A stretch of DNA of 64,000 nucleotides, from assembly GCA_965198005.1 (NCBI GenBank), contig CBDAOI010000003.1, positions 608,001-672,000 of the forward strand. The letters run 5' to 3'. The stretch comes from Spirochaetia bacterium. Its GTDB lineage: Bacteria > Spirochaetota > Spirochaetia > SZUA-6 > Bin103. Of the stretch, positions 1 through 64,000 are shown piece after piece. Positions within the stretch are counted from its first letter, which is position 1. The number at the start of each line of letters is the position of its first letter. The notes beneath the pieces were generated by a model. That model was not told where the DNA came from and did no database searches. It worked only from the letters and a program-made list of their open reading frames with translations. A program made the position numbers and the translations under genes.

Positions 1-73
1 AGGACGGCTTGGACGGTGGATTGCATATGAGGCAATCGGCTGGTGTAACTGCCGTCGTGGAAAAGGACACCAG

Positions 74-2434
74 ATGACCAACAGCGACATCCCGGTAAAG
101 ACCATCGACGGTCGTGCCCGCACTGTCCGCGAGTTGCTAGACAAAGCGAAGTACGCAATTGACTTCTATCAGCGCGAGTACGCTTGGCACGAGCGACAAG
201 TCCGCGAACTAATCGACGATCTGACGGGAAAGTTTCTTGATTCCTACCAGCCGGGACATTCCCGGCACGAGGTGGAAGGCTACGGCCACTACTTTCTCGG
301 CTCAATCGTAATCAGTCACAAGCGCGGCCAGCGCTTCATCGTAGATGGGCAGCAGCGGCTCACGACCTTGACGCTGCTCTTGGTACACCTTCACCAGCTG
401 CAAGAAGATCGGGACGAGAGAGTCGAGGTTCAGAGCCTAATCTACTCCGAGAAGTTTGGACGCAAGAGCTTCAACCTCGACGTTATAGATCGCGCTGAGA
501 TTATGCAAAAGTTGATGGATGGCAAGGCGGTGAACCCTAACGGCAAGAGTGAGTCAGTCCAGAACATCAGCGCACGATACGCGAACATTGCAGACCATCT
601 GCCCGAGGAGGTTACCGGTCGAGCGCTCCCCTTTTTCGTGGACTGGCTGCTTGAGAATGTTCATCTGGTCGAGATAAAAGCCTATTCCGACGAAGACGCT
701 TACACGATCTTCGAGACCATGAATGACCGAGGACTAACTCTCAGCCTACCGGAGATGCTAAAGGGCTACGTCCTGGCCAACGTGCGCCACGAGGACGATC
801 AGCGGACAATCAACACGTCTTGGAAGCGGCATATGCAAGCGTTGAAGGAGCTTGGCGAAGAAGAAGACGTGGACTTCTTCAAGAACTGGCTCCGAGCTCG
901 TCACGCCGAGACGATCCGTCCAGGGCTGAAGGGCGCCGAGAACAAGGACTTTGAGCGCATCGGAACGGAATTCCATCGGTGGGTGAGGGATCAGAAGGAG
1001 CATCTTGGGCTCGTAGACTCCGATTCCTTCGTGCGCTTCGTCTCACGCGATTTGGACTTCTACGCGTGCTGGGCTCGGGAAATCGGGAGGGCGGCGCGAA
1101 CGCTCATCAAGGGTTGGGAGTCAGTTCGCTATAACGAAGACCGCGGCTTCACCTTGCAGACGCAGGCGCTCTTCGCGTCTCTCCGGCCTGATGACAGTTC
1201 GGAGGATATTAAAAGGAAGGTTGCACTTGTAGCTGATTTCCTGGATATCTGGCTCGCTCGTCGGGTTTGGAACTTTCGGACGATCAGTTATTCTTCGGTC
1301 AAGTACACACTATTTATCCTGAGTAAAGAATTGCGAGCCCGGAGCGTAGCAAGTCTCGCTGAGTATCTGTTATCGCAACTGGACGAGCAACCGGAACGGT
1401 TCGCACGGGAGCCGCGGTTCAGGCTCCATAACCAGAACTACCGGCAGGTTCGTCACATTCTGGCCCGTCTTACTCACTGGCTCGACACGGAGTGCGGACT
1501 CTCATCCGACTTCGAAGACCTCGTTTCTCAGGGCCGCGCGCGACCTTTCGAAGTTGAACACATTTGGGCTGACCACTACGACCGCTTCAAGGAGTGGTAT
1601 GCCCATCCCAGCGACTTTGAAACGGAGCGCAGTCGTTTGGGTGGCTTGGTCTTGCTCCAGCGCGGCGTGAACCAGAGCCTGGGAGACGCAACGTATGAGA
1701 AGAAACGAGACGCGTACGTGTCGAACAGTGAGAACTTACTTGCTCGAAGCCTCCATCCTCTCGCATACCAAAACAACCCGAGTTTTAGGGCACTAGTGGA
1801 GCGGACAGGTTTGCCCTTCAGGCACTACGACGAGTTCGGGCCGGAAGCGCAGTCTGAGAGACAGGAGTTGTACATAAGGCTTGCGGAATGGGTGTGGAAC
1901 CCGACCCGCCTTGAGCTTGATGGCGAGAAACCTCCGATCCCCGAGCCCATTGCCGACCCGGAAGAAGAGGCTGACGGGATCGTAGATCGACCGGACCGAT
2001 ACGAAGCGAGGATAGCCTTTTGGAGACGGCTGCTGGCCTACGCTAATGAGCAGTCCGACCTTCATTCGCGGATTTCCGCTAGCCGGTATCATTGGCTTGG
2101 GACACGTCGACACGGTCAATGGTGGAACTACGTCGTCCTCCAAGATGAAACTCGGGTTGAGCTGTATATCGACGCTCCCGTCGCAGCAGACAACAAGGCG
2201 CTGTACGACAAGCTCCACAAGCAACGTGCTTCGGTCGAGAAAGACTTTGGCGGGTCTCTATCCTGGCAGCGTCTTGACGACAAACGTGCAAGCCGCATTA
2301 GTTTCACAACATCTGGCGGATGGGTGGATGACCGCACGTGGTCCTCCGCCGTAGAACACAGCGTCAAGGCGATGCAGAGGCTCTATGGCGCGCTCTCTCA
2401 ACAGGTAGTCGCTGAGACAGAACTGCGCCAGTAA
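74..2434 (+). CDS. DUF262 + DUF1524(HNH) + DUF4268 protein, GmrSD/type IV restriction-like
   Basis: YQREYAW, IVDGQQRLTT and IFETMNDRG (DUF262); VEHIW..D..GGLVLL..N (HNH-like DUF1524); C-terminal FWRRLL..LYID..LSWQRLDDKRASRI resembles DUF4268. Confidence 0.85.
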   Translation: MTNSDIPVKTIDGRARTVRELLDKAKYAIDFYQREYAWHERQVRELIDDLTGKFLDSYQPGHSRHEVEGYGHYFLGSIVISHKRGQRFIVDGQQRLTTLTLLLVHLHQLQEDRDERVEVQSLIYSEKFGRKSFNLDVIDRAEIMQKLMDGKAVNPNGKSESVQNISARYANIADHLPEEVTGRALPFFVDWLLENVHLVEIKAYSDEDAYTIFETMNDRGLTLSLPEMLKGYVLANVRHEDDQRTINTSWKRHMQALKELGEEEDVDFFKNWLRARHAETIRPGLKGAENKDFERIGTEFHRWVRDQKEHLGLVDSDSFVRFVSRDLDFYACWAREIGRAARTLIKGWESVRYNEDRGFTLQTQALFASLRPDDSSEDIKRKVALVADFLDIWLARRVWNFRTISYSSVKYTLFILSKELRARSVASLAEYLLSQLDEQPERFAREPRFRLHNQNYRQVRHILARLTHWLDTECGLSSDFEDLVSQGRARPFEVEHIWADHYDRFKEWYAHPSDFETERSRLGGLVLLQRGVNQSLGDATYEKKRDAYVSNSENLLARSLHPLAYQNNPSFRALVERTGLPFRHYDEFGPEAQSERQELYIRLAEWVWNPTRLELDGEKPPIPEPIADPEEEADGIVDRPDRYEARIAFWRRLLAYANEQSDLHSRISASRYHWLGTRRHGQWWNYVVLQDETRVELYIDAPVAADNKALYDKLHKQRASVEKDFGGSLSWQRLDDKRASRISFTTSGGWVDDRTWSSAVEHSVKAMQRLYGALSQQVVAETELRQ

Positions 2435-2459
2435 CGGTAGCGCGCCGAGGTGTCCTGGG

Positions 2460-2522
2460 ATCGGAAGCCGAGATCTGGAAGCTGTACGTACTTCTGGCGC
2501 GCATCGAACGGTCGTTTCGCCG
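2460..2522 (+). pseudogene. Short scrap resembling an IS1634-family transposase
   Basis: Translates as SEAEIWKLYVLLARIERSFR, similar to the W..Y..L..IE..FR catalytic-E region of IS1634 transposases; no start or stop. Confidence 0.5.
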
Positions 2523-2563
2523 CACCACGTCGGGGCCGGCGCGGGGGCGACGCCCCGCAGCTT

Positions 2564-2625
2564 CCCGCACGTGCTGATCGTGATGCTCGACCAGCTGCGG
2601 GCGGACTCGCTCGGCTGCGCCGGCC
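2564..2625 (+). pseudogene. Sulfatase N-terminal remnant
   Basis: PHVLIVMLDQLRADSLGCAG is the typical sulfatase N-terminal motif; it stops where the Uma2 repeat begins. Confidence 0.65.
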
Positions 2626-3614
2626 AGCCTCGCAACGCCCGTGTTGTGGGGTTACGAAATCACCAGCGGATTGCGCCGGGCGCAGTGGCACAAGCTCATC
2701 ACCCACTCTCAGCCGCTCACCCCTGCTCCGGGTCGATGCCCGATCGGCGCAGCAAGGCCGCCAAGCGTTCGGCACGCTGCCGTTCCTCCACCATCAGGTG
2801 CTCCGCGCGCTCGGCACGCTCCTTGCCCATCGGTATCAACACGTCATGCTCGTCCATCCAGCGCAACCACCCGCTCCACCACACGCCCTCGAACTCCCCC
2901 TCCCACAGCCTCAGTCCCAGCCGTAGCTCCGGGAACCGCGGCGACTCCTGCCTTGCGTAGCCCCGGTCGCTCAGCCGATACACGCGCAGATCCTCCCGCA
3001 TCACCCGATGAAACGGATCGTAGATCACGTAGTAGCCAACACCCATGCGCGCGTACCTGAGCCGCTTGCGCCCCAGCTCCTCGCCTTCCCGGTTCGACAC
3101 GATCTCCACCACCAGGTCCGGCGGCTTGCCGAACTCCCACACGAAATAGGAGCGGTGCCGCTTGTCCCACCAGTCGGCGGCCACCTGCACGTCCAGGCTC
3201 AGAAACACGTCCGGCACGATCGCCGGGTTGCGCGCCTCCGCGAACACGCCGACGTTGGCAGCCGCCAGAAACCTGCGCCCGGCGCCCGGTCCGGCCCACG
3301 AGCTGTACAGCGGTTCGGTGAGCAGGCGTTGCTGCTTCTCGGAAGGCATGTTGTCCACCGGCGTATCATCCTCGGTCACCAGAGCTTCGACGTCGACGCT
3401 CAGCTGCGGCGCCGCCGGCGCCGCAGCAACCCCTGTTGCCTGGACCGCGGCGGCACGCGGCACGCTCGAGGCCGGCCTCGTGAGCACTCTGCCCGGCGGG
3501 GCAGGCTCCGCTCCGGGGGCACTGGATTGCGGGTCAAGCGCGGAATGCCCGCGGTCGGGGGTGGTCGGCTCCATGCGCTCGCCAGTATACGCCGAGCAAG
3601 CAGGACCTGCCACT
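2622..3614. repeat. Copy 1 of a ~1 kb direct repeat (Uma2 unit)
   Basis: Near-identical to 4808-5794 from ggccagcctcgcaacg to caggacctgccact; roughly 15 substitutions and 2 indels by eye. Confidence 0.95.
2717..3574 (-). CDS. Uma2/DUF820 family PD-(D/E)XK endonuclease
   Basis: IVPDVFLSLDV, PPDLVVEIVS, K..RYA..GVGYYVIYDP and a C-terminal ERAERAE coiled coil; start chosen at MEPTT. Confidence 0.85.
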   Translation of the reverse strand: MEPTTPDRGHSALDPQSSAPGAEPAPPGRVLTRPASSVPRAAAVQATGVAAAPAAPQLSVDVEALVTEDDTPVDNMPSEKQQRLLTEPLYSSWAGPGAGRRFLAAANVGVFAEARNPAIVPDVFLSLDVQVAADWWDKRHRSYFVWEFGKPPDLVVEIVSNREGEELGRKRLRYARMGVGYYVIYDPFHRVMREDLRVYRLSDRGYARQESPRFPELRLGLRLWEGEFEGVWWSGWLRWMDEHDVLIPMGKERAERAEHLMVEERQRAERLAALLRRSGIDPEQG

Positions 3615-3623
3615 GCGCGACTG

Positions 3624-3695
3624 CCTGTTCGTCAACTTGCTCAGTCCGCACGACCCCTGGGACGCGCCCGGCCGCTACGCAACCATCTACGCCCC
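3624..3695 (+). pseudogene. Sulfatase internal remnant
   Basis: LFVNLLSPHDPWDAPGRYATIY resembles the sulfatase PHxPwxxP motif. Confidence 0.5.
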
Positions 3696-3968
3696 GGCGA
3701 CTTCGTCGTCGCCGATCCCGTTTCCGCAGCGGCCTCGAACGCGCCATCACGATCACCCGTCTCGGACAAGCCGCGACCGACAACGGCTTCGCCCTTGATC
3801 TGGAGCGTACGGCCGATTGGCTCTCCTTCGGCAGCCGGTCGCCCTGACTATTGGCGTTTGTTTGGGGGGCGATGGTCTCGGTGCCGGCGCCGGCACCGGC
3901 GGGGCGGCTCAATTGAGCCCCCGTTGGTGCGCTTGATAGGGGCGCCGGGGGCGGCGTATCGTGGACCC

Positions 3969-4766
3969 ATGAGCAAGCTGTTCGATCTGGCCGGTAAGGT
4001 GGCGATCGTCACCGGCGGCAATGGCGGCATCGGGCGCGCGATTGCGGTCGGTCTGGCGCAGCATGGCGCGGACCTCGTGGTGGCGGCGCGCAACGAGCGG
4101 AAGACGGCCGCCGTAGTGGATGAAATCCGGGAGCTGGGGCGGCGCGCCGTCGGCGTGCGCTGCGACGTGCTGGAGCGCGCCGACATCGACCGCACCGTGG
4201 ACACCGCGGTGCGCGAACTGGGCGGGGTCAACATCCTGGTCAACAACTCGGGGGTCGGTCACGGCGGTCAGCCGACCCAGGCCGTGGCGCTGGAGACCTG
4301 GGACCGGGTGGTCGCCACCAACCTGACCTCGGTGTTCCAGTTCTGTCAGGCCGTCCACCCGGCGCTGGTGCAGGCCGGCGGCGGCAAGATCATCAACGTC
4401 GGGTCCGGCTACTCGCTGGTGAGCGCCGCCGGCAACGCGCCCTACGCCGCCAGCAAGGCGGGCGTGTGGAACCTGACGCGGACGATGGCGCTGGACTGGG
4501 CCGGCGACAACATCCAGGTGAACCTGATTGCACCCGGCTGGATCCGCACCGAGATGACCGACCCGGTCTGGGAGGACCGGGAGCGGACGGCGTACATCAT
4601 CGACGAGACTCCGGCCGGCCGGCTCGGCGAACCGGAGGACATGGCCGGCGCCGCCATATTTCTGGCCTCCCCGGCGTCCGACTTCGTCACCGGCACCTTC
4701 ATCAACGCCGACGGCGGCATGAAGGCCGGCGACAAGGCCTGGCCGCGCCCGCAGCCCGGCGGCTGA
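3969..4766 (+). CDS. SDR oxidoreductase (KduD/gluconate 5-dehydrogenase-like)
   Basis: TGGNGGIG, LVNNSG, YAASK, VNLIAPG, DFVTG..DGG. Confidence 0.9.
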   Translation: MSKLFDLAGKVAIVTGGNGGIGRAIAVGLAQHGADLVVAARNERKTAAVVDEIRELGRRAVGVRCDVLERADIDRTVDTAVRELGGVNILVNNSGVGHGGQPTQAVALETWDRVVATNLTSVFQFCQAVHPALVQAGGGKIINVGSGYSLVSAAGNAPYAASKAGVWNLTRTMALDWAGDNIQVNLIAPGWIRTEMTDPVWEDRERTAYIIDETPAGRLGEPEDMAGAAIFLASPASDFVTGTFINADGGMKAGDKAWPRPQPGG

Positions 4767-4807
4767 CGGTGAACGGTCCGCGCCGCAGCGTGGACCGGGG
4801 CGCAACG

Positions 4808-5794
4808 GGCCAGCCTCGCAACGCCCGTGTTGTGGGGTTACGAAATCACCAGCGGATTGCGCCGGGCGCAGTCGCTCACCCCTGCTCCGGGTCGATGCCC
4901 GATCGGCGCAGCAAGGCCGCCAAGCGTTCGGCACGCTGCCGTTCCTGCTCGGCGCGCCGGCGTTCCTCCACCATCAGGTGCTCCGCGCGCTCGGCACGCT
5001 CCTTGCCCATCGGTATCAACACGTCATGCTCGTCCATCCAGCGCAACCACCCGCTCCACCACACGCCCTCGAACTCCCCCTCCCACAGCCTCAGTCCCAG
5101 CCGTAGCTCCGGGAACCGCGGCGACTCCTGCCTTGCGTAGGCCCGGTCGCTCAGCCGATACACGCGCAGATCCTCCCGCATCACCCGATGAAACGGATCG
5201 TAGATCACGTAGTAGCCAACACCCATGCGCGCGTACCTGAGCCGCTTGCTCCCCACCTCGTTGCCTTCCCGGTTCGACACGATCTCCACCACCAGGTCCG
5301 GCGGCTTGCCGAACTCCCACACGAAGTAGGAGCGGTGCCGCTTGTCCCACCAGTCGGCGGCCACCTGCACGTCCAGGCTCAGAAACACGTCCGGCACGAT
5401 CGCCGGGTTGCGCGCCTCCGCGAACACGCCGACGTTGGCAGCCGCCAGAAACCTGCGCCCGGCACCCGGTCCGGCCCACGAGCTGTACAGCGGCTCGGTG
5501 AGCAGGCGTTGCTGCTTCTCGGAAGGCATGTTGTCCACCGGCGTATCATCCTCGGTCACCAGAGCTTCGACGTCGACGCTCACCTGCGGCGCCGCCGGCG
5601 CCGCAGCAACCCCTGCTGCCTGGACCGCGGCGGCACGCGGCACGCTCGAGGCCGGCCTCGTGAGCACCCTGCCCGGCAGGGCAGGCTCCGCTCCGGGGGC
5701 GCTGGATTGCGGGTCAAGCGCGGAATGCCCGCGGTCGGGGGTGGTCGGCTCCATGCGCTCGCCAGTATACGCCGAGCAAGCAGGACCTGCCACT
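4808..5794. repeat. Copy 2 of the ~1 kb direct repeat (Uma2 unit)
   Basis: Near-identical to 2622-3614. Confidence 0.95.
4876..5754 (-). CDS. Uma2/DUF820 family endonuclease, paralog 2
   Basis: Same motifs as copy 1; one extra 7-aa heptad (ERRRAEQ) and REGNEVGSK instead of REGEELGRK. Confidence 0.85.
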   Translation of the reverse strand: MEPTTPDRGHSALDPQSSAPGAEPALPGRVLTRPASSVPRAAAVQAAGVAAAPAAPQVSVDVEALVTEDDTPVDNMPSEKQQRLLTEPLYSSWAGPGAGRRFLAAANVGVFAEARNPAIVPDVFLSLDVQVAADWWDKRHRSYFVWEFGKPPDLVVEIVSNREGNEVGSKRLRYARMGVGYYVIYDPFHRVMREDLRVYRLSDRAYARQESPRFPELRLGLRLWEGEFEGVWWSGWLRWMDEHDVLIPMGKERAERAEHLMVEERRRAEQERQRAERLAALLRRSGIDPEQG

Positions 5795-5834
5795 TCGCAG
5801 CACGTGGCCGAAGTGGGCCGCATGTTTGTGCAGC

Positions 5835-6040
5835 ATGTGCAGCGGTGCGTTGCACGATTTCGCGCTCGGGCCAGGCCGCGGCGAAGGCGCGCATGTACTT
5901 GAGGTTGCGGGAGCGAGAATCCCCGCATGTCCGGGAATGCCTCCCGGAGGTCGTGCGAAATGCGGTCGAATGGTCCCGGCGCGCCCCAGCCCTCCCGCTG
6001 CTAGCGCTGCTTCAAGGACGACTACCCAATACAGGCGGCT
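5835..6040 (-). pseudogene. YhcG/DUF1016 N-terminal remnant, frameshifted
   Basis: DRISHDLREAFPDMRGFS / RNLKYMRAFAAAWPEREIVQR matches the DUF1016 N-terminus across a frameshift. Confidence 0.7.
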
Positions 6041-6063
6041 CACAGCCGCTGGCGGCGCTGGGC

Positions 6064-7653
6064 TCAGGGGGGAGCGAACGGCTGCCGGCCCAGCAGCTCG
6101 TCGACGGCCGGCTGGCCGGTGGGGTACAGCCGCTCGGGTACGGTGGCTCCCGCCTGCAGCAACCGGCGCACCACTGCGGCGTAGTCGCCGCCGGGGTTCC
6201 ACTGCCGGCGCACCGCGGTCTCGAGCGGAGTCCCCAACATCGGCGGCACGTCAAGCTCCAGGCGCGCGCCGTGGTCCAGCAGCGCCGCCGCCATGGCGGG
6301 ATTGCCGCGGCATGCCGCCCAGTGCAACGGCGTGGCCCCCATCCAGCCGGCGGCGTTGACGTCGAAGCCCGCCTCGGCCATGACGCGCACGCCGTCAGCG
6401 TTGTTCATCTGCGCCACGGGGCTCATCAGCGCGCGGTCGAGGCGATGCAGCCGCGCCACGGCGCGCGGCCGCTGCGCCAGCATGGCGCCCGCGCGCTCCC
6501 CGTCGCCGCGCGCGCAGGCCACGACCAGTTCGTCAGCCACGCGCCGCGCCGAGGGGCGGGCTCCGCGCCGCTCCAGCAGCTCCGCCACCTCGCTCTGCCC
6601 GAGCCGCACGGCGAGGTCGTGCGCGGTGCGGGCGCGCACTGCCGGATAGGCGGTCGTCCCCCGCCGCGTGCAGGCGTGTACGTCGGCGCCGTGATCCAGC
6701 AGCAGTTCGATCACCTCGGGACCGAAGCCGCGCTTGACCGCCCAGTGCAGGGCCGTCTCTCCCGATGCGGGGTGGCGATGGTCGGGGTCGGCGCCGCGCG
6801 CCAGGAACCAGCGCACGCTGTCGTCGTAGCGGTAGTCGATCACGTGCTTGAGGTTGTAGGAGAGGTCGTCCCGCTTGAGCCCGCGGGCGTGCAGCAGCTC
6901 CAGGCAGGCGGTATCGAAGTGCTCGCAGGCATGGTACAGCGATTCGCCGTCGTCCGGATCGGCGCCGGCGTCCAGCAGCAGCTCCGTCAGGGCCGCGTGG
7001 TTGGCCACGCCGCAGGCGCCGTACAGCGCGCTCTCGTTCACCTCGTCCTCGGGATTGCGCCAGCAGCAGTTGGGGTCGGCGCCGTGGTCCAGCAGCAGCC
7101 GGGCGGTGCGCAGCAGCCCGTCCGCACGGCCCGGGTCCCGCGCCAGAAACGCCGACCAGCAGACGTACAGCAGCGGCGACCACTGCCGCGCCCCGCCGCG
7201 GGTACGCGCCAGCTCCGGCCGCCGCGCGAGCCGGGCCGCTACCTCGTCCGCCGCGCCCAGCACGCAGGCCGCGTACAGGTCGGCCCGTGCCAGGTCGGGC
7301 TGGAGCGCCAGCAGGGCCTGCGCGCGCTGCCAGTCGCCCCACGCCCAACTGCACTCCAGAAAGGCGTCCACCCGCCGTTCCGGAGGCACGGCCGCCGCCT
7401 CCACCGCCACCCGCAACCGCGGCCAGTTGTCGAACCCGTGCTCGCGCGCGACCACGAACCGGGCATCTCCCAGCGTGGCGCCCGCGCCCGACCCGTCGAA
7501 CCGGTCGAACCGGGGATGCCGCCGGGCGAAGCGCCGGCGCGCTGCCTCGGCGCCGCTCCGGTACCCCGCCAGCAACTCCTGCGCCAGACGGTCCGCGTGC
7601 TCCGCCGACGGTAGGGACGGCAGGGACGGCAGGGCGTCGACGGAAGAGTTCAT
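6064..7653 (-). CDS. Ankyrin repeat protein
   Basis: Repeated LL..GADP, GETALHWA and GATPLHWAA motifs; N-terminal A.F.VAREHGF..WPRL domain. Confidence 0.88.
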   Translation of the reverse strand: MNSSVDALPSLPSLPSAEHADRLAQELLAGYRSGAEAARRRFARRHPRFDRFDGSGAGATLGDARFVVAREHGFDNWPRLRVAVEAAAVPPERRVDAFLECSWAWGDWQRAQALLALQPDLARADLYAACVLGAADEVAARLARRPELARTRGGARQWSPLLYVCWSAFLARDPGRADGLLRTARLLLDHGADPNCCWRNPEDEVNESALYGACGVANHAALTELLLDAGADPDDGESLYHACEHFDTACLELLHARGLKRDDLSYNLKHVIDYRYDDSVRWFLARGADPDHRHPASGETALHWAVKRGFGPEVIELLLDHGADVHACTRRGTTAYPAVRARTAHDLAVRLGQSEVAELLERRGARPSARRVADELVVACARGDGERAGAMLAQRPRAVARLHRLDRALMSPVAQMNNADGVRVMAEAGFDVNAAGWMGATPLHWAACRGNPAMAAALLDHGARLELDVPPMLGTPLETAVRRQWNPGGDYAAVVRRLLQAGATVPERLYPTGQPAVDELLGRQPFAPP

Positions 7654-7710
7654 CGCTACATTCCTTGGTGGGATAGAAACTCCTCGAGCGCTTCCACCCC
7701 GCTTGGCGGG

Positions 7711-7953
7711 CTATGCCCCAAGCCGCTTGCGGATCTCGGCGAGGGAGATCGTCTTCTGGTTGCGCCGCTGGGCGATCTCCTTCCAGAAGGACCGGCTGGT
7801 CTCGACCGCAACTGTCTCCCAGTCCGCTCCTTCCACGCCGACCACTACAGCGATGGGGTGCCCGTTTCGCGTAATCACAACTTGGTCGTTCTGAGCCGTC
7901 TCCATTACGGACCGAATCCGCTTCTGCAGGTCGCGCACACTGATCGTCTTCAT
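7711..7953 (-). CDS. Phd/YefM family antitoxin
   Basis: MKTISVRDLQ..VVITRNGHPIAVVV; overlaps the toxin stop. Confidence 0.85.
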   Translation of the reverse strand: MKTISVRDLQKRIRSVMETAQNDQVVITRNGHPIAVVVGVEGADWETVAVETSRSFWKEIAQRRNQKTISLAEIRKRLGA

Positions 7954-8249
7954 AGAATCTCCTCCGTCCGCTTGTCGGGCGGCTTCTCACGTACGGCGCG
8001 CACGTAGACTTCTTTCCGGTCTTCGTCGACGTCGTACAACACTCGATAGGCTCCAACGCGTAGTTCCCAGATGGGTGGATTCGCCTCCCATGCGGGCGTC
8101 AAGTCGACGAGGATCTTGCGGTTCTGCGTCGACACGGTCGGCTGGTGCGACAACTGGATTTCGATCGAGTCCAGGATCCGCCTCCGGTCGTGGACGCGGA
8201 CTCTCTTCAGGTCGTCCCCCACGTCCGTGGCGAATCGGAGCTCAGACAC
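7950..8249 (-). CDS. RelE/ParE family toxin
   Basis: WELRVGAYRVLYDVDE..VYVRAV; GTG start inferred. Confidence 0.82.
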   Translation of the reverse strand: MSELRFATDVGDDLKRVRVHDRRRILDSIEIQLSHQPTVSTQNRKILVDLTPAWEANPPIWELRVGAYRVLYDVDEDRKEVYVRAVREKPPDKRTEEIL

Positions 8250-8259
8250 GCATATATCA

Positions 8260-8271
8260 TTGCATATGCAA
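8260..8271. promoter_or_regulatory. Palindromic putative TA operator TTGCATATGCAA
   Basis: Perfect 12-bp palindrome about 10 bp upstream of the RelE start. Confidence 0.5.
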
Positions 8272-8462
8272 GCATGCGCAGTCAACGCGTCGTGGAGCCA
8301 ACGGGGCTAAGGAGGCCGCGGATCAGCCGGCCGACAGCGTGGCGAGGCCCCCTCGGGCCACGCGGTCCCTGGACACGACCACCACTGCCGCTCCGGCCGC
8401 CCCGCGTGATAGGATGACCATACGAGTCATCGACCGGATTTGCGCCAACCGCGGAGGGAAGG

Positions 8463-8666
8463 GTGGAGATAGCGGCACGTTGCTTCGTAGTAGATGAGAA
8501 TGGGAAAACGACGGCTGTAATGCTACCGATCGAGGAATACGAGCGGCTATTGGCAGACTTGGAGGACTTGGCGGTTATCGCTCAGCGACGAAACGAACCA
8601 ACGGAGTCGCTCGCTACGGTGATGGAGCGACTGGAAAGGAAGTGGCAGGGAGAACAGTCGAGGTAA
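8463..8666 (+). CDS. Orphan small antitoxin-like protein (Phd-like)
   Basis: FVVDENGKTTAVMLPIEEYERLL.DLEDL pattern; GGAGG upstream; no toxin follows. Confidence 0.65.
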   Translation: MEIAARCFVVDENGKTTAVMLPIEEYERLLADLEDLAVIAQRRNEPTESLATVMERLERKWQGEQSR

Positions 8667-8733
8667 CCCGATTCGGCCAACAAAGACCTCGAGTCGTACG
8701 CGCACTCGGAGCACTCGCATCCGATCCCAAACG

Positions 8734-8877
8734 ATGACTGACCACGACCGCACCCCCGAGCAGCAGGCGCGCGCCGCCATCGACACCAAGCTGGATCAGG
8801 CGGGATGGCGCGTGCAGTCGATGCGGCAGATCGACTTCGGCGCCGGCACGGGCGTCGCGGTCCGCGAGTATCCGACG
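8734..8877 (+). pseudogene. hsdR: Type I restriction HsdR N-terminal remnant
   Basis: MTDHDRTPEQQARAAIDTKLDQAGWRVQ..GVAVREYPT. Confidence 0.7.
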
Positions 8878-9293
8878 CTTGGCGTCGGCGTGCTTGAGGA
8901 GGCGTAGACCGCGGTGATGGCGGTGAAGGTCTTGCCGGAGCCGGTGGCCATCTGGATGAGGGCGCGCGGGCGGTCAGCCTTGAACGACGCCTCCAGATCT
9001 TCGATGGCCCCGATCTGGCATTGGCGCAGTCCCGTCGGGTCCGGAGGTGGAATCCGGTGCAGCCGTTTGCGGAGCGGATCGGGCTGGGCGCCCCACTCCT
9101 GCATGGTCTGCGGCCGCGGGAAGCTGAACACCTCCCGCGAGCGCGGCACCGGATCGTGGCGGTCCGTAAAGCGCGTCACCACGCCGGTGCTCTCGTATAC
9201 GAGGGGCAGCGGCTCGCGATTGTTCACCCACTTGAGTGTCGCCGTGGCGTAGGCAACTGATTGTTCCTCTACCGCCGTGATCTTGTGCCCCCA
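8875..9293 (-). pseudogene. hsdR: HsdR internal remnant, inverted relative to the N-terminal piece
   Basis: VEEQS.AYA, PLPLVYESTG..TRFT..DP.PRSR and RALIQMATGSGKTFTA (helicase motif I); 1-nt frameshift before RLLKHADAK. Confidence 0.75.
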
Positions 9294-9735
9294 GTTTCTT
9301 CGTGACGTGGGTAGCGACCTCGCGTTGGAAACAGGGCTTTCGACGGAGACCCTGGGCCGGCGCATGAATATCGTCGGTGGGCCGTCGGAGGCGTGCTTTC
9401 CGAAGAACGTCGGGTTGTTGTTCTTCAACGAAGCGCCGCACCGCTTCTTTCCTGCAACCCAGATCGATGTGGTGTGGTTCCCCCTCGCGGCTATCGAGGA
9501 AGCCTTGGTGAACGCGATCTACCACCGCTCATACGAGGAGCGGGAGCCGGTGGAGGTACGCATCACGCCGCAGGAACTGACGATCTTGAGCTTTCCCGGC
9601 GCCGACCGGTCTATCCGCATGGAAGATCTGCAAACCGGGCGGGCGATCAGCCGCCGTTACCGGAACCGTCGCGTCGGCGAGTTTCTGAAGGAGCTCGACT
9701 TGGCCGAGGGACGGTCTACGGGCATTCCGAAGATC
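9292..9735 (+). pseudogene. Remnant of an ATP-binding/RecG-C-like (HATPase_c_4) regulator
   Basis: AIEEALVNAIYHRSYE, RRYRNRRVGEFLKELDLAEGRSTGIPKI; both termini missing. Confidence 0.7.
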
Positions 9736-10021
9736 CGCCTCGACCGCCTGTACGGCATCAACATGGAGGCGGGAATGGGAGACTACGAGTTGCACGGCGG
9801 CAACGCGCCCTATTCTCCGGCCGAGTACTACCAAGTGCGCAACGGCAGGATTCACAACGCGTTCACCGTGGACTACGACTATCGCACCAACATCCACCAC
9901 ACGCTCAAGAAGAAGCCTTGGTCTCAGGTCCGATGATCCTCGTCACGACCGGCTTGAGCCAGTCTCACACGATCCCGGCCGGCTCGACGATGCGCCGGGC
10001 ACCCGCGGCTGGCCGACGAAG

Positions 10022-10262
10022 TCAGCAAGGCCGGTCGCCGGCCAGGGTGACGCGGTGCATCACCGGCCGGAAGCCATCGTAGTCGTTGATCGGCAGGTGC
10101 TGGGTGCAGCGGTTGTCCCAGACCGCGAGGGAGCCTGGCTGCCAGCGGTAGCGGCAGGTGAACTCCGCCCGCACCTGGTGCTGGAACAGGTAGTCCAGCA
10201 GCGGCTGGCTTTCCCCTTCGCTCCAGCCCTTGAAGTGCGAGGTGTGCCCGCAGTTGACGTAC
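10022..10262 (-). pseudogene. TauD dioxygenase C-terminal remnant
   Basis: ESQPLLDYLFQH..FTCRYRWQPGSLAVWDNRCTQH..MHRVTLAGDRP. Confidence 0.8.
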
Positions 10263-10267
10263 GGCGC

Positions 10268-10378
10268 CTTGTAGGCCAGGACCGACTTGATCTCGTCGTT
10301 CTTGACCTCTTCATAGGTGCCGTCTTGTCGCAGCAAGCTTTCGTGTGTCGATCCCAGGTGCGGGTTCTTGTCAGGCAT
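10268..10378 (-). pseudogene. Truncated XRE-type antitoxin N-terminus fused in frame to the TauD remnant
   Basis: MPDKNPHLGST.E..L..DG.YEEV....IK.VLAY is typical of Gp49/RelE partner antitoxins; the HTH is missing. Confidence 0.65.
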
Positions 10379-10733
10379 GTCGCTGGTACTCCTTCATCCG
10401 ACGCTCGCCGAGTTTCAATTCCTTCAGTGGTGTCGCCTGGCTCTTCTTTATGAAGCCGTGCAACAGTTCTGGTCCGAGACGATGAAGGACACTCGGGAGC
10501 TTCGCCGGCTCTCAAGACGGCTGCGCACTTCGTAGAGACCGGGATAAGCGGACAGCGAGCGGCACAACGGAGCACCGCACGGCCAACCGAACTCGACTTT
10601 CATCAGATCCCCGCCTATACGCCTTTTGTCCTTCAAGGACTGGTCCATGAGCCACTCGCGAACGGGCTCTCGACCACCGGGTGACCGATAGAACCGAGAA
10701 CCGAGCCACAATAGCCTTGCCGTGTGGCTTCAT
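10371..10733 (-). pseudogene. Gp49/RelE-like toxin with two frameshifts
   Basis: MKPHGKAIVARF / YRSPGGREPVREWL..LYEVRS / LLHGFIKKSQATP; the first shift is a 7-bp tandem duplication gaaccga at 10691-10704. Confidence 0.75.
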
Positions 10734-10742
10734 TCCGGGAAT

Positions 10743-10758
10743 GTACCATACTTGGTAC
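10743..10758. promoter_or_regulatory. Putative TA operator GTACCA-N4-TGGTAC
   Basis: Inverted repeat about 10 bp upstream of the toxin ATG. Confidence 0.55.
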
Positions 10759-11239
10759 TGCGCTTCCACTCCGCGAACCGTCACCGAGCGTCAGTGTCCG
10801 GCTGGGTTCCTACACCTGCCCCGGCGTCGCCATACGGTAGCCAAGGCGGCATCATCCAGACCAACGTGGGCCTGGACGGCACCCTGGGCGGCGCGGTGGG
10901 CCGCGACGCTCAACGCGCTGCTCGGCCGTGCGCCCGCCAACCTCCATGTCGGCATGGCGTTCCGGGAGCCGCCGCCCGGGCTGGAGATGGCGATGTTCGC
11001 GCTCGAAGGGCGCGGGGTGACGGTGTGGATGGCGCTGGGTATGCTGAGAGAGATCAGCGACGACGTGTGCTCAGTCCCGACACGCTGCACGAGTTTCGGC
11101 CGGACAACCAGAACCTGAGACGGGCCATCGACGTGTTGCCAAGGGCCGGATTCACCATCAGCGCTCGTGGGCGGCTGTCGATCTCAATACGCGGCAAGGA
11201 TTGTCCGGGCTTGCTTCCCCGCCCGCCGTCCACGCGTGT

Positions 11240-11257
11240 ATTATATACGGGTATAAT
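11240..11257 (+). promoter_or_regulatory. pemIK promoter/operator ATTATA-N6-TATAAT
   Basis: Inverted repeat containing a consensus -10 TATAAT, followed by a GGAGG RBS. Confidence 0.65.
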
Positions 11258-11270
11258 GTTGGAGGAGCGA

Positions 11271-11528
11271 ATGCACACCACCAATCTTCGCAAGGTCGGC
11301 GGCTCCGTCATGCTCGCGGTACCCCCGGCGCTGCTTGATGTCCTGGAACTTCGGGCCGGCGCCAAGGTGGACATCGGGATCGAGAAGGGCCGCCTGATCA
11401 TCGCGCCGAGAACGCGGCCTAACTACACCCTCGACGAACTCCTCGCGCAGTGCGACGAGACCGCACCCGCCGACCACGGCGATCGGGCCTGGCTTGAGGC
11501 CAAGCCGGTCGGCAACGAGCTGCTGTAG
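11271..11528 (+). CDS. pemI: PemI/MazE (AbrB-fold) antitoxin
   Basis: MHTTNLRKVGGSVMLAVPPALL..YTLDELLAQCD. Confidence 0.9.
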   Translation: MHTTNLRKVGGSVMLAVPPALLDVLELRAGAKVDIGIEKGRLIIAPRTRPNYTLDELLAQCDETAPADHGDRAWLEAKPVGNELL

Positions 11529-11860
11529 TGCAGCGGGGCGAGATCTGGCTGGTCAGCCTCGACCCCACCGCCGGCCATGAGCAACAAGGGATCCGGCCGG
11601 TCGTGATCGTCTCCCCCGCTTCCTTCAATGAACTCACCGGGACCCCCGTCGTCCTGCCCATCACCACCGGCGGGCGCTTCGCGCACCGTCGCGGGTTCGC
11701 GGTATCGCTTGATGATGCAGGGACCCGAACCGTCGGCGTGATCCGCTGTGACCAGCCTCGCGCCCTCGATCTCGCTGCCCGGAACGGGCGGCGTCTCGAA
11801 ACGGTCCCGGAGGCGATCATGCACGAGGTGCACGCCCGCCTCGCTGCTATCCTGGCGTAA
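11528..11860 (+). CDS. pemK: PemK/MazF endoribonuclease toxin
   Basis: RGEIWLVSLDPTAGHEQQG.RPVVIVSP..FN..PITTGG..RCDQPR. Confidence 0.92.
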   Translation: MQRGEIWLVSLDPTAGHEQQGIRPVVIVSPASFNELTGTPVVLPITTGGRFAHRRGFAVSLDDAGTRTVGVIRCDQPRALDLAARNGRRLETVPEAIMHEVHARLAAILA

Positions 11861-12389
11861 TCGAAGATACGCGCTTTGATCGTAGTATTGTGGACGTTCG
11901 GCTTCGGGAAGGCCATGTCAAGACCCGCCTACAGAGGCCAGCCTGATGCCGAATGGAAGTTGCTTTCAGGGGCTGTCAACCGCCTGCAGTGGGCATATGG
12001 CGATTCTGTCCTGCACGACGATAACCGTCTAAGGAAGTTGGTTTCGGAGTACCACAGTGACCTGATCAGTTCCATGGAAGTTCTCGACGGGGAGCGCAAC
12101 CTACGGCGAGATGATCTACGGCGCGGCCCAGCGAAAATCCACCACCCTTGCGGACCGTATTCGCGCCATGCTCCTCCATGCGGTCACGATCGTGCCGTTC
12201 GACGACGCTGCAGCCGAAGGGTGAGGAGCACGAACTGAGCATTGCGCACCGCGAAGTCGGTTATTGCCCGGAACGTCGACTGTTCGTAACTGGCCGTAGC
12301 GCCATGCACTGTTATTTCGAAGTCGCTGAACTCCAACGTGAACACCGCGTGCACGACCTTGCGAGCATCACTCATTTCGAACGAGTAGC

Positions 12390-12650
12390 TCACCCGGCAT
12401 CCCTCAGGTGATCACGCAGCGGTTGGAGTGCCTCGAAGCTCCGAAAGTCCCCTGCGTCGATGTCGGCGATGCCGGCGGCAGCGGCCTCGCGCAGCGCGCG
12501 AAGACGCGCCTCGTGCTCGGCTTCCTGCCACTCGACAAGCCGGATACCCTCACGCAAGACCTCGCTGGCGTTCTGGTACCGGCCGGACACAACCAGTCGC
12601 TCGACGAGCCGAGCTTGATGATCGGTCAGGACAACGTTGCGCGCAGGCAT
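12390..12650 (-). CDS. ParD-family (RHH) antitoxin
   Basis: RNVVLTDHQ..LV.SGRYQNASEVLREGIRL; no recognisable ParE downstream. Confidence 0.85.
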   Translation of the reverse strand: MPARNVVLTDHQARLVERLVVSGRYQNASEVLREGIRLVEWQEAEHEARLRALREAAAAGIADIDAGDFRSFEALQPLRDHLRDAG

Positions 12651-12668
12651 GATTTCCCGTGCTCCTTA

Positions 12669-12683
12669 TGGCATAGTATGCCA
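12669..12683. promoter_or_regulatory. Putative ParD operator TGGCAT-N3-ATGCCA
   Basis: Inverted repeat just upstream of the parD start. Confidence 0.55.
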
Positions 12684-13013
12684 AGGATACCCCGGTACGC
12701 AAGGACTGCCGGGAGCAGCGGCGATCAGTAGTTGGCGGTCTCGGGCGGGCCGAGGTCGGTTGCAACGCCGACCAGCTCCACCAGGGCGTCGCACGCCAGC
12801 CCGCGGGCCGTTGCTGCTGAAGGCGCTGCGTCGTTGATGGCCACCGTTACCGCCGGGGCGATCGCGAAGATGGGCAGCGCCACCGCCTCCGCCGTCCAGC
12901 TCGCCTCCCTGCTCGCCTGACGTGGGGATCAGCCGTCCCCATCTGCGGGACTGCGGGAGGGGCCGCAGGTGTACGGCGGCGGGCGGCGATGCTATCCTCC
13001 AGGCGACGGGTGT

Positions 13014-13640
13014 ATGCACGGTATGAAGGACAACGACGGACCTGACACGCTTCGCCGCATAGTCATTTTCCTGGACATCGATGGCGTTCTGCAGCGCCCT
13101 TCGAAACAAACGCGGTTCAAGCATGATCTGGAGGAGCTGCGCCGCTCTCTGGCTGACAGGTTTGACGATGCGACCTATCTGAGCATGGACAAGTACGATC
13201 TTGGGGCGGTCTACTACGACTGGGACAGCGAAGCGGTCGAACGGCTGCGCGGGCTGTGCGCAGACTTCGGCGCCGGTATCGTGATCAGCTCGGATTGGCG
13301 CAGAAGCAACTCCACGCGTTGGCTCCGGGCGTTGTTTCGCCTACACGATCTGCATCACTACGTGACCGATGCGACGCACGAGACCGGCGGGCCGCCGCAC
13401 TACCGGGCGGGAGAGGTGAAGGAGTACGTGCAGTCGCATCCGGAGATCGAGCGGTTCGTGATCATCGACGATGGCTTCAGGGAAGAGTTCGATGAGCTGT
13501 TTCCCGAGCAATTCGTGCACACCGACTACCGCCTGGAGGCCGACCACGAGCAGCGCGCGCGGCAGATTCTGTCGGGTCTGCCGGCGCAGCCGAACCGGGC
13601 GTTGCCGAAGTATGGGCCTGTGCCGTCAGGGTTGTTCTGA
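13014..13640 (+). CDS. HAD-domain protein (Swiss-Army-Knife RNA-repair-like HAD)
   Basis: IFLDIDGVL, IVISSDWR, FVIIDD; start could be 13023. Confidence 0.75.
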   Translation: MHGMKDNDGPDTLRRIVIFLDIDGVLQRPSKQTRFKHDLEELRRSLADRFDDATYLSMDKYDLGAVYYDWDSEAVERLRGLCADFGAGIVISSDWRRSNSTRWLRALFRLHDLHHYVTDATHETGGPPHYRAGEVKEYVQSHPEIERFVIIDDGFREEFDELFPEQFVHTDYRLEADHEQRARQILSGLPAQPNRALPKYGPVPSGLF

Positions 13641-13670
13641 GGGCGAGGACGTGGCACGTCCGGTGGTCGC

Positions 13671-14705
13671 TCACGGCGCCAAGGCGGCCAGGATCAGGGC
13701 CAGCTCGGCCATGCGGTGGCTGAAGCCCATCTCGTTGTCGTAGAAGCTGGTGAGCTTGACCAGGGAGCTGGAGTCATCCACCGGCACCACCAGCGGACTG
13801 TCCGACACCATCGACGAGAACGGCTCGCCGACGCAGTCGCGGGAGCATTCGTAGTAGTCGTTGACCGTGATCACCTGGCCGAGCGGGGTGGAGGCGTTGA
13901 TCCGCTCGGCGTTGGCGACCAGGGCGGCCACCAGTTGCTCGCGCGAGGGGGTGCCCTCGATCTGGTAGACCGCTTCCACCACGCTGCCGGTGTCGGTGGG
14001 GACGCGCAACGCGGTGCCGTTGAGCTTGCCGTTGAGGTGGGGCAGCACCTTGCCCACCGCGACCGCGGCGCCGGTGCTGGCCGGGATCACGTTGTTGAGG
14101 GTGGCGCGGTTCTTGCCGCCGCCGAAGGTGTCGGCCACCTTCTGGGTAGCGGTGGCGGCGTGGGTGGTGCTCATCAGCCCGGCCTTGACCGGGAAGCTCA
14201 GGTCCACCGCCCTGGTCATCGGCGCCAGGCAGTTGGTGGTGCAGCTCGCGTTGGACACGATCCGGGTGTCGGGGTGGATGGTGTCGTGGTTCACCCCCAC
14301 CACCACCGTGGCGGTGGCGTCCGTGCACGGCGCCGAGACGATCACCCGACCGGCGCCGCCCGCGAGGTGGGCGCCGGCCCGCTCGGTGCTCAGGTAGAAG
14401 CCGGTGCACTCGAACACCACGTCCACGTCGTGGTCGCCCCAGGGGACGTTGGCGGCGTCCTGCTCGGCGTAGATCGTCAGCTCGTGGTCGCCGACGCGGA
14501 GCCGGTCGCCGGCGGTCTGCGCCACGGGCGCGGGAAAACGGCCGTAGACCGAGTCCTTGGGCAGGCTGGCGGCGATGTCGGCGGCGGGGACCAGATCGTT
14601 GCCGGCGACGATCGCGAAGCGGTCGTTCAGTTTCTCGACGATGACCCGCATCACGTTCTTGCCGATGCGGCCCATGCCGTTGAACCCAACGCGGACAGTA
14701 CTCAT
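13671..14705 (-). CDS. gap: Type I glyceraldehyde-3-phosphate dehydrogenase
   Basis: NGMGRIG, FECTG, SNASCTTNCLAP, IPASTGAA, FYDNEMGF. Confidence 0.92.
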   Translation of the reverse strand: MSTVRVGFNGMGRIGKNVMRVIVEKLNDRFAIVAGNDLVPAADIAASLPKDSVYGRFPAPVAQTAGDRLRVGDHELTIYAEQDAANVPWGDHDVDVVFECTGFYLSTERAGAHLAGGAGRVIVSAPCTDATATVVVGVNHDTIHPDTRIVSNASCTTNCLAPMTRAVDLSFPVKAGLMSTTHAATATQKVADTFGGGKNRATLNNVIPASTGAAVAVGKVLPHLNGKLNGTALRVPTDTGSVVEAVYQIEGTPSREQLVAALVANAERINASTPLGQVITVNDYYECSRDCVGEPFSSMVSDSPLVVPVDDSSSLVKLTSFYDNEMGFSHRMAELALILAALAP

Positions 14706-14785
14706 GACCTGCAATATAATCTGGCACGGTTGGCGCTGTCAGGCGGTGAGAACGACACTATGCTGACGGTCAGGTCGGGCATACT

Positions 14786-16303
14786 GTGAGCGCGTTCGTG
14801 TTGGCCCTCGATCAGGGCACCACCAGCTCCCGGGCGCTGCTGTTCGATGCGGACGGCGGCGTCGTGTCCCAGGCGCAACGGGAGTTCACCCAGCATTTCC
14901 CGCGGCCCGGATGGGTCGAGCACGACCCCGCCGAGATTCTGAGCAGCCAGGTCGCCGTGGCCCGCGAGGCGGTGGCGGCCGCCGGTGTGGCCGCCGCCGA
15001 CGTGGCCGCGGTCGGGATCGCCAACCAGCGCGAAACCACCATCGTCTGGGACCGCGGCCGCGGCGAGCCGGTGTACAACGCCATCGTCTGGCAGGATCGC
15101 CGGACCAGTCCGCTGGTGGACCGGCTGGTGGCGGCCGGCTACGCCGACCTGTTCCGCAGCCGCGCCGGACTGGAGCTGGACGCCTACTTTTCCGGCACCA
15201 AGCTGGCGTGGATTCTGGACCGCGTCCCCGACGGCCGGGCGCGCGCGGCGGCCGGCGAGCTGGCGTTCGGGACGGTGGATAGCTGGCTGGTCTACCGGCT
15301 CAGCGGCGGCGCGCTGCACGTTACCGACGCCACCAACGCCAGCCGCACCCTGCTGTACGACATCCATCGCGGCGTGTGGGACGAGGAGCTGCTGGCCGCC
15401 CTGGAGGTGCCGGCGGCGGTGCTGCCCGAGGTGCGCGACTCGGCCGCGGTCTACGGCGAGGCGGTCGGCCTGCTGGACCGGCCGGTGCCGCTGGCCGGCA
15501 TCGCGGGCGACCAGCAGGCCGCCGCGGTGGGGCAGGCGCTGTTCGCGCCCGGATTGGCCAAGAACACGTACGGCACCGGCTGCTTCCTGCTGGTCCACAC
15601 CGGCGAGGCGGCGCCCCGCTCGCGCCACCGGCTGCTGACCACGGTCGCGTCGCAGCTCGCCGGCCGGCGGGAATACGCGCTCGAAGGCAGCGTGTTCATC
15701 GGCGGCGCCGTGGTGCAGTGGCTGCGGGACGGGCTCGGCCTGATCGCGGGCGCCGGCGAGGTGGAAGCGCTGGCCGCCTCGGTGCCGGATACCGGCGGCG
15801 TGTACCTGGTGCCGGCGTTTGCCGGCCTGGGGGCGCCCTACTGGGACCAGAACGCGCGCGGCACGATCAGCGGCCTGACGCGCGGCACCACCGGCGCACA
15901 TCTGGCGCGGGCGGCGCTGGAGGCGATCGCGCTGCAGGTGGCGGACGTGACGCGCGCCATGGAGCAGGACCTGGGCGCCCCGCTGCGCGAGCTGCGGGTC
16001 GACGGCGGAGCGGCGGGCAACGACCTGCTGCTGCAGCTCCAGGCCGACCTGCTGGACCTCCCGGTGGTGCGGCCGCGCAACCTGGAGACCACCGCCTGGG
16101 GTGCGGCGCTGCTGGCCGGACTGGCGGTCGGAGTGTGGCCGGACCGCTCCGCCGCGGCCCAGCTCTGGCAGGCTGAGCGCCGCTTCGAACCGCGCATGGG
16201 CGCGCGCGAGCGCGAGCGCACGTTGTCCGGCTGGGCGGAGGCGGTGGCCCGCAGTCGCAGCCGTACCGAAGCCCCGGCCCCGCCCCCGGCCCCGGCCCCG
16301 TGA
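14786..16303 (+). CDS. glpK: Glycerol kinase
   Basis: [40 protein letters not shown]. Confidence 0.96.
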
Positions 16304-18003
16304 ACCGTTCCGAACAGCTCCGACGGCTGGCTGAAGAATACTTCGATCTGCTGGTGATCGGCGGCGGGGCCACCGGTTGCGGCTGTGCCCTGGACGCCGC
16401 CACGCGCGGCCTGCGGGTGGCGCTGGTCGAGCGCGGCGACTTTGCCGGCGGCACCAGCAGCCGCAGCACCAAGCTGGTGCACGGCGGCGTGCGCTACCTG
16501 GAGCAGGCGATCAAGCGCGTCGATCGCACCCAGTTTCGGCTGGTGCGCGAGGCGCTGCGCGAGCGGGCGGCGTTGCTGGAGCTGGCTCCCCACTTGGTGC
16601 GCCAGCTCGCCATCTTCGTCCCGCTGTATCAGCTCAGTGAACTGCCCTATTACCGGATCGGCCTGAACATCTACGACCGGCTGGCGGGCAAGTACGCGAT
16701 GCGCCGCTCCGAGTTCGTCCCGCGGGCGGAGGCGGCTACCCGGTTTCCGCACCTGCGCGAACGGATTGTCGGTGAGGAATCGGCGCGCCAGTTGCACGGC
16801 GGCGTGATCTATTACGACGGCCAGTTCGATGACGCGCGCATGAATCTGGCGCTGGCGCTGACCGCGGTCGAACAGGGGGCGGCGGCGGCCAACTACGTCG
16901 AGGTGGTGCGGTTGCGCAAGAGTCGCGCCGGCAGCATAACCGGCGCCGACGTCCGCGACTGTCTGTCGGGTGCCGCCTGGGGCATCCGGGCGCGCATGGT
17001 GATCAACGCGGCCGGCCCGTTCGTCGACGCCGTGCGCCGGCTGGACGAGGCGGGCGGGGAGCCGCTGCTGCAGGTGAGCGCCGGCAGTCACGTGGTGCTG
17101 GGGCCGCGCTTCCCCGCCCCCGAGACCGGGTTTCTCATTCCCCGTACCGAGGACGGCCGGGTGATCTTCGTGCTGCCGTGGCACCGCCACCTCCTGGCCG
17201 GCACCACGGAGGTTGCCGCGAGCGTGAGCGCGGACCCCCTCCCGGCGCCGCAGGAGGTCGCGTATCTGGTGAACCACCTGCGCAGCTACCTCAACATGCA
17301 GGTCGAGCCGGCGGACGTGGCCGCAGCCTGGTCGGGGCTGCGCCCGCTGATCGCCCGGCCGCCGCAGCGGGTGGCCGGCGGCCGGCGGCGCACGCGGGGA
17401 ACCGCCTCGCTGACGCGCGACCATCTGCTGACGATCAGCGACTCCGGGTTGCTGACCGTGGCCGGCGGCAAGTGGACGACCTACCGGGTGATGGCCGTGC
17501 ACGCCATAAACCGGGCAGTGGAGGCGGCCGGGCTCACTCCGCGCAGCGCGTCCCGGACGCGCCAGACGCCGCTGGTGGGAGGCGCCGGGTTCCGGCCCGA
17601 CGGCGCGCTGCTGCAGGGCACCTACGGGTTGGCCGCTGACGTAGCCGCGCACCTGGAGCGGGCGTACGGGGACCGTGCGGCCGAGGTCGCGACGCTGGCC
17701 GGCGCCGGCTACGGCGCCCGCTTGGCCGCGCGCCATCCCTACGTGGAGGCGGAGGTGGTGTTCGGCGCCCGCCGGGAGGCGGCGTGCACGGTCGAGGACG
17801 TGGTTGCGCGGCGGACGCGCCTGGCGTTCGTGGATACGCGGGCGGCGCTGGCCAGCGTGCCGCGCGTAGCCGCGCTGCTGGCGCAGCAACTCGGTTGGAG
17901 TGAAGCGCGCCGGCAGGAGCAGGAACGCACGGCGGCTGCCAAGTTGAAGATTGCGGTCGCGGTCGCGGCCGGTCAGACCGCGAAAGGCAACGGCGAACCG
18001 TAA
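16300..18003 (+). CDS. glpD: FAD-dependent glycerol-3-phosphate dehydrogenase
   Basis: [40 protein letters not shown]. Confidence 0.95.
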
Positions 18004-18051
18004 CCGCTGACGTTTGACGAGAAAGCAACAGGAGAAACAAGAAAGGCCCAC

Positions 18052-18092
18052 AAAAAAGGCCCCTGGGTAAAGGAGGTGAAACCCCAGGGGCC
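18052..18092 (-). terminator. Rho-independent terminator
   Basis: Perfect 10-bp stem ggcccctggg/cccaggggcc followed by T6 on the minus strand. Confidence 0.8.
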
Positions 18093-18159
18093 GGTGGATG
18101 GCACTTATATACACCTGGGGCAGGTCGACACCAGCGTGTCGAATATTCCCCCCCAGCCT
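18052..18159 (-). ncRNA. Candidate ~108-nt small RNA with two hairpins and an anti-SD terminator loop
   Basis: Extended -10 upstream; hairpin CUGGGG..UCGACAC-GCUG-GUGUCGA..CCCCAG; then a 10-bp stem with loop GUUUCACCUCCUUUA and U6. Confidence 0.6.
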
Positions 18160-18165
18160 GTATTA

Positions 18166-18174
18166 AGTATAACA
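18166..18174 (-). promoter_or_regulatory. Extended -10 promoter TGTTATACT
   Basis: TGn-TATACT in an AT-rich patch, about 6 nt upstream of the structured RNA. Confidence 0.55.
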
Positions 18175-18305
18175 ACTCTTTCGTGTCCCTGGTTACATTC
18201 CCGCGGATGATTGAACATGAGGTCCTGTTTTGAACGGCGTAGCGGCCACCGCGTGCAGGGCCACCCCGTTGAGCGGGAGTCGCGCGCCCGATAGGGTGGG
18301 CACGT

Positions 18306-18767
18306 ATGCAGCGTAAGCGAGTGTATCTGGCCAGTCCGTACGGCTTCTCGGCGCAACAGCGGGCACTGCTGCTGCCGCAGTTCGTGGCCACCCTCGAGCA
18401 GTTGGGGGCGGAGGTGTGGGAGCCGTTCGCACGCAACAATCAGACCGACCGCGCCACGCCGGGGTGGGCGTACGAAATCGCCCAGCGCGATCTGGCGGAC
18501 GTACGCGCCTGCGACGGCATGTTCGCCATTGTCAACGGCACGCCTCCGGACGAGGGGGTGATGGTGGAACTGGGAGTCGCGATCGAGCGGCGCATCCCGA
18601 CGTTTCTGTTTCGCGACGACTTCCGGCGCTGCACCGACAGTGAGCGCTACCCGCTCAACCTGATGCTGTTTGCCGGGCTGCCGGAGGACGGGTGGGAAGC
18701 GTACTACTACGAGTCGCTGGAAGATCTGCCCCGCCGGGACAAGGCGCTGGCCCGCTGGCTGCGGTGA
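18306..18767 (+). CDS. Nucleoside 2-deoxyribosyltransferase family protein
   Basis: VYLASPYGFS, PDEGVMVELGVA, NLML. Confidence 0.85.
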   Translation: MQRKRVYLASPYGFSAQQRALLLPQFVATLEQLGAEVWEPFARNNQTDRATPGWAYEIAQRDLADVRACDGMFAIVNGTPPDEGVMVELGVAIERRIPTFLFRDDFRRCTDSERYPLNLMLFAGLPEDGWEAYYYESLEDLPRRDKALARWLR

Positions 18768-18848
18768 TCTGCAGCCGGGCCGCACGACCGGCAACGGGGC
18801 GCGCGGCCGTACGCGCGTGCGCGCGCGCCTGCCCGGGCGGGTAAGCGC

Positions 18849-20090
18849 ATGGTGGCGGACCTCGCGTGGGGGGCTGGGGCCGGGCTGGGGCTCGGTCTCG
18901 GGCTGGCTGCGCTGGGGGTGGCGCAACTCGTGCCGCCGCTGGTGAACTGGTGGCGTGCCGCCCGCTACCGCCAACCGCCGCCGGCGGCGTGGCCGGCAGT
19001 CCACCTGGTCGTCCCGTGCAAGGGCGGCGGCGCTCTGATGCGGCGCCAGCTCGCGGCCCTGGCCGCGCAGAGCTACCGGCCGCTGGTGCTGTCGTTCGTC
19101 ACCGAAAGCGAGGGGGACGCCGCCGTGCCGCTGATCCGGGCGCTGGCGGCGGCGCACGGGCACGTCCGCCACTTGGTGGCGGGTCTGGCGCACACCGGCT
19201 CGCAGAAGATTCACAACCTGCTGGCGGCGGTGGCGGCGGCGCCGCCGGAGACGGAGGTGTTCGCGTTCTGCGACGCGGATATCGAGCCGCGGCCGGAGCT
19301 GCTGCACAATCTGGTGGGGGCGCTGGTCGGCCGCGGGGCGACGGTCGCTACCGGCTACCGCTGGCTGGCGCCGCGCCGGGCCGGCCTGGGCGCACGGCTG
19401 CACGCGGTGCTCTCCGGCTACCTGGCGACCCTGATCGCATGGCCCGGCTCGCGCGTCGTGTGGGGCGGCACCTGGGCGATCCGCCGCCGGGACTGGGAGC
19501 GGCTGGGGGTCGCCGGCTACTGGCGCCGGCGCCTGTCCGACGATCTGTCCCTGCAGACCCTGCTGGAGCGGGACCGGGCGCGGCGCGAGTTCGTGCCGAC
19601 CTGCGTTTCCCGCACCGGCGAGGCGATTTCCCGCCTGCCCGACCTGATCGACTGGTTCAGCCGCCAGGTGTTCTACACGCGCCTGTACACGCCGCGGTGG
19701 TGGGCGGTCTCGGTGGTGGGGCTGATCGTGCTGGGCGCCGCGGTGGTGGCGGCGGTGGTGGCGGTGGGGCTGGCCCTGGCCGGTGGGCCGGGGGGCACGG
19801 CCGGGCCGTGGGCGGCGGCCGGCGGAACGGTTCTCCTGCTGGCGGTGCTGATCACACCGGCGCTGGTCGCCGCGCCCCGCCGCCGGCTGCTCACCTTTCC
19901 GCTCCTGTGGTGGGTGGGACTGGCGCCGCTGACCGGCGCGGTGGCCTTGATCAGCGCGCTGCGTTCGATTTTCATGCGCCGCGTCACCTGGGCTGACATC
20001 ACCTATACGTTCAACCGCGACGGCACGGTGCGGGACGTGTTCCACGGCGCCGGCCACGGCCGCAACGCGGACGTTCGCGAGGAGCAGTGA
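18849..20090 (+). CDS. GT2/GT21 membrane glycosyltransferase (ceramide glucosyltransferase/HpnI-like)
   Basis: VVPCKG, QKIHNL, FCDAD, LSDDL, WFSRQ and C-terminal TM helices. Confidence 0.75.
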   Translation: MVADLAWGAGAGLGLGLGLAALGVAQLVPPLVNWWRAARYRQPPPAAWPAVHLVVPCKGGGALMRRQLAALAAQSYRPLVLSFVTESEGDAAVPLIRALAAAHGHVRHLVAGLAHTGSQKIHNLLAAVAAAPPETEVFAFCDADIEPRPELLHNLVGALVGRGATVATGYRWLAPRRAGLGARLHAVLSGYLATLIAWPGSRVVWGGTWAIRRRDWERLGVAGYWRRRLSDDLSLQTLLERDRARREFVPTCVSRTGEAISRLPDLIDWFSRQVFYTRLYTPRWWAVSVVGLIVLGAAVVAAVVAVGLALAGGPGGTAGPWAAAGGTVLLLAVLITPALVAAPRRRLLTFPLLWWVGLAPLTGAVALISALRSIFMRRVTWADITYTFNRDGTVRDVFHGAGHGRNADVREEQ

Positions 20091-20932
20091 CCATGGAACG
20101 GACGAGAATCGCCTGCGGTCAGTTCGAGGCCCGGGCGGCCGACAAGCAGTACAACCTGAAGGTCATGCGGCGCCAGATGGGTGAGGCGGCCGCGGCCGGC
20201 TGCGCCGTCATCGTGTTCCCGGAGCTGATCGTGAGCGGCTATCTCGCAGCGCCGCGCATTCCGGCGCAGGCGGAGCCGCTGGGCGGAGCGAGTGTCGCCC
20301 GCGTCCGCCGGGACGCCGCCGCGGCGGGCATCGCGGTGGCGTTCGGGATGGCCGAGCAGGCGCCGGACGGTGCGCTCTACGACAGCCTGGTGGTGGTCAA
20401 CGCGCGCGGCGAGCTGGCCGGCTGCTATCGCAAGCTGCATCTGTTCGGGGCGGAGAACGAGTGGGCGGCCGCCGGTGACGAGGTGCCGTCGTTCACGTTC
20501 GGCGGAGTGGCGGCCAGCGGCTGGATCTGCTACGACACGCGGTTTCCGGAACTGGCGCGCAACGCGGCGCTGGCCGGCGCGGAGCTGGCGCTGGTGCCGA
20601 CGGCATGGTTGGGGCCGCCGGAGGAGTGGGAGCTGGCGGTGCGCGCGCGGGCGCTGGACAACAGCATGTTCGTAGCCGGTGCCGACCTCGTCAGCTTTGC
20701 TCCGGGTCTGCGCTGCCGCGGCCTGAGCCTGATCGCCGACCCACGCGGCGCGGTGCTGGCGCGTGCGGAATCCGACACCGACTGCGTGATCTGGGCCGAC
20801 CTGGACCCCGCGGCCCGGGCCGCGCAGCAGCAACGACTGGCATTGCTGCGCAACCGCCGCGCGGACCTGTTCGACCGGCAACCCGCCGCCGATCAGTCCG
20901 CCGACAGCTACTCGGCCCGCGGCAGCTCGTAG
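20087..20932 (+). CDS. Carbon-nitrogen hydrolase (nitrilase family)
   Basis: VFPEL, YRKLHLF, ICYDTRFPE (E-K-C triad). Confidence 0.9.
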   Translation: MTMERTRIACGQFEARAADKQYNLKVMRRQMGEAAAAGCAVIVFPELIVSGYLAAPRIPAQAEPLGGASVARVRRDAAAAGIAVAFGMAEQAPDGALYDSLVVVNARGELAGCYRKLHLFGAENEWAAAGDEVPSFTFGGVAASGWICYDTRFPELARNAALAGAELALVPTAWLGPPEEWELAVRARALDNSMFVAGADLVSFAPGLRCRGLSLIADPRGAVLARAESDTDCVIWADLDPAARAAQQQRLALLRNRRADLFDRQPAADQSADSYSARGSS

Positions 20933-21330
20933 TTGACCATCCAGTTGATCCCGAACCGGTCGGTCCAACTGGCGAAGTAGGCTCCCCAGAACGTCTCCTG
21001 CGGCGCCATCGTCACCGTGCCGCCCGCGGACAGCTTGGCGCACAGCTCGTCACACCGCTCCCGGCTCTCCACGTTGATTGAAATCGAGAAGTTGTTGCCG
21101 GTAACCAGCGGCGGGCCGAACGAGCTGTGGTCGCTGCCCATCAGCGCGCTCGCGCCAATCGGCAGCGATACGTGCATCAGCTTGTCCTTCTCCTCCTCCG
21201 GCACCGCCATGTCCGGCGGCGCATCGGCGAAGGTCGACAGGAATTGGAACTCACCGCCCAACACCGAGCGATAGAATTCGAATGCTTCACGGCAGGTGCC
21301 GTCGAACGTCAGGTACGTATTCAGTGACAT
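20908..21330 (-). CDS. VOC/PhnB family protein
   Basis: YLTFDG.CREAFEFY, LMGSD, TFWGAYF..TDRFGINWMV. Confidence 0.88.
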   Translation of the reverse strand: MSLNTYLTFDGTCREAFEFYRSVLGGEFQFLSTFADAPPDMAVPEEEKDKLMHVSLPIGASALMGSDHSSFGPPLVTGNNFSISINVESRERCDELCAKLSAGGTVTMAPQETFWGAYFASWTDRFGINWMVNYELPRAE

Positions 21331-21462
21331 GGATCTCCCCCATTGGAATGGTTTGCGTGGAATGGTCTGCGCCGGCTCATTCTCCCTGGTGTGGTCTGCG
21401 TGGTCAACGGCTTGACGTCTACCTCGGGGGAAGTGATTATACTCTAGGCAAGGAGTCATACC

Positions 21463-21741
21463 ATGGCGCATGTAGTAGGACACAAGGGCCAAGTTGTGAT
21501 CGCCAAGGAGATCCGCGACTCATTGGGAATCGCACCGGGGTGGATGTCGCTGCAACGGATCGTCGATGATCACGTGGAGATCCGATTCGTCCCGCCTGAA
21601 CATCGAGAGTCGTTGAAGGGAAGCCTCGCTCCTTATGTCACACGCCACATCCCTTCCAGTGCTGAATTCGCGGAAGCCAAGGAACGGGCTTGGCATAGTG
21701 CCGCTCATGAGCGATCGGGTCGGCAGGCGCGATCGAAGTGA
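21463..21741 (+). CDS. AbrB-fold VapB antitoxin
   Basis: VGHKGQVVIAKEIRDSLGIAPG; AAGGAG RBS. Confidence 0.85.
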   Translation: MAHVVGHKGQVVIAKEIRDSLGIAPGWMSLQRIVDDHVEIRFVPPEHRESLKGSLAPYVTRHIPSSAEFAEAKERAWHSAAHERSGRQARSK

Positions 21742-22151
21742 GCGATCTGATCGATACATCGCTTATCGTCCGGTACCTGACCGGCGATCCACCTCACCTG
21801 GCGGATCTCAGCGCACAGTTGATCGACGGCGAGGCCAATCTGACTATCACCGACGTCGTGCTCGTGGAGTCGGCCTACGTGCTCCGCTCGGTGTATGGCG
21901 TTCCGCGCGAAAGGATTGTCGATCAACTCGTCGCACTGCTGTGCAGGGCGAACATCGGCACCTTCCCGATGCGGAAGGAGCAGATGATCGAGGCGCTCCA
22001 GTTGTGCCGTCCGTCGGGACGGGTATCGTTTGGCGACGCCATGATATGGGCCGTGGCCCGGTTCACCGGACAGGCCATATTCACCCTCGACGAACGGTTT
22101 CCAGGAGCGGGGATAACCAGACATCGGCTCACGCAGGATACAGGTCGATAG
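21738..22151 (+). CDS. PIN-domain VapC toxin
   Basis: LIDTSLIVRYL, VLVESAYVL, SFGDAMI, IFTLDERF. Confidence 0.88.
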   Translation: MSDLIDTSLIVRYLTGDPPHLADLSAQLIDGEANLTITDVVLVESAYVLRSVYGVPRERIVDQLVALLCRANIGTFPMRKEQMIEALQLCRPSGRVSFGDAMIWAVARFTGQAIFTLDERFPGAGITRHRLTQDTGR

Positions 22152-22231
22152 AGATCCCGCCCGTCGGACGCCGTCGGATGGCGGAGCTCGCGTAGGTTCG
22201 CGCATCACGGCAGCAGGCCACCTCAGATGCG

Positions 22232-22305
22232 GGCGCCGATGCGGTTGCCGGACTCGTAGCGGCGCAGGCCCAGGGCGAAGACAACCCAGGCGGCCGCGAT
22301 CGCGC
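22232..22305 (-). pseudogene. C-terminal scrap of an ABC-2 type permease
   Basis: AAWVVFALGLRRYESGNRIGARI* resembles ABC-2 family permease C-termini. Confidence 0.5.
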
Positions 22306-22318
22306 GCGCACCACCGCC

Positions 22319-24382
22319 TCAACCGTCCCTGCCGGCCGCTCTCGGGAGCTCTCCGGTCGAGCGCACGAATACGCCTTGGGCCACCAGCTTGCGGCGCACC
22401 GCCGCCGGGAGCTCGGAGCGTCCCACCAACTCCACCGCGCTGTCCGACAGCCGGCGCCCGTGCTTGCCGAGCGCCCCCAGGACGCGGAGCGCGGTCTCCG
22501 CATCGTGGCAGTCGAGCACCACCGCCGGGCGCATGTCGACCCGGCGCACCCCGGCCGCCCAGTCCTCGATCTGGCGCTGCACATTGGGGGGCAGCGGCTG
22601 CTGCGACAGGTCGCCGGCCGTTGCGACTATCTGCTTGGCCGCGTGGCCGGCCAATACCGCGCGGTGCACCGACTCCCTGGTGATGACGAACAGCGTTCCC
22701 ACCGCGTCCGGTCCTTTGAGCGCCGGCGTCGGCGCGGCAAAGCTGCGCGCCCGAACCTGGTCGATCGGTGACGGCCCCAGAAAGACAATCTCGAAATTGG
22801 GCTGCACGATTGCTGCGCCGATTTTGGCGGGCGCGTCGAGTGTGAAGTCGTCCACCTCGCCGAGGAGGTAGCGGCCGATGTCGGTCAGGCGAAAGCCGAC
22901 CGCACCGCCGGCAAGTGGTCCCAGGGCCGCGCCGCCGAGCGAGATCAGCCGCTCATAAAAGAACGCCGTGAGGATCGCTCCCCAGATCCGTTCCGCGCGG
23001 TCGCGTCGGCCGTATCTCAGAGTGCCGGGATCATCCTCGAGCAAAGGGTTGCGTTCTTCGCAATGAAAGCGGATGAAAGCCTCCAGATCGAGGATGGCGT
23101 CCCGGCCGACCGTACGAAAGGCATCGGTGACCCCGGCATCGACTCTGCGGTCATACCAGATCTCGTCCAGCTCACGCAGCAGAGGCACGTAACTCAGGTA
23201 GACCTCTTCCTCGTCATAGGCGTAGCGCGGCCGCTCCAGCGCGTCCCGGCGCAGGGAGTCCAGGATTCGCTGCAGGCGGTGCTTCGCGTCGAGCAACAGC
23301 CAGCGCTGCCCGCGATCGGTCACCATCAGCCGGCGGTTGTTGCCGGGTCCAACGCGCGCTTCTGCCAGCTCGAGCAGTTGCGCGAAGCTGGTCGCCCGCA
23401 AGATGCGTGTTTCGTTGCTCAGGCGCGTGCCGGCACGGCCGACCCAGGCCGGCAGCACGGCCAACCTGGCGCCGAGGGCGGTGCGCGCCCGCGCGTACAG
23501 CGCGCCGCCGCCGGCTTTGAGGCGGGGCGGTTCGACAATTGCTTCGATCAGGAGGGTGGCCAGGTCCTCCAGCAGGAGCGGGCGGCAGACCACGTCCCCG
23601 CCACTGAACCTGGCCGACTCCGGCGCGGCGGTGCGCCCGCGGTGCAGACGTTCGAGGGCGGGCAGCCAGACGCCGATGAAGGGCAGCATGGTCGCGTCGA
23701 CGGAAGTCAGGAGCAACGCCTCGCCGCAGGCGAACGCGAGGCCGGCCGCCAGCGCTGCGCGGTGCCCGCCGCGGTCAGCCGCCTCGACCAACTCAGTGAG
23801 CGCGATCGGAGCGCCCCGCTGCGCCACCGTCTCGATCAGCTTCCTGGCGGTGGCGACGGCGGCCGGCCGCGCCTGCCGCCAGCGGTCGTAGTGGTGGAAC
23901 ACCAGGGGAGGAGGTCCGGAACCGGGCTCTCCCTGCCACTCCAGGAATTGGCGCAGCCAGTCTACCTCGTGCATCTCGACGGCGAGTTGGTCGCGGCGGC
24001 TGTCTGCGTCGCGGCGGCTGAGCGCGGCGATCTCCTGCATCGTGTAGTGGTGAAGCAGATAATTTGACAGCACGTCATTGCTGCGCCGGCGATCGTGGAT
24101 CGCGGTATGACCGGAGTAACGTACGTCGTCGAGTGCGCGCAATGCCCGCAGCAGGAACCGCCGCGGCTGGGGCACGATGAGGCGGGGTTCGTGCGTGGTC
24201 AGCGCCGGCTGCAGCCAGCCACGGTCGATCAGATCGGCCATGCCCGCGGTCTGCTTGGTTCGGTATGCGCCGCCACTGCCCCGGCTGATGTCGATCAGCA
24301 ACTGCCGGCGATTGTCCGACAACGCCTCCCAATCCGGGAGCTGAGCGAACAGCTCCAGCCAGTTCCACTCGAGGATCTTCAT
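22319..24382 (-). CDS. Helicase-associated (XPB/Ssl2 N-terminal-like, Helicase_C_3) domain protein
   Basis: C-terminal IVQPNFEIV..ITRESV.RA..G..LPPNV..I.DW; no Walker motifs. Confidence 0.7.
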   Translation of the reverse strand: MKILEWNWLELFAQLPDWEALSDNRRQLLIDISRGSGGAYRTKQTAGMADLIDRGWLQPALTTHEPRLIVPQPRRFLLRALRALDDVRYSGHTAIHDRRRSNDVLSNYLLHHYTMQEIAALSRRDADSRRDQLAVEMHEVDWLRQFLEWQGEPGSGPPPLVFHHYDRWRQARPAAVATARKLIETVAQRGAPIALTELVEAADRGGHRAALAAGLAFACGEALLLTSVDATMLPFIGVWLPALERLHRGRTAAPESARFSGGDVVCRPLLLEDLATLLIEAIVEPPRLKAGGGALYARARTALGARLAVLPAWVGRAGTRLSNETRILRATSFAQLLELAEARVGPGNNRRLMVTDRGQRWLLLDAKHRLQRILDSLRRDALERPRYAYDEEEVYLSYVPLLRELDEIWYDRRVDAGVTDAFRTVGRDAILDLEAFIRFHCEERNPLLEDDPGTLRYGRRDRAERIWGAILTAFFYERLISLGGAALGPLAGGAVGFRLTDIGRYLLGEVDDFTLDAPAKIGAAIVQPNFEIVFLGPSPIDQVRARSFAAPTPALKGPDAVGTLFVITRESVHRAVLAGHAAKQIVATAGDLSQQPLPPNVQRQIEDWAAGVRRVDMRPAVVLDCHDAETALRVLGALGKHGRRLSDSAVELVGRSELPAAVRRKLVAQGVFVRSTGELPRAAGRDG

Positions 24383-24553
24383 GGGCGCGGCCCGCCGAGC
24401 ATGGCGCCGTTGCCCGCGGCGCACCAGAGATGGAGGTATGTGACCCGGTGTGTGACGCGCGGTGTGACAGCAGCGTTGTCATGGCGCGCATGCGATCGCT
24501 GCACCGGCGCCGGTGGTGCGCGGTTGCCCGTTGCGGAGTGCTTGCTCGTCACG

Positions 24554-24943
24554 TTACGCGCTCAGCGCACGCGCGGCGACAATGCCGGCAGTCGTGGCCA
24601 GCAGGCAGCCGCCAACGTTCAAGCCGATGTTGGAGAGCAATGCCAGCCAGCGACCACCCTGCCACAGCAGCGCCGTCTCGTAGCTGAACGCCGAGAACGT
24701 GGTGAACGCGCCCAGGAAGCCCACCATCGCCAGTAACCGGAACGAACTGCCGGCGAATACCCGCTCGGCGAGCGCGGTCACCAGGAAGCCGAGCGCCAGC
24801 GAACCGATGAGGTTCACGGCCAGGGTGCCGTAGGGGAAGTTCGCGGTGCGGGCCTGGATCCATTCGGTGACGAGGAACCTTCCCACCGCTCCGAAAAATC
24901 CGCCGACGCCGACCAGCGCACCGTCACGCAACCAGTCGCTCAT
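24554..24943 (-). CDS. crcB: Fluoride efflux channel
   Basis: GGFFGAVGR, FPYGTLAVNLIGS, GFLGAFTTFSAF..E. Confidence 0.93.
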   Translation of the reverse strand: MSDWLRDGALVGVGGFFGAVGRFLVTEWIQARTANFPYGTLAVNLIGSLALGFLVTALAERVFAGSSFRLLAMVGFLGAFTTFSAFSYETALLWQGGRWLALLSNIGLNVGGCLLATTAGIVAARALSA

Positions 24944-25029
24944 TGGGCGAGGATGTGTTCGAGCGACCGCGGGCCTTCGACTTCGAGGTCGCAGTTGATG
25001 AACCGTACCGCCATCCCCGAGACGGCCCG

Positions 25030-25830
25030 CTAGACCAGACCGGTGAGTTCCGAGCTGACGCGCCACAGCTCCGCCGCCAGGCGCCGGTCGCCGGCCGTGG
25101 ACGAGGCGCGTGCCCGCCGCCGGTTGACGAAGTACGCGCCGCTGACGTCGGCCACCTCCGGGGCGAGTGCGAGGTGCACCGGGGTGCGGGCGCCGGTGGC
25201 CACCGGACTGCCGCCGCCGAAGTTCACGTGCAGCAGCTTGGTGTCGATGACGCCCGGATGCAGGAAGTTGACGGTAACTTCGCGGGGATCCAGAAGGCGC
25301 GCCAGCTCGCAGGTGAACAGGGCGTTGGCCAGCTTGGAGTTGCAATACGCCTGCCAGCCGTCGAATCTGCGCTCCATCTGCAGGTCATCGAAGTCGATAT
25401 GCCCGCTGCTGTGCGCGCCCGAGCTGACGTTGACGATGCGTGCGGGGGCGCTCGCCCGCAGCCGGTCGAGCAGCAGGTTGGTGAGCAGGAAGGGCGCGAG
25501 GTGGTTGACGGCGAAGGTGCTCTCGTAGCCGTCGGTGGAGGTGTTGCGGCGCCGCACGGCGATGCCGGCGTTGTTGATCAGCACGTCGAGCCGCGGGCAG
25601 GTGCGCAGGACCTGCTCCGCCAGCGCCCGCACTTCGGCCAGCACCGCGAAGTCGGCGGCTACGGGAGTCACCTGCCGGTTGCCGGTGGCTGCGGCGATCG
25701 CACGCGCCGCGGCGCTGGCGCGCGCTGCGTTGCGCCCGTGCACGATCACGGCGCAACCCTGCCCGGCCAGCGCCAGGGCGGTAGCGCGCCCGATGCCGTC
25801 GGTGCTGCCCGTTACCAGAATCGTCTTCAC
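25030..25830 (-). CDS. SDR oxidoreductase (retinol dehydrogenase-like)
   Basis: VTGSTDGIG, LINNAG, FAVNHLAPFLLT, YCNSK, LHPGVIDT. Confidence 0.9.
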   Translation of the reverse strand: MKTILVTGSTDGIGRATALALAGQGCAVIVHGRNAARASAAARAIAAATGNRQVTPVAADFAVLAEVRALAEQVLRTCPRLDVLINNAGIAVRRRNTSTDGYESTFAVNHLAPFLLTNLLLDRLRASAPARIVNVSSGAHSSGHIDFDDLQMERRFDGWQAYCNSKLANALFTCELARLLDPREVTVNFLHPGVIDTKLLHVNFGGGSPVATGARTPVHLALAPEVADVSGAYFVNRRRARASSTAGDRRLAAELWRVSSELTGLV

Positions 25831-25852
25831 GCGTGCGAGTATGACATGGACG

Positions 25853-26125
25853 CTACACCCACTGCTGCGTCCGCACCGCAAACGCCTCCGTGGTGTAGGA
25901 CTGGAACAGGACCCGCCCGTCGAACGCCAGGAGCTGCCGCAGCCGTTGCCGGTAGCCGGGGTGATCGATCATCTCCTCGGCGGCGGCCTTCGGGACCCAC
26001 GCTGCGGCGATGGTCTCGTCGCCCGCCTGGGCGTCTCCAGACAGCGAGGAGCCGAGAAAGTCGAAATCACTCGGCCGGTTGGACACTGGGGGGCGCTGCC
26101 GGTAGCTTGGGGCGGTCTCGTCCAT
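25853..26125 (-). CDS. Hypothetical protein
   Basis: ORF fills the intergenic gap with plausible composition; no recognisable motif. Confidence 0.35.
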   Translation of the reverse strand: MDETAPSYRQRPPVSNRPSDFDFLGSSLSGDAQAGDETIAAAWVPKAAAEEMIDHPGYRQRLRQLLAFDGRVLFQSYTTEAFAVRTQQWV

Positions 26126-26170
26126 GTCTCTTGCCAATCAGCTTCGCTGTAGCCCGCCGCGGTCATCCGC

Positions 26171-27874
26171 ATGAGCGATGCGCTGGTGCGCGACCTGCAC
26201 CGGATCGACGGACGGCCCTACGGCTACTATCGCGATCTGCGTGGCCGCCGCTACGCGTTGCCGAGCGGCACGCTCACCTTCGACCACGTGCAGGGCGATC
26301 CGTTCGCCGCGCCCAGCCGGCTGCGGGTCGACGTTCCGACCGGCGTGCTGCGATTGCCCGGCTGGGCCCGGGCCGACAGCGACGCACGGCGGGCAACGGC
26401 CGACTATCTGCAGCGGGCGCTGTATCCGGCGCTGGCCGGGGCAGCCGGCGGTTCCGGCAGCGGCCGCAGCGGGCTGCTGGAGATTGCCCCTGCCGGGCAG
26501 GAGGTGCTGGACCGCACCGGCGTGGCGGTCGACGCCGAGGGTGGCGCCCGCGTGCGGCTGTCTGCCGGACTGCCGGCGGCGGGACGGCGGATCCTGGGCC
26601 GGGCCGCGGCCGAGCTGCTGGCCGGCCGGCTCGACGCCGCGGTGCGGGGCGTTGCGGAGCGGCTGGACTTCAGCAGGTTGCGCACCCACGTACGGGTGGT
26701 GGAGGACCAGGTTGCCCTGCGCGCCCGGCTCCGCGAGCGCGGGCTGATTGGGTTTCTGGCCGACGGCAGCATCCTGCCGCGTCGCAGCGGCGCCGACCCG
26801 CGGCCGCTCGGCGGGGCGTTGCCGCTGGACGCACCGGCGGCGCTGGCGGTGGAACTGCAGGCGCCGCACGCCGGAACGCTGCGCGGTCTGGGGATCCGCG
26901 CCGGGGTCACGCTGATCGTGGGCGGCGGCTACCACGGCAAGTCGACCCTGCTGCAGGCGCTCGCCCTCGGGGTCTACGACCACCTGCCGGGCGACGGGCG
27001 CGAGCGCTGCGTCTCCGCGGAGGAGCTGGTGAGCGTGCGCGCCGAGGACGGCCGGGCGGTGCGTGGCGTGTGTCTGACGCCGTTCATTGGCGCCCTGCCA
27101 CTGGGACGCGACACCGGCTTCTTCGACAGCGACGATGCCTCCGGCAGCACCTCCCAGGCCGCGGCCATCGTCGAAGCGCTGGAGGTGGGCGCGACCGGGC
27201 TGCTGATCGACGAGGACACGGCGGCCACCAACTTCATGATCCGCGACGCGCGCATGCGCCGCCTGGTGCCGGGGGCGGATGAACCGATCACGCCGTTCAT
27301 CGACCGCGTGCGCCAGCTCTGGGAGGAGCGCGGCGTATCGTCGGTGCTGGTGGTGGGCGGCGCCGGCGACTACCTGGACGTCGCCGACTGCGTCATCCGG
27401 ATGGACGCCTACCGGCCGCGCGAGGTGACGGCGCAGGCGCGGGCGGTGGCGGCCGCGCAGCCGTTGGGAGACGCGGCGCCGCGAGCCCCCGGCGCCTGGC
27501 CGCCGAGCCCGCCGCGCGTGCCGTTGCCGGAGAGTCTCGATCCGCGCCGCGGCCGGCGCCCGGAACGGGTGCGCGCCGTAAAGACGCGGGCCATCGAATT
27601 CGGGCACGAGGAGATCGACGTCAGCCTGCTGTACCAGCTCGTGGACGCGGCGCAGTGCCGCATGATCGGCGACCTGCTGCTGCGCCTCACGCGCGGCCTG
27701 TGCGACGGCCGCCGCGACCTGCGCCGCATCCTCGCCGCACTCGAGGCCGACCTGCAGGAGCACGGTCTCGATTCCCTGGCGCAGGAGAGCTTCGGCGACC
27801 GGGCGCGGCCGCGACGCTTCGAGGTGGCGGCCGCCATCAACCGCCTGCGCAGCCTGCGCGTGGCCTCGGGTTGA
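26171..27874 (+). CDS. ABC-class ATPase domain protein (COG3044-like)
   Basis: DHVQGDPFAAPS, GGGYHGKST, DASGSTSQAA, LIDEDTAATNFMIRD. Confidence 0.9.
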   Translation: MSDALVRDLHRIDGRPYGYYRDLRGRRYALPSGTLTFDHVQGDPFAAPSRLRVDVPTGVLRLPGWARADSDARRATADYLQRALYPALAGAAGGSGSGRSGLLEIAPAGQEVLDRTGVAVDAEGGARVRLSAGLPAAGRRILGRAAAELLAGRLDAAVRGVAERLDFSRLRTHVRVVEDQVALRARLRERGLIGFLADGSILPRRSGADPRPLGGALPLDAPAALAVELQAPHAGTLRGLGIRAGVTLIVGGGYHGKSTLLQALALGVYDHLPGDGRERCVSAEELVSVRAEDGRAVRGVCLTPFIGALPLGRDTGFFDSDDASGSTSQAAAIVEALEVGATGLLIDEDTAATNFMIRDARMRRLVPGADEPITPFIDRVRQLWEERGVSSVLVVGGAGDYLDVADCVIRMDAYRPREVTAQARAVAAAQPLGDAAPRAPGAWPPSPPRVPLPESLDPRRGRRPERVRAVKTRAIEFGHEEIDVSLLYQLVDAAQCRMIGDLLLRLTRGLCDGRRDLRRILAALEADLQEHGLDSLAQESFGDRARPRRFEVAAAINRLRSLRVASG

Positions 27875-28097
27875 AATTCTCCATCGTAGTAGCCGCGATA
27901 CGGCAGGTTGAAATAACGTGGCCCACTCAATTCTGATCGGGGCGGATCTTGGTTCCACCGTCCGTCCCACACACGTGCCGCCGCCCGGGACCGCGAACGC
28001 CGCGAGCGTGCGGCCGAGAAACCCCACACGTGACGGTTGCCGGTTGCCGAGTGGCTGGCCGGTGGTTAGTGTGGCGCATGGGTGGTGAAATGTGTGC

Positions 28098-31000
28098 CTA
28101 CTGCGGTCCGCGTCGTGCAACGAGCTCACTCAGACCGGTTTGGAGATCGCCGGGAAGATCGCGCTGAAGGAGCCTGTCTATGAGTTCCTTACCCTTGTAC
28201 CAATTCCTGTACTTCTCGCACGTGCCCAAGTAAATCAACAACTCTGCGACGGACTCAGGATAGGCTGTCGGAAGCTCAGACTCATTCAGTGTGAACACCA
28301 TATTGTGTCCGGCTTCCGGTCTCATGTCTTCCGTCGACACACGAATCGCAACATCAACCGCCTCGGGGAATACACCTTGCAGTAAAGGAAGCCATCGCAA
28401 CATGTGCCAGGTCTCTCGAGGTTGCAGACTGTCCGGGAGCCCCTTCACACGGTTCTGCCAGTACGACTTTAGCCATCGCTGCCACATATCCGCTTGCTGT
28501 GCCTCGTTCATGTTCTCCAGACGCTCATGCACACTCCAAACGAATGTAAGCCGCTCGTCTTCGTCCGCCCATTTTAGCAGCTTCGGAATCCATGTCCCGA
28601 CAGGATCGCCAGCGAAAAATGAGAGCATGAACGTGTAACACTCGATGAAGCTCTCGCGTCTGGAAGCAGGTTCTTCAGCCATCCGCACGACGGCATCAAG
28701 AAACGGAATTTTCATGATCTCGGACACGGTAGCGTTGATGGTTCCACTCAATATGCCATCCCATATCGCTGTATAGTCCGCACGGTTGGCACAGTTCGGG
28801 TAATCGTAGAACAATGGCAGGAGGTTATCCTTGGCCCACGCTTCGTCAATAGCCAAGAGCATCGACAAGTGACGTGCGAGGACACAACGCCCAAGTCTAC
28901 CAACTGCTGTGCCGTCGTGTACGATACGCAAGAACCGTGTCTTGTATGGCTCTACGTCCGCAGCTTGGTGTTCCCTCCGATTGTTCCGGAATGCTAAGCT
29001 ATCGATCCAGAACTGTACCAGAACGCCAGCCGGATGACCCCACGCCTTGATCAACCAGTCATCGCATTCTTCGGGAATGTCTTGTCCGTCGACGGATCTC
29101 CACAAGTCGACGGCTACGGTGTCCGCCGCTTCGATCAAACCGTCTGAGTTGGACAAATCGGCATTGCGTACCAGTGCTTGGAGAGCTTCAGCAATCGGAA
29201 GCGCATGGTTCTCGTGCAGATCTTCGCGCCGTAGAATCCGAAGAGTCCGATGGTACTGGCTTCTTTCGAGTTTCGTGGTTGACCAACTGCGCAAGATAAC
29301 AGACCACAGATCGGCTTCCCATCTTTCTCTCCGGAGCAAGTCCTCGGCGAGATCAAGTGCCCAGTCGATGCACCGAGCTGCTGCCCGGGCAACCGCATCG
29401 AGAAGCCGCTGCCGTTTGGGTTTGAGGGGATCGGAAGGCTGGTACGCCAACAGCCTGTCAGTCCAATCACAAGCCGGTTGTGCAACCAGCTCCTCGGGCT
29501 CCCAGGGGAAGATGGGGCTGGTATCTCTTAACGAAGTCCTGCGGTCGACGTCAGGAAACTCCCTCTCGTTGAAATCTGGATACTGCTGCCGCAGACTCTG
29601 CAGAGCTTCCCTGAGCAAGCAGCACGCCGGGGCGACGTCCAACAGCCACTCCAGCCAGGAAAATCGGTGACTGACCGTCAGAGTATCGCTGTCCTCGTTC
29701 TGGGCTCCGGGCCATCGATAGTCGAGAATGTCCTTGATTACTGCCCGACGGCGACTCTCGCCGACGGCAGGATAGGCAATCTTCAATGCACGGATTCGTT
29801 CGTGACGCGCCGACCAGTCGTACTGGCTCGAACGTTGCAAAAGCCAATCGATTGTTTCTTCAGGTGCCAGGCCGCGGGCAATCACGCCGTGTATCGCCAA
29901 CCGGCGAAGAATCGGCGCTTGCGCTTCGGCAAGCCGGTCGCACCATTGAGCTGCTGCGCCCGGATGGTGCGATGCGAGCCATTCCAGACAGTCCCTTGCC
30001 GCGTCGATCAGGACGTTACCTACTTCAAGCCTCCGCGAATATGGCGTATTGTTGTCCGACTCAATAGCGAACCTGCTCATGCTCAACGGATCCCGATCGG
30101 GGGAGGCGGCGTCCCAAGTGGAGAGAGTGCGGAATTGCGCATCAAGATTCGCCACAACGTACGCGATCAGCCGGCCGGCTATCTGTCCAAGATTCGGCTG
30201 CAATCCCTTCTTCCATATATGCTCAGCCGTGTAGCGGTAGTCGTCGCTTGCCGCGTCCAACTCGGCGTGGATTGTAGGAACCGGTTCGCTCTCTGCATCA
30301 CCAAACAACCCGGTGGAGAATCGACTCAACCGTAGTGTCACCGTCGTCACGTGCTCGAATATGACGATGAGACTGTCGATCGCCTTGCGCTCGACACAGC
30401 GATCGGCCAGATACTGGAGGGTATGGTCAGGAGCCGGAGACGGGGCTGTGGCCAGCAACACGGACACCCAGCGCGACAGAGTCTCCTGGTCTGGTATGGT
30501 CGAGCCGGGGATTCCCACGGCGTACGCCAACGCTTGCCAGAACTCCGGGTGGACGTGCATGCCGTGACGGCCGATTACGCGCCACACCTCCTCGGGATGG
30601 TCGCAAGCGAATTCTTTGGCCAGCCATTTGGCCAGTTCACGCTCCGGCTCTGTAAGCTCGGCCCGCCCCCGAAACAGGTTGAGCAGGTGCTCACCCCTGT
30701 CGAGCCAGCCGATCCAAGCAGGATCCTTGGCGCTGGCCGTGAAGAAGCGCGTCAAGACCTGATCCGAAAACGCCTCGGTGAGCACCTCTCCGTCGTAATC
30801 GTCAATTGAAGGAGTCCTCTTGGCGATCTCTCTGATCAGATGCTGCCAGTCGAGGACACGACGCGACCTGTATTTGGCCAGCTCCCGAATGCCCACGTAC
30901 AGGGTACCATAGTCCGACTTGGGAAACGGGATCGGCGCGATTCCGAGACGATTCCATCGCCCGTCCTCAGCTTCGTCCGTGAGCACAAAGCGCTGAGCGT

Positions 31001-31643
31001 CGCCTGTAGGTAGCGCCCGCGCCAGATAGTTCATCACAAGGTCGCTGTGGCTGTAGCCGACGAACAGTACCGTGAACGATCGGAACAGATCGACCAGAAA
31101 TAGTCGCGCCCATCCCTCGGTCAGATACGCGCGCCCGAAGTCTGTGTCAGTCAGTACCATGGTGTCAGGTCGATCGAGAGCGCCGTGCACATGGACGATG
31201 CCGTTGAACTCCCTTCCCAACGGCAACGCCGGTGCCTTGAACACTTCAGGCTTCGAGTCGGCAGCGCTCTCCTCTGCGGCCTGTTCGAATAAGAGATCGA
31301 AATTGGTCGTGACGATGCGCGTGGAAGTTCCGCGCGGAAAGAGCCGCAGCAAATCCCGGTGTAACTCGGTTGGGCGTGGACAACGTTTGTTGAGTTGCTC
31401 GGCGGCGCGCTGGTGCACATGTACGCCCTTGTCCGTCTTGAGACGGCCGAGAAAGCGATCTTCCGGCTCGTCGTCCCCGAGAACTTCTCCGGTACCCTGA
31501 GAGACTTCCTTGGCCAGCGTCTTGAAACTCGGCAGGCACGCAGGATCTCCCATCGAGACGCCGGCTCCGGCAAATACGGCCAACTCGTCATTGCGGAGTG
31601 CCTTCAAGAGTGCGGAGGGGAAGTCGACACCTGCCAGCTTCAT
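28098..31643 (-). CDS. SIR2-family NADase + DUF4020 protein (defence-associated sirtuin-like), 1181 aa
   Basis: FAGAGVS, IVTTNFD, VHVHG, FGRAYLTEGWA, LFVGYS; C-terminal W..WL..YW..R..G.P..L (DUF4020-like). Confidence 0.85.
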   Translation of the reverse strand: MKLAGVDFPSALLKALRNDELAVFAGAGVSMGDPACLPSFKTLAKEVSQGTGEVLGDDEPEDRFLGRLKTDKGVHVHQRAAEQLNKRCPRPTELHRDLLRLFPRGTSTRIVTTNFDLLFEQAAEESAADSKPEVFKAPALPLGREFNGIVHVHGALDRPDTMVLTDTDFGRAYLTEGWARLFLVDLFRSFTVLFVGYSHSDLVMNYLARALPTGDAQRFVLTDEAEDGRWNRLGIAPIPFPKSDYGTLYVGIRELAKYRSRRVLDWQHLIREIAKRTPSIDDYDGEVLTEAFSDQVLTRFFTASAKDPAWIGWLDRGEHLLNLFRGRAELTEPERELAKWLAKEFACDHPEEVWRVIGRHGMHVHPEFWQALAYAVGIPGSTIPDQETLSRWVSVLLATAPSPAPDHTLQYLADRCVERKAIDSLIVIFEHVTTVTLRLSRFSTGLFGDAESEPVPTIHAELDAASDDYRYTAEHIWKKGLQPNLGQIAGRLIAYVVANLDAQFRTLSTWDAASPDRDPLSMSRFAIESDNNTPYSRRLEVGNVLIDAARDCLEWLASHHPGAAAQWCDRLAEAQAPILRRLAIHGVIARGLAPEETIDWLLQRSSQYDWSARHERIRALKIAYPAVGESRRRAVIKDILDYRWPGAQNEDSDTLTVSHRFSWLEWLLDVAPACCLLREALQSLRQQYPDFNEREFPDVDRRTSLRDTSPIFPWEPEELVAQPACDWTDRLLAYQPSDPLKPKRQRLLDAVARAAARCIDWALDLAEDLLRRERWEADLWSVILRSWSTTKLERSQYHRTLRILRREDLHENHALPIAEALQALVRNADLSNSDGLIEAADTVAVDLWRSVDGQDIPEECDDWLIKAWGHPAGVLVQFWIDSLAFRNNRREHQAADVEPYKTRFLRIVHDGTAVGRLGRCVLARHLSMLLAIDEAWAKDNLLPLFYDYPNCANRADYTAIWDGILSGTINATVSEIMKIPFLDAVVRMAEEPASRRESFIECYTFMLSFFAGDPVGTWIPKLLKWADEDERLTFVWSVHERLENMNEAQQADMWQRWLKSYWQNRVKGLPDSLQPRETWHMLRWLPLLQGVFPEAVDVAIRVSTEDMRPEAGHNMVFTLNESELPTAYPESVAELLIYLGTCEKYRNWYKGKELIDRLLQRDLPGDLQTGLSELVARRGPQ

Positions 31644-31685
31644 TCGGGAATCAGACCGCCCGTAGTTCCGAATACTCGATCGGCG

Positions 31686-32195
31686 TCATCGGCGCCCTTC
31701 GGCAAGGAGCAGCTCTCCGAGCGTCCTCCGCAGCCACTGTCCCGTGTAAGGGAGCCTCAAGGAGTTTCGTGGGCGGTGGCCTGTGTCCGAGAGCAGCCGC
31801 TCCAGGGACACGAGCCGCTCCCGAAACCCGAGGCGAATGCCGCAGCGAAGACTCGCTCGATCGGGTCCGCACAATACCCAGGCGTCATTCCGACTCAGGG
31901 CGTGAGCCCACAGCGATTCCTCGCCCCTGTCCAGCGCGATCTCCTGCTCGCGCAGAGCCATCTCCGCGCGCTCCAGATCGCTGACGGTGTGAACCCCGCT
32001 GAGCGAGCCGCGTAGTGCGGTCTCGTCGATCTGCCGTTCGGGGCGCCGACGCTGGGCGCCGGCCTGACTCTCGGCCACGCACTCCTCCACGGTTTCCACG
32101 CGGTAGCCTCCGGTGAGCGCACGCCACGCCGCCACCCGGTGCGACTCTATGATGACGTTGGTGTCGACCAGTACCGGGCCACGGTGGCGCTCCAT
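31686..32195 (-). CDS. PIN-like domain protein
   Basis: VLVDTNVII, E..E, LDRGE..L, D.A acidic pattern. Confidence 0.7.
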   Translation of the reverse strand: MERHRGPVLVDTNVIIESHRVAAWRALTGGYRVETVEECVAESQAGAQRRRPERQIDETALRGSLSGVHTVSDLERAEMALREQEIALDRGEESLWAHALSRNDAWVLCGPDRASLRCGIRLGFRERLVSLERLLSDTGHRPRNSLRLPYTGQWLRRTLGELLLAEGRR

Positions 32196-32199
32196 GGGC

Positions 32200-33336
32200 C
32201 TACAGCTCGACCGCCTGTTCGATCCCATGTGAGGTGAACACGTCCGCGAGATCGTCGACCGCGACGTCCAGCAGGCTGGCCATACGACGAACGGAGACGT
32301 GTCCTCCGTCCAGGGCGAGGCCCATCACTTCCATGAATGGTCTGGAAAACCGGGGTGGGGGGACATTTTCCGGCACGGCACGGCCGTTGTTGCGGAGCGC
32401 CGCGTCGGGCACGGTACGCGCGACTGCCGGCGACAACTCGTCGAGTGCGACCAGGCGCCACTTCAGCGCCGAAGCGGTCACCTGCAACTCGTCGGCTACC
32501 CGGTTCAGCCGCCGGATCAGTTCATCTCCGGACAGACGCGACCAACTCCCGAAGCGGGTCAGCTTGGCCGCGGGCATGAGTGCCGCCGAGGCGAAATTGT
32601 TGGCGAGTTGTTCCACCCGGTTGCCACCGGTGTCGTTTGCCTCCTCGTAGTGATCGGGCGGCATCGCATCCCAGGTGAGGATGTGGAACAGCTCGTGAGC
32701 GAGATCGAAGTGGCGGCGTCCGGCGACTTCACCCCGCGCGATCAGGACGGCGTCCAGGTCCGGAAGGCGGCAGGCCGCCCCCGAGATGCCGCGCTGCGCA
32801 TCCACCACGAGGACGAGGACTGCGAATTCGCGTTCCATGACTTCGCGCAGGCGGATTGCGGGCACATCGCCAAGGCCGAATTCGGCGGCGAACCGTTCAC
32901 CGGCCAGCATCGCAGCCTCGAAACTGGACCGCCGGTCGAGCCCGAGGGTGCGGCGCATGAGTGGTGTGCTGCGTCCGACGGCCGGTGCCAAGGTTCGGAA
33001 CGCAGCGATCCAGCGTCCGGCGTTGCGTTCGTACGCTACGAGCTGCTCGGCCTCGACTCCGGTGTGCCGCCAGCAGAAGCGACCCTCGCCGACCAGCCGG
33101 AAAGGATCCGTGAAGTAGTCCAGGGGAGCCCCCAACACCTCCACCGCGAGCACCAGTTCCTCGGCGGTGACTCTCCGGTTGCCGGTCTCGATGGCCGAGA
33201 CGGTCTGCCGATCCTTGAAGCCGAGAGAGCGGGCAAGGCGCTCCTGCGAGAGTCTGCGCTCTTGGCGCAACGCCTTGAGGCGCGCGCCAATGGGCGACTT
33301 CGACGTACGATCCTGGAATCTTGCACCTTCCATCAT
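32200..33336 (-). CDS. XRE HTH + ImmA/IrrE zinc metallopeptidase
   Basis: RLKALRQ..LSQERLA..VSAIETG (HTH); RRHFDLAHELFH and E..ANNFASAALMP (HExxH peptidase). Confidence 0.9.
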   Translation of the reverse strand: MMEGARFQDRTSKSPIGARLKALRQERRLSQERLARSLGFKDRQTVSAIETGNRRVTAEELVLAVEVLGAPLDYFTDPFRLVGEGRFCWRHTGVEAEQLVAYERNAGRWIAAFRTLAPAVGRSTPLMRRTLGLDRRSSFEAAMLAGERFAAEFGLGDVPAIRLREVMEREFAVLVLVVDAQRGISGAACRLPDLDAVLIARGEVAGRRHFDLAHELFHILTWDAMPPDHYEEANDTGGNRVEQLANNFASAALMPAAKLTRFGSWSRLSGDELIRRLNRVADELQVTASALKWRLVALDELSPAVARTVPDAALRNNGRAVPENVPPPRFSRPFMEVMGLALDGGHVSVRRMASLLDVAVDDLADVFTSHGIEQAVEL

Positions 33337-33399
33337 GCAACAAATATATGCAAATTGTCGTTCGTGTGTCGAGCCGATACTCCAGCGGCGCTACACCGA

Positions 33400-33647
33400 A
33401 GGCTATAGGTCCCGTGCAGGAAAACACCTCCCAGCCAGCGTCCATACTGCACGTAGACGGGCACGTCCAATCCCAGCATCCGCTCAACAGCCGCGCGGTC
33501 AACCTCGAAGGTCAGAAATGCCGTATTGGCTACTATGTGGTCTATGACATCGCCGGGGATGAAGCGGACCGAGAGAAAGACCAGGATGCTCGGTATGAAC
33601 AGGGTGGGGATTACCAGCAATAACCGCCTGATGATATAGGCTCTCAT
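33400..33647 (-). pseudogene. Truncated peptide ABC permease (DppB-like N-terminus)
   Basis: MRAYIIRRLLL..LGLDVPVYVQYGRWL; paralog of 48614-49618, broken after about 80 aa. Confidence 0.8.
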
Positions 33648-33728
33648 GTCCCACACCTCAAAGAGAGCTGGAAAGATCACGCCTCCCAGCTCCCTTCTCC
33701 CTGAAACCAGCCACGAGGGGCGAGTCCC

Positions 33729-34372
33729 CTAATGTCCCATTTCTTCCTTCAGTTCATTATCAACCCAGAGGCGCGAGAAGACCGTCAGGTTTTGCATAGA
33801 TCCCATGCCGCCCTCGCCGCTGTAGCCTATTATCCACGGCTGGTGGACGTTGAACGCCGGAGGCAAAGGCCCCCATACCATCCAGTGCCGCTCGATGCTG
33901 AGCATGTCCATGTCCCTTATCGGGCGTTGCTGCTCCTCGACGGTGGTAGCCGCCAACATTTCTTCATACCAGGCTTCGTACTGCGGGTCGTTGATTATCG
34001 CCTTTGACTCGGCGGAGCAGCCTTGACGCCCGCTTCCTGGGACGTGGTACCCAGCCATTTCCCTGCCGATCTTTCCCCGAGGTATGATGTCAGCATAGCC
34101 CTTGAAGTAGGTGTTGTTCATGCTCTCGAGGTCCAGCGCCATCTGCATGCCATGGCGCACCCTTATGTCGTCATAGGGCGGTTTGGTCACGTTCATGAGC
34201 GTAGCGTTGTTCGACCGTTCCGACCACGGGACTAGCACGAGTTCCGGGTTGGTCCGCCGGAGGCTCTCTGCCTGGTCTACCGTGTTCAATTGAGCGGCGC
34301 CCTGCCAGCCGATGTAGTCGATCGTACCGGAGCGCAGTCCCGCCAGCATGGTTGGCACTTCCACGATAATGA
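33729..34372 (-). pseudogene. ABC substrate-binding protein C-terminal remnant with internal deletion
   Basis: LRSG.ID, PPYDDIRVRH.MQMA, QPWIIGY.GE..RLWVD; paralog of 49751-51541. Confidence 0.8.
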
Positions 34373-34588
34373 GACGAACGCATGGTTGCTCACCAGCGAG
34401 TGCATCGAGGCTGCCGCCTTCTCCGACAAAGACACGTAGAGATCCTGACCGGCAAAGGACGCGGCGGGCCGCGCCAGCGCCGATTGCAGCATCCCTCGAT
34501 CCCTCAGGCCGTCGGCTCCGCCGGTGTCGGCGAGCAGCGACCGATGGAGGTCCAGGATCTGCTGGTCACTGAGATACTCGATCATCAT
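34373..34588 (-). pseudogene. Doc/Fic toxin truncated inside the catalytic motif
   Basis: GG..GLRD.G.L.SALARP..LVSNHAFV; the expected DGNKR is absent. Confidence 0.8.
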
Positions 34589-34838
34589 CACTGCCGCCGG
34601 CGAGGCGTTCGTACAACTCTCGCCGCTCCTCAACGAGACGGTCCACCATTTTCCGGTACCGTGGTGAAACTTTGCCCGCCTCGAATGACCTGACTCCGCT
34701 GCGCACGACGAAGCTCCCGTCACGCGCATCAACCGTCGCGTCGACCTCCATGCCGGGCCGCAATGCGAACTCCTTCACCAAGTCGTGTGGTAGGGTGACG
34801 GCAAGGCTATTGCCGACGCGTACGAGCTTACGCTTCAT
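34566..34838 (-). CDS. AbrB-fold antitoxin (Doc partner)
   Basis: MKRKLVRVGNSLAVTLP..LRPG.EV. Confidence 0.8.
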   Translation of the reverse strand: MKRKLVRVGNSLAVTLPHDLVKEFALRPGMEVDATVDARDGSFVVRSGVRSFEAGKVSPRYRKMVDRLVEERRELYERLAGGSDDDRVSQ

Positions 34839-34931
34839 ACGTACAAAGTACTAACGACAGGAGGCGGATATCAAGCTGGCGGCGTCCGCGCGACGCGGTG
34901 CGGGATCGGCTCGACCCAAGGCTAAGGCTAA

Positions 34932-35121
34932 GCCGCCACCCGGTGCGACTCGATGATGTCGTTGGTGTCGACCAGTACCGGGCCACGGTGGCGCGCCATG
35001 GGCCTACAGCTCGACCGCCTGTTCGATCCCATGTGAGGTGAACACCTCTGCGAGATCGTCGACCGCGACGTCCAGCAGGCTGCCCGGCGACTTCACCCCG
35101 CGCGATCAGGACGGCGTCCAG
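34932..35121 (-). repeat. Decayed partial copy of the ImmA/PIN junction
   Basis: 34932-35082 matches 32128-32278 and 35084-35121 matches 32720-32757. Confidence 0.9.
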
Positions 35122-35212
35122 TTCCGGACCAAGCCAAACAAACGCCGTAGGTGGCGAAGCCGGCATCGTCCGTAACAAGCCGTGACCCGCCTGATAGGGT
35201 AGTCTGTAGCGC

Positions 35213-35644
35213 ATGGAACGCGTATCGACCTCGCCGGACGAGTACCTCGCGGCGCTGCCGGAGGAGATTCGCGGCGACATGATTGCGCTGGATGGACGTA
35301 TCGCGGCGGCGCTGCCCGGACACCGGCGCAGCCTGTGGGAAGGAGTGTTCTGGGGCGGCAGCGCCCAGTCGATCATCGGCTACGGCGACTACTCCTACGT
35401 GCGCTCGGACAAGAAGCCGGTGGAGTGGTTCATCGCCGGCTTGGCGCGGCAGAAGAACTACTACAGCGTCTACGTCAACGCCGCCGACGGCCGCGGTTAC
35501 CTCACCGAGGCGTACGCCGATCGGCTCGGCAAGGTGAGGGTGGGCAAGAGCAGCATCAGCTTCAGACAGCTCGCCGACGTCGAGATGGAGGTGCTGATGG
35601 AGTTGGTGGAGCGGGCCGGCGTGCTGATGACACGAACAGCTTGA
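35213..35644 (+). CDS. DUF1801 (YdhG-like) protein
   Basis: IIGYGDY.Y, WF.AGLA.QKNYYSVY, LGKV.VGKSSI.F. Confidence 0.75.
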   Translation: MERVSTSPDEYLAALPEEIRGDMIALDGRIAAALPGHRRSLWEGVFWGGSAQSIIGYGDYSYVRSDKKPVEWFIAGLARQKNYYSVYVNAADGRGYLTEAYADRLGKVRVGKSSISFRQLADVEMEVLMELVERAGVLMTRTA

Positions 35645-35729
35645 AGTGACGACGCGACGATCTTCCTATGCGCGCCACCGTAACGATTGACGATGGTGTT
35701 CTCGCCGGTCAGCTCATCGAGCGCGCCAC

Positions 35730-36108
35730 ATGCCTTCGACACGCTCAAGGCGGCGACTCGGCTGCAGGAAGAAGCGGGCTTCGACGAGACCAAGGCGCGC
35801 GTGCTGGTCTCGACCTTTGCCGAGGGCATGGTCGAGAACCTCGCCACCAAGGACGACATCGCCGGCATCCGCAACCCTTGCGACCAAGGAAGGCGAGCGA
35901 GGTGGCAACCCTTGCGACCAAGGAAGAGCTTGCAACCCTGCGCGGCGATATGAATGAGATGGGTGCCAGCCTGCGCGGCGAGATGCATGAGATGGCGGCC
36001 AGCCTGCGCGGCGAGATCAGCAAGGTCCAGGAGCGGCTGACCATCCGTCTGGGAGCCGCTATCGCTGCTGCCGTGGCGATCCTGGTTGCCGTAGATAAGC
36101 TGTTGTAA
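35730..36108 (+). pseudogene. DUF1640/CCDC90-like coiled-coil protein, frameshifted
   Basis: AFDTLKAA.RL..AGF, LATKDDI / LATKEEL..11-aa repeats and a C-terminal TM; preceded by a VapB-like MRATVTIDD scrap. Confidence 0.65.
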
Positions 36109-36246
36109 GCAAGCACGCACTGCCCACGTGACGATCATTCGTGTCGAAGTTCTACCAGGAGCACCTGTGCGACCAGGGCCTGCCACCGGGTGGGCGACGT
36201 GTCCGCGGACTGAAGCCGGATTTGTACGCGTTTAGCCTCGCTGCGA

Positions 36247-38436
<2,190 letters not shown>

Positions 38437-38519
38437 TCAACTGATTCGCCGCCGGGCCGCCGGCTCCGGCGGCATAGACCGCACGACCGCTGTCCGGTAG
38501 ATTAGGCATCGGCAAGATC

Positions 38520-40433
38520 ATGGCACAGTCATACACGCGACTCACGGAACCGCTGGTGCGCGCCGGCGGCACGCTCCGCCCGGCAACCTGGGATGAGGCG
38601 CTGCGGCGCGCGGCGCACGGGCTGCAGGCGGCCATCGGGCGCGGCCCCACCCGGTCGTTCGGGCTGTTCAGCTGCTCGAAGGCGACCAACGAGATGAACT
38701 TTCTGGCGCAGAAGTTCGCCCGGGTGGCGGTCGGCAGCAACAACGTCGATAGCTGCAACCGCACCTGACACGCACCGAGCGTCGTCGGTCTGGCGGCGGT
38801 ATTCGGTGCCGGGGGCGGTACCAGCTCCTATCGGGAAGTGGAGGATACCGACCTCATCATCCTGTGGGGCTCCAATGCGCGCGAGACCCATCCGATTTTT
38901 TTCCACCATGTGTTGAAGGGGATCAATCAGGGCGCGCGGATGATGGCCGTGGACCCGCGCCGCACCAGCTCGGCGCAGTGGGCGGATCTGTGGCTGGGCG
39001 TCGACGTCGGCTCCGACGTGGCACTGTCCAACGCGGTGGCGCGCGAGATCATCGCCGCCGGCCTGGAGAATCGCGCCTTCATCGAGCACGCCACCTGCGG
39101 GTTCGACCAGTATCGCCGCTCGGTCGAGCCGTTTACCCTGGAGCGCGGCGAGGAGCTGACCGGCGTCCCGGCGGCGGCGATCCGCACGCTGGCCCATGCC
39201 TACGCCTCCGCCGACCGCGCCCAGTTGTGCTGGACCCTGGGCATCACCGAGCACCACAACGCGGTCGACAACGTGCTGGCGCTGATCAATCTCGGGCTGC
39301 TCACCGGCCACGTCGGGCGCTACGGCTCGGGGCTCAACCCGCTGCGCGGCCAGAACAACGTGCAAGGCGGCGGCGACATGGGCGCGTTGCCCAACAAGCT
39401 GCCCGGCTTCCAGGACGTGGAGGACGCCGCCTTGCGCGCCAGGTTCGAGGCCGCCTGGGGCGTGCCGGTGCCGGCTGCCAACGGCTGGCACCTGTCGCAG
39501 ATGTTCGAGGCGATGGAGCACGGCGACCTCACCACGCTGTACGTGATCGGCGAGAATCCGGCGCAGTCGGAGGCGGACGGAGAGCGCGCCCGCAGGCTGC
39601 TGGCCGGCCTCGACCACCTGATCGTGCAGGATATCTTCCTCACGCGGACCGCCGCGATGGCGGACGTGGTGCTGCCGGCGGCGGCCTCGTGGGCGGAAGC
39701 GGAAGGCACCGTGACCAGCAGCGAGCGGCGCGTGCAGCGGGTGCGCAGGGCGCTGCCGCCGCCCGGTCAGGCGCGCGATGACATGGCGATCCTGTGCGAC
39801 CTGGCGCGCCTGCTCGGACACGACTGGGGGTCGCCGACCGCCGAGCAGGTGTGGGACGAGTTGCGGTCGCTGTCCCCGATGCACGGCGGCATGAGCTACG
39901 CGCGTCTGGACGAGCAGGGCGGCATTCAGTGGCCGTGCCCGCACGAACGGCATCCCGGCACCCCGATCCTGCACGAGCGTCTGTGGCGGGTCCCGCTCGA
40001 GGGTCCTCCGGCGCCGTTCCACGCGCTGGAGCATCAGCCGCCGGTGGACGTGCTGGATGACCAGTTCCCGTTGCGCCTGACCACCGGGCGCACGCTCGAT
40101 TCCTTCAACACCGGCGTGCAGAGCGGCGGCTTCCGGTCGCCGATTCGGCGCGGCGACACGGTCGACCTCTGCCGGGAGGATGGGCGGCGGTTCGGCGTTG
40201 CGGACGGCGAGCGGGTGCAGGTGAGCTCGCGCCGGGGCGCGCTCGAGGTCACCGCGCGGTACGCTGACGGGCTGCGTCCCGGGCTGGTGTTCATGACCCT
40301 GCACTTTCCCGATCGGGTGGATACCAACCGGCTCACCATCGACGCCTGGGACCCCAAGTCGGGCACCGCCGAGTTCAAGGCGACCGCGGTCCGGATCGAC
40401 AAGCTGGCCGAGCCGGCAGGCGCCGCCCGCTGA
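38520..40433 (+). CDS. fdhF: Selenocysteine formate dehydrogenase catalytic (Mo/W-bisPGD) subunit; UGA(Sec) at 38766-38768
   Basis: The two ORFs are in frame through VDSCNRT-U-HAPSV.GL; PLRGQNNVQG; SECIS hairpin follows the UGA. Confidence 0.9.
38772..38809 (+). promoter_or_regulatory. Bacterial SECIS element
   Basis: Lower stem GCACCGA/UCGGUGC, upper stem CGUCGUC/GGCGGCG and apical GGUCU loop, directly 3' of the UGA. Confidence 0.8.
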
Positions 40434-42454
40434 TGGATCTGCATCTCGCCGCCACTGCCCCGACCGACGCGGAACGGGCGGCCGTCGATGGCGTAGTGGA
40501 CGGCGCCGCGCAGGCTGCGGCCGGCGGCACGGTGCAGGAGTCGGCGGCTGGCGGCGCGGTGCTGCGGGCGGCCGGCGGGCGGGTCGGGGTGGGCGGCGTG
40601 CGGGTTCGCCGGAGCATTCGGCACCTGCTGCTGCCGGCGCTGCACGGGGTGCAGGACGCGATCGGCTGGATCAGTCCGGCGGCGCTGAACTACGTCAGCG
40701 AGCGTCTGGGCGTGCCGCCGGCCGAGGCATACGGCGTGGCCACCTTCTACGCGCTGCTGTCCACTACCGAGCAGCCGCCGCGGGTGGCCCACGTGTGCGA
40801 CGACATCGTGTGCCGCGGCGCCGGCGCGCTGGACCTCTGCCGCCAGCTCGAGGAGCGGCTCGGACCCGCGCACCATGCCGGCGGCCCGGTCGGGGCGGCA
40901 GTGGCCGGCACCGGTCTGGCAGCACCGGGCGGGTCCGCCACGTGCGCTGCTGCACCGCCCGGCGCCGCGGCAGGTGGCGCCGGTGCAGGCGCAGCCGCCT
41001 CAGGCGGCCAGGCCGCGTGGGTCACCAGCCCCTGCCTGGGGCTGTGCGAGGCCGCGCCCGCGGTGCTGCTGCAACTGGCCGGGGAAGCCGACGCCACTCT
41101 GGCCCCGGCCACGGCCGCTGCGGTCTGCGCTGCGCTCGCTACTGCGCCCGCGACCGCAGGGCCCGCGACTGGCGCGGCGCTGGCCGGCGCCCGCTCCGCG
41201 CCGCAGGTGGCCGATCCCGCCGCCGCGGCGCGACTCACCCTGCTGCGCCGCGTCGGCCGGGCCGATCCCGAGAGCATCAGCGACTACCGCCGGCACGGCG
41301 GCTGTGCCGCGTTGCGCCGCGCCGTCGAGCTCGGCCCTGACGGCGTGTTGCGCGAGCTGCGCGACTCCGGACTGCAGGGGCGCGGCGGCGCCGCCTTCCC
41401 CACCGCCGCCAAGTGGGAGGCGGTGGCCCGCGCCGCGGCGCGGCCCCACTACGTGGTGTGCAACGCCGACGAGTCGGAGCCGGGCACCTTCAAGGACCGG
41501 GTGGTGATGGAGCAGGATCCGTTCGCCGTGATCGAGGCGATGGTGATCGCCGGCTTCACCACCGGCGCCACGGTCGGCTACCTGTACGTCCGCGGCGAGT
41601 ACCCGCTGGCCACCCGCCGCCTGCAGGCCGCCATCGCCCAGGCCTGCGACTGGGGCCTGCTCGGCCGCGACATCATGGGCCTGGGGGTCGACTTCGAGCT
41701 CGAGCTGCGGCGCGGCGCCGGCGCCTACGTCTGCGGCGAGGAGACCGCGCTGTTCAACTCGCTGGAGGGCTTCCGCGGCGAGCCGCGCAGCAAGCCGCCC
41801 TACCCCACCGAGGCGGGCCTGTTCGGCAAGCCGACCGCGGTCAACAACGTGGAGACGCTGATCAACCTGCCACCGATCCTGCTCGTGGGCGGCCGCGCCT
41901 ATGCCGCGGTCGGCACCGAGCACTCCACCGGCCCCAAGCTGTTCTGTCTGTCGGGCGCAGTGGCGCAGCCGGGCGTCTACGAGGTGGAGTTCGGGACCAC
42001 TCTGCGGGAACTGCTGGAGCTGGCCGGCGGCACCATCGGCGGCGAGCCGCGCGCCGTCCTGCTCGGCGGCGCGGCGGGCAGCTTCGTCGGCCCGGAGCAG
42101 CTCGACCTGCCGCTCACCTTCGAGGACACCCGCGCCGCCGGCACCGGCCTCGGCTCCGGCGTGGTGATGCCGTTCGCACCCGGCACCGACTTCCTCGACG
42201 TCACGCGCCGCATCGCGCAATTCTTCCGCGACGAGTCGTGCGGCCAGTGCGTGCCGTGCCGGGTGGGTACCGTGCGCCAGGAAGAGGCGCTGGCGCGGCT
42301 GGGCGCCGGCGGCTGCGCCGAACGGGAGCTGCTGGCCGACTTGGCGCAAGTGATGGGCGACGCGTCGATCTGCGGCCTGGGCCACACCGCGGCGTCCGCG
42401 TTGCAGTCGGCGCTGGCCCTCGGACTGCTCGATCCAAACGGAGGCGGACGATGA
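40433..42454 (+). CDS. NuoE-NuoF fusion (NAD-linked FDH diaphorase subunit)
   Basis: CDDIVC..CLGLC (2Fe-2S); GRGGAAFP, NADESEPGTFKDR, GAGAYVCGEE, ESCGQCVPC. Confidence 0.9.
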   Translation: MDLHLAATAPTDAERAAVDGVVDGAAQAAAGGTVQESAAGGAVLRAAGGRVGVGGVRVRRSIRHLLLPALHGVQDAIGWISPAALNYVSERLGVPPAEAYGVATFYALLSTTEQPPRVAHVCDDIVCRGAGALDLCRQLEERLGPAHHAGGPVGAAVAGTGLAAPGGSATCAAAPPGAAAGGAGAGAAASGGQAAWVTSPCLGLCEAAPAVLLQLAGEADATLAPATAAAVCAALATAPATAGPATGAALAGARSAPQVADPAAAARLTLLRRVGRADPESISDYRRHGGCAALRRAVELGPDGVLRELRDSGLQGRGGAAFPTAAKWEAVARAAARPHYVVCNADESEPGTFKDRVVMEQDPFAVIEAMVIAGFTTGATVGYLYVRGEYPLATRRLQAAIAQACDWGLLGRDIMGLGVDFELELRRGAGAYVCGEETALFNSLEGFRGEPRSKPPYPTEAGLFGKPTAVNNVETLINLPPILLVGGRAYAAVGTEHSTGPKLFCLSGAVAQPGVYEVEFGTTLRELLELAGGTIGGEPRAVLLGGAAGSFVGPEQLDLPLTFEDTRAAGTGLGSGVVMPFAPGTDFLDVTRRIAQFFRDESCGQCVPCRVGTVRQEEALARLGAGGCAERELLADLAQVMGDASICGLGHTAASALQSALALGLLDPNGGGR

Positions 42455-43380
42455 GCGAAGCGGAGCGCAGCCTGACGCTGACGGTGGATGGCCGCCCGGT
42501 ACAGGTGGCGGAGGGCGCCACCATTCTCGGTGCCTGCCGCCAGTTGGAGATAGACACCCCGACCCTGTGCTTCGCGGACAACCTGACCCCGGTCAATGCC
42601 TGCCGGGTGTGCGTGGTCGAGCTGGAAGGCTCGCGCACCCTGGTGCCGGCCTGCGCTCGCGCCGCCGCGGAGGGCATGCAGGTGCGCACCGACTCCGAGC
42701 GCGTGCGCCACAGCCGCCGCCTGGTGCTGGAGCTGCTCGCCTCGTCGGTGGACCTGAGCTGCGCCGGCGGGGCGGTGCGCCGCTGGCAGGCCGCCTACGG
42801 CGCCGAGCCGGAGCGCTTCGGACCGCGGGCGCCCGACGCCGCGCCGGGCGAGCGGGAGCGGCAGCACGCCGGCCACCACGCCGCGCCGGACGGGCAGAGC
42901 GCGGCCACGGTCGGCCAGCCGGCCAAGGTGCAGGACGACCTCTACGTGCGCGACTACAAACGCTGCATCCTCTGCTACAAGTGCGTGGAGGCGTGCGGCG
43001 AGGACGCCCAGAACACCTTCGCCATCGCCGTGGCGGGGCGCGGCTTCGATGCCCGCATCGCCACCGAATACGAGCAGCCGCTGCCCGAGTCGGCGTGCGT
43101 CTACTGCGGCAACTGCATCGGCGTGTGCCCCACCGGCGCGCTGATGTTCAAGAGCGAATGGGACCACCGTGCCGCCGGCACCTGGGACGAGTCGCGGCAG
43201 AGCGTCACCCGCACCGTCTGCCCCTACTGCGGCGTGGGCTGCAACTTGGAACTGCACGTGCAGGATGAGGAGATCGTCAAGGTCACCTCGCCGACGGACC
43301 ATTCGGTGACCCACGGCCACCTGTGCATCAAGGGGCGGTTCGGCTTCCAGTTCGTGCAGAATCGGCCGCCGCCGGAGTAG
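42451..43380 (+). CDS. Fe-S subunit equivalent to the N-terminal part of FdhA/NuoG
   Basis: PTLC..CRVCVVE..C, CILCYKC, CVYCGNC..CP, TVCPYCGVGC..LCIKGRFG. Confidence 0.88.
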   Translation: MSEAERSLTLTVDGRPVQVAEGATILGACRQLEIDTPTLCFADNLTPVNACRVCVVELEGSRTLVPACARAAAEGMQVRTDSERVRHSRRLVLELLASSVDLSCAGGAVRRWQAAYGAEPERFGPRAPDAAPGERERQHAGHHAAPDGQSAATVGQPAKVQDDLYVRDYKRCILCYKCVEACGEDAQNTFAIAVAGRGFDARIATEYEQPLPESACVYCGNCIGVCPTGALMFKSEWDHRAAGTWDESRQSVTRTVCPYCGVGCNLELHVQDEEIVKVTSPTDHSVTHGHLCIKGRFGFQFVQNRPPPE

Positions 43381-44356
43381 TCGGCGCCACCCCGCGCCCG
43401 CGGCTGCCGTTGCCGCCGGCCTGCAGCCCCGCCACCTCCCGAACCCGCCGCGCGCCGCAGTAGATGTTGAAGCGCCGGTCGCGCAGAAAACCGATCAGGG
43501 TCAGGCCGAGCCCGTCGGCCAGCTCGCACGCCAGGCTGGAGGGGGCCCCCACCGCGGCCAGAAACCGAATCCCGGCGCGGGCCGCCTTCTGCACCAGCTC
43601 GAACCCGGTACGGCCGCTGAACAGCACCACCGCATGGTCCAGGGGAAGCGTCGCCTCCAGCACCGCGCGCCCGATCAGCTTGTCGAGCGCGTTGTGGCGG
43701 CCGACGTCCTCGCGCAGTCGCAGCAGGCGGCCGCCGGCATCGAACAGCGCTGCCGCGTGCAAGCCGCCGGTGCGGTCGAAGGTCGCCTGGTGGCGGCGCA
43801 ACTCGTCCGGCAGCCGGTGCAGCACTGCTGCCGCCACCGCCGGCGTCGCCTCGCTCCCAGCCGGCAAACGCGCCGGGACCGTCGCCATCACCTCCGCAAT
43901 CGACGCCTTGCCGCACACCCCGCAACTGGCACTGGCCACCAGCTCACGCCCGCGGCCGTCCACCCCGCGCGCGCTCTCCCGCGGCGCTGCCCCGAGCAGC
44001 GTGGCGCGCACCACGTTCCGCTCGTGGCCACAGTAACTGACGTCCCGGAGCTGTTCCGGCCGATCGATGAACCCCTCGGTGAGCAGGAATCCGGCGGCCA
44101 GCTCGTAGTCGTCGCCCGGCGTGCGCATGGTCACCGCCACGTTGTGCTCCGCCTCCACCACGTGCTCCGCCGCCGCCGTCCCGGACGCGTAGCTGACCCT
44201 GATTTCGAGCGGCTCTTCCACAGTCAGCACGTCCCGGTCGGCGCGGCCGGTCTGCCCGTCCACCCGCATCAGCGCGATCGCTTGCGCGCGTCCGTCGCCA
44301 CCGAGGTCCACCGGCACGGCCTGCATCCGCCGATTGCTCAGCGCGTCGCCCATCAC
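43328..44356 (-). CDS. fdhD: FDH accessory sulfurtransferase
   Basis: VEEPLEI, TMRTPG, SCGVCG, TGGLHAA, REDVGRHNALDK. Confidence 0.93.
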   Translation of the reverse strand: MMGDALSNRRMQAVPVDLGGDGRAQAIALMRVDGQTGRADRDVLTVEEPLEIRVSYASGTAAAEHVVEAEHNVAVTMRTPGDDYELAAGFLLTEGFIDRPEQLRDVSYCGHERNVVRATLLGAAPRESARGVDGRGRELVASASCGVCGKASIAEVMATVPARLPAGSEATPAVAAAVLHRLPDELRRHQATFDRTGGLHAAALFDAGGRLLRLREDVGRHNALDKLIGRAVLEATLPLDHAVVLFSGRTGFELVQKAARAGIRFLAAVGAPSSLACELADGLGLTLIGFLRDRRFNIYCGARRVREVAGLQAGGNGSRGRGVAPTTPAAADSARTGSRTAP

Positions 44357-44446
44357 GTGATAGTGGGACTGGCCGCGCGCCCGGTCAACCGGCCGGCCGG
44401 CGCCGCGGGCGATCTCGCCGAGGATGGCGTGAGCCTGATCGGCCCG

Positions 44447-45427
44447 CTACCAGCGGACGAGGTTGCCGCCGTAGGTGAGCCCGGCCCCGAATCCGGCGGT
44501 CACGATCAGATCGCCGCGCTGCAGCTGGCCCTGCTCGACCAGATCGTTCAGGGCGATCGGAATGGTGGCGGCGGAGGTGTTGGCGTATTCGGCGATGTTG
44601 ACGTAGAACTTCTCGCGCGGGATGCCGCTACGTTTGGCCGCCGCCTCGATGATGCGCTCGTTGGCCTGGTGGGGGACGATGAACCTGACGTCGTCGATGC
44701 TGACGCGGTTGCGCTCGAGGATGGTGCGTACCGTATCCACGATCACCTGGACCGCGAAGTTGTACACCGCGCGTCCCTCCATCTTCAGCAGCAAGTCGCG
44801 CTGATCGGTCTCGCCGGGTTTGAACGGCGTTCGCGTGCCCCCTGCCTCGCGCGCCAGGGTCATGGCCCGCGAGCCGTCGGAGCGCAGAAACGAATCGAGG
44901 ATCCCGTGGCCGTTGTTCGAATGGGAGATCACCGCCGCACCGGCGCCGTCGCCGAACAGCACGCAGGTGTTGCGGTCGCTCCAGTCCATGATACGGGTGA
45001 GCACCTCGCTGCCGACCAGCAGGACGTGCTTGGCGGAACCGGCGGCGATCAACCCTCGGGCGGTCTCGAGCCCGTAGACGAACCCGGTACAGCCCACCAC
45101 CAAGTCCATGGCGGCGGAATTGGTGGCGCCGAGCTTGTCCTGAATGAGGCACGCGGTGGAGGGAAAGCCGACGTGGTCCGCGGTCGCGGTGGCCACCAGC
45201 ACCATGCCCAACTGCTCGGCACCGATCCCGGCGCGCTCCAGGGCCTGCAGCGCGGCGCGGTGTCCGAGATCGGAGGCGGCTTCCCCCTCACCCGCAACGT
45301 GGCGAAACTTGATTCCGGTGTGCGACTGGATCCATTCGTCCGAGGTGTCGAGAAACGCCTCGAATTCATGGTTTGCCATCCGTCGCTCCGGCACGTAGGC
45401 ACCGAGCGACCGAATCTCCGCCCCCAT
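44447..45427 (-). CDS. fabH: Beta-ketoacyl-ACP synthase III
   Basis: GCTGF, DRNTCVLFGDGAGA, VPHQAN, NTSAA, GFGAGLT. Confidence 0.93.
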   Translation of the reverse strand: MGAEIRSLGAYVPERRMANHEFEAFLDTSDEWIQSHTGIKFRHVAGEGEAASDLGHRAALQALERAGIGAEQLGMVLVATATADHVGFPSTACLIQDKLGATNSAAMDLVVGCTGFVYGLETARGLIAAGSAKHVLLVGSEVLTRIMDWSDRNTCVLFGDGAGAAVISHSNNGHGILDSFLRSDGSRAMTLAREAGGTRTPFKPGETDQRDLLLKMEGRAVYNFAVQVIVDTVRTILERNRVSIDDVRFIVPHQANERIIEAAAKRSGIPREKFYVNIAEYANTSAATIPIALNDLVEQGQLQRGDLIVTAGFGAGLTYGGNLVRW

Positions 45428-45520
45428 CAGCTACCCAAAGCTCCTCCGGCTGGGATTCAAGTGGCCCCCAGTATAGCAGTACCCGCCTGCTCCCGTCAAC
45501 CGTGCCGTTGCGGCCGGCGG

Positions 45521-46594
45521 TCAGGAGTCTTCCAGGCGCGCCAACTCGTCGTCGATGATCGCCGCCAGACTCTCGAACGGCACCGCTCCGGACAGAAAGC
45601 GCCCGTTCACGAACAGCGCCGGTGTGCCCGATACGCCGACAGCCGTGCCCGCGCGGAGGTCGTTGCGCACCGTTTCATAGTGGCGATCGGAGTCCAGGCA
45701 GCGGTCGAACGCGTCCTGATCCAGACCGAGGCGGCCGGCCTTCTCCTGGAGCGCGGGGACCGAGAGCGCGCCCTGCTCCGCGAACATCAGATCATGCATC
45801 TCCCAGAACTTGCCCTGGTCTCCGGCGCACAGCGAGGCTTCGGCCGCCTTCTGGGCATGCGGGTGAATGCCGGTCAGCGGATAGTGGCGGTACACCACGC
45901 GCAGGCGGCCGGCGTACTCCTCCTGGGCCCGCTTCAGGGTGGGCAGAAAGCGGGCGCAGAAGGGACACTCGAAGTCCGAGAACTCGACCAGCGTCACTGG
46001 TGCGTCCGCAGGACCGGTGGCGGCGAACCCGTCGGTGGCTACCGCGAACCGCAGCGGCTGCAGCAGATACTCGACCGCGAACCGATCTTCCAGCAGGGTG
46101 AAGAAGTCATTTCGAGCGAGCCGTAGCGCCTGCCGTTCCAGATAAGCGCGGATCTGGCCCCCCACGTTGGCAAACGGATCTCTGATACGCGCCTTGTTCC
46201 GTTCATAGAACTGCTCGACGTCCTCGTCGCTGATCGGTTGCGCCGCGTCCTGAATCCGCGCCTGGACCGCGGCGACCGTGGTACCGGTCCGCTCTGCTTC
46301 CCGCTCCAGCAATCGCCGGCGCACCAACTCTTGCAGGGATGCTTCGAGCACTTCCTGGCGGCCGCGGTCGGCCTCGGCCTGACACCGCAGGCGCGCCATC
46401 TCGTTCTCTTCGAGCGCCTGCGTCGCGGTGGCGAGAAGCTCGGCGCGCATGACCTCCTGCTCGCCAATGGTCGCTATCACGTCGCCCTGGTCCGCGCACA
46501 GCAACGGCGCCGCCCCAGCCAGCAATACCACGCCACACCACAGCGCCTTTGCCTTGCCGCCGCAGGTCGACCAGAATCGTTCGAAGACCGTCAC
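45521..46594 (-). CDS. Secreted DsbA-family thioredoxin-domain protein
   Basis: Signal peptide; VEFSDFECPFC, GVSGTPALFVNG. Confidence 0.87.
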   Translation of the reverse strand: MTVFERFWSTCGGKAKALWCGVVLLAGAAPLLCADQGDVIATIGEQEVMRAELLATATQALEENEMARLRCQAEADRGRQEVLEASLQELVRRRLLEREAERTGTTVAAVQARIQDAAQPISDEDVEQFYERNKARIRDPFANVGGQIRAYLERQALRLARNDFFTLLEDRFAVEYLLQPLRFAVATDGFAATGPADAPVTLVEFSDFECPFCARFLPTLKRAQEEYAGRLRVVYRHYPLTGIHPHAQKAAEASLCAGDQGKFWEMHDLMFAEQGALSVPALQEKAGRLGLDQDAFDRCLDSDRHYETVRNDLRAGTAVGVSGTPALFVNGRFLSGAVPFESLAAIIDDELARLEDS

Positions 46595-46689
46595 TTCACA
46601 AGCCAGCGTACGCCGCGAAGCGCTCCGCCGTCAAGGTGGGCGGCGATTCTGCAGCAATTCTCGGTGAACGGCTGGTAGAGGGGCAGAGT

Positions 46690-46910
46690 GTCATAAGCTC
46701 AAGCCCTCCGAGTGTGAAACGCGACCATGCCCACCTGTTGGCCCACCGAGTGAACTCCCGTGAAAGGCAAGCACGCACGGTCCGACCGGCAGAAATTCTG
46801 TAACTGATTGCAGGTGATGTATTTAGCCACCGTCAAGCAGCCCCGTGCGATGACCTGACCACCGTCAGCCACCGCCGCTCGGCCGATGCCGCGGGCTGGC
46901 GCGGTGCAGC
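46690..46910. repeat. ~220-bp IS subterminal direct repeat, copy 1
   Basis: Near-identical to 52263-52470. Confidence 0.92.
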
Positions 46911-47392
46911 GACACCCAGGCGTTTTGATAGGTGGTCGTGCCGGCACGTACGATGCGGTAGTGCACGAAGTTGATCTTGGGACTGCGGGGGTTGCCGTTC
47001 AGCGGCACCCCGGTAACCCACGTCGATGGTGCCGCGGTGGTCCAGCAGCCGACCGCGGCGCAGCCCGTCGATATCCTGGTACAGGCTGGTGTGATCCTCC
47101 GGCTTGGCCACCAGCAGAAACGAGCAGCGGGCGGCGCGCACCTGTTCGATGAACGGTTGCTTGGAGTACAGACTATCGGCGACGATCACCGCAGCCAGCC
47201 GGGGATGGTCGTTACGGATGCGCTGCAAGGCACGGTAGCCGGCTTTTATTTCACAGTCTTGCTTGCGGCGTTTGGCATTCTTGGCGCCAGAGTCATCGGC
47301 GTTGTGAATGAACCCGGGAGCCAACGGCAGCACCTGCCGCTTGTCGGGGTGGACGATGGCGGTCTGCAGGATGTCGTGGTGGTAGCGTACGG
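46911..47392 (-). pseudogene. DDE transposase remnant (ISNCY/IS4-like)
   Basis: AIVHPD..VLPLAP, KQDCE..A..R, VADSLYSKQP, LVAKP.DH. Confidence 0.7.
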
Positions 47393-47570
47393 TGAGGTGG
47401 TCCTGGAAAATTGGACAGGAGGTTAAGGTGTATTCGAGGCCATGAGGAGGGCCAAGGAGATGGCGACGACACGACGTCGATTCACAGCGGAGTTCAAGGC
47501 ACGGGTAGTGGTGGAAGCGTTGCGCGGTGACCGCACGATCCAGGAGATCGGGGCCAAGCACCGCGTTGAT
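47393..47570 (+). mobile_element. IS3-family left end with truncated orfA
   Basis: TG..CC..AAAATTGGACA end; RBS then MATTRRRFTAEFKARVVVEALRGDRTIQEI. Confidence 0.75.
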
Positions 47571-47724
47571 CATCGCGCCGCAAAAGGTCGCCCGACGACT
47601 GGTAGGCGATCACCGCTGCGGTTCTCACCTTGTTCCCGGCAGCCTCGTTGTAGAAGCTTTGGATGGTAGGTGAGGTGGACGGTCACCCGCGCGCAGGCGC
47701 GTGGCCCCCATGCGGGCTCCTCTT

Positions 47725-48621
47725 TCAAACCGACCTGGCGGCATCGGCACCCAGGCGGCCCCCACCACCCCTCAGCCGCGGGTCGAGCAGATCCCGCACC
47801 GCATCGCCGAACATGTTCAGGCAGTAAACGGTGAGAGTCAGAGCGAGACCAGGCCACAGAGCCAGCCATGGGGCAATTTCCATGAACTGACGCCCTTCCC
47901 GGCTGAGCATGCCACCCCAGCTCGGAACACTCGGCGGCAGACCGAATCCGAGAAAGCTCAAGGACGCCTCGCTGATGATCACTCCACCGATGTTGATGGT
48001 GAATATGACGATTACGACCGGCATGATATTGGGCAGGACGTGTCGGATGAATGTTCTCCATTTTGAGGAGCCAACCGACTCCGCCGCATCAAAATACGCA
48101 TTCTCCTTTATGTCGATAACGGCGCCTCTTACGGTTCTCGAGCCGACGATGCCTCCCGTTAATCCCAGCACCGCTATGATCTGTGGCATACCCCGCCCCA
48201 CTATCGACATTACGGTCAACAACAGGAGCAGTCCCGGAAAAGCCATCCAGGCGTCGACAAATCTCTGCACGGCCAGGTCCAGTTTGCCGCCAAGGAATCC
48301 AGAAATGCCGCCTATCAGGACAGCGACGACAGCATTGAGAGCGGTCGCCGCCAGACCGACCGTGAGCGAAAGACGAGCTCCGTGGATAAGGCGGCTCAGG
48401 AAGTCTCGCCCCACGTAGTCGGTACCCAGGAGAAATTTGGCTGACGGGCCCTGCAGAATGTCTGACTTGTGTATTTCCATATGACCATAGGGAGACAAAA
48501 CATCAGCAAGGATACTGACAAGAATCAGCATCAATATGATGATCCCGCAGGCGGTGCCCAGTGGCTTCGTCCGCCACATCCTGGTAAGGAAATCAGCGAG
48601 GTTGTTACGTTCTCTATTCAT
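47725..48621 (-). CDS. Peptide/nickel ABC permease (DppC/OppC-like)
   Basis: LLGTD..GRD.LSRLI.GAR.SL, RHVLPN, EASLSFLGFG. Confidence 0.92.
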   Translation of the reverse strand: MNRERNNLADFLTRMWRTKPLGTACGIIILMLILVSILADVLSPYGHMEIHKSDILQGPSAKFLLGTDYVGRDFLSRLIHGARLSLTVGLAATALNAVVAVLIGGISGFLGGKLDLAVQRFVDAWMAFPGLLLLLTVMSIVGRGMPQIIAVLGLTGGIVGSRTVRGAVIDIKENAYFDAAESVGSSKWRTFIRHVLPNIMPVVIVIFTINIGGVIISEASLSFLGFGLPPSVPSWGGMLSREGRQFMEIAPWLALWPGLALTLTVYCLNMFGDAVRDLLDPRLRGGGGRLGADAARSV

Positions 48622-49618
48622 AGCGGACCCGGGGGTCCAAGTAGGGATAAATCAGGTCAATCGCCAGATTGATCCCGATGACCGCGGTGGCGAACAATAG
48701 GTTGATTCCGGAAACCACTGGGTAGTCCCTCGCATTGAGGGCAAGCACGAAGACACGACCTATCCCCGGCAGGTTGAAGATGTTCTCCATGATGACGGAG
48801 CCGCCTACCAGGATAGGCATCTGCAGGCCTATCAGCGTAACCACCGGGATGAGGGCATTCTTGACGGCGTGCCTGATAACAACTGCCCTCTCCTTGAGTC
48901 CTTTTGACCAGGCGGTCCGGATATAGTCTTGCCTGAGCACCTCCAGCATCATGGTGCGCGTCATCCGCATTGTGGCTGCAGCCATGCCCGTCCCCAGAAT
49001 CAGGCTGGGAATGATGAACACCCCCAGATTCTCCAGCGGCTCTTCCGTGAAACGAATCCACTCCATCGGTGGCGACCAGCCCCACCAGACTACCGGGTAG
49101 ACCATGACCATGGTTCCGAGCCAGAAGTTAGGCGTTGCCAGGCCGATGATGGCGGCCGAGCGCCCCGCGTAGTCGGCGGCCGTATCCTGGCGAATCGCAG
49201 CGTAGATGCCCACCGGCAGGGCGATCACCAGCCCAATCACGATTGCCAGGAGGCCAAGCTCGATGGTTACCGGCAATCTACCGACTATCTTCCTCTCTAC
49301 CGGCAAACGGCCGCTTACCAGCGAGCGCCCGAGACTGCCCTGAAGGAGACCGGTGAAATGAGACTCACCGGTACGCCAGTCAGGGGTCGGCAACACTCCT
49401 ATCCAGCGTCCATACTGCACGTGGACGGGCACGTCCAGTCCCAGCATACGCTCGAGAGGTTCACGGTCCCTGCCGCCCGCTCTGTACACCGCCGCTTCAG
49501 ACTCCATTACGTCGATGACATCGCCGGGGATGAAGCGCACCGAGAGGAAGACCAGGATGCTCAATATAAACAAGGTGGGGATTATCAGCAATAACCGCCT
49601 GATGATGTAGGCTCTCAT
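48614..49618 (-). CDS. Peptide/nickel ABC permease (DppB/OppB-like)
   Basis: RLPVTIEL, MLEVLRQDYIRTA.SKGL, RHAVKNALIP. Confidence 0.92.
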   Translation of the reverse strand: MRAYIIRRLLLIIPTLFILSILVFLSVRFIPGDVIDVMESEAAVYRAGGRDREPLERMLGLDVPVHVQYGRWIGVLPTPDWRTGESHFTGLLQGSLGRSLVSGRLPVERKIVGRLPVTIELGLLAIVIGLVIALPVGIYAAIRQDTAADYAGRSAAIIGLATPNFWLGTMVMVYPVVWWGWSPPMEWIRFTEEPLENLGVFIIPSLILGTGMAAATMRMTRTMMLEVLRQDYIRTAWSKGLKERAVVIRHAVKNALIPVVTLIGLQMPILVGGSVIMENIFNLPGIGRVFVLALNARDYPVVSGINLLFATAVIGINLAIDLIYPYLDPRVRYE

Positions 49619-49634
49619 ATCCTTCGTGGTAAAT

Positions 49635-49666
49635 GGGCGCCGGGAAGCCCGAGGCTCCCGGCGCCC
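49635..49666. terminator. Intra-operon hairpin between SBP and permease
   Basis: gggcgccggga..tcccggcgccc inverted repeat. Confidence 0.55.
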
Positions 49667-49750
49667 TTCGATGCAGCCAGAACGAGCGCGAAAACGCTCG
49701 TGGACCCCGCCCCTAGGCGCGGTCCCGGCTGCAACGCCGCAGGCGTTGCG

Positions 49751-51541
49751 TCAGAAACCCATTCCTCTCTTCAGATCCTGGTCGATCCAGAGGCGAGGAA
49801 CGACGACTCCAGCGTCTATCGTTTCACCGTTAAAGCCGGTGACCCACGGCTGCGTCACAGTAAATACCAGCGCTCTACCAAGCCATAGATGCCAGTGGTT
49901 CTCTACGAGGTACATATTTGCCTCTCTGACTAACCTCTGCTGCTCCTCATGGGTAGGGGCGCTTTCTGCGGCTTCAACCATGGCGTCATAGGCCGGTTCC
50001 CGCACACCGGCGGGGTTCCATGTCGAGGTCGATACATTCTGTCCGAGCGGGCCGAGTATGCTATGATAAAACCCGATGGCTTCACTCGTCATGCCCTCAT
50101 AGGTATGTTCTCGTAGACGGCCAGCCCAAGTCGCCGAATCCATTGGTTGGAGCTCGACCTCAACGCCAATCTCACTAAAGTATGCTACGGCCAATTCGTG
50201 AAGGCCTAGATCACCTATATCTCTAAAGTCCAGGCCAGTCTTGAATCTAATGCCGTCGGCGCCGCGAGGATATCCGGCCTCATCAAGCAGCGCTTCTGCC
50301 CCTTTCGGGTCGTAGGTATAGTACTGCTGGATGTCTTCGGGCCAATCTTCAAACGGCAGCACATACCCGACCACTGCGTCCGACATATACCCTACAGGTA
50401 CCCCTAATGACCAACCCTTCATGTAGGTATTGCTCACTGTCTCACTGTCCCATGCCATCTGCATTGCGTGGCGTACCCTGATGTCGTTAAAGGGCGGATT
50501 TTGCGCGGACAGAGCAATACCCAGCCCCCAAAGGTAATGGGGAACGACTTGGATGTCGGGGTTGATCTGCTGGAGATTCGCTACCGTATTGACGTCCTGT
50601 ATTTGAGAACCGAAAAGAAAACCTAGGTAGTCGGTCTTACCCGAGCGCAGCGCCGCCAGACGTGTTGCCTCGTCGGGCATAATCATCACCTTCAACTCGT
50701 CAACATAGGGCAAGCGGTTCTCCGGGTATTTCTCATCGAATCCCCAGTAGTTGGGATTCTTCTTGAAGGTAATGGAGCTGCCTTCGACCCAATCAGCGAG
50801 TTCGAAGGGCCCGGTACCGACCAAGTTCCTCCAGTCCGTAACGTCGCCGTGTTGCTCGATTACTTCGGGGGGCAATATGCACATAGGGTACCCAAAGACG
50901 ATTTCACGAAAGGCCTGCAGGTTTGGCTTTTCTATGGTAAAGACAACCGTATGTTGGTCGGTTGCCGTTATCGATTCGATTCCCGCTTCGTCGACTCCTC
51001 CCCACTGGGCAATGTTGGGGCTGAATTCGGTATAGCCGCTGCCCAGACCCGTATAGCGATGCCAGTTATATTCGACATCCTTGGCAGTGAGCTCCCGACC
51101 GTTCATCGGCGCCTTGTCATGCCAGTTAACGCCCTGGCGGATGTGAAAGGTAAAGGTGAGGCCGTCGGCGGAAATGTCCCAGCTTTCCACCAGACGACCT
51201 GTTCTGGCAGAGTCAGGTATGTAGGCGCCTGCAAGGTCAAATTCGTCCCTATCTACTGCCCAGTCGAGATTGCCCAGCTGCTCGCACACGAACTCGTTAG
51301 CACCTCTTGTAGGATGTCCGAAGAAGGCGTCGGAACCCGCAGGGTCGGACAGCCGGGTCGCGGTGAATGTCCCGCCATACTGTGGCGCGGACACCAGCTT
51401 GCCGGTGGTCGGGTCGAGCACGATTTCCCTTTCGGCTGCCGCTGCCGGCTCCGTGTCTGTGGCGCCACCCGCCCAGAGGCCGGTCGCGGTCAGAACGAGG
51501 ACCAACGCAATCGCGAAGGTCCTTGAAAAAAATATCTTCAT
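49751..51541 (-). CDS. Family 5 ABC substrate-binding protein
   Basis: Signal peptide LWAGG; PQYGG, LVESW, GVNWHDKAP.NGRELTA.DV, VGTGPF. Confidence 0.9.
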   Translation of the reverse strand: MKIFFSRTFAIALVLVLTATGLWAGGATDTEPAAAAEREIVLDPTTGKLVSAPQYGGTFTATRLSDPAGSDAFFGHPTRGANEFVCEQLGNLDWAVDRDEFDLAGAYIPDSARTGRLVESWDISADGLTFTFHIRQGVNWHDKAPMNGRELTAKDVEYNWHRYTGLGSGYTEFSPNIAQWGGVDEAGIESITATDQHTVVFTIEKPNLQAFREIVFGYPMCILPPEVIEQHGDVTDWRNLVGTGPFELADWVEGSSITFKKNPNYWGFDEKYPENRLPYVDELKVMIMPDEATRLAALRSGKTDYLGFLFGSQIQDVNTVANLQQINPDIQVVPHYLWGLGIALSAQNPPFNDIRVRHAMQMAWDSETVSNTYMKGWSLGVPVGYMSDAVVGYVLPFEDWPEDIQQYYTYDPKGAEALLDEAGYPRGADGIRFKTGLDFRDIGDLGLHELAVAYFSEIGVEVELQPMDSATWAGRLREHTYEGMTSEAIGFYHSILGPLGQNVSTSTWNPAGVREPAYDAMVEAAESAPTHEEQQRLVREANMYLVENHWHLWLGRALVFTVTQPWVTGFNGETIDAGVVVPRLWIDQDLKRGMGF

Positions 51542-52011
51542 CGTTTCTTCCTTGAATGTTATTTCGAGAGTATTGCGGAGCGGATTGCCTCCCTGGCTAC
51601 TCTCGGGCCCGCAATGCGGACGGCCAGTCTGAGTCAATTTGTGAAGCGCGCGGCGTGTGACTCGGCGGGTTCACCCCAGGGCTCACGCCGCGCGCCTACG
51701 GTTCTTTGAGTATCATTCGACCTCCTTCTTCTCTAGATCTACGTCGGGATCTGCGTTATAACGCCACGCGTGGTGGTGGTCTGAGCAGCAGCGAGTCTGA
51801 ATGGCCGGCAACGCTGGGGGTGTCGCCGGCCGGGATCCGGGACGGTTGCGGTCGCCGGGAAGGGCGCGGGCGGCCCGCATGCCGGTTCGGCGATGGGCGG
51901 AGCCGGCGCCACCGATAGCTACGGCGGTGGTGAAGGCGACGGCGTGCGCGGGGGGGGGCGGGGCATAAGCGCTAACTTGTTGTGGGGGCCTACAGGGGCC
52001 ATGCATGACTT

Positions 52012-52150
52012 TACTGTGCGACCGTACCACGGACGTGCGACTCGGATCAACCAGCCGCGTCGAAAAAATCGAAGAAATCTGACCGCTCATGGCCCTACGG
52101 TGCGACCGTATCACGGCCCCGCGACTCGCGTCAACCACCTGCGTCGAAGA
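52012..52150 (-). promoter_or_regulatory. Tandem imperfect ~55-bp repeat, each unit promoter-like
   Basis: Units start at 52012 and 52096; minus strand reads TTGATC/TTGACG-N18-TACGGT with TGn. Confidence 0.45.
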
Positions 52151-52262
52151 ACAGCGATTCTGGGGGAACGGCTGTGTAGAGGAGCAGAGGTGCATCACGA
52201 ACAGTAGCAACATTGGAAGCGAAAGGTTACAGAAAAGTTTCGAGGGCGAGATCGCAAGCCCG

Positions 52263-52470
52263 GTCATAAGCTCAAGCCCTCCGAGTGTGAAACGCGACCA
52301 TGCCCACCTGTTGGCCCACCGAGTGAATGCACGCACGGTCCGACCGGCAGAAATTCTGTAACTGATTGCAGGTGATGTATTTAGCCACCGTCAAGCCAGC
52401 CCGGTGCGATGACCTGACCACCGTCAGCCACCGCCGCTCGGCCGATGCCGCTGGCTGGCGCGGTGCAGCG
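52263..52470. repeat. ~210-bp IS subterminal direct repeat, copy 2
   Basis: Near-identical to 46690-46910 with a short deletion. Confidence 0.92.
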
Positions 52471-52750
52471 TTCGGCCCTTCGGGGCCGGTTGCCCGCGCG
52501 CCGCCGGCACACCTGCGCCGCAGCCCCAGTCAGGGATCGTTCAGGGAGCAGGTTCAGTTCTCCAGGGAGCGGCTACCCGGACAGCGGCTGCGGCGGCGAG
52601 TTCATCCGCACCAGCACCTGGTCCCACGTCCGTTCACCGAGAATTGCTGGCGATTCTGCGATTCGAGAGATTCGACGGCCTTCCTGGTTGTCTTACCGCG
52701 TTGATCAAGGTCCCGTCGTATGGTCATGATGGTGCGCACCGACCACCACC

Positions 52751-53686
52751 ATGAAGACCTGTTTTCTGTTTCCCGGGCAGGGGGCGCAGTACCCCGGCAT
52801 GGGCAAGGACCTGTGGGAGGCGAGCGCCGCCGTGAGGGAGCTGTTCCGCCTCGCATCGGACGTGACCGGGATCGATCCGGAGGCCCTCCTGTTCAGCGGC
52901 AGTGAGGCCGACCTGCAGGCGACCAACCGCACCCAGATCGCGGTTACGCTGGTGAATCTGGCGGCGGCCCGGGTGCTGGCGGAACGCGGCGCCGTCGCGC
53001 ACGGCTACGCGGGCTTCAGCGTCGGCGAATACGCGGCGCTGGCGGCCGCCGAGGTGATCTCCACCCGTGACCTGTTCGCGATCGTCCAGGCGCGCGGTGA
53101 GCTGATGGAGAGCGCCAGCCGCGACGCCGATACCGCCGGCGGCCGCGCCGGCATGGCGGCGGTGATCGGGCTGGCGCCGGATCGGGTGACCGCCGCGGTG
53201 GCCCGCGCCGGGGCCGGCGTGTACGCCGCCAACTACTCCAGTCCCAGGCAGGTGGTGCTGGCGGGCACGGCCGAGGGGCTGGCGCGCGCCGAGGAAGAGT
53301 GCACGGCGGCCGGTGCCCGGCGGTTCATCCGGCTGAAGGTCTCGGGGCCGTTTCACTCACCGTTGATCGACTCCGCCCGGCAGCGGTTCGCGCAGGTGGT
53401 CGAGGGATTCGAATTCCGCGATCCGGTGACGCCGGTGTACGCCAACGTGACCGGAAAGCGTGTCACGCGCGGCAGCGACGCCAAGCGCCTGTGTGTCGAC
53501 CAGATCGTCTCGAGCGTGCAGTGGGTGACGGAGATCGACACGTTGCTCGGCGACGGCTACCTCAGGTTCGTCGAGAGCGGCCCCGGCACCGTGTTGACCG
53601 GGCTCATGCGGGCGTTCGATACTGATGCGCGATGCGTTCCCGGGGGAACCCTGAAGGATGTGGAAGCGGTGGCAGCCGCGGATTGA
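52751..53686 (+). CDS. fabD: Malonyl-CoA-ACP transacylase
   Basis: LFPGQGAQY.GMG, AGFSVGEY, VSGPFHS. Confidence 0.93.
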   Translation: MKTCFLFPGQGAQYPGMGKDLWEASAAVRELFRLASDVTGIDPEALLFSGSEADLQATNRTQIAVTLVNLAAARVLAERGAVAHGYAGFSVGEYAALAAAEVISTRDLFAIVQARGELMESASRDADTAGGRAGMAAVIGLAPDRVTAAVARAGAGVYAANYSSPRQVVLAGTAEGLARAEEECTAAGARRFIRLKVSGPFHSPLIDSARQRFAQVVEGFEFRDPVTPVYANVTGKRVTRGSDAKRLCVDQIVSSVQWVTEIDTLLGDGYLRFVESGPGTVLTGLMRAFDTDARCVPGGTLKDVEAVAAAD

Positions 53687-53694
53687 GGCGGGTG

Positions 53695-54438
53695 GTGGAG
53701 CTGGAAGGAAAGATCGCACTGGTAACCGGTGGCTCGCGCGGCATCGGCGTCGCGACGGTCACCGCATTGCTGCGCGCGGGGGCCGAGGTGCACTATCTGT
53801 CGCGCTCCCGGGCCGCCGCCCACGACCAGTTGGCGCGGCAGGCGGCGGACGCCGGCGGCGCGGTGACCTGGCATCGGACCGACGTAACCGACGAGGCGGC
53901 CACCGTGGCCGCGGTCGACGAGGTGGCCGGCATGCACGGCCGCATCGACATCCTGGTGAACAACGCGGGCATCACCCGTGACGGGTTGCTGATGCGCATG
54001 GCGCGCGCGGATTGGGACGCGGTGCTGCTGGCCAATCTCACGAGCGTGTTCGTGATCTCGCGCCAAGTGGCGCGCGCCATGATCCGCGCCCGGTCGGGGG
54101 TGATCGTCAACGTCTCGTCGATCAGCGGCGTGCGCGGCAACGCGGGACAGACCAACTATGCCGCGTCCAAGGCCGGCATCATCGGATTCTCCAAGAGTCT
54201 GGCGCGGGAGGTGGCGGCGCGGGGCGTGCGCGTCAACGTGGTGGCCCCGGGGTTCATCGATACCGACATGACCGGGGCCATTCCGGAGCAGATGCGCCAG
54301 GCGATGATCGACATGATCCCGCTCAAACGCACCGGCAGCGCGGCCGAGGTGGCGGAGTTGATCTGCTTTCTGGCCAGCGAGCGGGCGTCGTACGTCACCG
54401 GGCAGGTGATTCAGGTCGACGGTGGCCTGGCGATTTAG
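53695..54438 (+). CDS. fabG: 3-oxoacyl-ACP reductase
   Basis: TGGSRGIG, NNAGITRD.LL.RM, GNAGQTNYAASK. Confidence 0.93.
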   Translation: MELEGKIALVTGGSRGIGVATVTALLRAGAEVHYLSRSRAAAHDQLARQAADAGGAVTWHRTDVTDEAATVAAVDEVAGMHGRIDILVNNAGITRDGLLMRMARADWDAVLLANLTSVFVISRQVARAMIRARSGVIVNVSSISGVRGNAGQTNYAASKAGIIGFSKSLAREVAARGVRVNVVAPGFIDTDMTGAIPEQMRQAMIDMIPLKRTGSAAEVAELICFLASERASYVTGQVIQVDGGLAI

Positions 54439-54456
54439 GAGTCTGTGGAGGAGCGC

Positions 54457-55701
54457 ATGAACAGGCGCGTAGTAGTTACCGGTCTGGGGACGGCGAACCC
54501 GCTCGCGAACGACGCCGGCACGTTCTGGCAACGGGTCCGGGCGGGTGCATCGGGGATCGGTCCCGTGACCCGATTCGACGCCGCCGACTTCTCCAGCCGG
54601 ATTGCGGGCGAAGTCAAGGATCTGGACCTGACCGGCGTGCTGGAGGCGCGGGAGGCGCGGCGGATGGACGCCTTCGCGCGGTTTGCGGTGTTTGCCGGCC
54701 TGCAGGCGCTGGCCGACGCCGGGCTGCAGCCGGACAGCCTGGACCCGGAACGGCTCGGGGTTCTGTTGGGGGTCGGGTTCGGCGGGCTGGACACGCTCGA
54801 GGCGGAGTTCAGGCATCTGTTCGCGCGCGGCCCCAAGGGGGTGCATCCGCTGCTGGTGCCCAAGATGATCAGCAACATCGCCGCGGGTCACATTGCGATC
54901 CGGATCAATGCCCGCGGTCCCTCCTACACCGTGGTCTCCGCCTGCGCATCGGCCAACGACGCGATCGGGGAGTCGTATCGGTGGATCAAGGACGGCGCCT
55001 CCGACGTGATCCTGAGCGGCGGCACCGAGGCTCCGGTGTCACCGCTGGCGCTGGCCGGATTCTGCGTGCTGCAGGCGGTCACCAGCACCCACAACGACGA
55101 TCCGCAACGCGCCAGCCGGCCGTTCGACCGCGGGCGCGACGGCTTCGTGCTCAGCGAGGGGGCCGGGGTCCTGGTGCTGGAGGAGCTGGAGCACGCCCGC
55201 AGCCGCGGCGCCACGATCTACGCCGAGGTGGTCGGATACGGCGCCACCTGCGACGCGAATCACCTGACCGCGCCCCATCCCGAAGGCCTGGGCGCGCGCG
55301 CGGCGATGCGCATGGCGTTGCAGATGGGCGACCTGCGGCCGGACCAGGTGGACTACGTCAATGCCCACGGCACCTCGACGTCACTCAACGACGCCACCGA
55401 GACCACCGCCATCAAGCACGTGTTCGCCGACCACGCGGCCAATCTCAAGGTGTCTTCCACCAAGTCGATGGTCGGGCACCTGCTCGGTGCCGCCGGCGCG
55501 GTGGAGGCGATCGTGACCGTCATGGCGCTGCACGACCAGTTCTTTCCCCCCACCATCAACTACGAGGAGTCCGATCCGGCCTGTGACCTGGACTACGTCC
55601 CGAACGCCGGCTACGCGGGCAGGATCGACGTCGCCATCTCCAACTCGTTCGGTTTCGGGGGGCACAACGCGGTGCTGGCGTTCCGGCGCTATACCGAATA
55701 G
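54457..55701 (+). CDS. fabF: Beta-ketoacyl-ACP synthase II
   Basis: RRVVVTGLG, SACAS, NAHGTST, GHLLGAAG, NSFGFGGHN. Confidence 0.95.
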   Translation: MNRRVVVTGLGTANPLANDAGTFWQRVRAGASGIGPVTRFDAADFSSRIAGEVKDLDLTGVLEAREARRMDAFARFAVFAGLQALADAGLQPDSLDPERLGVLLGVGFGGLDTLEAEFRHLFARGPKGVHPLLVPKMISNIAAGHIAIRINARGPSYTVVSACASANDAIGESYRWIKDGASDVILSGGTEAPVSPLALAGFCVLQAVTSTHNDDPQRASRPFDRGRDGFVLSEGAGVLVLEELEHARSRGATIYAEVVGYGATCDANHLTAPHPEGLGARAAMRMALQMGDLRPDQVDYVNAHGTSTSLNDATETTAIKHVFADHAANLKVSSTKSMVGHLLGAAGAVEAIVTVMALHDQFFPPTINYEESDPACDLDYVPNAGYAGRIDVAISNSFGFGGHNAVLAFRRYTE

Positions 55702-55721
55702 CGCCCTCCGACCGTGGTCGT

Positions 55722-55805
55722 TGCCGGCGCTCGGACTCGAACCGAGACGGTGTTGCCACCACCAGATTTTGAGTCTGGCATGTCTACCAATTTCATCACG
55801 CCGGC
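55722..55805 (-). tRNA. tRNA-Leu(CAA)
   Basis: Acceptor stem GCCGGCG/CGCCGGC, D-loop AAATTGGTAGAC, anticodon arm CCAGA-CTCAAAA-TCTGG, long variable arm, GGTTCGAGTCC; CCA not encoded. Confidence 0.93.
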
Positions 55806-55826
55806 GAACGGAGCGCAGCGAGCCCC

Positions 55827-55855
55827 ACCTTAGGAGGTGGCGCCTGCGCTGTCAA
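55827..55855 (-). promoter_or_regulatory. Sigma70 promoter of tRNA-Leu
   Basis: TTGACA-N17-TAAGGT followed by a GC-rich discriminator. Confidence 0.7.
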
Positions 55856-55877
55856 CGCGGCCGCTCGGCTGCCCGGT

Positions 55878-56570
55878 TCACCCGGGGCCGACGATGGTGC
55901 CGGTGTACGGGGAATGCTCGACGATGCGGCGCAGGTTGGCCGGATCGCTGCCGGCGACGATCAGGGTCAGCGACCGGTCGGCCGCGCGCCGGGTGGCGAC
56001 GGGGTCGAACGGTGCGTGGTGGCCGGGGTGCCAGCGATCACCCGTGAGCCGTCGCAACTCACTCCAGGAGAGGCGGTCGAACGGGCGCGCGGCGGGGTCG
56101 GTGCGCGGGTCGGCGCTGTAGATCCGGGCGACGTTGGACAGCTTGACGAGGTGCGTGGCGCCCAGGCGCTCGGCCAGGATCACCGCGTCGAAGTCGTGCG
56201 AGAAACCGGGTTTCCAGCCGGCGGCGACCAGCACCGGCGCCCGCAGCCCGGTTACCACGGTGGGGTCGGTAACCACCGGGTCCGGCGCCAGCGGTCCGAA
56301 CAGATGCTTGATCAGCTCGGCGTTGAGCCGGGTGGCGGCGATGCCGACCCAGTCGATCCGGTCGGGCTCGGCATCCCCGGCCAACGCCCGCAGCGCGGCC
56401 TGGTACTGGCGGGCGGGCGCGCCGCCGCCGCACACCACCACGAACCGGCGCCCCGCGTCCGCCGCCGCCAGCGCCCGTACTTCGGCGCAGAACTCCGCCA
56501 CGAACGCGGTGTCCACCTGATCGGGCGCGATCAACGACCCCCCCAGCGAGACTATCCAGATCCCGTTCAC
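55878..56570 (-). CDS. pyrH: UMP kinase (archaeal/spirochaete type)
   Basis: SLGGS, VCGGG..AR.YQ, D..GI.ATRLNA, GWKPGFS.D, PFDP.A. Confidence 0.9.
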   Translation of the reverse strand: MNGIWIVSLGGSLIAPDQVDTAFVAEFCAEVRALAAADAGRRFVVVCGGGAPARQYQAALRALAGDAEPDRIDWVGIAATRLNAELIKHLFGPLAPDPVVTDPTVVTGLRAPVLVAAGWKPGFSHDFDAVILAERLGATHLVKLSNVARIYSADPRTDPAARPFDRLSWSELRRLTGDRWHPGHHAPFDPVATRRAADRSLTLIVAGSDPANLRRIVEHSPYTGTIVGPG

Positions 56571-56658
56571 GGCGCCACCTTAGCCGCGTGCCCGGCGCGG
56601 GACAACCGCTCTCGCACGCTTGAAGCTGTTCGCCGGGTTGGGCTATACCTGCCCGATC

Positions 56659-57654
56659 ATGCGCGGCGGTCCTGACAGCGCCACCTGCCAGCGCATCCTG
56701 GTGGCCGACGCCATCGAGGAGGCCGGGATGCGTGCACTGCGGTGCTTTCCCAACCTCGAGGTAGAAGAGCGCACCGCCTTGACCGCGGACCGGTTGGCCG
56801 AAGAAATCATCCCGTACGCGGGTTTGCTGGTGCGCTCCCGAACCCGGGTGCCGAGGTCGCTGATCGCCGCCGCTCCGCGCCTGCGGGTGATCGGCCGCGC
56901 GGGCACGGGCGTGGACAACATCGACGTGGCCGCGGCCAGCGAGCACGGGGTGCTGGTGCTGAGCGCGGCGGGAGCCAACGCGGAGGCCGCCGCCGAGCTC
57001 ACCATCGGCCTGATGTTCGCGGTGGCGCGCCGGATTGCGGCGGCGGCCGCCGCGCTCAAGGCGGGGCGCTGGGAGCGCGCCGAATTCCGCGGCACTCAAC
57101 TCCTCGGCAAGACCCTGGGAATCATCGGCATCGGCCACGTCGGCCGCGCCGTGGCCTGGCGCGCGCGCGGTCTGGGAATGAACACGATCGCCTACGATCC
57201 GTACGTTGCCGCCGACGCGCTGCCGGACCGCAGGATCGCTCTGGTGGCGCTCCCCGACCTCCTGGCGCAGGCGGACTACATATCCGTGCACACCCCGCTC
57301 ACCACGGCCTCGCAGGGGTTGATCGGCGCCGGCGAAATCGCCCGCATGAAGCGCGGCGTCTACCTGATCAACTGCGCCCGCGGGGGCGTGATCGACGAGC
57401 AGGCGCTGCTGGCCGGGCTCGACGGCGGCCGGGTGGCGGCGGCCGCGCTGGACGTGTTCTCGCGCGAGCCGCCGGGCGCGCTGGAGATCGTGCACCATCC
57501 GCGGGTTGTGGCCACGCCCCACGTCGGCGCGCTCTCCGCCGAGGCGCAGTACGGCGTGGCGATGACCATCGCCCGCCGCATGGGCCGGTATCTGACCGAG
57601 GGCGATACCGAGGGGGCGGTCAACCCGGAGGCGATCGAGGCGATCAGGACCTGA
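56659..57654 (+). CDS. D-2-hydroxyacid/3-phosphoglycerate dehydrogenase (no ACT domain)
   Basis: GRAGTGVDNID, GIIGIGHVG, INCARGG, ALDVF..EP, TPHVGA. Confidence 0.85.
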   Translation: MRGGPDSATCQRILVADAIEEAGMRALRCFPNLEVEERTALTADRLAEEIIPYAGLLVRSRTRVPRSLIAAAPRLRVIGRAGTGVDNIDVAAASEHGVLVLSAAGANAEAAAELTIGLMFAVARRIAAAAAALKAGRWERAEFRGTQLLGKTLGIIGIGHVGRAVAWRARGLGMNTIAYDPYVAADALPDRRIALVALPDLLAQADYISVHTPLTTASQGLIGAGEIARMKRGVYLINCARGGVIDEQALLAGLDGGRVAAAALDVFSREPPGALEIVHHPRVVATPHVGALSAEAQYGVAMTIARRMGRYLTEGDTEGAVNPEAIEAIRT

Positions 57655-57761
57655 TCGTTGCCCGCATTGCCTTCCGTGCGGTGCGGCAGCTGCGGCACCG
57701 CGGGTCTTGTACCGCGGCAGCATGCTTCCTATATTTGACCGGACTGGGTTCTCCGCGGCAG

Positions 57762-58523
57762 ATGAGCGCTGACATCACCCATATTCTCGATGCATGGGAG
57801 TTCGATCCCGACGATCAGTACCGCCTGGTGCAGGCGCGCGACGGGCGTGAGGTGTTGCAGGTGCGCCAGCCGCTCGGGATCGAGCAGTACGAGTTGGACG
57901 GACGCCCCGACGGCGGCATGCCGTTCGGCAAGACGAGCGTGCTCGAGGAGATGTACGACCGTCTCTCCGCGCATCGCCGGCGGTACGGGAAGGACACCGG
58001 TTTCGAGCTCGACCGGGAGGACTTCGGCCTGCTGCGCAACGAGGGGATTCTGTTCTACTACCGTTACTTCGTGCTGTTCCAGATCGGCGACTACGAGCGC
58101 ACGTGGGCGGATACCAATCACAACCTCAAGATCTGCGAGCTGGTCGAGCGCTACGGCCGCGGCGATCTCGCGAAGGAAGAGATCCTCCAGTACCGCCCCT
58201 ACATGTTGCGCATGAATGCCACCGCACGCGCGATGGTGCTCCTGGAGGAGGGGTTGCATGCGCAGGCGTGCGCGATCCTGGAGCGCACCATCAAGGATGT
58301 CCAACGCCTGGAGGAAGTGGATACCCCGACCTTCCAGTTCGAGCGGGTGCGTTCGCTGCAGTACCTGCGCGCCGCGTTGCGGGAGATCAAGCTCAACAAG
58401 ACCCGCGCTCCGGTCGCCCAGTTGCGGCGGGCGCTGCGCGAAGCGGTCAACAACGAAGAGTATGAACGGGCGGCGCAGTTGCGGGATCGGATCCGTGACA
58501 TGACCCGGGCGGACGACGATTAG
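57762..58523 (+). CDS. UvrB/UvrC motif-containing protein
   Basis: LGIEQ.E.DGRPDG, YY.RY; C-terminal L.EAV..EEYERAA.LRD. Confidence 0.8.
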   Translation: MSADITHILDAWEFDPDDQYRLVQARDGREVLQVRQPLGIEQYELDGRPDGGMPFGKTSVLEEMYDRLSAHRRRYGKDTGFELDREDFGLLRNEGILFYYRYFVLFQIGDYERTWADTNHNLKICELVERYGRGDLAKEEILQYRPYMLRMNATARAMVLLEEGLHAQACAILERTIKDVQRLEEVDTPTFQFERVRSLQYLRAALREIKLNKTRAPVAQLRRALREAVNNEEYERAAQLRDRIRDMTRADDD

Positions 58524-58533
58524 CCCGCGCAGG

Positions 58534-59211
58534 ATGGTGCCGGCGGCGCTCCTGGGGCTGGCGGCGCTGGCAGTGGCGCCGGCGCTGTCGGCCCAGGCGG
58601 TGGTTACGGCCGAGCGGTTCTTCGATCGCGTGTCCGAGACCTACGGCGGTATCGTCGACTACGAAGCCGACATCCGCATCACCCAGGGCGACACCGTGAT
58701 GGAGGGCGCACTCTCCTACAAGCGCCCGAATCTGCTCCGCATCGACTTTAGCCGGCCGGCGGGCCAGGTGCTGGTCAGCGACGGCCGGCTGCTCACGATC
58801 TACTACCCGGACCTGGAGGTGATTTTCGAGCAGACCCTCCGGCGCCCGGGCGACGACGGGGCGGCCGGGCTGGCGTCCCGGCAGGGCTTGCACTTCCTGA
58901 AGAGCAACTATGCCATCGCCTACGTGGTGGGGCCCGATCCGGTGCCGCTGGACGGCCCGGCGGGCGAGCCGGTGGTGAAGCTGATGCTGACCAGCCGTTC
59001 CGCCACCGAGGGATTCCGCCAGCTCGAGCTGGCGGTGGCGGCGGGCAACCTGATCCGCCGGATTTCGGGAATCACCGTCGGGTTCGAGGAACATCGGTTC
59101 GACTTCTTCAACGTCCGCACCAACCAGAACATCCCCGATACGCGCTTCGCGTACGACTCGCCGCCGTTCGCCAACGTCTACCGGGACTTCCTGTTCGAGT
59201 CGGACGAGTAG
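58534..59211 (+). CDS. lolA: Outer-membrane lipoprotein carrier
   Basis: Signal peptide; YKRPNLLRIDF..P.GQVLVSDG. Confidence 0.75.
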   Translation: MVPAALLGLAALAVAPALSAQAVVTAERFFDRVSETYGGIVDYEADIRITQGDTVMEGALSYKRPNLLRIDFSRPAGQVLVSDGRLLTIYYPDLEVIFEQTLRRPGDDGAAGLASRQGLHFLKSNYAIAYVVGPDPVPLDGPAGEPVVKLMLTSRSATEGFRQLELAVAAGNLIRRISGITVGFEEHRFDFFNVRTNQNIPDTRFAYDSPPFANVYRDFLFESDE

Positions 59212-59213
59212 CG

Positions 59214-61499
59214 ATGCCTCCGGCCAGCGACGCGCCCGCCCGCGGCCCGCGGCCCGGACTGGATCTCAGCGACCTCAACGACCGCCAGCGGCAGGCGGTG
59301 CTGCACGCGGGCTCACCGCTGCTGATTCTTGCCGGCGCCGGCTCCGGCAAGACGCGGGTGATCGCCACCAAGGTCGCGCACCTGATCGCGACCGGCGCGG
59401 TGGCACCGCACGACGTCCTGGCGGTGACCTTCACCAACAAGGCGGCGGCGGAAATGCGTTCCCGGATCCGCGGCCTGGTGGCGGCGAGCGGCCGCGGCGC
59501 CGCCGGGGCGCGCGTGATGGTCCGCACCTTCCATGCCTTCGGCGCCTGGCTGCTGCGCGTGCACGGCGCGCGCCTGGGGTTCGAGCCGCAGCGCCTCTCG
59601 ATCTACGACGACGGCGACGTGCGCCAGGTGCTGCGCGGACTGCTGGGTCGGGGCTACGCCGCCAGCGACCTGCGGGCGGTGGCGGCCTGGATCTCCACCG
59701 CCAAGGATCGCGCAGTGACCGCGGACGGCGACTATTCCCGCCTGCGCCGCGGGCCGTTTCAGATGCAGGACATCTACCCCCGCTACCAGGCCCGCCTGGC
59801 GACCATGAACGCGGCGGACTTCGGCGATCTGATTCTGCTCCCGGTCACGCTGCTGCGCGCCGACCGGGCGCTGTGCGAGGAGCTGCGGCAACGGTTCCGG
59901 GTGGTGCTGGTGGACGAGTTCCAGGACGCCAACCGGGCGCAGTTCGAGCTGCTGCGCCTGCTGCACGGGCCGCACACCTACCTGTGCGTGGTCGGGGACG
60001 ACGACCAGTCGATCTACCGGTTTCGCGGCGCCGACCTCGACGGGTTTCTGTCGTTTCCCAAACGGTTCGCCGGCACCGAGGTGATCCGGCTGGAGCAGAA
60101 CTACCGGTCGACCGGAGCGATCCTGGAACTGGCGTCGGCGGTGGTGCGTCACAACCGAAGACGCATGGGGAAGACCCTGTGGACCGAACAGGAGCAGGGT
60201 GCGCTGCCGGTGGTCACGGTGGTGGCGGACCAGGAGCAGGAGGCGCGCTACTGCGCGGATGCGGTGCGCCGGCTGCCCGGCGGCCCGGTCGCGATCCTGT
60301 ACCGCATGAACTTCCAGTCGCGCACGTTCGAGACCCTGTTCCAGAGCCTGCGCATTCCCTACCGGGTGGTGGGGACCGTGCGGTTCTACGAGCGCGCGGA
60401 GGTCAAGGACGCGCTCGCCTACCTGACCCTGTTGCTCAACCCGCGCGACCAGGTGGCGTTCCGGCGGGCCGTCACCCGGCCGCGGCGCGGGGTGGGGGAG
60501 AAAACCGTGGAGCGGGTGCTGGACCACGCGGCTGCGGCGGCGGCCGGTCCCGAGGCCGGGCCCGGCGGGGAGCCGGTTGCCGTCGAGGCCGCCGGCGACG
60601 GCGTGGGAGCCGGCGGAGGCGGGCGTAATCTGCTGACCGCGGCTGCCCAGGTGGCCGCCGCCGGCGGCAGGCGCCGCGGCGCGGGACTGGCGCGCTTCGT
60701 CGAGTTGATGGATGGTCTGGCGCAGGCGCAGGCGGGCAGCACGGTGGCGGAGTTGGTGCGGGCCACGCTCGACCGCTCCGGGCTCTACCAGCAGGTGCTG
60801 GCCGAGGACCAGGAGGAGCGCACCGGCCGCGTGTTCAACCTCGAAGAGCTGGTGACCGCCGCCGGTCCCTACGGCGCCGGCAGCGCGGGGCTGGCGTCGC
60901 TCCTGGAGGACGCGCGCCTGGCCGGTACCGAGGGCTCCGGCGCGGACACCGGCACCGGCACCGGGCAATCCGCGGCCGCCGGTGCGCCCGTCGCCGAACC
61001 GGTGACGCTGATTACCGCGCACAACACCAAGGGCCTGGAGTTCGATCACGTGATCGTCACGGGGCTGGAGGAGGGCATCTTCCCCGCGGCCGAACCGGGC
61101 GCGCCGTACGCCGCCCTGCCGCCCGCCGAGGAGGAGGAGGAACGCCGCCTGTTCTACGTGGCGGTGACCCGGGCGCGGTTTACGCTGCAGCTCACCGCCT
61201 GTCGCCGGCGCGCGGCGTTCGGTTTTTTCCGGGAACGGGAGCCGAGCCGCTTCCTGGACGAGATTCCGCCGGAGTGTGTCCGGTCCGCTGCCGCCGGCAC
61301 GCCGCCGGCAGCGCCGGATGAGCCGTGCGCGCTGCCGGTCGGGCAGGCGGTGTCGCATCTCGATTACGGCGTGGGCGTGATCAGCCGCCGCTACCGGCGC
61401 GCGGGACAACAGGTGGTGGACGTTCAGTTCCAGTCGGGGCGCGGCGGCACCTTCATCGAGCGCTACGCGGACCTCGACCGGATCAGCAACGATGAGTGA
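59214..61499 (+). CDS. UvrD/PcrA/Rep helicase
   Basis: AGAGSGKT, TFTNKAA, VDEFQD, VGDDDQSIY, LEQNYRS, KGLEF, EERRLFYVAVTRA. Confidence 0.94.
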   Translation: MPPASDAPARGPRPGLDLSDLNDRQRQAVLHAGSPLLILAGAGSGKTRVIATKVAHLIATGAVAPHDVLAVTFTNKAAAEMRSRIRGLVAASGRGAAGARVMVRTFHAFGAWLLRVHGARLGFEPQRLSIYDDGDVRQVLRGLLGRGYAASDLRAVAAWISTAKDRAVTADGDYSRLRRGPFQMQDIYPRYQARLATMNAADFGDLILLPVTLLRADRALCEELRQRFRVVLVDEFQDANRAQFELLRLLHGPHTYLCVVGDDDQSIYRFRGADLDGFLSFPKRFAGTEVIRLEQNYRSTGAILELASAVVRHNRRRMGKTLWTEQEQGALPVVTVVADQEQEARYCADAVRRLPGGPVAILYRMNFQSRTFETLFQSLRIPYRVVGTVRFYERAEVKDALAYLTLLLNPRDQVAFRRAVTRPRRGVGEKTVERVLDHAAAAAAGPEAGPGGEPVAVEAAGDGVGAGGGGRNLLTAAAQVAAAGGRRRGAGLARFVELMDGLAQAQAGSTVAELVRATLDRSGLYQQVLAEDQEERTGRVFNLEELVTAAGPYGAGSAGLASLLEDARLAGTEGSGADTGTGTGQSAAAGAPVAEPVTLITAHNTKGLEFDHVIVTGLEEGIFPAAEPGAPYAALPPAEEEEERRLFYVAVTRARFTLQLTACRRRAAFGFFREREPSRFLDEIPPECVRSAAAGTPPAAPDEPCALPVGQAVSHLDYGVGVISRRYRRAGQQVVDVQFQSGRGGTFIERYADLDRISNDE

Positions 61500-62400
61500 A
61501 CCAACGCCCGGCGAACCAACGCCCGGCGAACCAGCGCCCGGTGAACCGCCGGCGAGCGGGTTGCCCCTGCCGCGCATCCGCCGCGCGCGCGGCTATCGCC
61601 TCTACACCACGGACGGCCGCCGCCTGCTCGACCTGTACCTGGACGGCGGCGGCGCGCTGCTCGGCCACCGTCCCGACCTGCTCGGGCGTCATCTCAAGGC
61701 GGTGCTCGGGCGCGGGCTGACCGCGGCGCTGCCGAGCCGGTACGGGGCGCACCTGCTGCGGGCGTTGCGCCAGGCGCTGCCCGGCCAGCGCTGGTTCGGG
61801 GTGGCCGTCACGCGCGCGGAGGCACTGCGCCTGCTGTGCGCCCGGCTCGGCCTCGCAACCGTGCCGCGGGTGGCGGACCCGCTGCTCGACCCGGACTGGC
61901 GGCGCGCGCCGGTGGCCTGGTGGCGGCCGCTCAGTGCCGAGCAGCCGCCGGCCGCCGCCTGGCCGGAGCCGGGCCCGGCCGCTCTGGTGCACCGGCTGCC
62001 GTTCGCGCTCGGCGCCGGGCCGGTAACCGTGAGCACCGGCGCCGGCGGCGATCCGGGTGCGGCCGGCGCCGCACCGCACCTGGCGGGCGCCGATACCGTC
62101 TCGCCGCTGCTGCTGGCCGGCGCCGCGGTGGCGCTGCAGCGCCTGCAGCGGTCCCCCGAGGCGCGACCTCCCGGACCCGCGGCCGGCTGGCCGGCGCCCG
62201 CCCCCGGTTGGCGGCGCAACGGGGTGTACGTGGTCGCGGAGTTTCCGGAACGGCACTACCCGGCGGTGCATGCCGCTTTTCTGGCCGCCGGCGTCCTGCT
62301 CAACCCGCACTATCCGGGACCGAGCATCCTGCCCGGCAGCGCGAGCCCCGGCGAACGGGCGCTGCTGCGCCGCCTGTTCCGTACCCGCCCGGGCGCCTGA
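61492..62400 (+). CDS. Degenerate class-III aminotransferase-like protein
   Basis: IRRARGYRLYT.DGRR.LDL..GG..LLGH N-terminus; the remainder is divergent; N-terminal EPTPG repeats. Confidence 0.6.
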   Translation: MSEPTPGEPTPGEPAPGEPPASGLPLPRIRRARGYRLYTTDGRRLLDLYLDGGGALLGHRPDLLGRHLKAVLGRGLTAALPSRYGAHLLRALRQALPGQRWFGVAVTRAEALRLLCARLGLATVPRVADPLLDPDWRRAPVAWWRPLSAEQPPAAAWPEPGPAALVHRLPFALGAGPVTVSTGAGGDPGAAGAAPHLAGADTVSPLLLAGAAVALQRLQRSPEARPPGPAAGWPAPAPGWRRNGVYVVAEFPERHYPAVHAAFLAAGVLLNPHYPGPSILPGSASPGERALLRRLFRTRPGA

Positions 62401-62479
62401 GCCAGGGCCGCACCCTACGACCGTCGTGTAGTCGGCCCGTCGCGGCTCGTTGATAATGGATGTACGATGGAAGTTCCGT

Positions 62480-63644
62480 CTATGACGACCTTGTCCATCC
62501 CCAAATGTCGACGGCGAGATCCGCGAGATCCGCCGACCTTGCCTGGATGGCGGCAAAGTTCCAGGGCGCTGAACGGCTCGTGATGTCGAGCGCAAGCCGA
62601 CTAGGAGACTGCCCGAAAAGGTGCTTTTTCCGTTCGAAAGGAAGCCTTCCCATCTCAGAGTTCCTCTCACGCTTGCGCAAGCAGAGGTTCCCGACCGTAT
62701 TGATGATCCTTGAGTAATTCTCACTGTCGGCGTCGCCACCCATTTCGGACCTCCAGGCATCGCTGCTTTCGATATTTTGCGGTGCGATGTGTTCTACCGT
62801 GTCGAGCGTGGAGTAGTCCGGCAGCTCGCCAACGTGTTCCTGAGCCAGATGACGATCAAGCTCTTCGAGTATAAGCCGTGTGAAACCGAGCTCTCGTGAG
62901 CGATAGACAGGCCGGCCCATAAGAGCTTCTTTGAATTCATCGTCACTGACCCACAGTTGTTCTTTTTTGATCGTTTGGTGGAGAACGGCGGTCGAATGGG
63001 GGCCACCGGCGTCCCTTAACCTGTCGATGAGTGCGGGAAAGAACGAATCATATCGAGTTACTGACAATTCAGCTACTTTGCGACGTACCAGCAGCACATA
63101 TACCTCTCGGAGCAGCGATTCTGCTTCTTCCAGCATGAAGCCGTGGTCCCGTTCCTCTCTCAGAACCGCCAGCAAGAAAGGGCGACAGGAGGTCATGTTG
63201 GTCTCTCCTATTCTTCTTAGCAGCGTATCGAGGGTGCTCGTGCCATCTTTTGATTCGCCGAGTATTCGTCTATACAGCGGCGCCGACTCCGCGACGTTGT
63301 CTAAATGGCGGGTGGCGGAATTCGCATTGAGGTTCTTGTTGTGTTGCTTGAAGAACACGTAAAGCCGACGGCCCTTCCCAATGATCTTGTTCTGTCCGAT
63401 GGAGAACAGATGGCGCAGATACTCCTCGAAATCGAAGGAATCGACAACCGGTGACGAGCGGTCGATCTGTTGCACGTTGAGCCACTTTGATCGGTGCAAA
63501 TCCTCATGGTCACCGTTAGCCGCGATAAGTGGTCGGAACAGGTAATTGCATAACAGTTCGTGCGCCGTAAGCTGTATTCCTTCGCATCCGGCCCAAGAAA
63601 ATGTCCGAGAAACTTCGATTGATTATCTCTCCTCTTTCAGGCAT
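62480..63644 (-). pseudogene. DUF262-DUF1524 gene with the DUF262 core deleted
   Basis: RBS + MPERGEIINRSFSDIFLG joined out of frame to GIQLTAHELLCNYLF; intact TVEHIAPQ..GNLCL..N HNH part. Confidence 0.75.
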
Positions 63645-63729
63645 TGGTCTTCTCCTTCATCTACGCGAGGCAATTCAACCACCGCTCGTCTGCCCGAGTG
63701 TACCACGTATGAGGTGGCACCGACATGGT

Positions 63730-63836
63730 GCCGCGGTGAGCACCAGGCCGCCGCTCATCCACAGGTACACGTTGCGCAGGATGCGATTTTCGCGGATGGC
63801 CCGCACCGCGCTGAAACTGAGATCTCGTTGTGACAT
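63730..63836 (-). pseudogene. YccA/Bax inhibitor-1 N-terminal scrap
   Basis: ENRILRNVYLWMSGGLVLTA. Confidence 0.55.
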
Positions 63837-63929
63837 GCCTCTCTCCTTGCCCGACACCGTAAGGTGCCGCGCTCAGGGGGCCGGGTCAACCGAACGCACG
63901 GTGGTCACTGTGGACGTCGGTCAGTGTCG

Positions 63930-64000
63930 CCATCCCGCTGATCATCATCTTCTCGATCAACATTGGCGGGGTCATCATTGCCGAAGCGTCGCTGAGCTTT
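63930..64000 (+). pseudogene. DppC-like permease fragment running off the window edge
   Basis: PLIIIFSINIGGVIIAEASLSF; paralog of 47725-48621 with no upstream part. Confidence 0.6.

Follow-up and report, generated by a model that had tools for sequence, protein, structure and literature searches.

We describe here a predicted small RNA (sRNA) gene on the minus strand of the window (the whole stretch of spirochaete DNA that was analysed, 64,000 nucleotides long), whose transcript of about 110 nt would occupy positions 18052..18164. We think it probable that this is a trans-acting sRNA, made under the control of an ECF sigma factor, whose anti-Shine-Dalgarno (anti-SD) loop pairs with ribosome-binding sites and so blocks the 30S subunit. 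The parts of this reading are not equally firm: the sequence comparisons below give good support to the RNA gene and to its ECF-type promoter, and we have moderate confidence that the sRNA would repress translation. What is established here is the anatomy of the element, its conservation and covariation, and a promoter motif that it has in common with an ECF sigma gene and that is nearly restricted to two kinds of locus.

The element lies in the 302-nt gap between glpD (16300..18003, with DAO and DAO_C domains) and a nucleoside 2-deoxyribosyltransferase gene (18306..18767), both on the plus strand. These two genes are flanked by glpK (14786..16303) and a family-2 glycosyltransferase gene (18849..20090), which are also plus-strand genes (all four were assigned by a Pfam search of the window), and the long ORFs on the opposite strand around the locus have no Pfam family match. 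Read on the minus strand, the element has the anatomy given in the initial annotation, which both the sequence and RNAfold bear out: a nested 5' hairpin (18109..18163), an unpaired linker, and a perfect 10-bp stem, with arms GGCCCCTGGG (18083..18092) and CCCAGGGGCC (18058..18067), that encloses a 15-nt loop GTTTCACCTCCTTTA (18068..18082) and is followed by a T6 tract (18052..18057; U6 in the RNA). The RNAfold energy of the minus-strand sequence 18165..18040 is -57.8 kcal/mol (z = -3.48), and 1 of 200 shuffled sequences folds as well. The stem contains nine G-C pairs and together with the T6 tract makes an intrinsic terminator, in whose U-run the predicted 3' end of the transcript falls; a T-run also follows the stem in the copies found in other members of the family. 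The terminator pattern scan admits loops of 3–8 nt only, and therefore lists only sub-hairpins at this element with its 15-nt loop. At the base of the 5' hairpin the genus retains CTGGG/CCCAG (5 bp, with two compensatory changes in an alignment of 14 genus copies), and the interior of this hairpin varies. The single-stranded linker contains CCATCC (18096..18101); its first five letters, CCATC, do not vary among the 14 genus copies and its last is C in 12 of them, and the motif includes CAT, the complement of a start codon. No ORF lies fully within the transcript, in agreement with the initial view that it contains no plausible one, and the sole minus-strand ORF that starts inside it (17973..18104, 43 aa) crosses the terminator. 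The genome has a single 16S gene with the 3' end ...GGATCACCTCCTTT, and so 11 letters of the loop, TCACCTCCTTT, are identical to the organism's own anti-SD tail, a resemblance that the initial annotation had pointed out. The sRNA element is single-copy in the 4.9-Mb genome, which has only one such hairpin.

When the intergenic region is compared by BLAST with 40 relatives, conservation is confined to 18120..18052. Within this part, 12 of 13 sister-genus genomes match the 41-nt core (18092..18052) at 100% identity (the alignments in the other two span 40 and 39 nt; one is at 90%), and the ten genomes of the same genus match it at 82–96%; the conservation of the element exceeds chance. An exact 27-letter pattern occurs in 18 stretches of a 185,579-species collection, all of them in Spirochaetia, Spirochaetaceae or Spirochaetales MAGs. 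A covariance model of the hairpin and its flanks (27 sequences, 56 positions, 10 pairs) matches 54 of the 92 genomes of the order that were searched, with 23 of 23 relatives in the own family (f1), 2 of 2 genomes in family f5, 18 of 21 in f7, 7 of 25 in f2, 2 of 8 in f6 and 1 of 5 in f8; families f3 (0/5) and f4 (0/2) have no match to the model. In an even sample of the phylum the model matches 22 of 151 genomes, including 11 of 14 in f20 and 2 of 2 in f10. The number of hairpins is not the same throughout, for in f5 and f10 one RNA has three (f5) or two (f10) of them, with the motif in each loop, and in four relatives there are two tandem copies about 200 nt apart.

Conservation of the loop among homologues, accompanied by covariation, had been named at the outset as a check on the element, and both are found. 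In 68 matches (60 distinct rows), 97.1% of the stem cells are paired and changes on both sides have occurred at 7 of the 10 pairs; no shuffle out of 500 does as well, and the scores fall far below these when the structure is slid. The loop core CCUCCUUU (CCTCCTTT) is present in 58–60 of the 60 distinct homologues and the loop letters CCUC-CUU are invariant in 59–60 of the 60 rows, although many homologues retain just ACCUCCUUU or CCUCCUUU and not the full 16S tail. Because the model, to which the alignment was fitted and by which the matches were chosen, rewards the loop, the loop invariance is partly circular; the stem covariation, unlike the loop invariance, is an independent signal of conservation. 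The hairpin is under selection. Within the family the stem arms are also invariant, though the sigma proteins of the two genera (below) are just 56–58% identical. Pairing by the loop does not require an invariant stem, and this may leave room for a protein or for an RNA partner that uses the whole hairpin.

The terminator hairpin is predicted to be very stable, and its 15-nt loop would display the 16S anti-SD sequence. The loop would most likely pair with ribosome-binding sites of the AAGGAGGT(G) type and thereby block binding of the 30S subunit. The sRNA probably acts without Hfq, since no Hfq gene (PF17209) was found in the genome (90% complete). No gene for CsrA (PF02599) was found there either, and the idea that the plus strand might give rise to a CsrA sponge was dropped for that reason. 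A search of the own genome for the complement of the 15-nt loop (up to 3 mismatches) found no site with 2 or fewer mismatches apart from the gene itself, and in 24 genomes of the family such sites (2 or fewer mismatches) are no commoner than in the reversed control, some of them being 16S genes. A contiguous-match search ahead of ORFs with 8–10-mers found 136 ORF starts in the own genome with at least 8 contiguous complementary letters; these are essentially strong Shine-Dalgarno sites and copies of repeated elements. Searching for two sites together, GGAGG followed within 9 nt by GGATGG, yielded 51 matches against 26 in the reversed control, with no convincing candidate among them. Identity to the 16S tail would not, on its own, let a loop tell one strong site from another.

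A partner for the RNA is found in family f7, which has a second, inverted form of the hairpin. At 8 of 8 loci this form has a sigma-70-like promoter on one side and a GH1 beta-glucosidase gene on the other, and it ends in a T-run on the strand of that gene. In all seven f7 genomes that have both forms, the 3' domain of the sRNA and the GH1 leader are complementary over 43–53 nt (37–45 matches), and the calculated energy of the duplex is -85 to -92 kcal/mol, compared with -25 to -34 kcal/mol for shuffles. Base pairing in this RNA family draws its best indirect support from this antisense partner, which suggests that members of the family act in this way. The partner is also the starting point for another explanation, in which the whole hairpin pairs with one or a few structured RNAs (by kissing loops and then strand exchange), as it might with the f7 GH1 leader, and the outcome is attenuation control or sponging and not ordinary blocking of ribosome-binding sites. 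Such pairing would explain why the stem is invariant within the family. The own genome, however, has no GH1 gene, and the inverted copy is absent from it and from 23 relatives in the family, where every model match is an sRNA copy; we regard pairing of the whole hairpin as rather unlikely here.

The invariant stem would fit recognition by a protein better than it fits pairing by the loop. One could thus imagine that the sRNA is real but is a decoy for a protein that recognises the 3' tail of 16S rRNA (a nuclease of rRNA maturation or decay, a ribosomal protein or an initiation factor) and does not pair with mRNA at all. The 11 nt in which the loop is identical to the 16S tail agree with this, as does the lack of an extended mRNA complement in the own genome and in the 24 family genomes. 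On the other hand, the homologues that have kept only part of the tail are not what a decoy of this kind predicts, no candidate protein has been identified, the long antisense partner in f7 argues for RNA–RNA pairing in this RNA family, and the accessible text of PMC4615179 describes similar loops in other bacteria as modules for anti-SD pairing. A protein decoy is, in our view, unlikely, and we return to the reading in which the loop pairs with ribosome-binding sites.

An alignment of the sequences upstream of the sRNA copies has two conserved elements, TGTAAC(C/T) and, 13–15 nt further on, (G/A)T(T/G)GTT. In the window these are a -35 element TGTAACC (18191..18197) and a -10 element GTTGTT (18171..18176), both on the minus strand and separated by 14 nt, and from their position the 5' end of the sRNA is placed at about 18166–18160, that is, 5–10 nt past the -10 element. 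As a regular expression for use in relatives (GTAAC-N13-18-NT[TG]GTT), the motif is present upstream of 25 of 29 family copies of the sRNA, 13 of 22 f7 copies and the one f11 copy, and it is absent upstream of the copies in f5, f10, f20, f2, f8, f33 and f51 (0/16). A strict pattern of the type TGTAACC-N14-GTTGTT has three matches in the own genome compared with two in the reversed control; one of the three is at the sRNA and a second is immediately upstream of an ECF sigma gene, with a spacer of 14 nt at both. Relaxed patterns are just about twice as frequent in the own genome as in the control. The motif match at C4:1218486 was considered as a possible sRNA paralogue and rejected, as there is no hairpin at this site and a divergent start codon directly adjoins it, and the match at C4:2426357, which falls within the terminal part of a large repeat-protein ORF encoded on the opposite strand, was likewise rejected.

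The ECF sigma factor (185 aa, with Sigma70_r2 and r4_2 domains) is encoded on another contig, C2, at positions 865379–865933, downstream of cysS. The gene that follows it encodes a 178-aa anti-sigma protein with an N-terminal zf-HC2 domain (Pfam, E = 4.2e-9) that contains the H-x3-C-x2-C arrangement of ZAS-type anti-sigma factors (HVRDCPGC), and then a hydrophobic stretch. Of 41 genomes searched, 40 encode one clear orthologue of the sigma factor, and all eight families are represented among them; families f3 and f4, in which the model finds no RNA, have it as well. The promoter motif (the regular expression) is found upstream of the orthologous sigma gene at 27 of 30 loci, from six families, over a background of 0.0005 per search window, and the three misses are a contig end with 46 nt, a variant -10 and a locus with no motif. 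The strict pattern occurs 54 times in the 24 genomes of the family; comparison of coordinates assigns 24 of these matches to sRNA loci (in 21 genomes), 20 to sigma loci and 10 to positions elsewhere, so that 44 of the 54 fall at the sRNA and sigma loci; the reversed-pattern control has 15 matches. By the strict motif, then, the sRNA is the sole conserved predicted target of the ECF sigma factor besides the sigma operon itself.

An ECF sigma factor commonly directs transcription of its own operon, and since the sRNA and the sigma operon have this nearly restricted motif in common, we infer that RNA polymerase with this particular sigma factor transcribes the sRNA; transcription and sigma dependence are thus deduced from sequence, as are the pairing and repression described above. 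When the membrane-anchored ZAS-type anti-sigma protein releases the sigma factor, the sigma operon and the sRNA would both be induced. At 13 of the 27 sigma loci with the motif, that of the own genome included, an in-frame start codon lies only 1–7 nt past the -10 element, and the sigma mRNA is therefore probably leaderless. A more far-reaching version of this scheme may be mentioned, which we hold to be improbable: with an anti-SD RNA as its sole conserved output, the sigma factor might under stress bring about a global switch in the mode of translation initiation, the RNA occupying strong Shine-Dalgarno sites genome-wide or titrating a factor that reads the 16S tail, and translation shifting to leaderless and weak-SD messages such as the sigma mRNA.

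The initial annotation had assigned the sRNA to an extended -10 promoter, TGTTATACT, which would make it a transcript of the housekeeping sigma factor and its similarity to the ECF promoter a coincidence. This string is indeed present on the minus strand at 18174..18166, where the ECF-type -10 element overlaps it. By eye, moreover, the seven families in which the sRNA copies lack the ECF motif have sigma-70-like promoters or an sRNA that is positioned after tRNA genes. The relatives, however, do not keep TATACT and do keep TGTAACC and GT[TG]GTT, the pair that also precedes the ECF sigma gene, and a consensus scan of 17500..18900 finds no sigma-70-like promoter. Together with the frequency of the motif at the sigma gene and its concentration at two types of locus, this argues that the promoter is probably of the ECF-sigma type and not an extended -10, and we think transcription from the latter quite unlikely.

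The genes around the sRNA differ among the relatives. Within the genus it is always beside the deoxyribosyltransferase gene, but in five relatives a phosphoribosyltransferase gene lies in between and the gene on the other side is one of the enolase superfamily, not glpD. In the sister genus the sRNA gene lies between sucCD and an unannotated 483-aa ORF, and is convergent with sucD. The initial annotation had recognised that the hairpin might act only as the terminator of glpD, and a more general form of this explanation makes it a terminator and nothing else, possibly a bidirectional one, for whichever genes adjoin it, with a loop that has no function. Its position 49 nt past the glpD stop codon and convergent with glpD would suit such a role, as would its convergence with sucD in the sister genus and its location after tRNA genes in some distant lineages. 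There is, however, no T-run after the stem on the plus strand, and only the one such hairpin exists in the genome. The loop is conserved while the stem covaries, which is the reverse of what is predicted for a plain terminator. Finally, the hairpin and its own upstream promoter motif are kept while the neighbours change, and this points to a gene for a trans-acting RNA and not to the terminator of one operon. We consider a terminator alone very unlikely; by its conserved putative promoter and its varied neighbourhoods the element is a stand-alone unit, as was first proposed. Least probable is the type I antitoxin or dual-function RNA that was also suggested, since the only opposite-strand candidate for a toxic peptide gene, a 44-aa plus-strand ORF at 18076..18210, has no ribosome-binding site of its own and has a GTG start inside the loop complement that is GTA in 9 of the 14 genus copies (GTG in 3), and the sister genus has an unrelated 5' half at this locus.

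The initial annotation did not recognise the RNA as a member of any Rfam family, and we find none either. At gathering level, Rfam 15 identifies in the whole window only a tRNA at 55722..55805 and nothing at the element. A permissive search of 17700..18600 gives as its best scores 17.5 bits for RF00519 (gathering 41, E = 0.73) and 15.8 bits for RF01791 (gathering 46), and eight homologous loci yield only a tRNA, an RNase P fragment and two sub-threshold matches. RF00519 (mmgR/suhB, alpha-r8) resembles the spirochaete RNA in that a CCUCC-containing stretch precedes the terminator in both; its score is not significant, however, and the alignment uses another hairpin arrangement. A full-text literature search found no description of this RNA.

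The nearest parallel is the cuckoo/CcsR (RSs0680) family of alphaproteobacteria. In the accessible text of PMC4615179, its hairpin loops have a conserved anti-SD-like motif on stems that vary by compensatory changes, its expression is reported to be linked to stress, and RSs0680 is bound by Hfq. As the family is described there, the spirochaete RNA is like it in combining a variable, compensating stem with a conserved loop, in its modular number of hairpins (two to three in the f5 and f10 relatives) and in having tandem gene copies in some genomes. The differences from what that text describes are several. The motif CCUCCUCCC, which cuckoo RNAs have in each loop, is not that of the spirochaete RNA, whose loop is GUUUCACCUCCUUUA in the window, with the core CCUCCUUU across 60 distinct homologues, and whose (C)ACCUCCUUU is the true 16S tail. 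The cuckoo RNAs have two to four adjacent hairpins with the motif; the RNA of the window has one, which doubles as its terminator, and its 5' hairpin loop lacks the motif. The host is a spirochaete in which no Hfq gene was found, and there is no similarity at the level of Rfam.

Several sRNAs are known that are made under ECF control, among them MicA, RybB and MicL of E. coli, which depend on sigma-E. Sigma factors can only activate; where an sRNA gene has the motif of an ECF sigma that controls its own operon, the sRNA would therefore give an otherwise activator-only regulon its means of repression, a part that the sRNA would again supply here if our reading is true. FoxJ of Fusobacterium is an ECF-dependent sRNA as well, according to the accessible text of PMC11005410. 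The present case resembles these in that an sRNA gene and an autoregulated ECF sigma gene have a promoter motif in common, and differs from them in the sigma group (here with a ZAS-type anti-sigma and a TGTAAC -35), in having no Hfq gene that we could find, in a seed that would lie in the terminator loop and not at the 5' end, and in that the sRNA is, by the strict motif, the only conserved member of the regulon besides the sigma operon. In its promoter the system recalls group ECF16 (SigF/EcfF/BcrS), for which TGTAAC is a documented -35; as given in the accessible parts of PMC8315932 and PMC3420878, ECF16 promoters have a -35 of (T/C)GTAAC and a -10 of CGAA about 16–17 nt apart, and one example in the accessible text of PMC3420878 has its start 6 bp after the -10. 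The likeness to those promoters lies in the -35, (T/C)GTAAC(C), and in autoregulation of the sigma operon. The spirochaete -10 reads GT[TG]GTT in place of CGAA, so that the promoter is not of the ECF16 type as described in those parts of the papers, and the anti-sigma differs from that of the ECF16 systems described there in being a single-pass zf-HC2 protein.

There are also sRNAs with C-rich loops in bacteria that lack Hfq or do not need it, such as LhrC of Listeria and RepG of Helicobacter. RoxS/RsaE, with its sponge RosA, is of the same kind according to the accessible text of PMC8216469, and the f7 GH1 leader is reminiscent of such an RNA sponge or antisense partner. These RNAs and ours are alike in that C/U-rich loops, terminator loops included, pair or would pair with G-rich Shine-Dalgarno regions, but there is no relationship in sequence or in Rfam, and the full 16S anti-SD is found here as opposed to a short CCC or UCCC. 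On these comparisons the RNA belongs to a new family, and is not a member of the cuckoo/CcsR family, the sigma-E-type sRNAs or the C-rich-loop sRNAs, although its presumed working principle is a known one.

To our knowledge, spirochaete regulatory RNAs outside Borrelia and Leptospira are almost unknown, and the organisms in question are uncultured. If our reading is true, this is a well-defined, order-wide sRNA family that has a covariance model and is absent from Rfam, and the sigma factor is the first in the phylum among ECF sigmas whose conserved regulon would consist essentially of itself and one sRNA. In the sister family f7, the sRNA and the nearly full-length complementary leader before the beta-glucosidase gene would then make a natural pair.

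The element can also be traced in contigs from four RNA libraries of sponge metagenomes. These were available as contigs only, which carry no strand and may contain DNA, and they show the presence of the element and of close relatives, not the strand, ends or transcription of the RNA. Neither the absence of cover over glpD in all four runs nor that over the sRNA region in run X1, which does have cover at 18298..18600, was counted as evidence. Contigs from two sponge-metagenome studies cover 18052..18092 with 0–2 differences. A 309-nt RNA-library contig covers 18298..18600 and one of 125 nt covers 18052..18147, each with two differences.

In several genomes of the sister family f7, a GH1 beta-glucosidase gene has a 5' leader that contains the 3' domain of the sRNA in inverted form (L096:1470-1620, plus strand; also in loci L097, L098, L102, L104, L151, L152 and L153). 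The hairpin of this leader displays AAGGAGGTGGAAAC in its loop, with AAGGAGGCG standing before it and a T-run immediately 3' of it, and the leader carries a sigma-70-like promoter, which in three loci reads TTGCAA-N16-TATGAT. The leader looks like an attenuator or a sponge with complementarity to the sRNA that its own genome encodes.

Within the genus, the second of two tandem sRNA copies (L066:1600-1700, L071:1610-1720 and L060:1400-1500) is preceded by a promoter, TAAAG-N15/16-GCCGATA(A/T), that resembles the sigma-28 (FliA) consensus; it lies just upstream of the ECF-type motif, and in L071 it replaces that motif. This hints that the paralogue is connected with motility genes. In some lineages the hairpin with the anti-Shine-Dalgarno loop is found directly 3' of tRNA genes (L088:1552-1700, minus strand; L147:1350-1554; also L148 and L149), and here it may be a 3' trailer RNA freed from the tRNA precursor.

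At the ECF sigma loci (L109 and L111-L138, and C2:865933-865966 in the organism's own genome) the sigma gene has an ATG or GTG in frame just 1-7 nt past the -10 element in 13 of 27 cases, and its mRNA is therefore probably leaderless; the start codon of this gene could not be placed in the sister genus. Outside the window, the organism's own genome has seven copies of a repeated element (C3:156034, C3:894313, C4:176339, C4:190309, C4:339400, C4:1968090 and C4:1037274) that starts with TTCTGTAACCTTTCGG...AATGTTGC and includes a -35-like TGTAACC resembling the promoters of the sRNA in relatives. This element may be an insertion sequence that carries an ECF-like promoter.

Inside the window, the end of glpK shares 4 nt (16300..16303) with the start of glpD, and these genes therefore form a single operon, with whose end the sRNA gene is convergent. 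The only Rfam match at gathering level across the window is a tRNA gene on the minus strand (55722..55805), which at 84 nt is long enough for a class II tRNA.

What the first reader, a model, noticed from the sequence alone, without database searches (positions are those of the whole stretch)
28098..33345. Candidate undescribed defence operon: XRE-ImmA/IrrE peptidase + PIN-like protein + large SIR2-DUF4020 NADase
Seen: three intact co-oriented genes with 4-bp and 42-bp gaps, in a lower-GC island where most neighbours are decayed. HExxH, the PIN acidic residues and SIR2 TTNFD/HxHG are all intact. A TATATT lies 6 nt before the ATG and a TTGCA-N10-TGCAA palindrome (33321-33340) overlaps the start. 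Known: SIR2 domains deplete NAD+ in DSR/Thoeris/pAgo systems; HTH-Zn-peptidase proteins act as antitoxins or regulators (RosmerTA RmrA; CapH/CapP is the two-protein analogue). Inference: an autoregulated, possibly ssDNA/damage-sensing peptidase controls two effectors (an RNase and an NADase). I know of no described system with this exact trio.
Basis: partly seen in the sequence, partly recalled or inferred. Interest (0 to 1): 0.72.

Follow-up and report, generated by a model that had tools for sequence, protein, structure and literature searches.

The report
Toxin-antitoxin pair leading a Dsr1-like NADase
The three genes are real and intact, but they are likely two separable defence parts, a self-regulating toxin-antitoxin pair that precedes many different defence genes in other bacteria and a likely stand-alone phage-sensing NAD+-destroying enzyme, rather than one new three-part system.

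Summary
Genes, gaps, motifs and palindrome are confirmed. The trio is not obligate. XRE-ImmA + PIN is a conserved pair (78 of 80 PIN loci) with a conserved operator (72 of 79 loci, 0.3 in shuffles). A modelled complex puts the ImmA C-terminus over the PIN active site (0.88, best control 0.00): a likely type II toxin-antitoxin pair of a kind predicted since 2009. The SIR2-DUF4020 gene is a full-length homologue of Dsr1, a single-gene system with its own capsid sensor. It follows the pair in 1 of 80 PIN loci, and none of 80 SIR2 loci has the pair. The trio is confined mainly to one Spirochaetia clade, where the SIR2 gene was deleted (G007) or broken (G004) behind an intact pair. Elsewhere the pair leads DISARM drmA (28 of 80), another SIR2, AbiJ or NERD. 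Whether its promoter usefully controls such cargo is the open, testable question. ssDNA sensing has no support here.

The parts
33343..33348 (-). Candidate -10 element TATATT, 6 nt before the ATG (likely leaderless transcript); a TCGACA at 33372-33367 is a possible -35 but lies outside the block shared with relatives
   Evidence: homology with G004 and G007 begins at 33354-33355; similar element in the Spirochaetia loci
33321..33340 (.). Operator palindrome TTGCA-N10-TGCAA over the ImmA start; family consensus TCTTGCA-N10-YGCAAGA
   Evidence: 72 of 79 loci versus 0.3 in shuffles; best genome-wide matrix hit, 25.8 bits versus 18.1 for the next site
32200..33336 (-). XRE HTH + ImmA/IrrE (Peptidase_M78) fusion, 378 aa; predicted antitoxin and autorepressor; H214-E215-x-x-H218, E242; residues 342-351 predicted to cover the PIN active site
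   Evidence: Pfam HTH_3 and Peptidase_M78, PADLOC RmrA E=6e-19, alignment, complex model
31686..32195 (-). PIN-like protein, 169 aa, probably DUF3368/COG2405-like; predicted RNase toxin; D11, E42, E92, D112
31644..31685 (-). 42-nt spacer; no consensus terminator or promoter found, so read-through into the SIR2 gene is likely
   Evidence: junction bridged by independent contigs
28098..31643 (-). SIR2-DUF4020 protein, 1181 aa, Dsr1-like: N-terminal SIR2 domain (N114, H153) and about 900 aa of helical repeats as predicted sensor; G+C 0.578
34932..35128 (-). Relic of a second ImmA-PIN copy (about 95% identical): short ImmA piece joined to the ImmA end and the first PIN codons, then a stop; no SIR2 follows

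Best explanation
The locus is likely a cassette of two separable parts: a predicted type II toxin-antitoxin pair (XRE-ImmA antitoxin, PIN RNase toxin) and, behind it, a Dsr1-like gene predicted to sense phage on its own and destroy NAD+. Shown: the genes, their catalytic residues, the conserved operator and the distribution. Predicted: XRE-ImmA binds the palindrome and represses its own promoter, and holds the PIN protein inactive by laying residues 342-351 (with conserved R350, R351) and part of the HTH across its active site. Inferred by analogy with ImmA/ImmR and IrrE/DdrO: the zinc peptidase cuts the fusion under some stress, freeing the RNase and lifting repression; the trigger is unknown. 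Inferred from EcDsr1: the helical C-terminal part binds a phage structural protein, probably major capsid protein, and switches on the SIR2 NADase without needing the pair. The SIR2 gene likely arrived later as cargo (lower G+C), is likely co-transcribed by read-through, and has travelled with the pair in one Spirochaetia clade, being lost, broken or exchanged while the pair stayed intact.
For: Pair: ImmA precedes PIN in 78 of 80 loci, the best 80 of 207 found; operator in 72 of 79; complex score 0.88 against best control 0.00, runs agreeing in at least 93% of contacts, partner pLDDT at least 88; that mark was reached by 116 of 157 solved complexes and 2 of 215 mismatched pairs. Separability: this SIR2 family follows in 1 of 80 PIN loci; no ImmA or PIN in 80 of 80 metagenome SIR2 loci, 46 of them with at least 1.7 kb upstream; none in loci from 5 Acidobacteriota genomes with 31-44% identical SIR2; 8 of 50 pair-bearing genomes hold a Dsr1-type gene elsewhere, without the pair within 1.5 kb. 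Dsr1 likeness: 1056 columns, probability 100, 27% identity to NCBI-annotated Dsr1; SIR2-free C-terminal profile matches it at E=2e-54. Loss in place: G007 keeps an 11-codon remnant of the SIR2 start exactly 42 nt after the PIN stop (best of 29,936 positions) and no SIR2 gene; G004 has a TGA at codon 340. Cargo exchange: L024 and L031 share a TrwC-ImmA-PIN backbone at 94% DNA identity that ends at the end of the PIN gene, followed by a different SIR2 in one and AbiJ in the other.
Against: The trio is inherited as a block in its clade: 15 unnamed contigs carry a close SIR2 and a close PIN or ImmA by matching contig length, and PIN and SIR2 identities correlate over 13 such pairs (Spearman 0.59, 4 of 2000 permutations as high). 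One of them (24,333 nt) pairs a separately placed SIR2 with a separately placed ImmA-PIN, and L024 has a second SIR2 family behind the pair, so pair-then-SIR2 may have arisen three times. No toxicity, binding, nuclease, NADase or transcript data exist for this locus. The complex model may reflect likeness to solved VapBC complexes. Truncated SIR2 copies may partly be sequencing errors or contig ends.
Confidence: 0.6

Rival explanations
1. The pair is a portable inducible switch: its autorepressed promoter is used to keep downstream defence genes (Dsr1-like here, drmA-drmB in DISARM, other effectors on mobilisable elements) low until stress or infection, with the PIN RNase as a coupled abortive back-up. 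The cargo works alone biochemically but its expression depends on ImmA.
For: drmA starts directly after PIN in 28 of 80 loci, 23 of 28 with an ATGA overlap, between drmMI and drmA; further defence-like genes follow directly in L021, L023, L024, L027, L031, L032, L095, L097; one strong operator per genome, at the ImmA promoter; no terminator or promoter in the 42-nt spacer; CapH/CapP control CBASS expression and CapH-CapP fusions occur at DISARM loci.
Against: The 28 DISARM loci are essentially one clade of the ImmA-PIN tree, so one insertion event; the 7 other alphaproteobacterial DrmA genomes found among 401 lack the pair; in many of the 52 remaining loci the next gene is housekeeping or convergent; defence genes cluster in islands anyway, and other TA pairs (BrnTA, AbrB-VapC) also precede Dsr1-like genes.
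Confidence: 0.25
2. One reading: an obligate three-gene system in which a damage- or ssDNA-sensing peptidase directly gates both an RNase and an NADase.
For: Tight spacing and shared orientation; trio repeated in G004 and probably through one clade.
Against: Each part occurs far more often without the other; SIR2 deleted or broken behind an intact pair; Dsr1 has its own sensor; no GAF domain detected in ImmA.
Confidence: 0.07
3. The PIN protein is not a free toxin but a nuclease accessory of a DISARM subtype without drmC, chaperoned by ImmA; copies outside DISARM, including this one, are displaced modules.
For: Translational coupling of PIN to drmA; no drmC-like gene seen after drmB in the DISARM loci read; DrmC is reported as often missing.
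Against: 51 of 80 loci have no drmA within the 7-kb flanks yet mostly keep both genes and the operator; the DISARM set is one branch among many; the model shows the active site occluded, as in VapBC pairs.
Confidence: 0.08

Closest known systems
Dsr1 (defence-associated sirtuin 1; NCBIfam NF041818)
   Same: SIR2 domain with catalytic Asn/His followed by a long helical region; full-length homology to NCBI-annotated Dsr1 WP_013028139 including the sensor region; usually a single gene.
   Different: Distant subfamily: 219 bits against a cut-off of 1400, 27% identity; carries DUF4020; here sits behind a toxin-antitoxin pair. Trigger untested.
Xre-COG2856 (DUF955) + PIN predicted toxin-antitoxin systems (Makarova 2009, PMC2701414; Matelska 2017, PMC5499597; NetFlax ImmA zone, PMC10440598)
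   Same: Fused HTH and HExxH peptidase directly upstream of a PIN gene; predicted autoregulation and proteolytic release (passages).
   Different: This PIN family is below every Pfam cut-off tested; the operator, the predicted active-site-covering interface and the habit of leading defence operons come from this work.
RosmerTA (RmrA-RmrT) and pneumococcal RipAB
   Same: Antitoxin is an XRE-Zn-peptidase fusion (RmrA profiles E=6e-19; spr1629 family E=1.8e-10).
   Different: Toxin is PIN-like; no RmrT profile match.
CapH/CapP regulators of CBASS; CapH-CapP fusion plus vapC at a Nocardia DISARM locus (Lau 2022)
   Same: HTH repressor and ImmA-type peptidase upstream of defence genes; one published DISARM case already has a fusion and a vapC-like gene.
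   Different: There the regulators lie upstream of and opposite to the operon; here they are fused, co-oriented and, in DISARM, inserted between drmMI and drmA; no GAF domain detected.

Membership tests
Dsr1 | N-terminal SIR2 domain with catalytic Asn and His | tested here: met
   SIR2_2 77.6 bits; N114 and H153 in 164 of 164 rows
Dsr1 | C-terminal helical-repeat sensor homologous to Dsr1, no STAND NTPase | tested here: met
   SIR2-free profile matches annotated Dsr1 409-1234 at E=2e-54; mostly helical model, pLDDT 83; no NTPase hit
Dsr1 | Reaches the NF041818 equivalog cut-off | tested here: not met
   218.9 bits versus 1400; filed as Dsr1-like, not as a member of the equivalog
Dsr1 | Occurs as a single-gene system | tested here: met
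   Family level: no ImmA/PIN in 80 of 80 loci and varied upstream genes
Dsr1 | Phage-triggered NAD+ depletion; capsid protein as trigger | not testable with these tools
   Reported for other Dsr1 proteins
Xre-COG2856 + PIN type II toxin-antitoxin pair | Conserved two-gene operon, HTH-peptidase fusion before PIN | tested here: met
   78 of 80 loci
Xre-COG2856 + PIN type II toxin-antitoxin pair | PIN acidic catalytic residues | tested here: met
   D11, E42, E92 invariant, D112 at least 90% in 77 rows
Xre-COG2856 + PIN type II toxin-antitoxin pair | PIN fold | tested here: inconclusive
   Single-chain model poor (pLDDT 56), no fold match; Atlas neighbours of a homologue carry DUF3368 at 0.93-0.95
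Xre-COG2856 + PIN type II toxin-antitoxin pair | Autoregulatory operator at the promoter | tested here: met
   Sequence level only: 72 of 79 loci; binding not measured
Xre-COG2856 + PIN type II toxin-antitoxin pair | Antitoxin binds and neutralises a toxic partner | tested here: inconclusive
   Model supports binding, 0.88 versus 0.00; toxicity and rescue need experiments
RosmerTA | RmrA-type Zn-peptidase antitoxin | tested here: met
   PADLOC RmrA E=6e-19
RosmerTA | RmrT-type toxin | tested here: not met
   No RmrT match for the PIN protein or 77 homologues
CapH/CapP | Regulators encoded upstream of and opposite to the controlled operon | tested here: not met
   Fused and co-oriented; only L043 has a divergent drmA
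CapH/CapP | ssDNA-stimulated peptidase with C-terminal GAF domain | tested here: inconclusive
   No GAF hit; IrrE match covers the peptidase part only; activity not testable
Obligate three-gene system (proposed) | Three genes co-occur in most genomes that hold any one | tested here: not met
   1 of 80 PIN loci, 0 of 80 SIR2 loci

The most novel reading that the evidence does not exclude
This XRE-ImmA-PIN family is a portable stress switch for bacterial immunity: one proteolytic event frees an RNase toxin and derepresses whatever defence gene lies behind it, and it has been wired independently to a Dsr1-like NADase, a second SIR2 family, AbiJ, NERD and the drmA-drmB half of DISARM.
Probability: 0.25. 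Interest if true: 0.65.

Novelty: new variant of a known kind. Interest (0 to 1): 0.38.

Why it matters
As it most likely stands, it adds a distant Dsr1-like subfamily and a defined, untested member of a toxin-antitoxin class predicted in 2009, now with an operator and a predicted inhibition surface that make the old prediction directly testable. If the pair's promoter does gate the genes behind it, it would show how costly effectors such as NADases and DrmAB are kept quiet and swapped as cassettes, extending CapH/CapP-type control to a fused, toxin-coupled form.

Tried and rejected
The window's SIR2 protein alone found no metagenome loci; an alignment did. In 401 genomes drawn from the phylum only 2 besides G000 matched the SIR2 profile, without the pair. 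No P0143-like gene in 23 genomes of one alphaproteobacterial order, so the possible second Dsr1 trio could not be read directly. A regulon: no listed second operator match lies within 40 kb of the ImmA site in 25 genomes, so no site at drmD was seen. The single-chain PIN model was poor and both fold searches were uninformative; profile searches of solved structures gave nothing. The Pfam scan of 75 of 83 genes upstream of SIR2 loci found no Peptidase_M78 or PIN, but its threshold (1e-7) would have missed the window's own pair, so one search is the real test, and only for this family. Expression: three metatranscriptome runs gave one 219-nt exact piece at 31998-32215 and almost no SIR2 cover; this shows neither transcription nor its absence. 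No deletion joint across SIR2 among the joints listed. Viral contigs: 2 PIN loci, both with ImmA; their neighbours scanned in Pfam were methylases, a resolvase, a terminase and a NOV_C protein, no SIR2. The maximum-likelihood tree timed out; trees are FastTree with midpoint roots, so no direction of transfer is claimed. Three look-ups of earlier findings returned nothing. Literature searches for the trio found nothing relevant: DUF4020+SIR2, 0 papers; Dsr1+ImmA+PIN, 3 unrelated listings; DISARM+DrmA+ImmA+PIN, only Lau 2022. The library lacks most subscription papers.
Full report
What is there. Three intact minus-strand genes lie at 33336-32200 (378 aa), 32195-31686 (169 aa) and 31643-28098 (1181 aa), 4 and 42 nt apart. 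The first is an XRE HTH fused to Peptidase_M78, the second has a sub-threshold PIN hit (20 bits, cut-off 23.6), the third has SIR2_2 and DUF4020. H214, E215, H218 and E242 are invariant in 55 ImmA homologues; D11, E42, E92 are invariant and D112 nearly so in 77 diverse PIN homologues; N114 and H153 are present in 164 of 164 SIR2 rows. Independent sequencing runs reproduce the locus, and contigs of three runs bridge the PIN-SIR2 junction without differences. Only the SIR2 gene is low in G+C (0.578 against 0.66 for the genome and 0.66-0.68 for the pair). The nearest PIN loci are titled Spirochaetia and Spirochaetales MAGs; a sponge habitat is likely but rests only on short exact pieces in sponge metatranscriptomes.

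The first two genes are a unit. Of 207 PIN loci found among species-representative genomes the best 80 were read. ImmA lies directly upstream in 78; one miss is at a contig edge. A palindrome TTGC-N12-GCAA precedes or overlaps the ImmA start in 72 of 79 loci with enough sequence, across Alphaproteobacteria, Acidobacteriota, Binatota, Latescibacterota and Spirochaetota, against a shuffled mean of 0.3. In the window's genome the site at 33321-33340 is the top matrix hit, and no second site was seen near drmD in DISARM genomes, so the repressor likely controls only its own promoter. A complex model scored 0.88 against a best control of 0.00, with runs agreeing in at least 93% of contacts and partner pLDDT at least 88; 116 of 157 solved complexes and 2 of 215 mismatched pairs reach that mark. 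ImmA residues 342-351, which include invariant R350 and near-invariant R351, and HTH residues 55-62 touch PIN residues 42, 84-92 and 111-117, that is, its acidic site. This fits a type II toxin-antitoxin pair; it may partly reflect likeness to solved VapBC complexes and shows no affinity. The arrangement was predicted as a toxin-antitoxin class by Makarova 2009 and Matelska 2017 and appears in the NetFlax ImmA zone (passages). XRE-ImmA fusions act as antitoxins in RosmerTA and RipAB (passages).

The third gene is Dsr1-like. It hits PADLOC Dsr1 (E=1.4e-56) and NF041818 (219 bits, far below the 1400 cut-off). Its alignment matches an NCBI-annotated Dsr1 over 1056 columns (probability 100, 27% identity), and a profile without the SIR2 domain still matches residues 409-1234 at E=2e-54. 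The model is a SIR2 domain followed by a long helical solenoid (pLDDT 83) whose best structural hits are DSR2 and ThsA, at low global TM-scores. Dsr1 is a single-gene system that depletes NAD+ (passages of bioRxiv 2021.12.14.472415), and the E. coli protein is triggered by major capsid protein through its TPR sensor (PMC12803255, section 5). The protein therefore likely carries its own sensor.

The trio is not obligate. This SIR2 family follows the pair in 1 of 80 PIN loci (L021, the same locus as G004). Among the best 80 of 532 metagenome SIR2 loci none has ImmA or PIN by tblastn (46 have at least 1.7 kb upstream, 63 at least 550 nt), and family profiles run over 108 loci found only the seeded DISARM locus and one lone 67-aa HTH. 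Five Acidobacteriota genomes with 31-44% identical SIR2 lack the pair nearby; one has AbrB-VapC instead. Of 50 pair-bearing genomes, 8 hold a Dsr1-type gene elsewhere. Among 23 family relatives, G004, G007, G013, G020 and G022 have the pair (PIN truncated in G022), only G004 has the trio, and G011 has a distant Dsr1-type gene without the pair.

Evidence against pure chance. The trio is conserved within one clade. Adjacency was not read. PIN and SIR2 identities correlate over 13 pairs (Spearman 0.59; 4 of 2000 permutations), with one clear discordance: PIN 92-93% identical, SIR2 64-73%. The linked SIR2 proteins are spread through a well-supported clade of 66-80% identity, and one linked SIR2 (47%) falls outside it together with a separately placed pair. 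Within the clade the cargo is the part that goes: G007 shares upstream synteny with G004 and keeps only an 11-codon remnant of the SIR2 start, 42 nt after the PIN stop (best of 29,936 positions); G004 has a TGA at codon 340; PIN is 160-171 aa in 13 of 13 pairs, SIR2 at least 1050 aa in 8 of 13, and 13 of 34 hand-listed SIR2 entries on contigs of 20 kb or more are near full length. A longer gene is also more exposed to errors and contig ends.

What the pair leads elsewhere. In 28 of 80 loci drmA starts right after PIN, 23 with an ATGA overlap, in the order drmD-drmMI-(variable)-ImmA-PIN-drmA-drmB. These form essentially one branch; no drmC-like gene was seen in the loci read, and the 7 other DrmA-bearing genomes among 401 Alphaproteobacteria lack the pair within 1.5 kb. 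On TrwB-TrwC mobilisable elements the backbone is 94% identical between L024 and L031 up to the end of the PIN gene, then carries a Dsr2-profile SIR2 or AbiJ; relatives carry a GASH-GTPase module or a NERD protein. Lau 2022 lists one DISARM locus with a CapH-CapP fusion and a vapC-like gene (passage). Of the other loci, 40 of 52 first downstream genes were scanned and many are housekeeping.

How it likely works. Shown: anatomy, conserved residues, operator, distribution. Predicted: ImmA represses its promoter and covers the PIN active site. Inferred by analogy: the peptidase cleaves the fusion on an unknown signal, freeing the RNase and raising transcription. Inferred: the Dsr1-like protein senses a phage structural protein and depletes NAD+ on its own. 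With no terminator or promoter found in the spacer, its gene is likely read from the ImmA promoter; whether that matters is the open point. ssDNA sensing has no support: no GAF domain was detected and the IrrE match covers the peptidase only.

Verdict. Observation largely right; interpretation partly right. A combination of two known kinds in one lineage, not a new three-part system. I found no description of the trio, within a library that lacks most subscription papers and without reading supplements. Interest 0.38; the portable-switch reading has probability about 0.25 and would merit 0.65.

Noticed in passing
L033 1109-12920, L035, L055, L058 and 24 further loci: A clade of class I DISARM operons in Alphaproteobacteria has XRE-ImmA-PIN inserted between drmMI and drmA, PIN stop overlapping the drmA start, with no drmC seen; short Argonaute genes (TIR- or SIR2-APAZ, pAgo) often follow drmB.
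   Followed up: partly
L024 788-11192, L031, L032, L027, L082: TrwB-TrwC mobilisable elements with ImmA-PIN and an exchangeable defence slot behind the PIN gene (Dsr2-profile SIR2, AbiJ/PDC-S32, GASH + double GTPase, NERD): a candidate defence hotspot.
   Followed up: partly
L043 (G456:C1 about 2,573,800-2,592,300): Rearranged DISARM: drmA-drmB diverge from the ImmA promoter, and ImmA-PIN-HTH face an ASCH/PDC-M11 pair and drmMI; resembles the CapH/CapP layout.
   Followed up: no
window 34932-35128, 34286-34838, 33333-34364: Upstream graveyard: ImmA-PIN relic with a large internal deletion, an AbrB/MazE gene with a truncated Fic/Doc gene, and fragments of a solute-binding protein and an oppB gene; the oppB-like fragment has dozens of similar pieces across the genome.
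   Followed up: partly
L100 7834-7866 (G007): Eleven-codon remnant of the SIR2 start behind an intact ImmA-PIN pair.
   Followed up: yes
window 33336-33348 and loci L020, L021, L102-L104: In the Spirochaetia copies the ImmA start codon has moved into the operator's first half-site and the GGAGG ribosome site seen in most other loci is missing; the transcript is likely leaderless.
   Followed up: partly
window 21463-22151: A separate AbrB-like + PIN (VapBC-type) pair on the plus strand.
   Followed up: no
window 22319-24424: A 701-aa protein with a Helicase_C_3 (XPB/Tfb2-like) C-terminal domain and no helicase core hit.
   Followed up: no
window 35668-36108: Small protein with 33-nt tandem coding repeats and near copies elsewhere in the genome; no Pfam hit.
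   Followed up: no
G000 C1, C3, C4: The genome holds 9 Peptidase_M78 matches and 3 SIR2_2 matches; one of each lie about 6 kb apart at C4:776993-783486.
   Followed up: no
L192 3268-7498, L193 3921-8344: Two viral contigs carry the ImmA-PIN pair, one after two DNA methylase genes, one facing a NOV_C gene.
   Followed up: no
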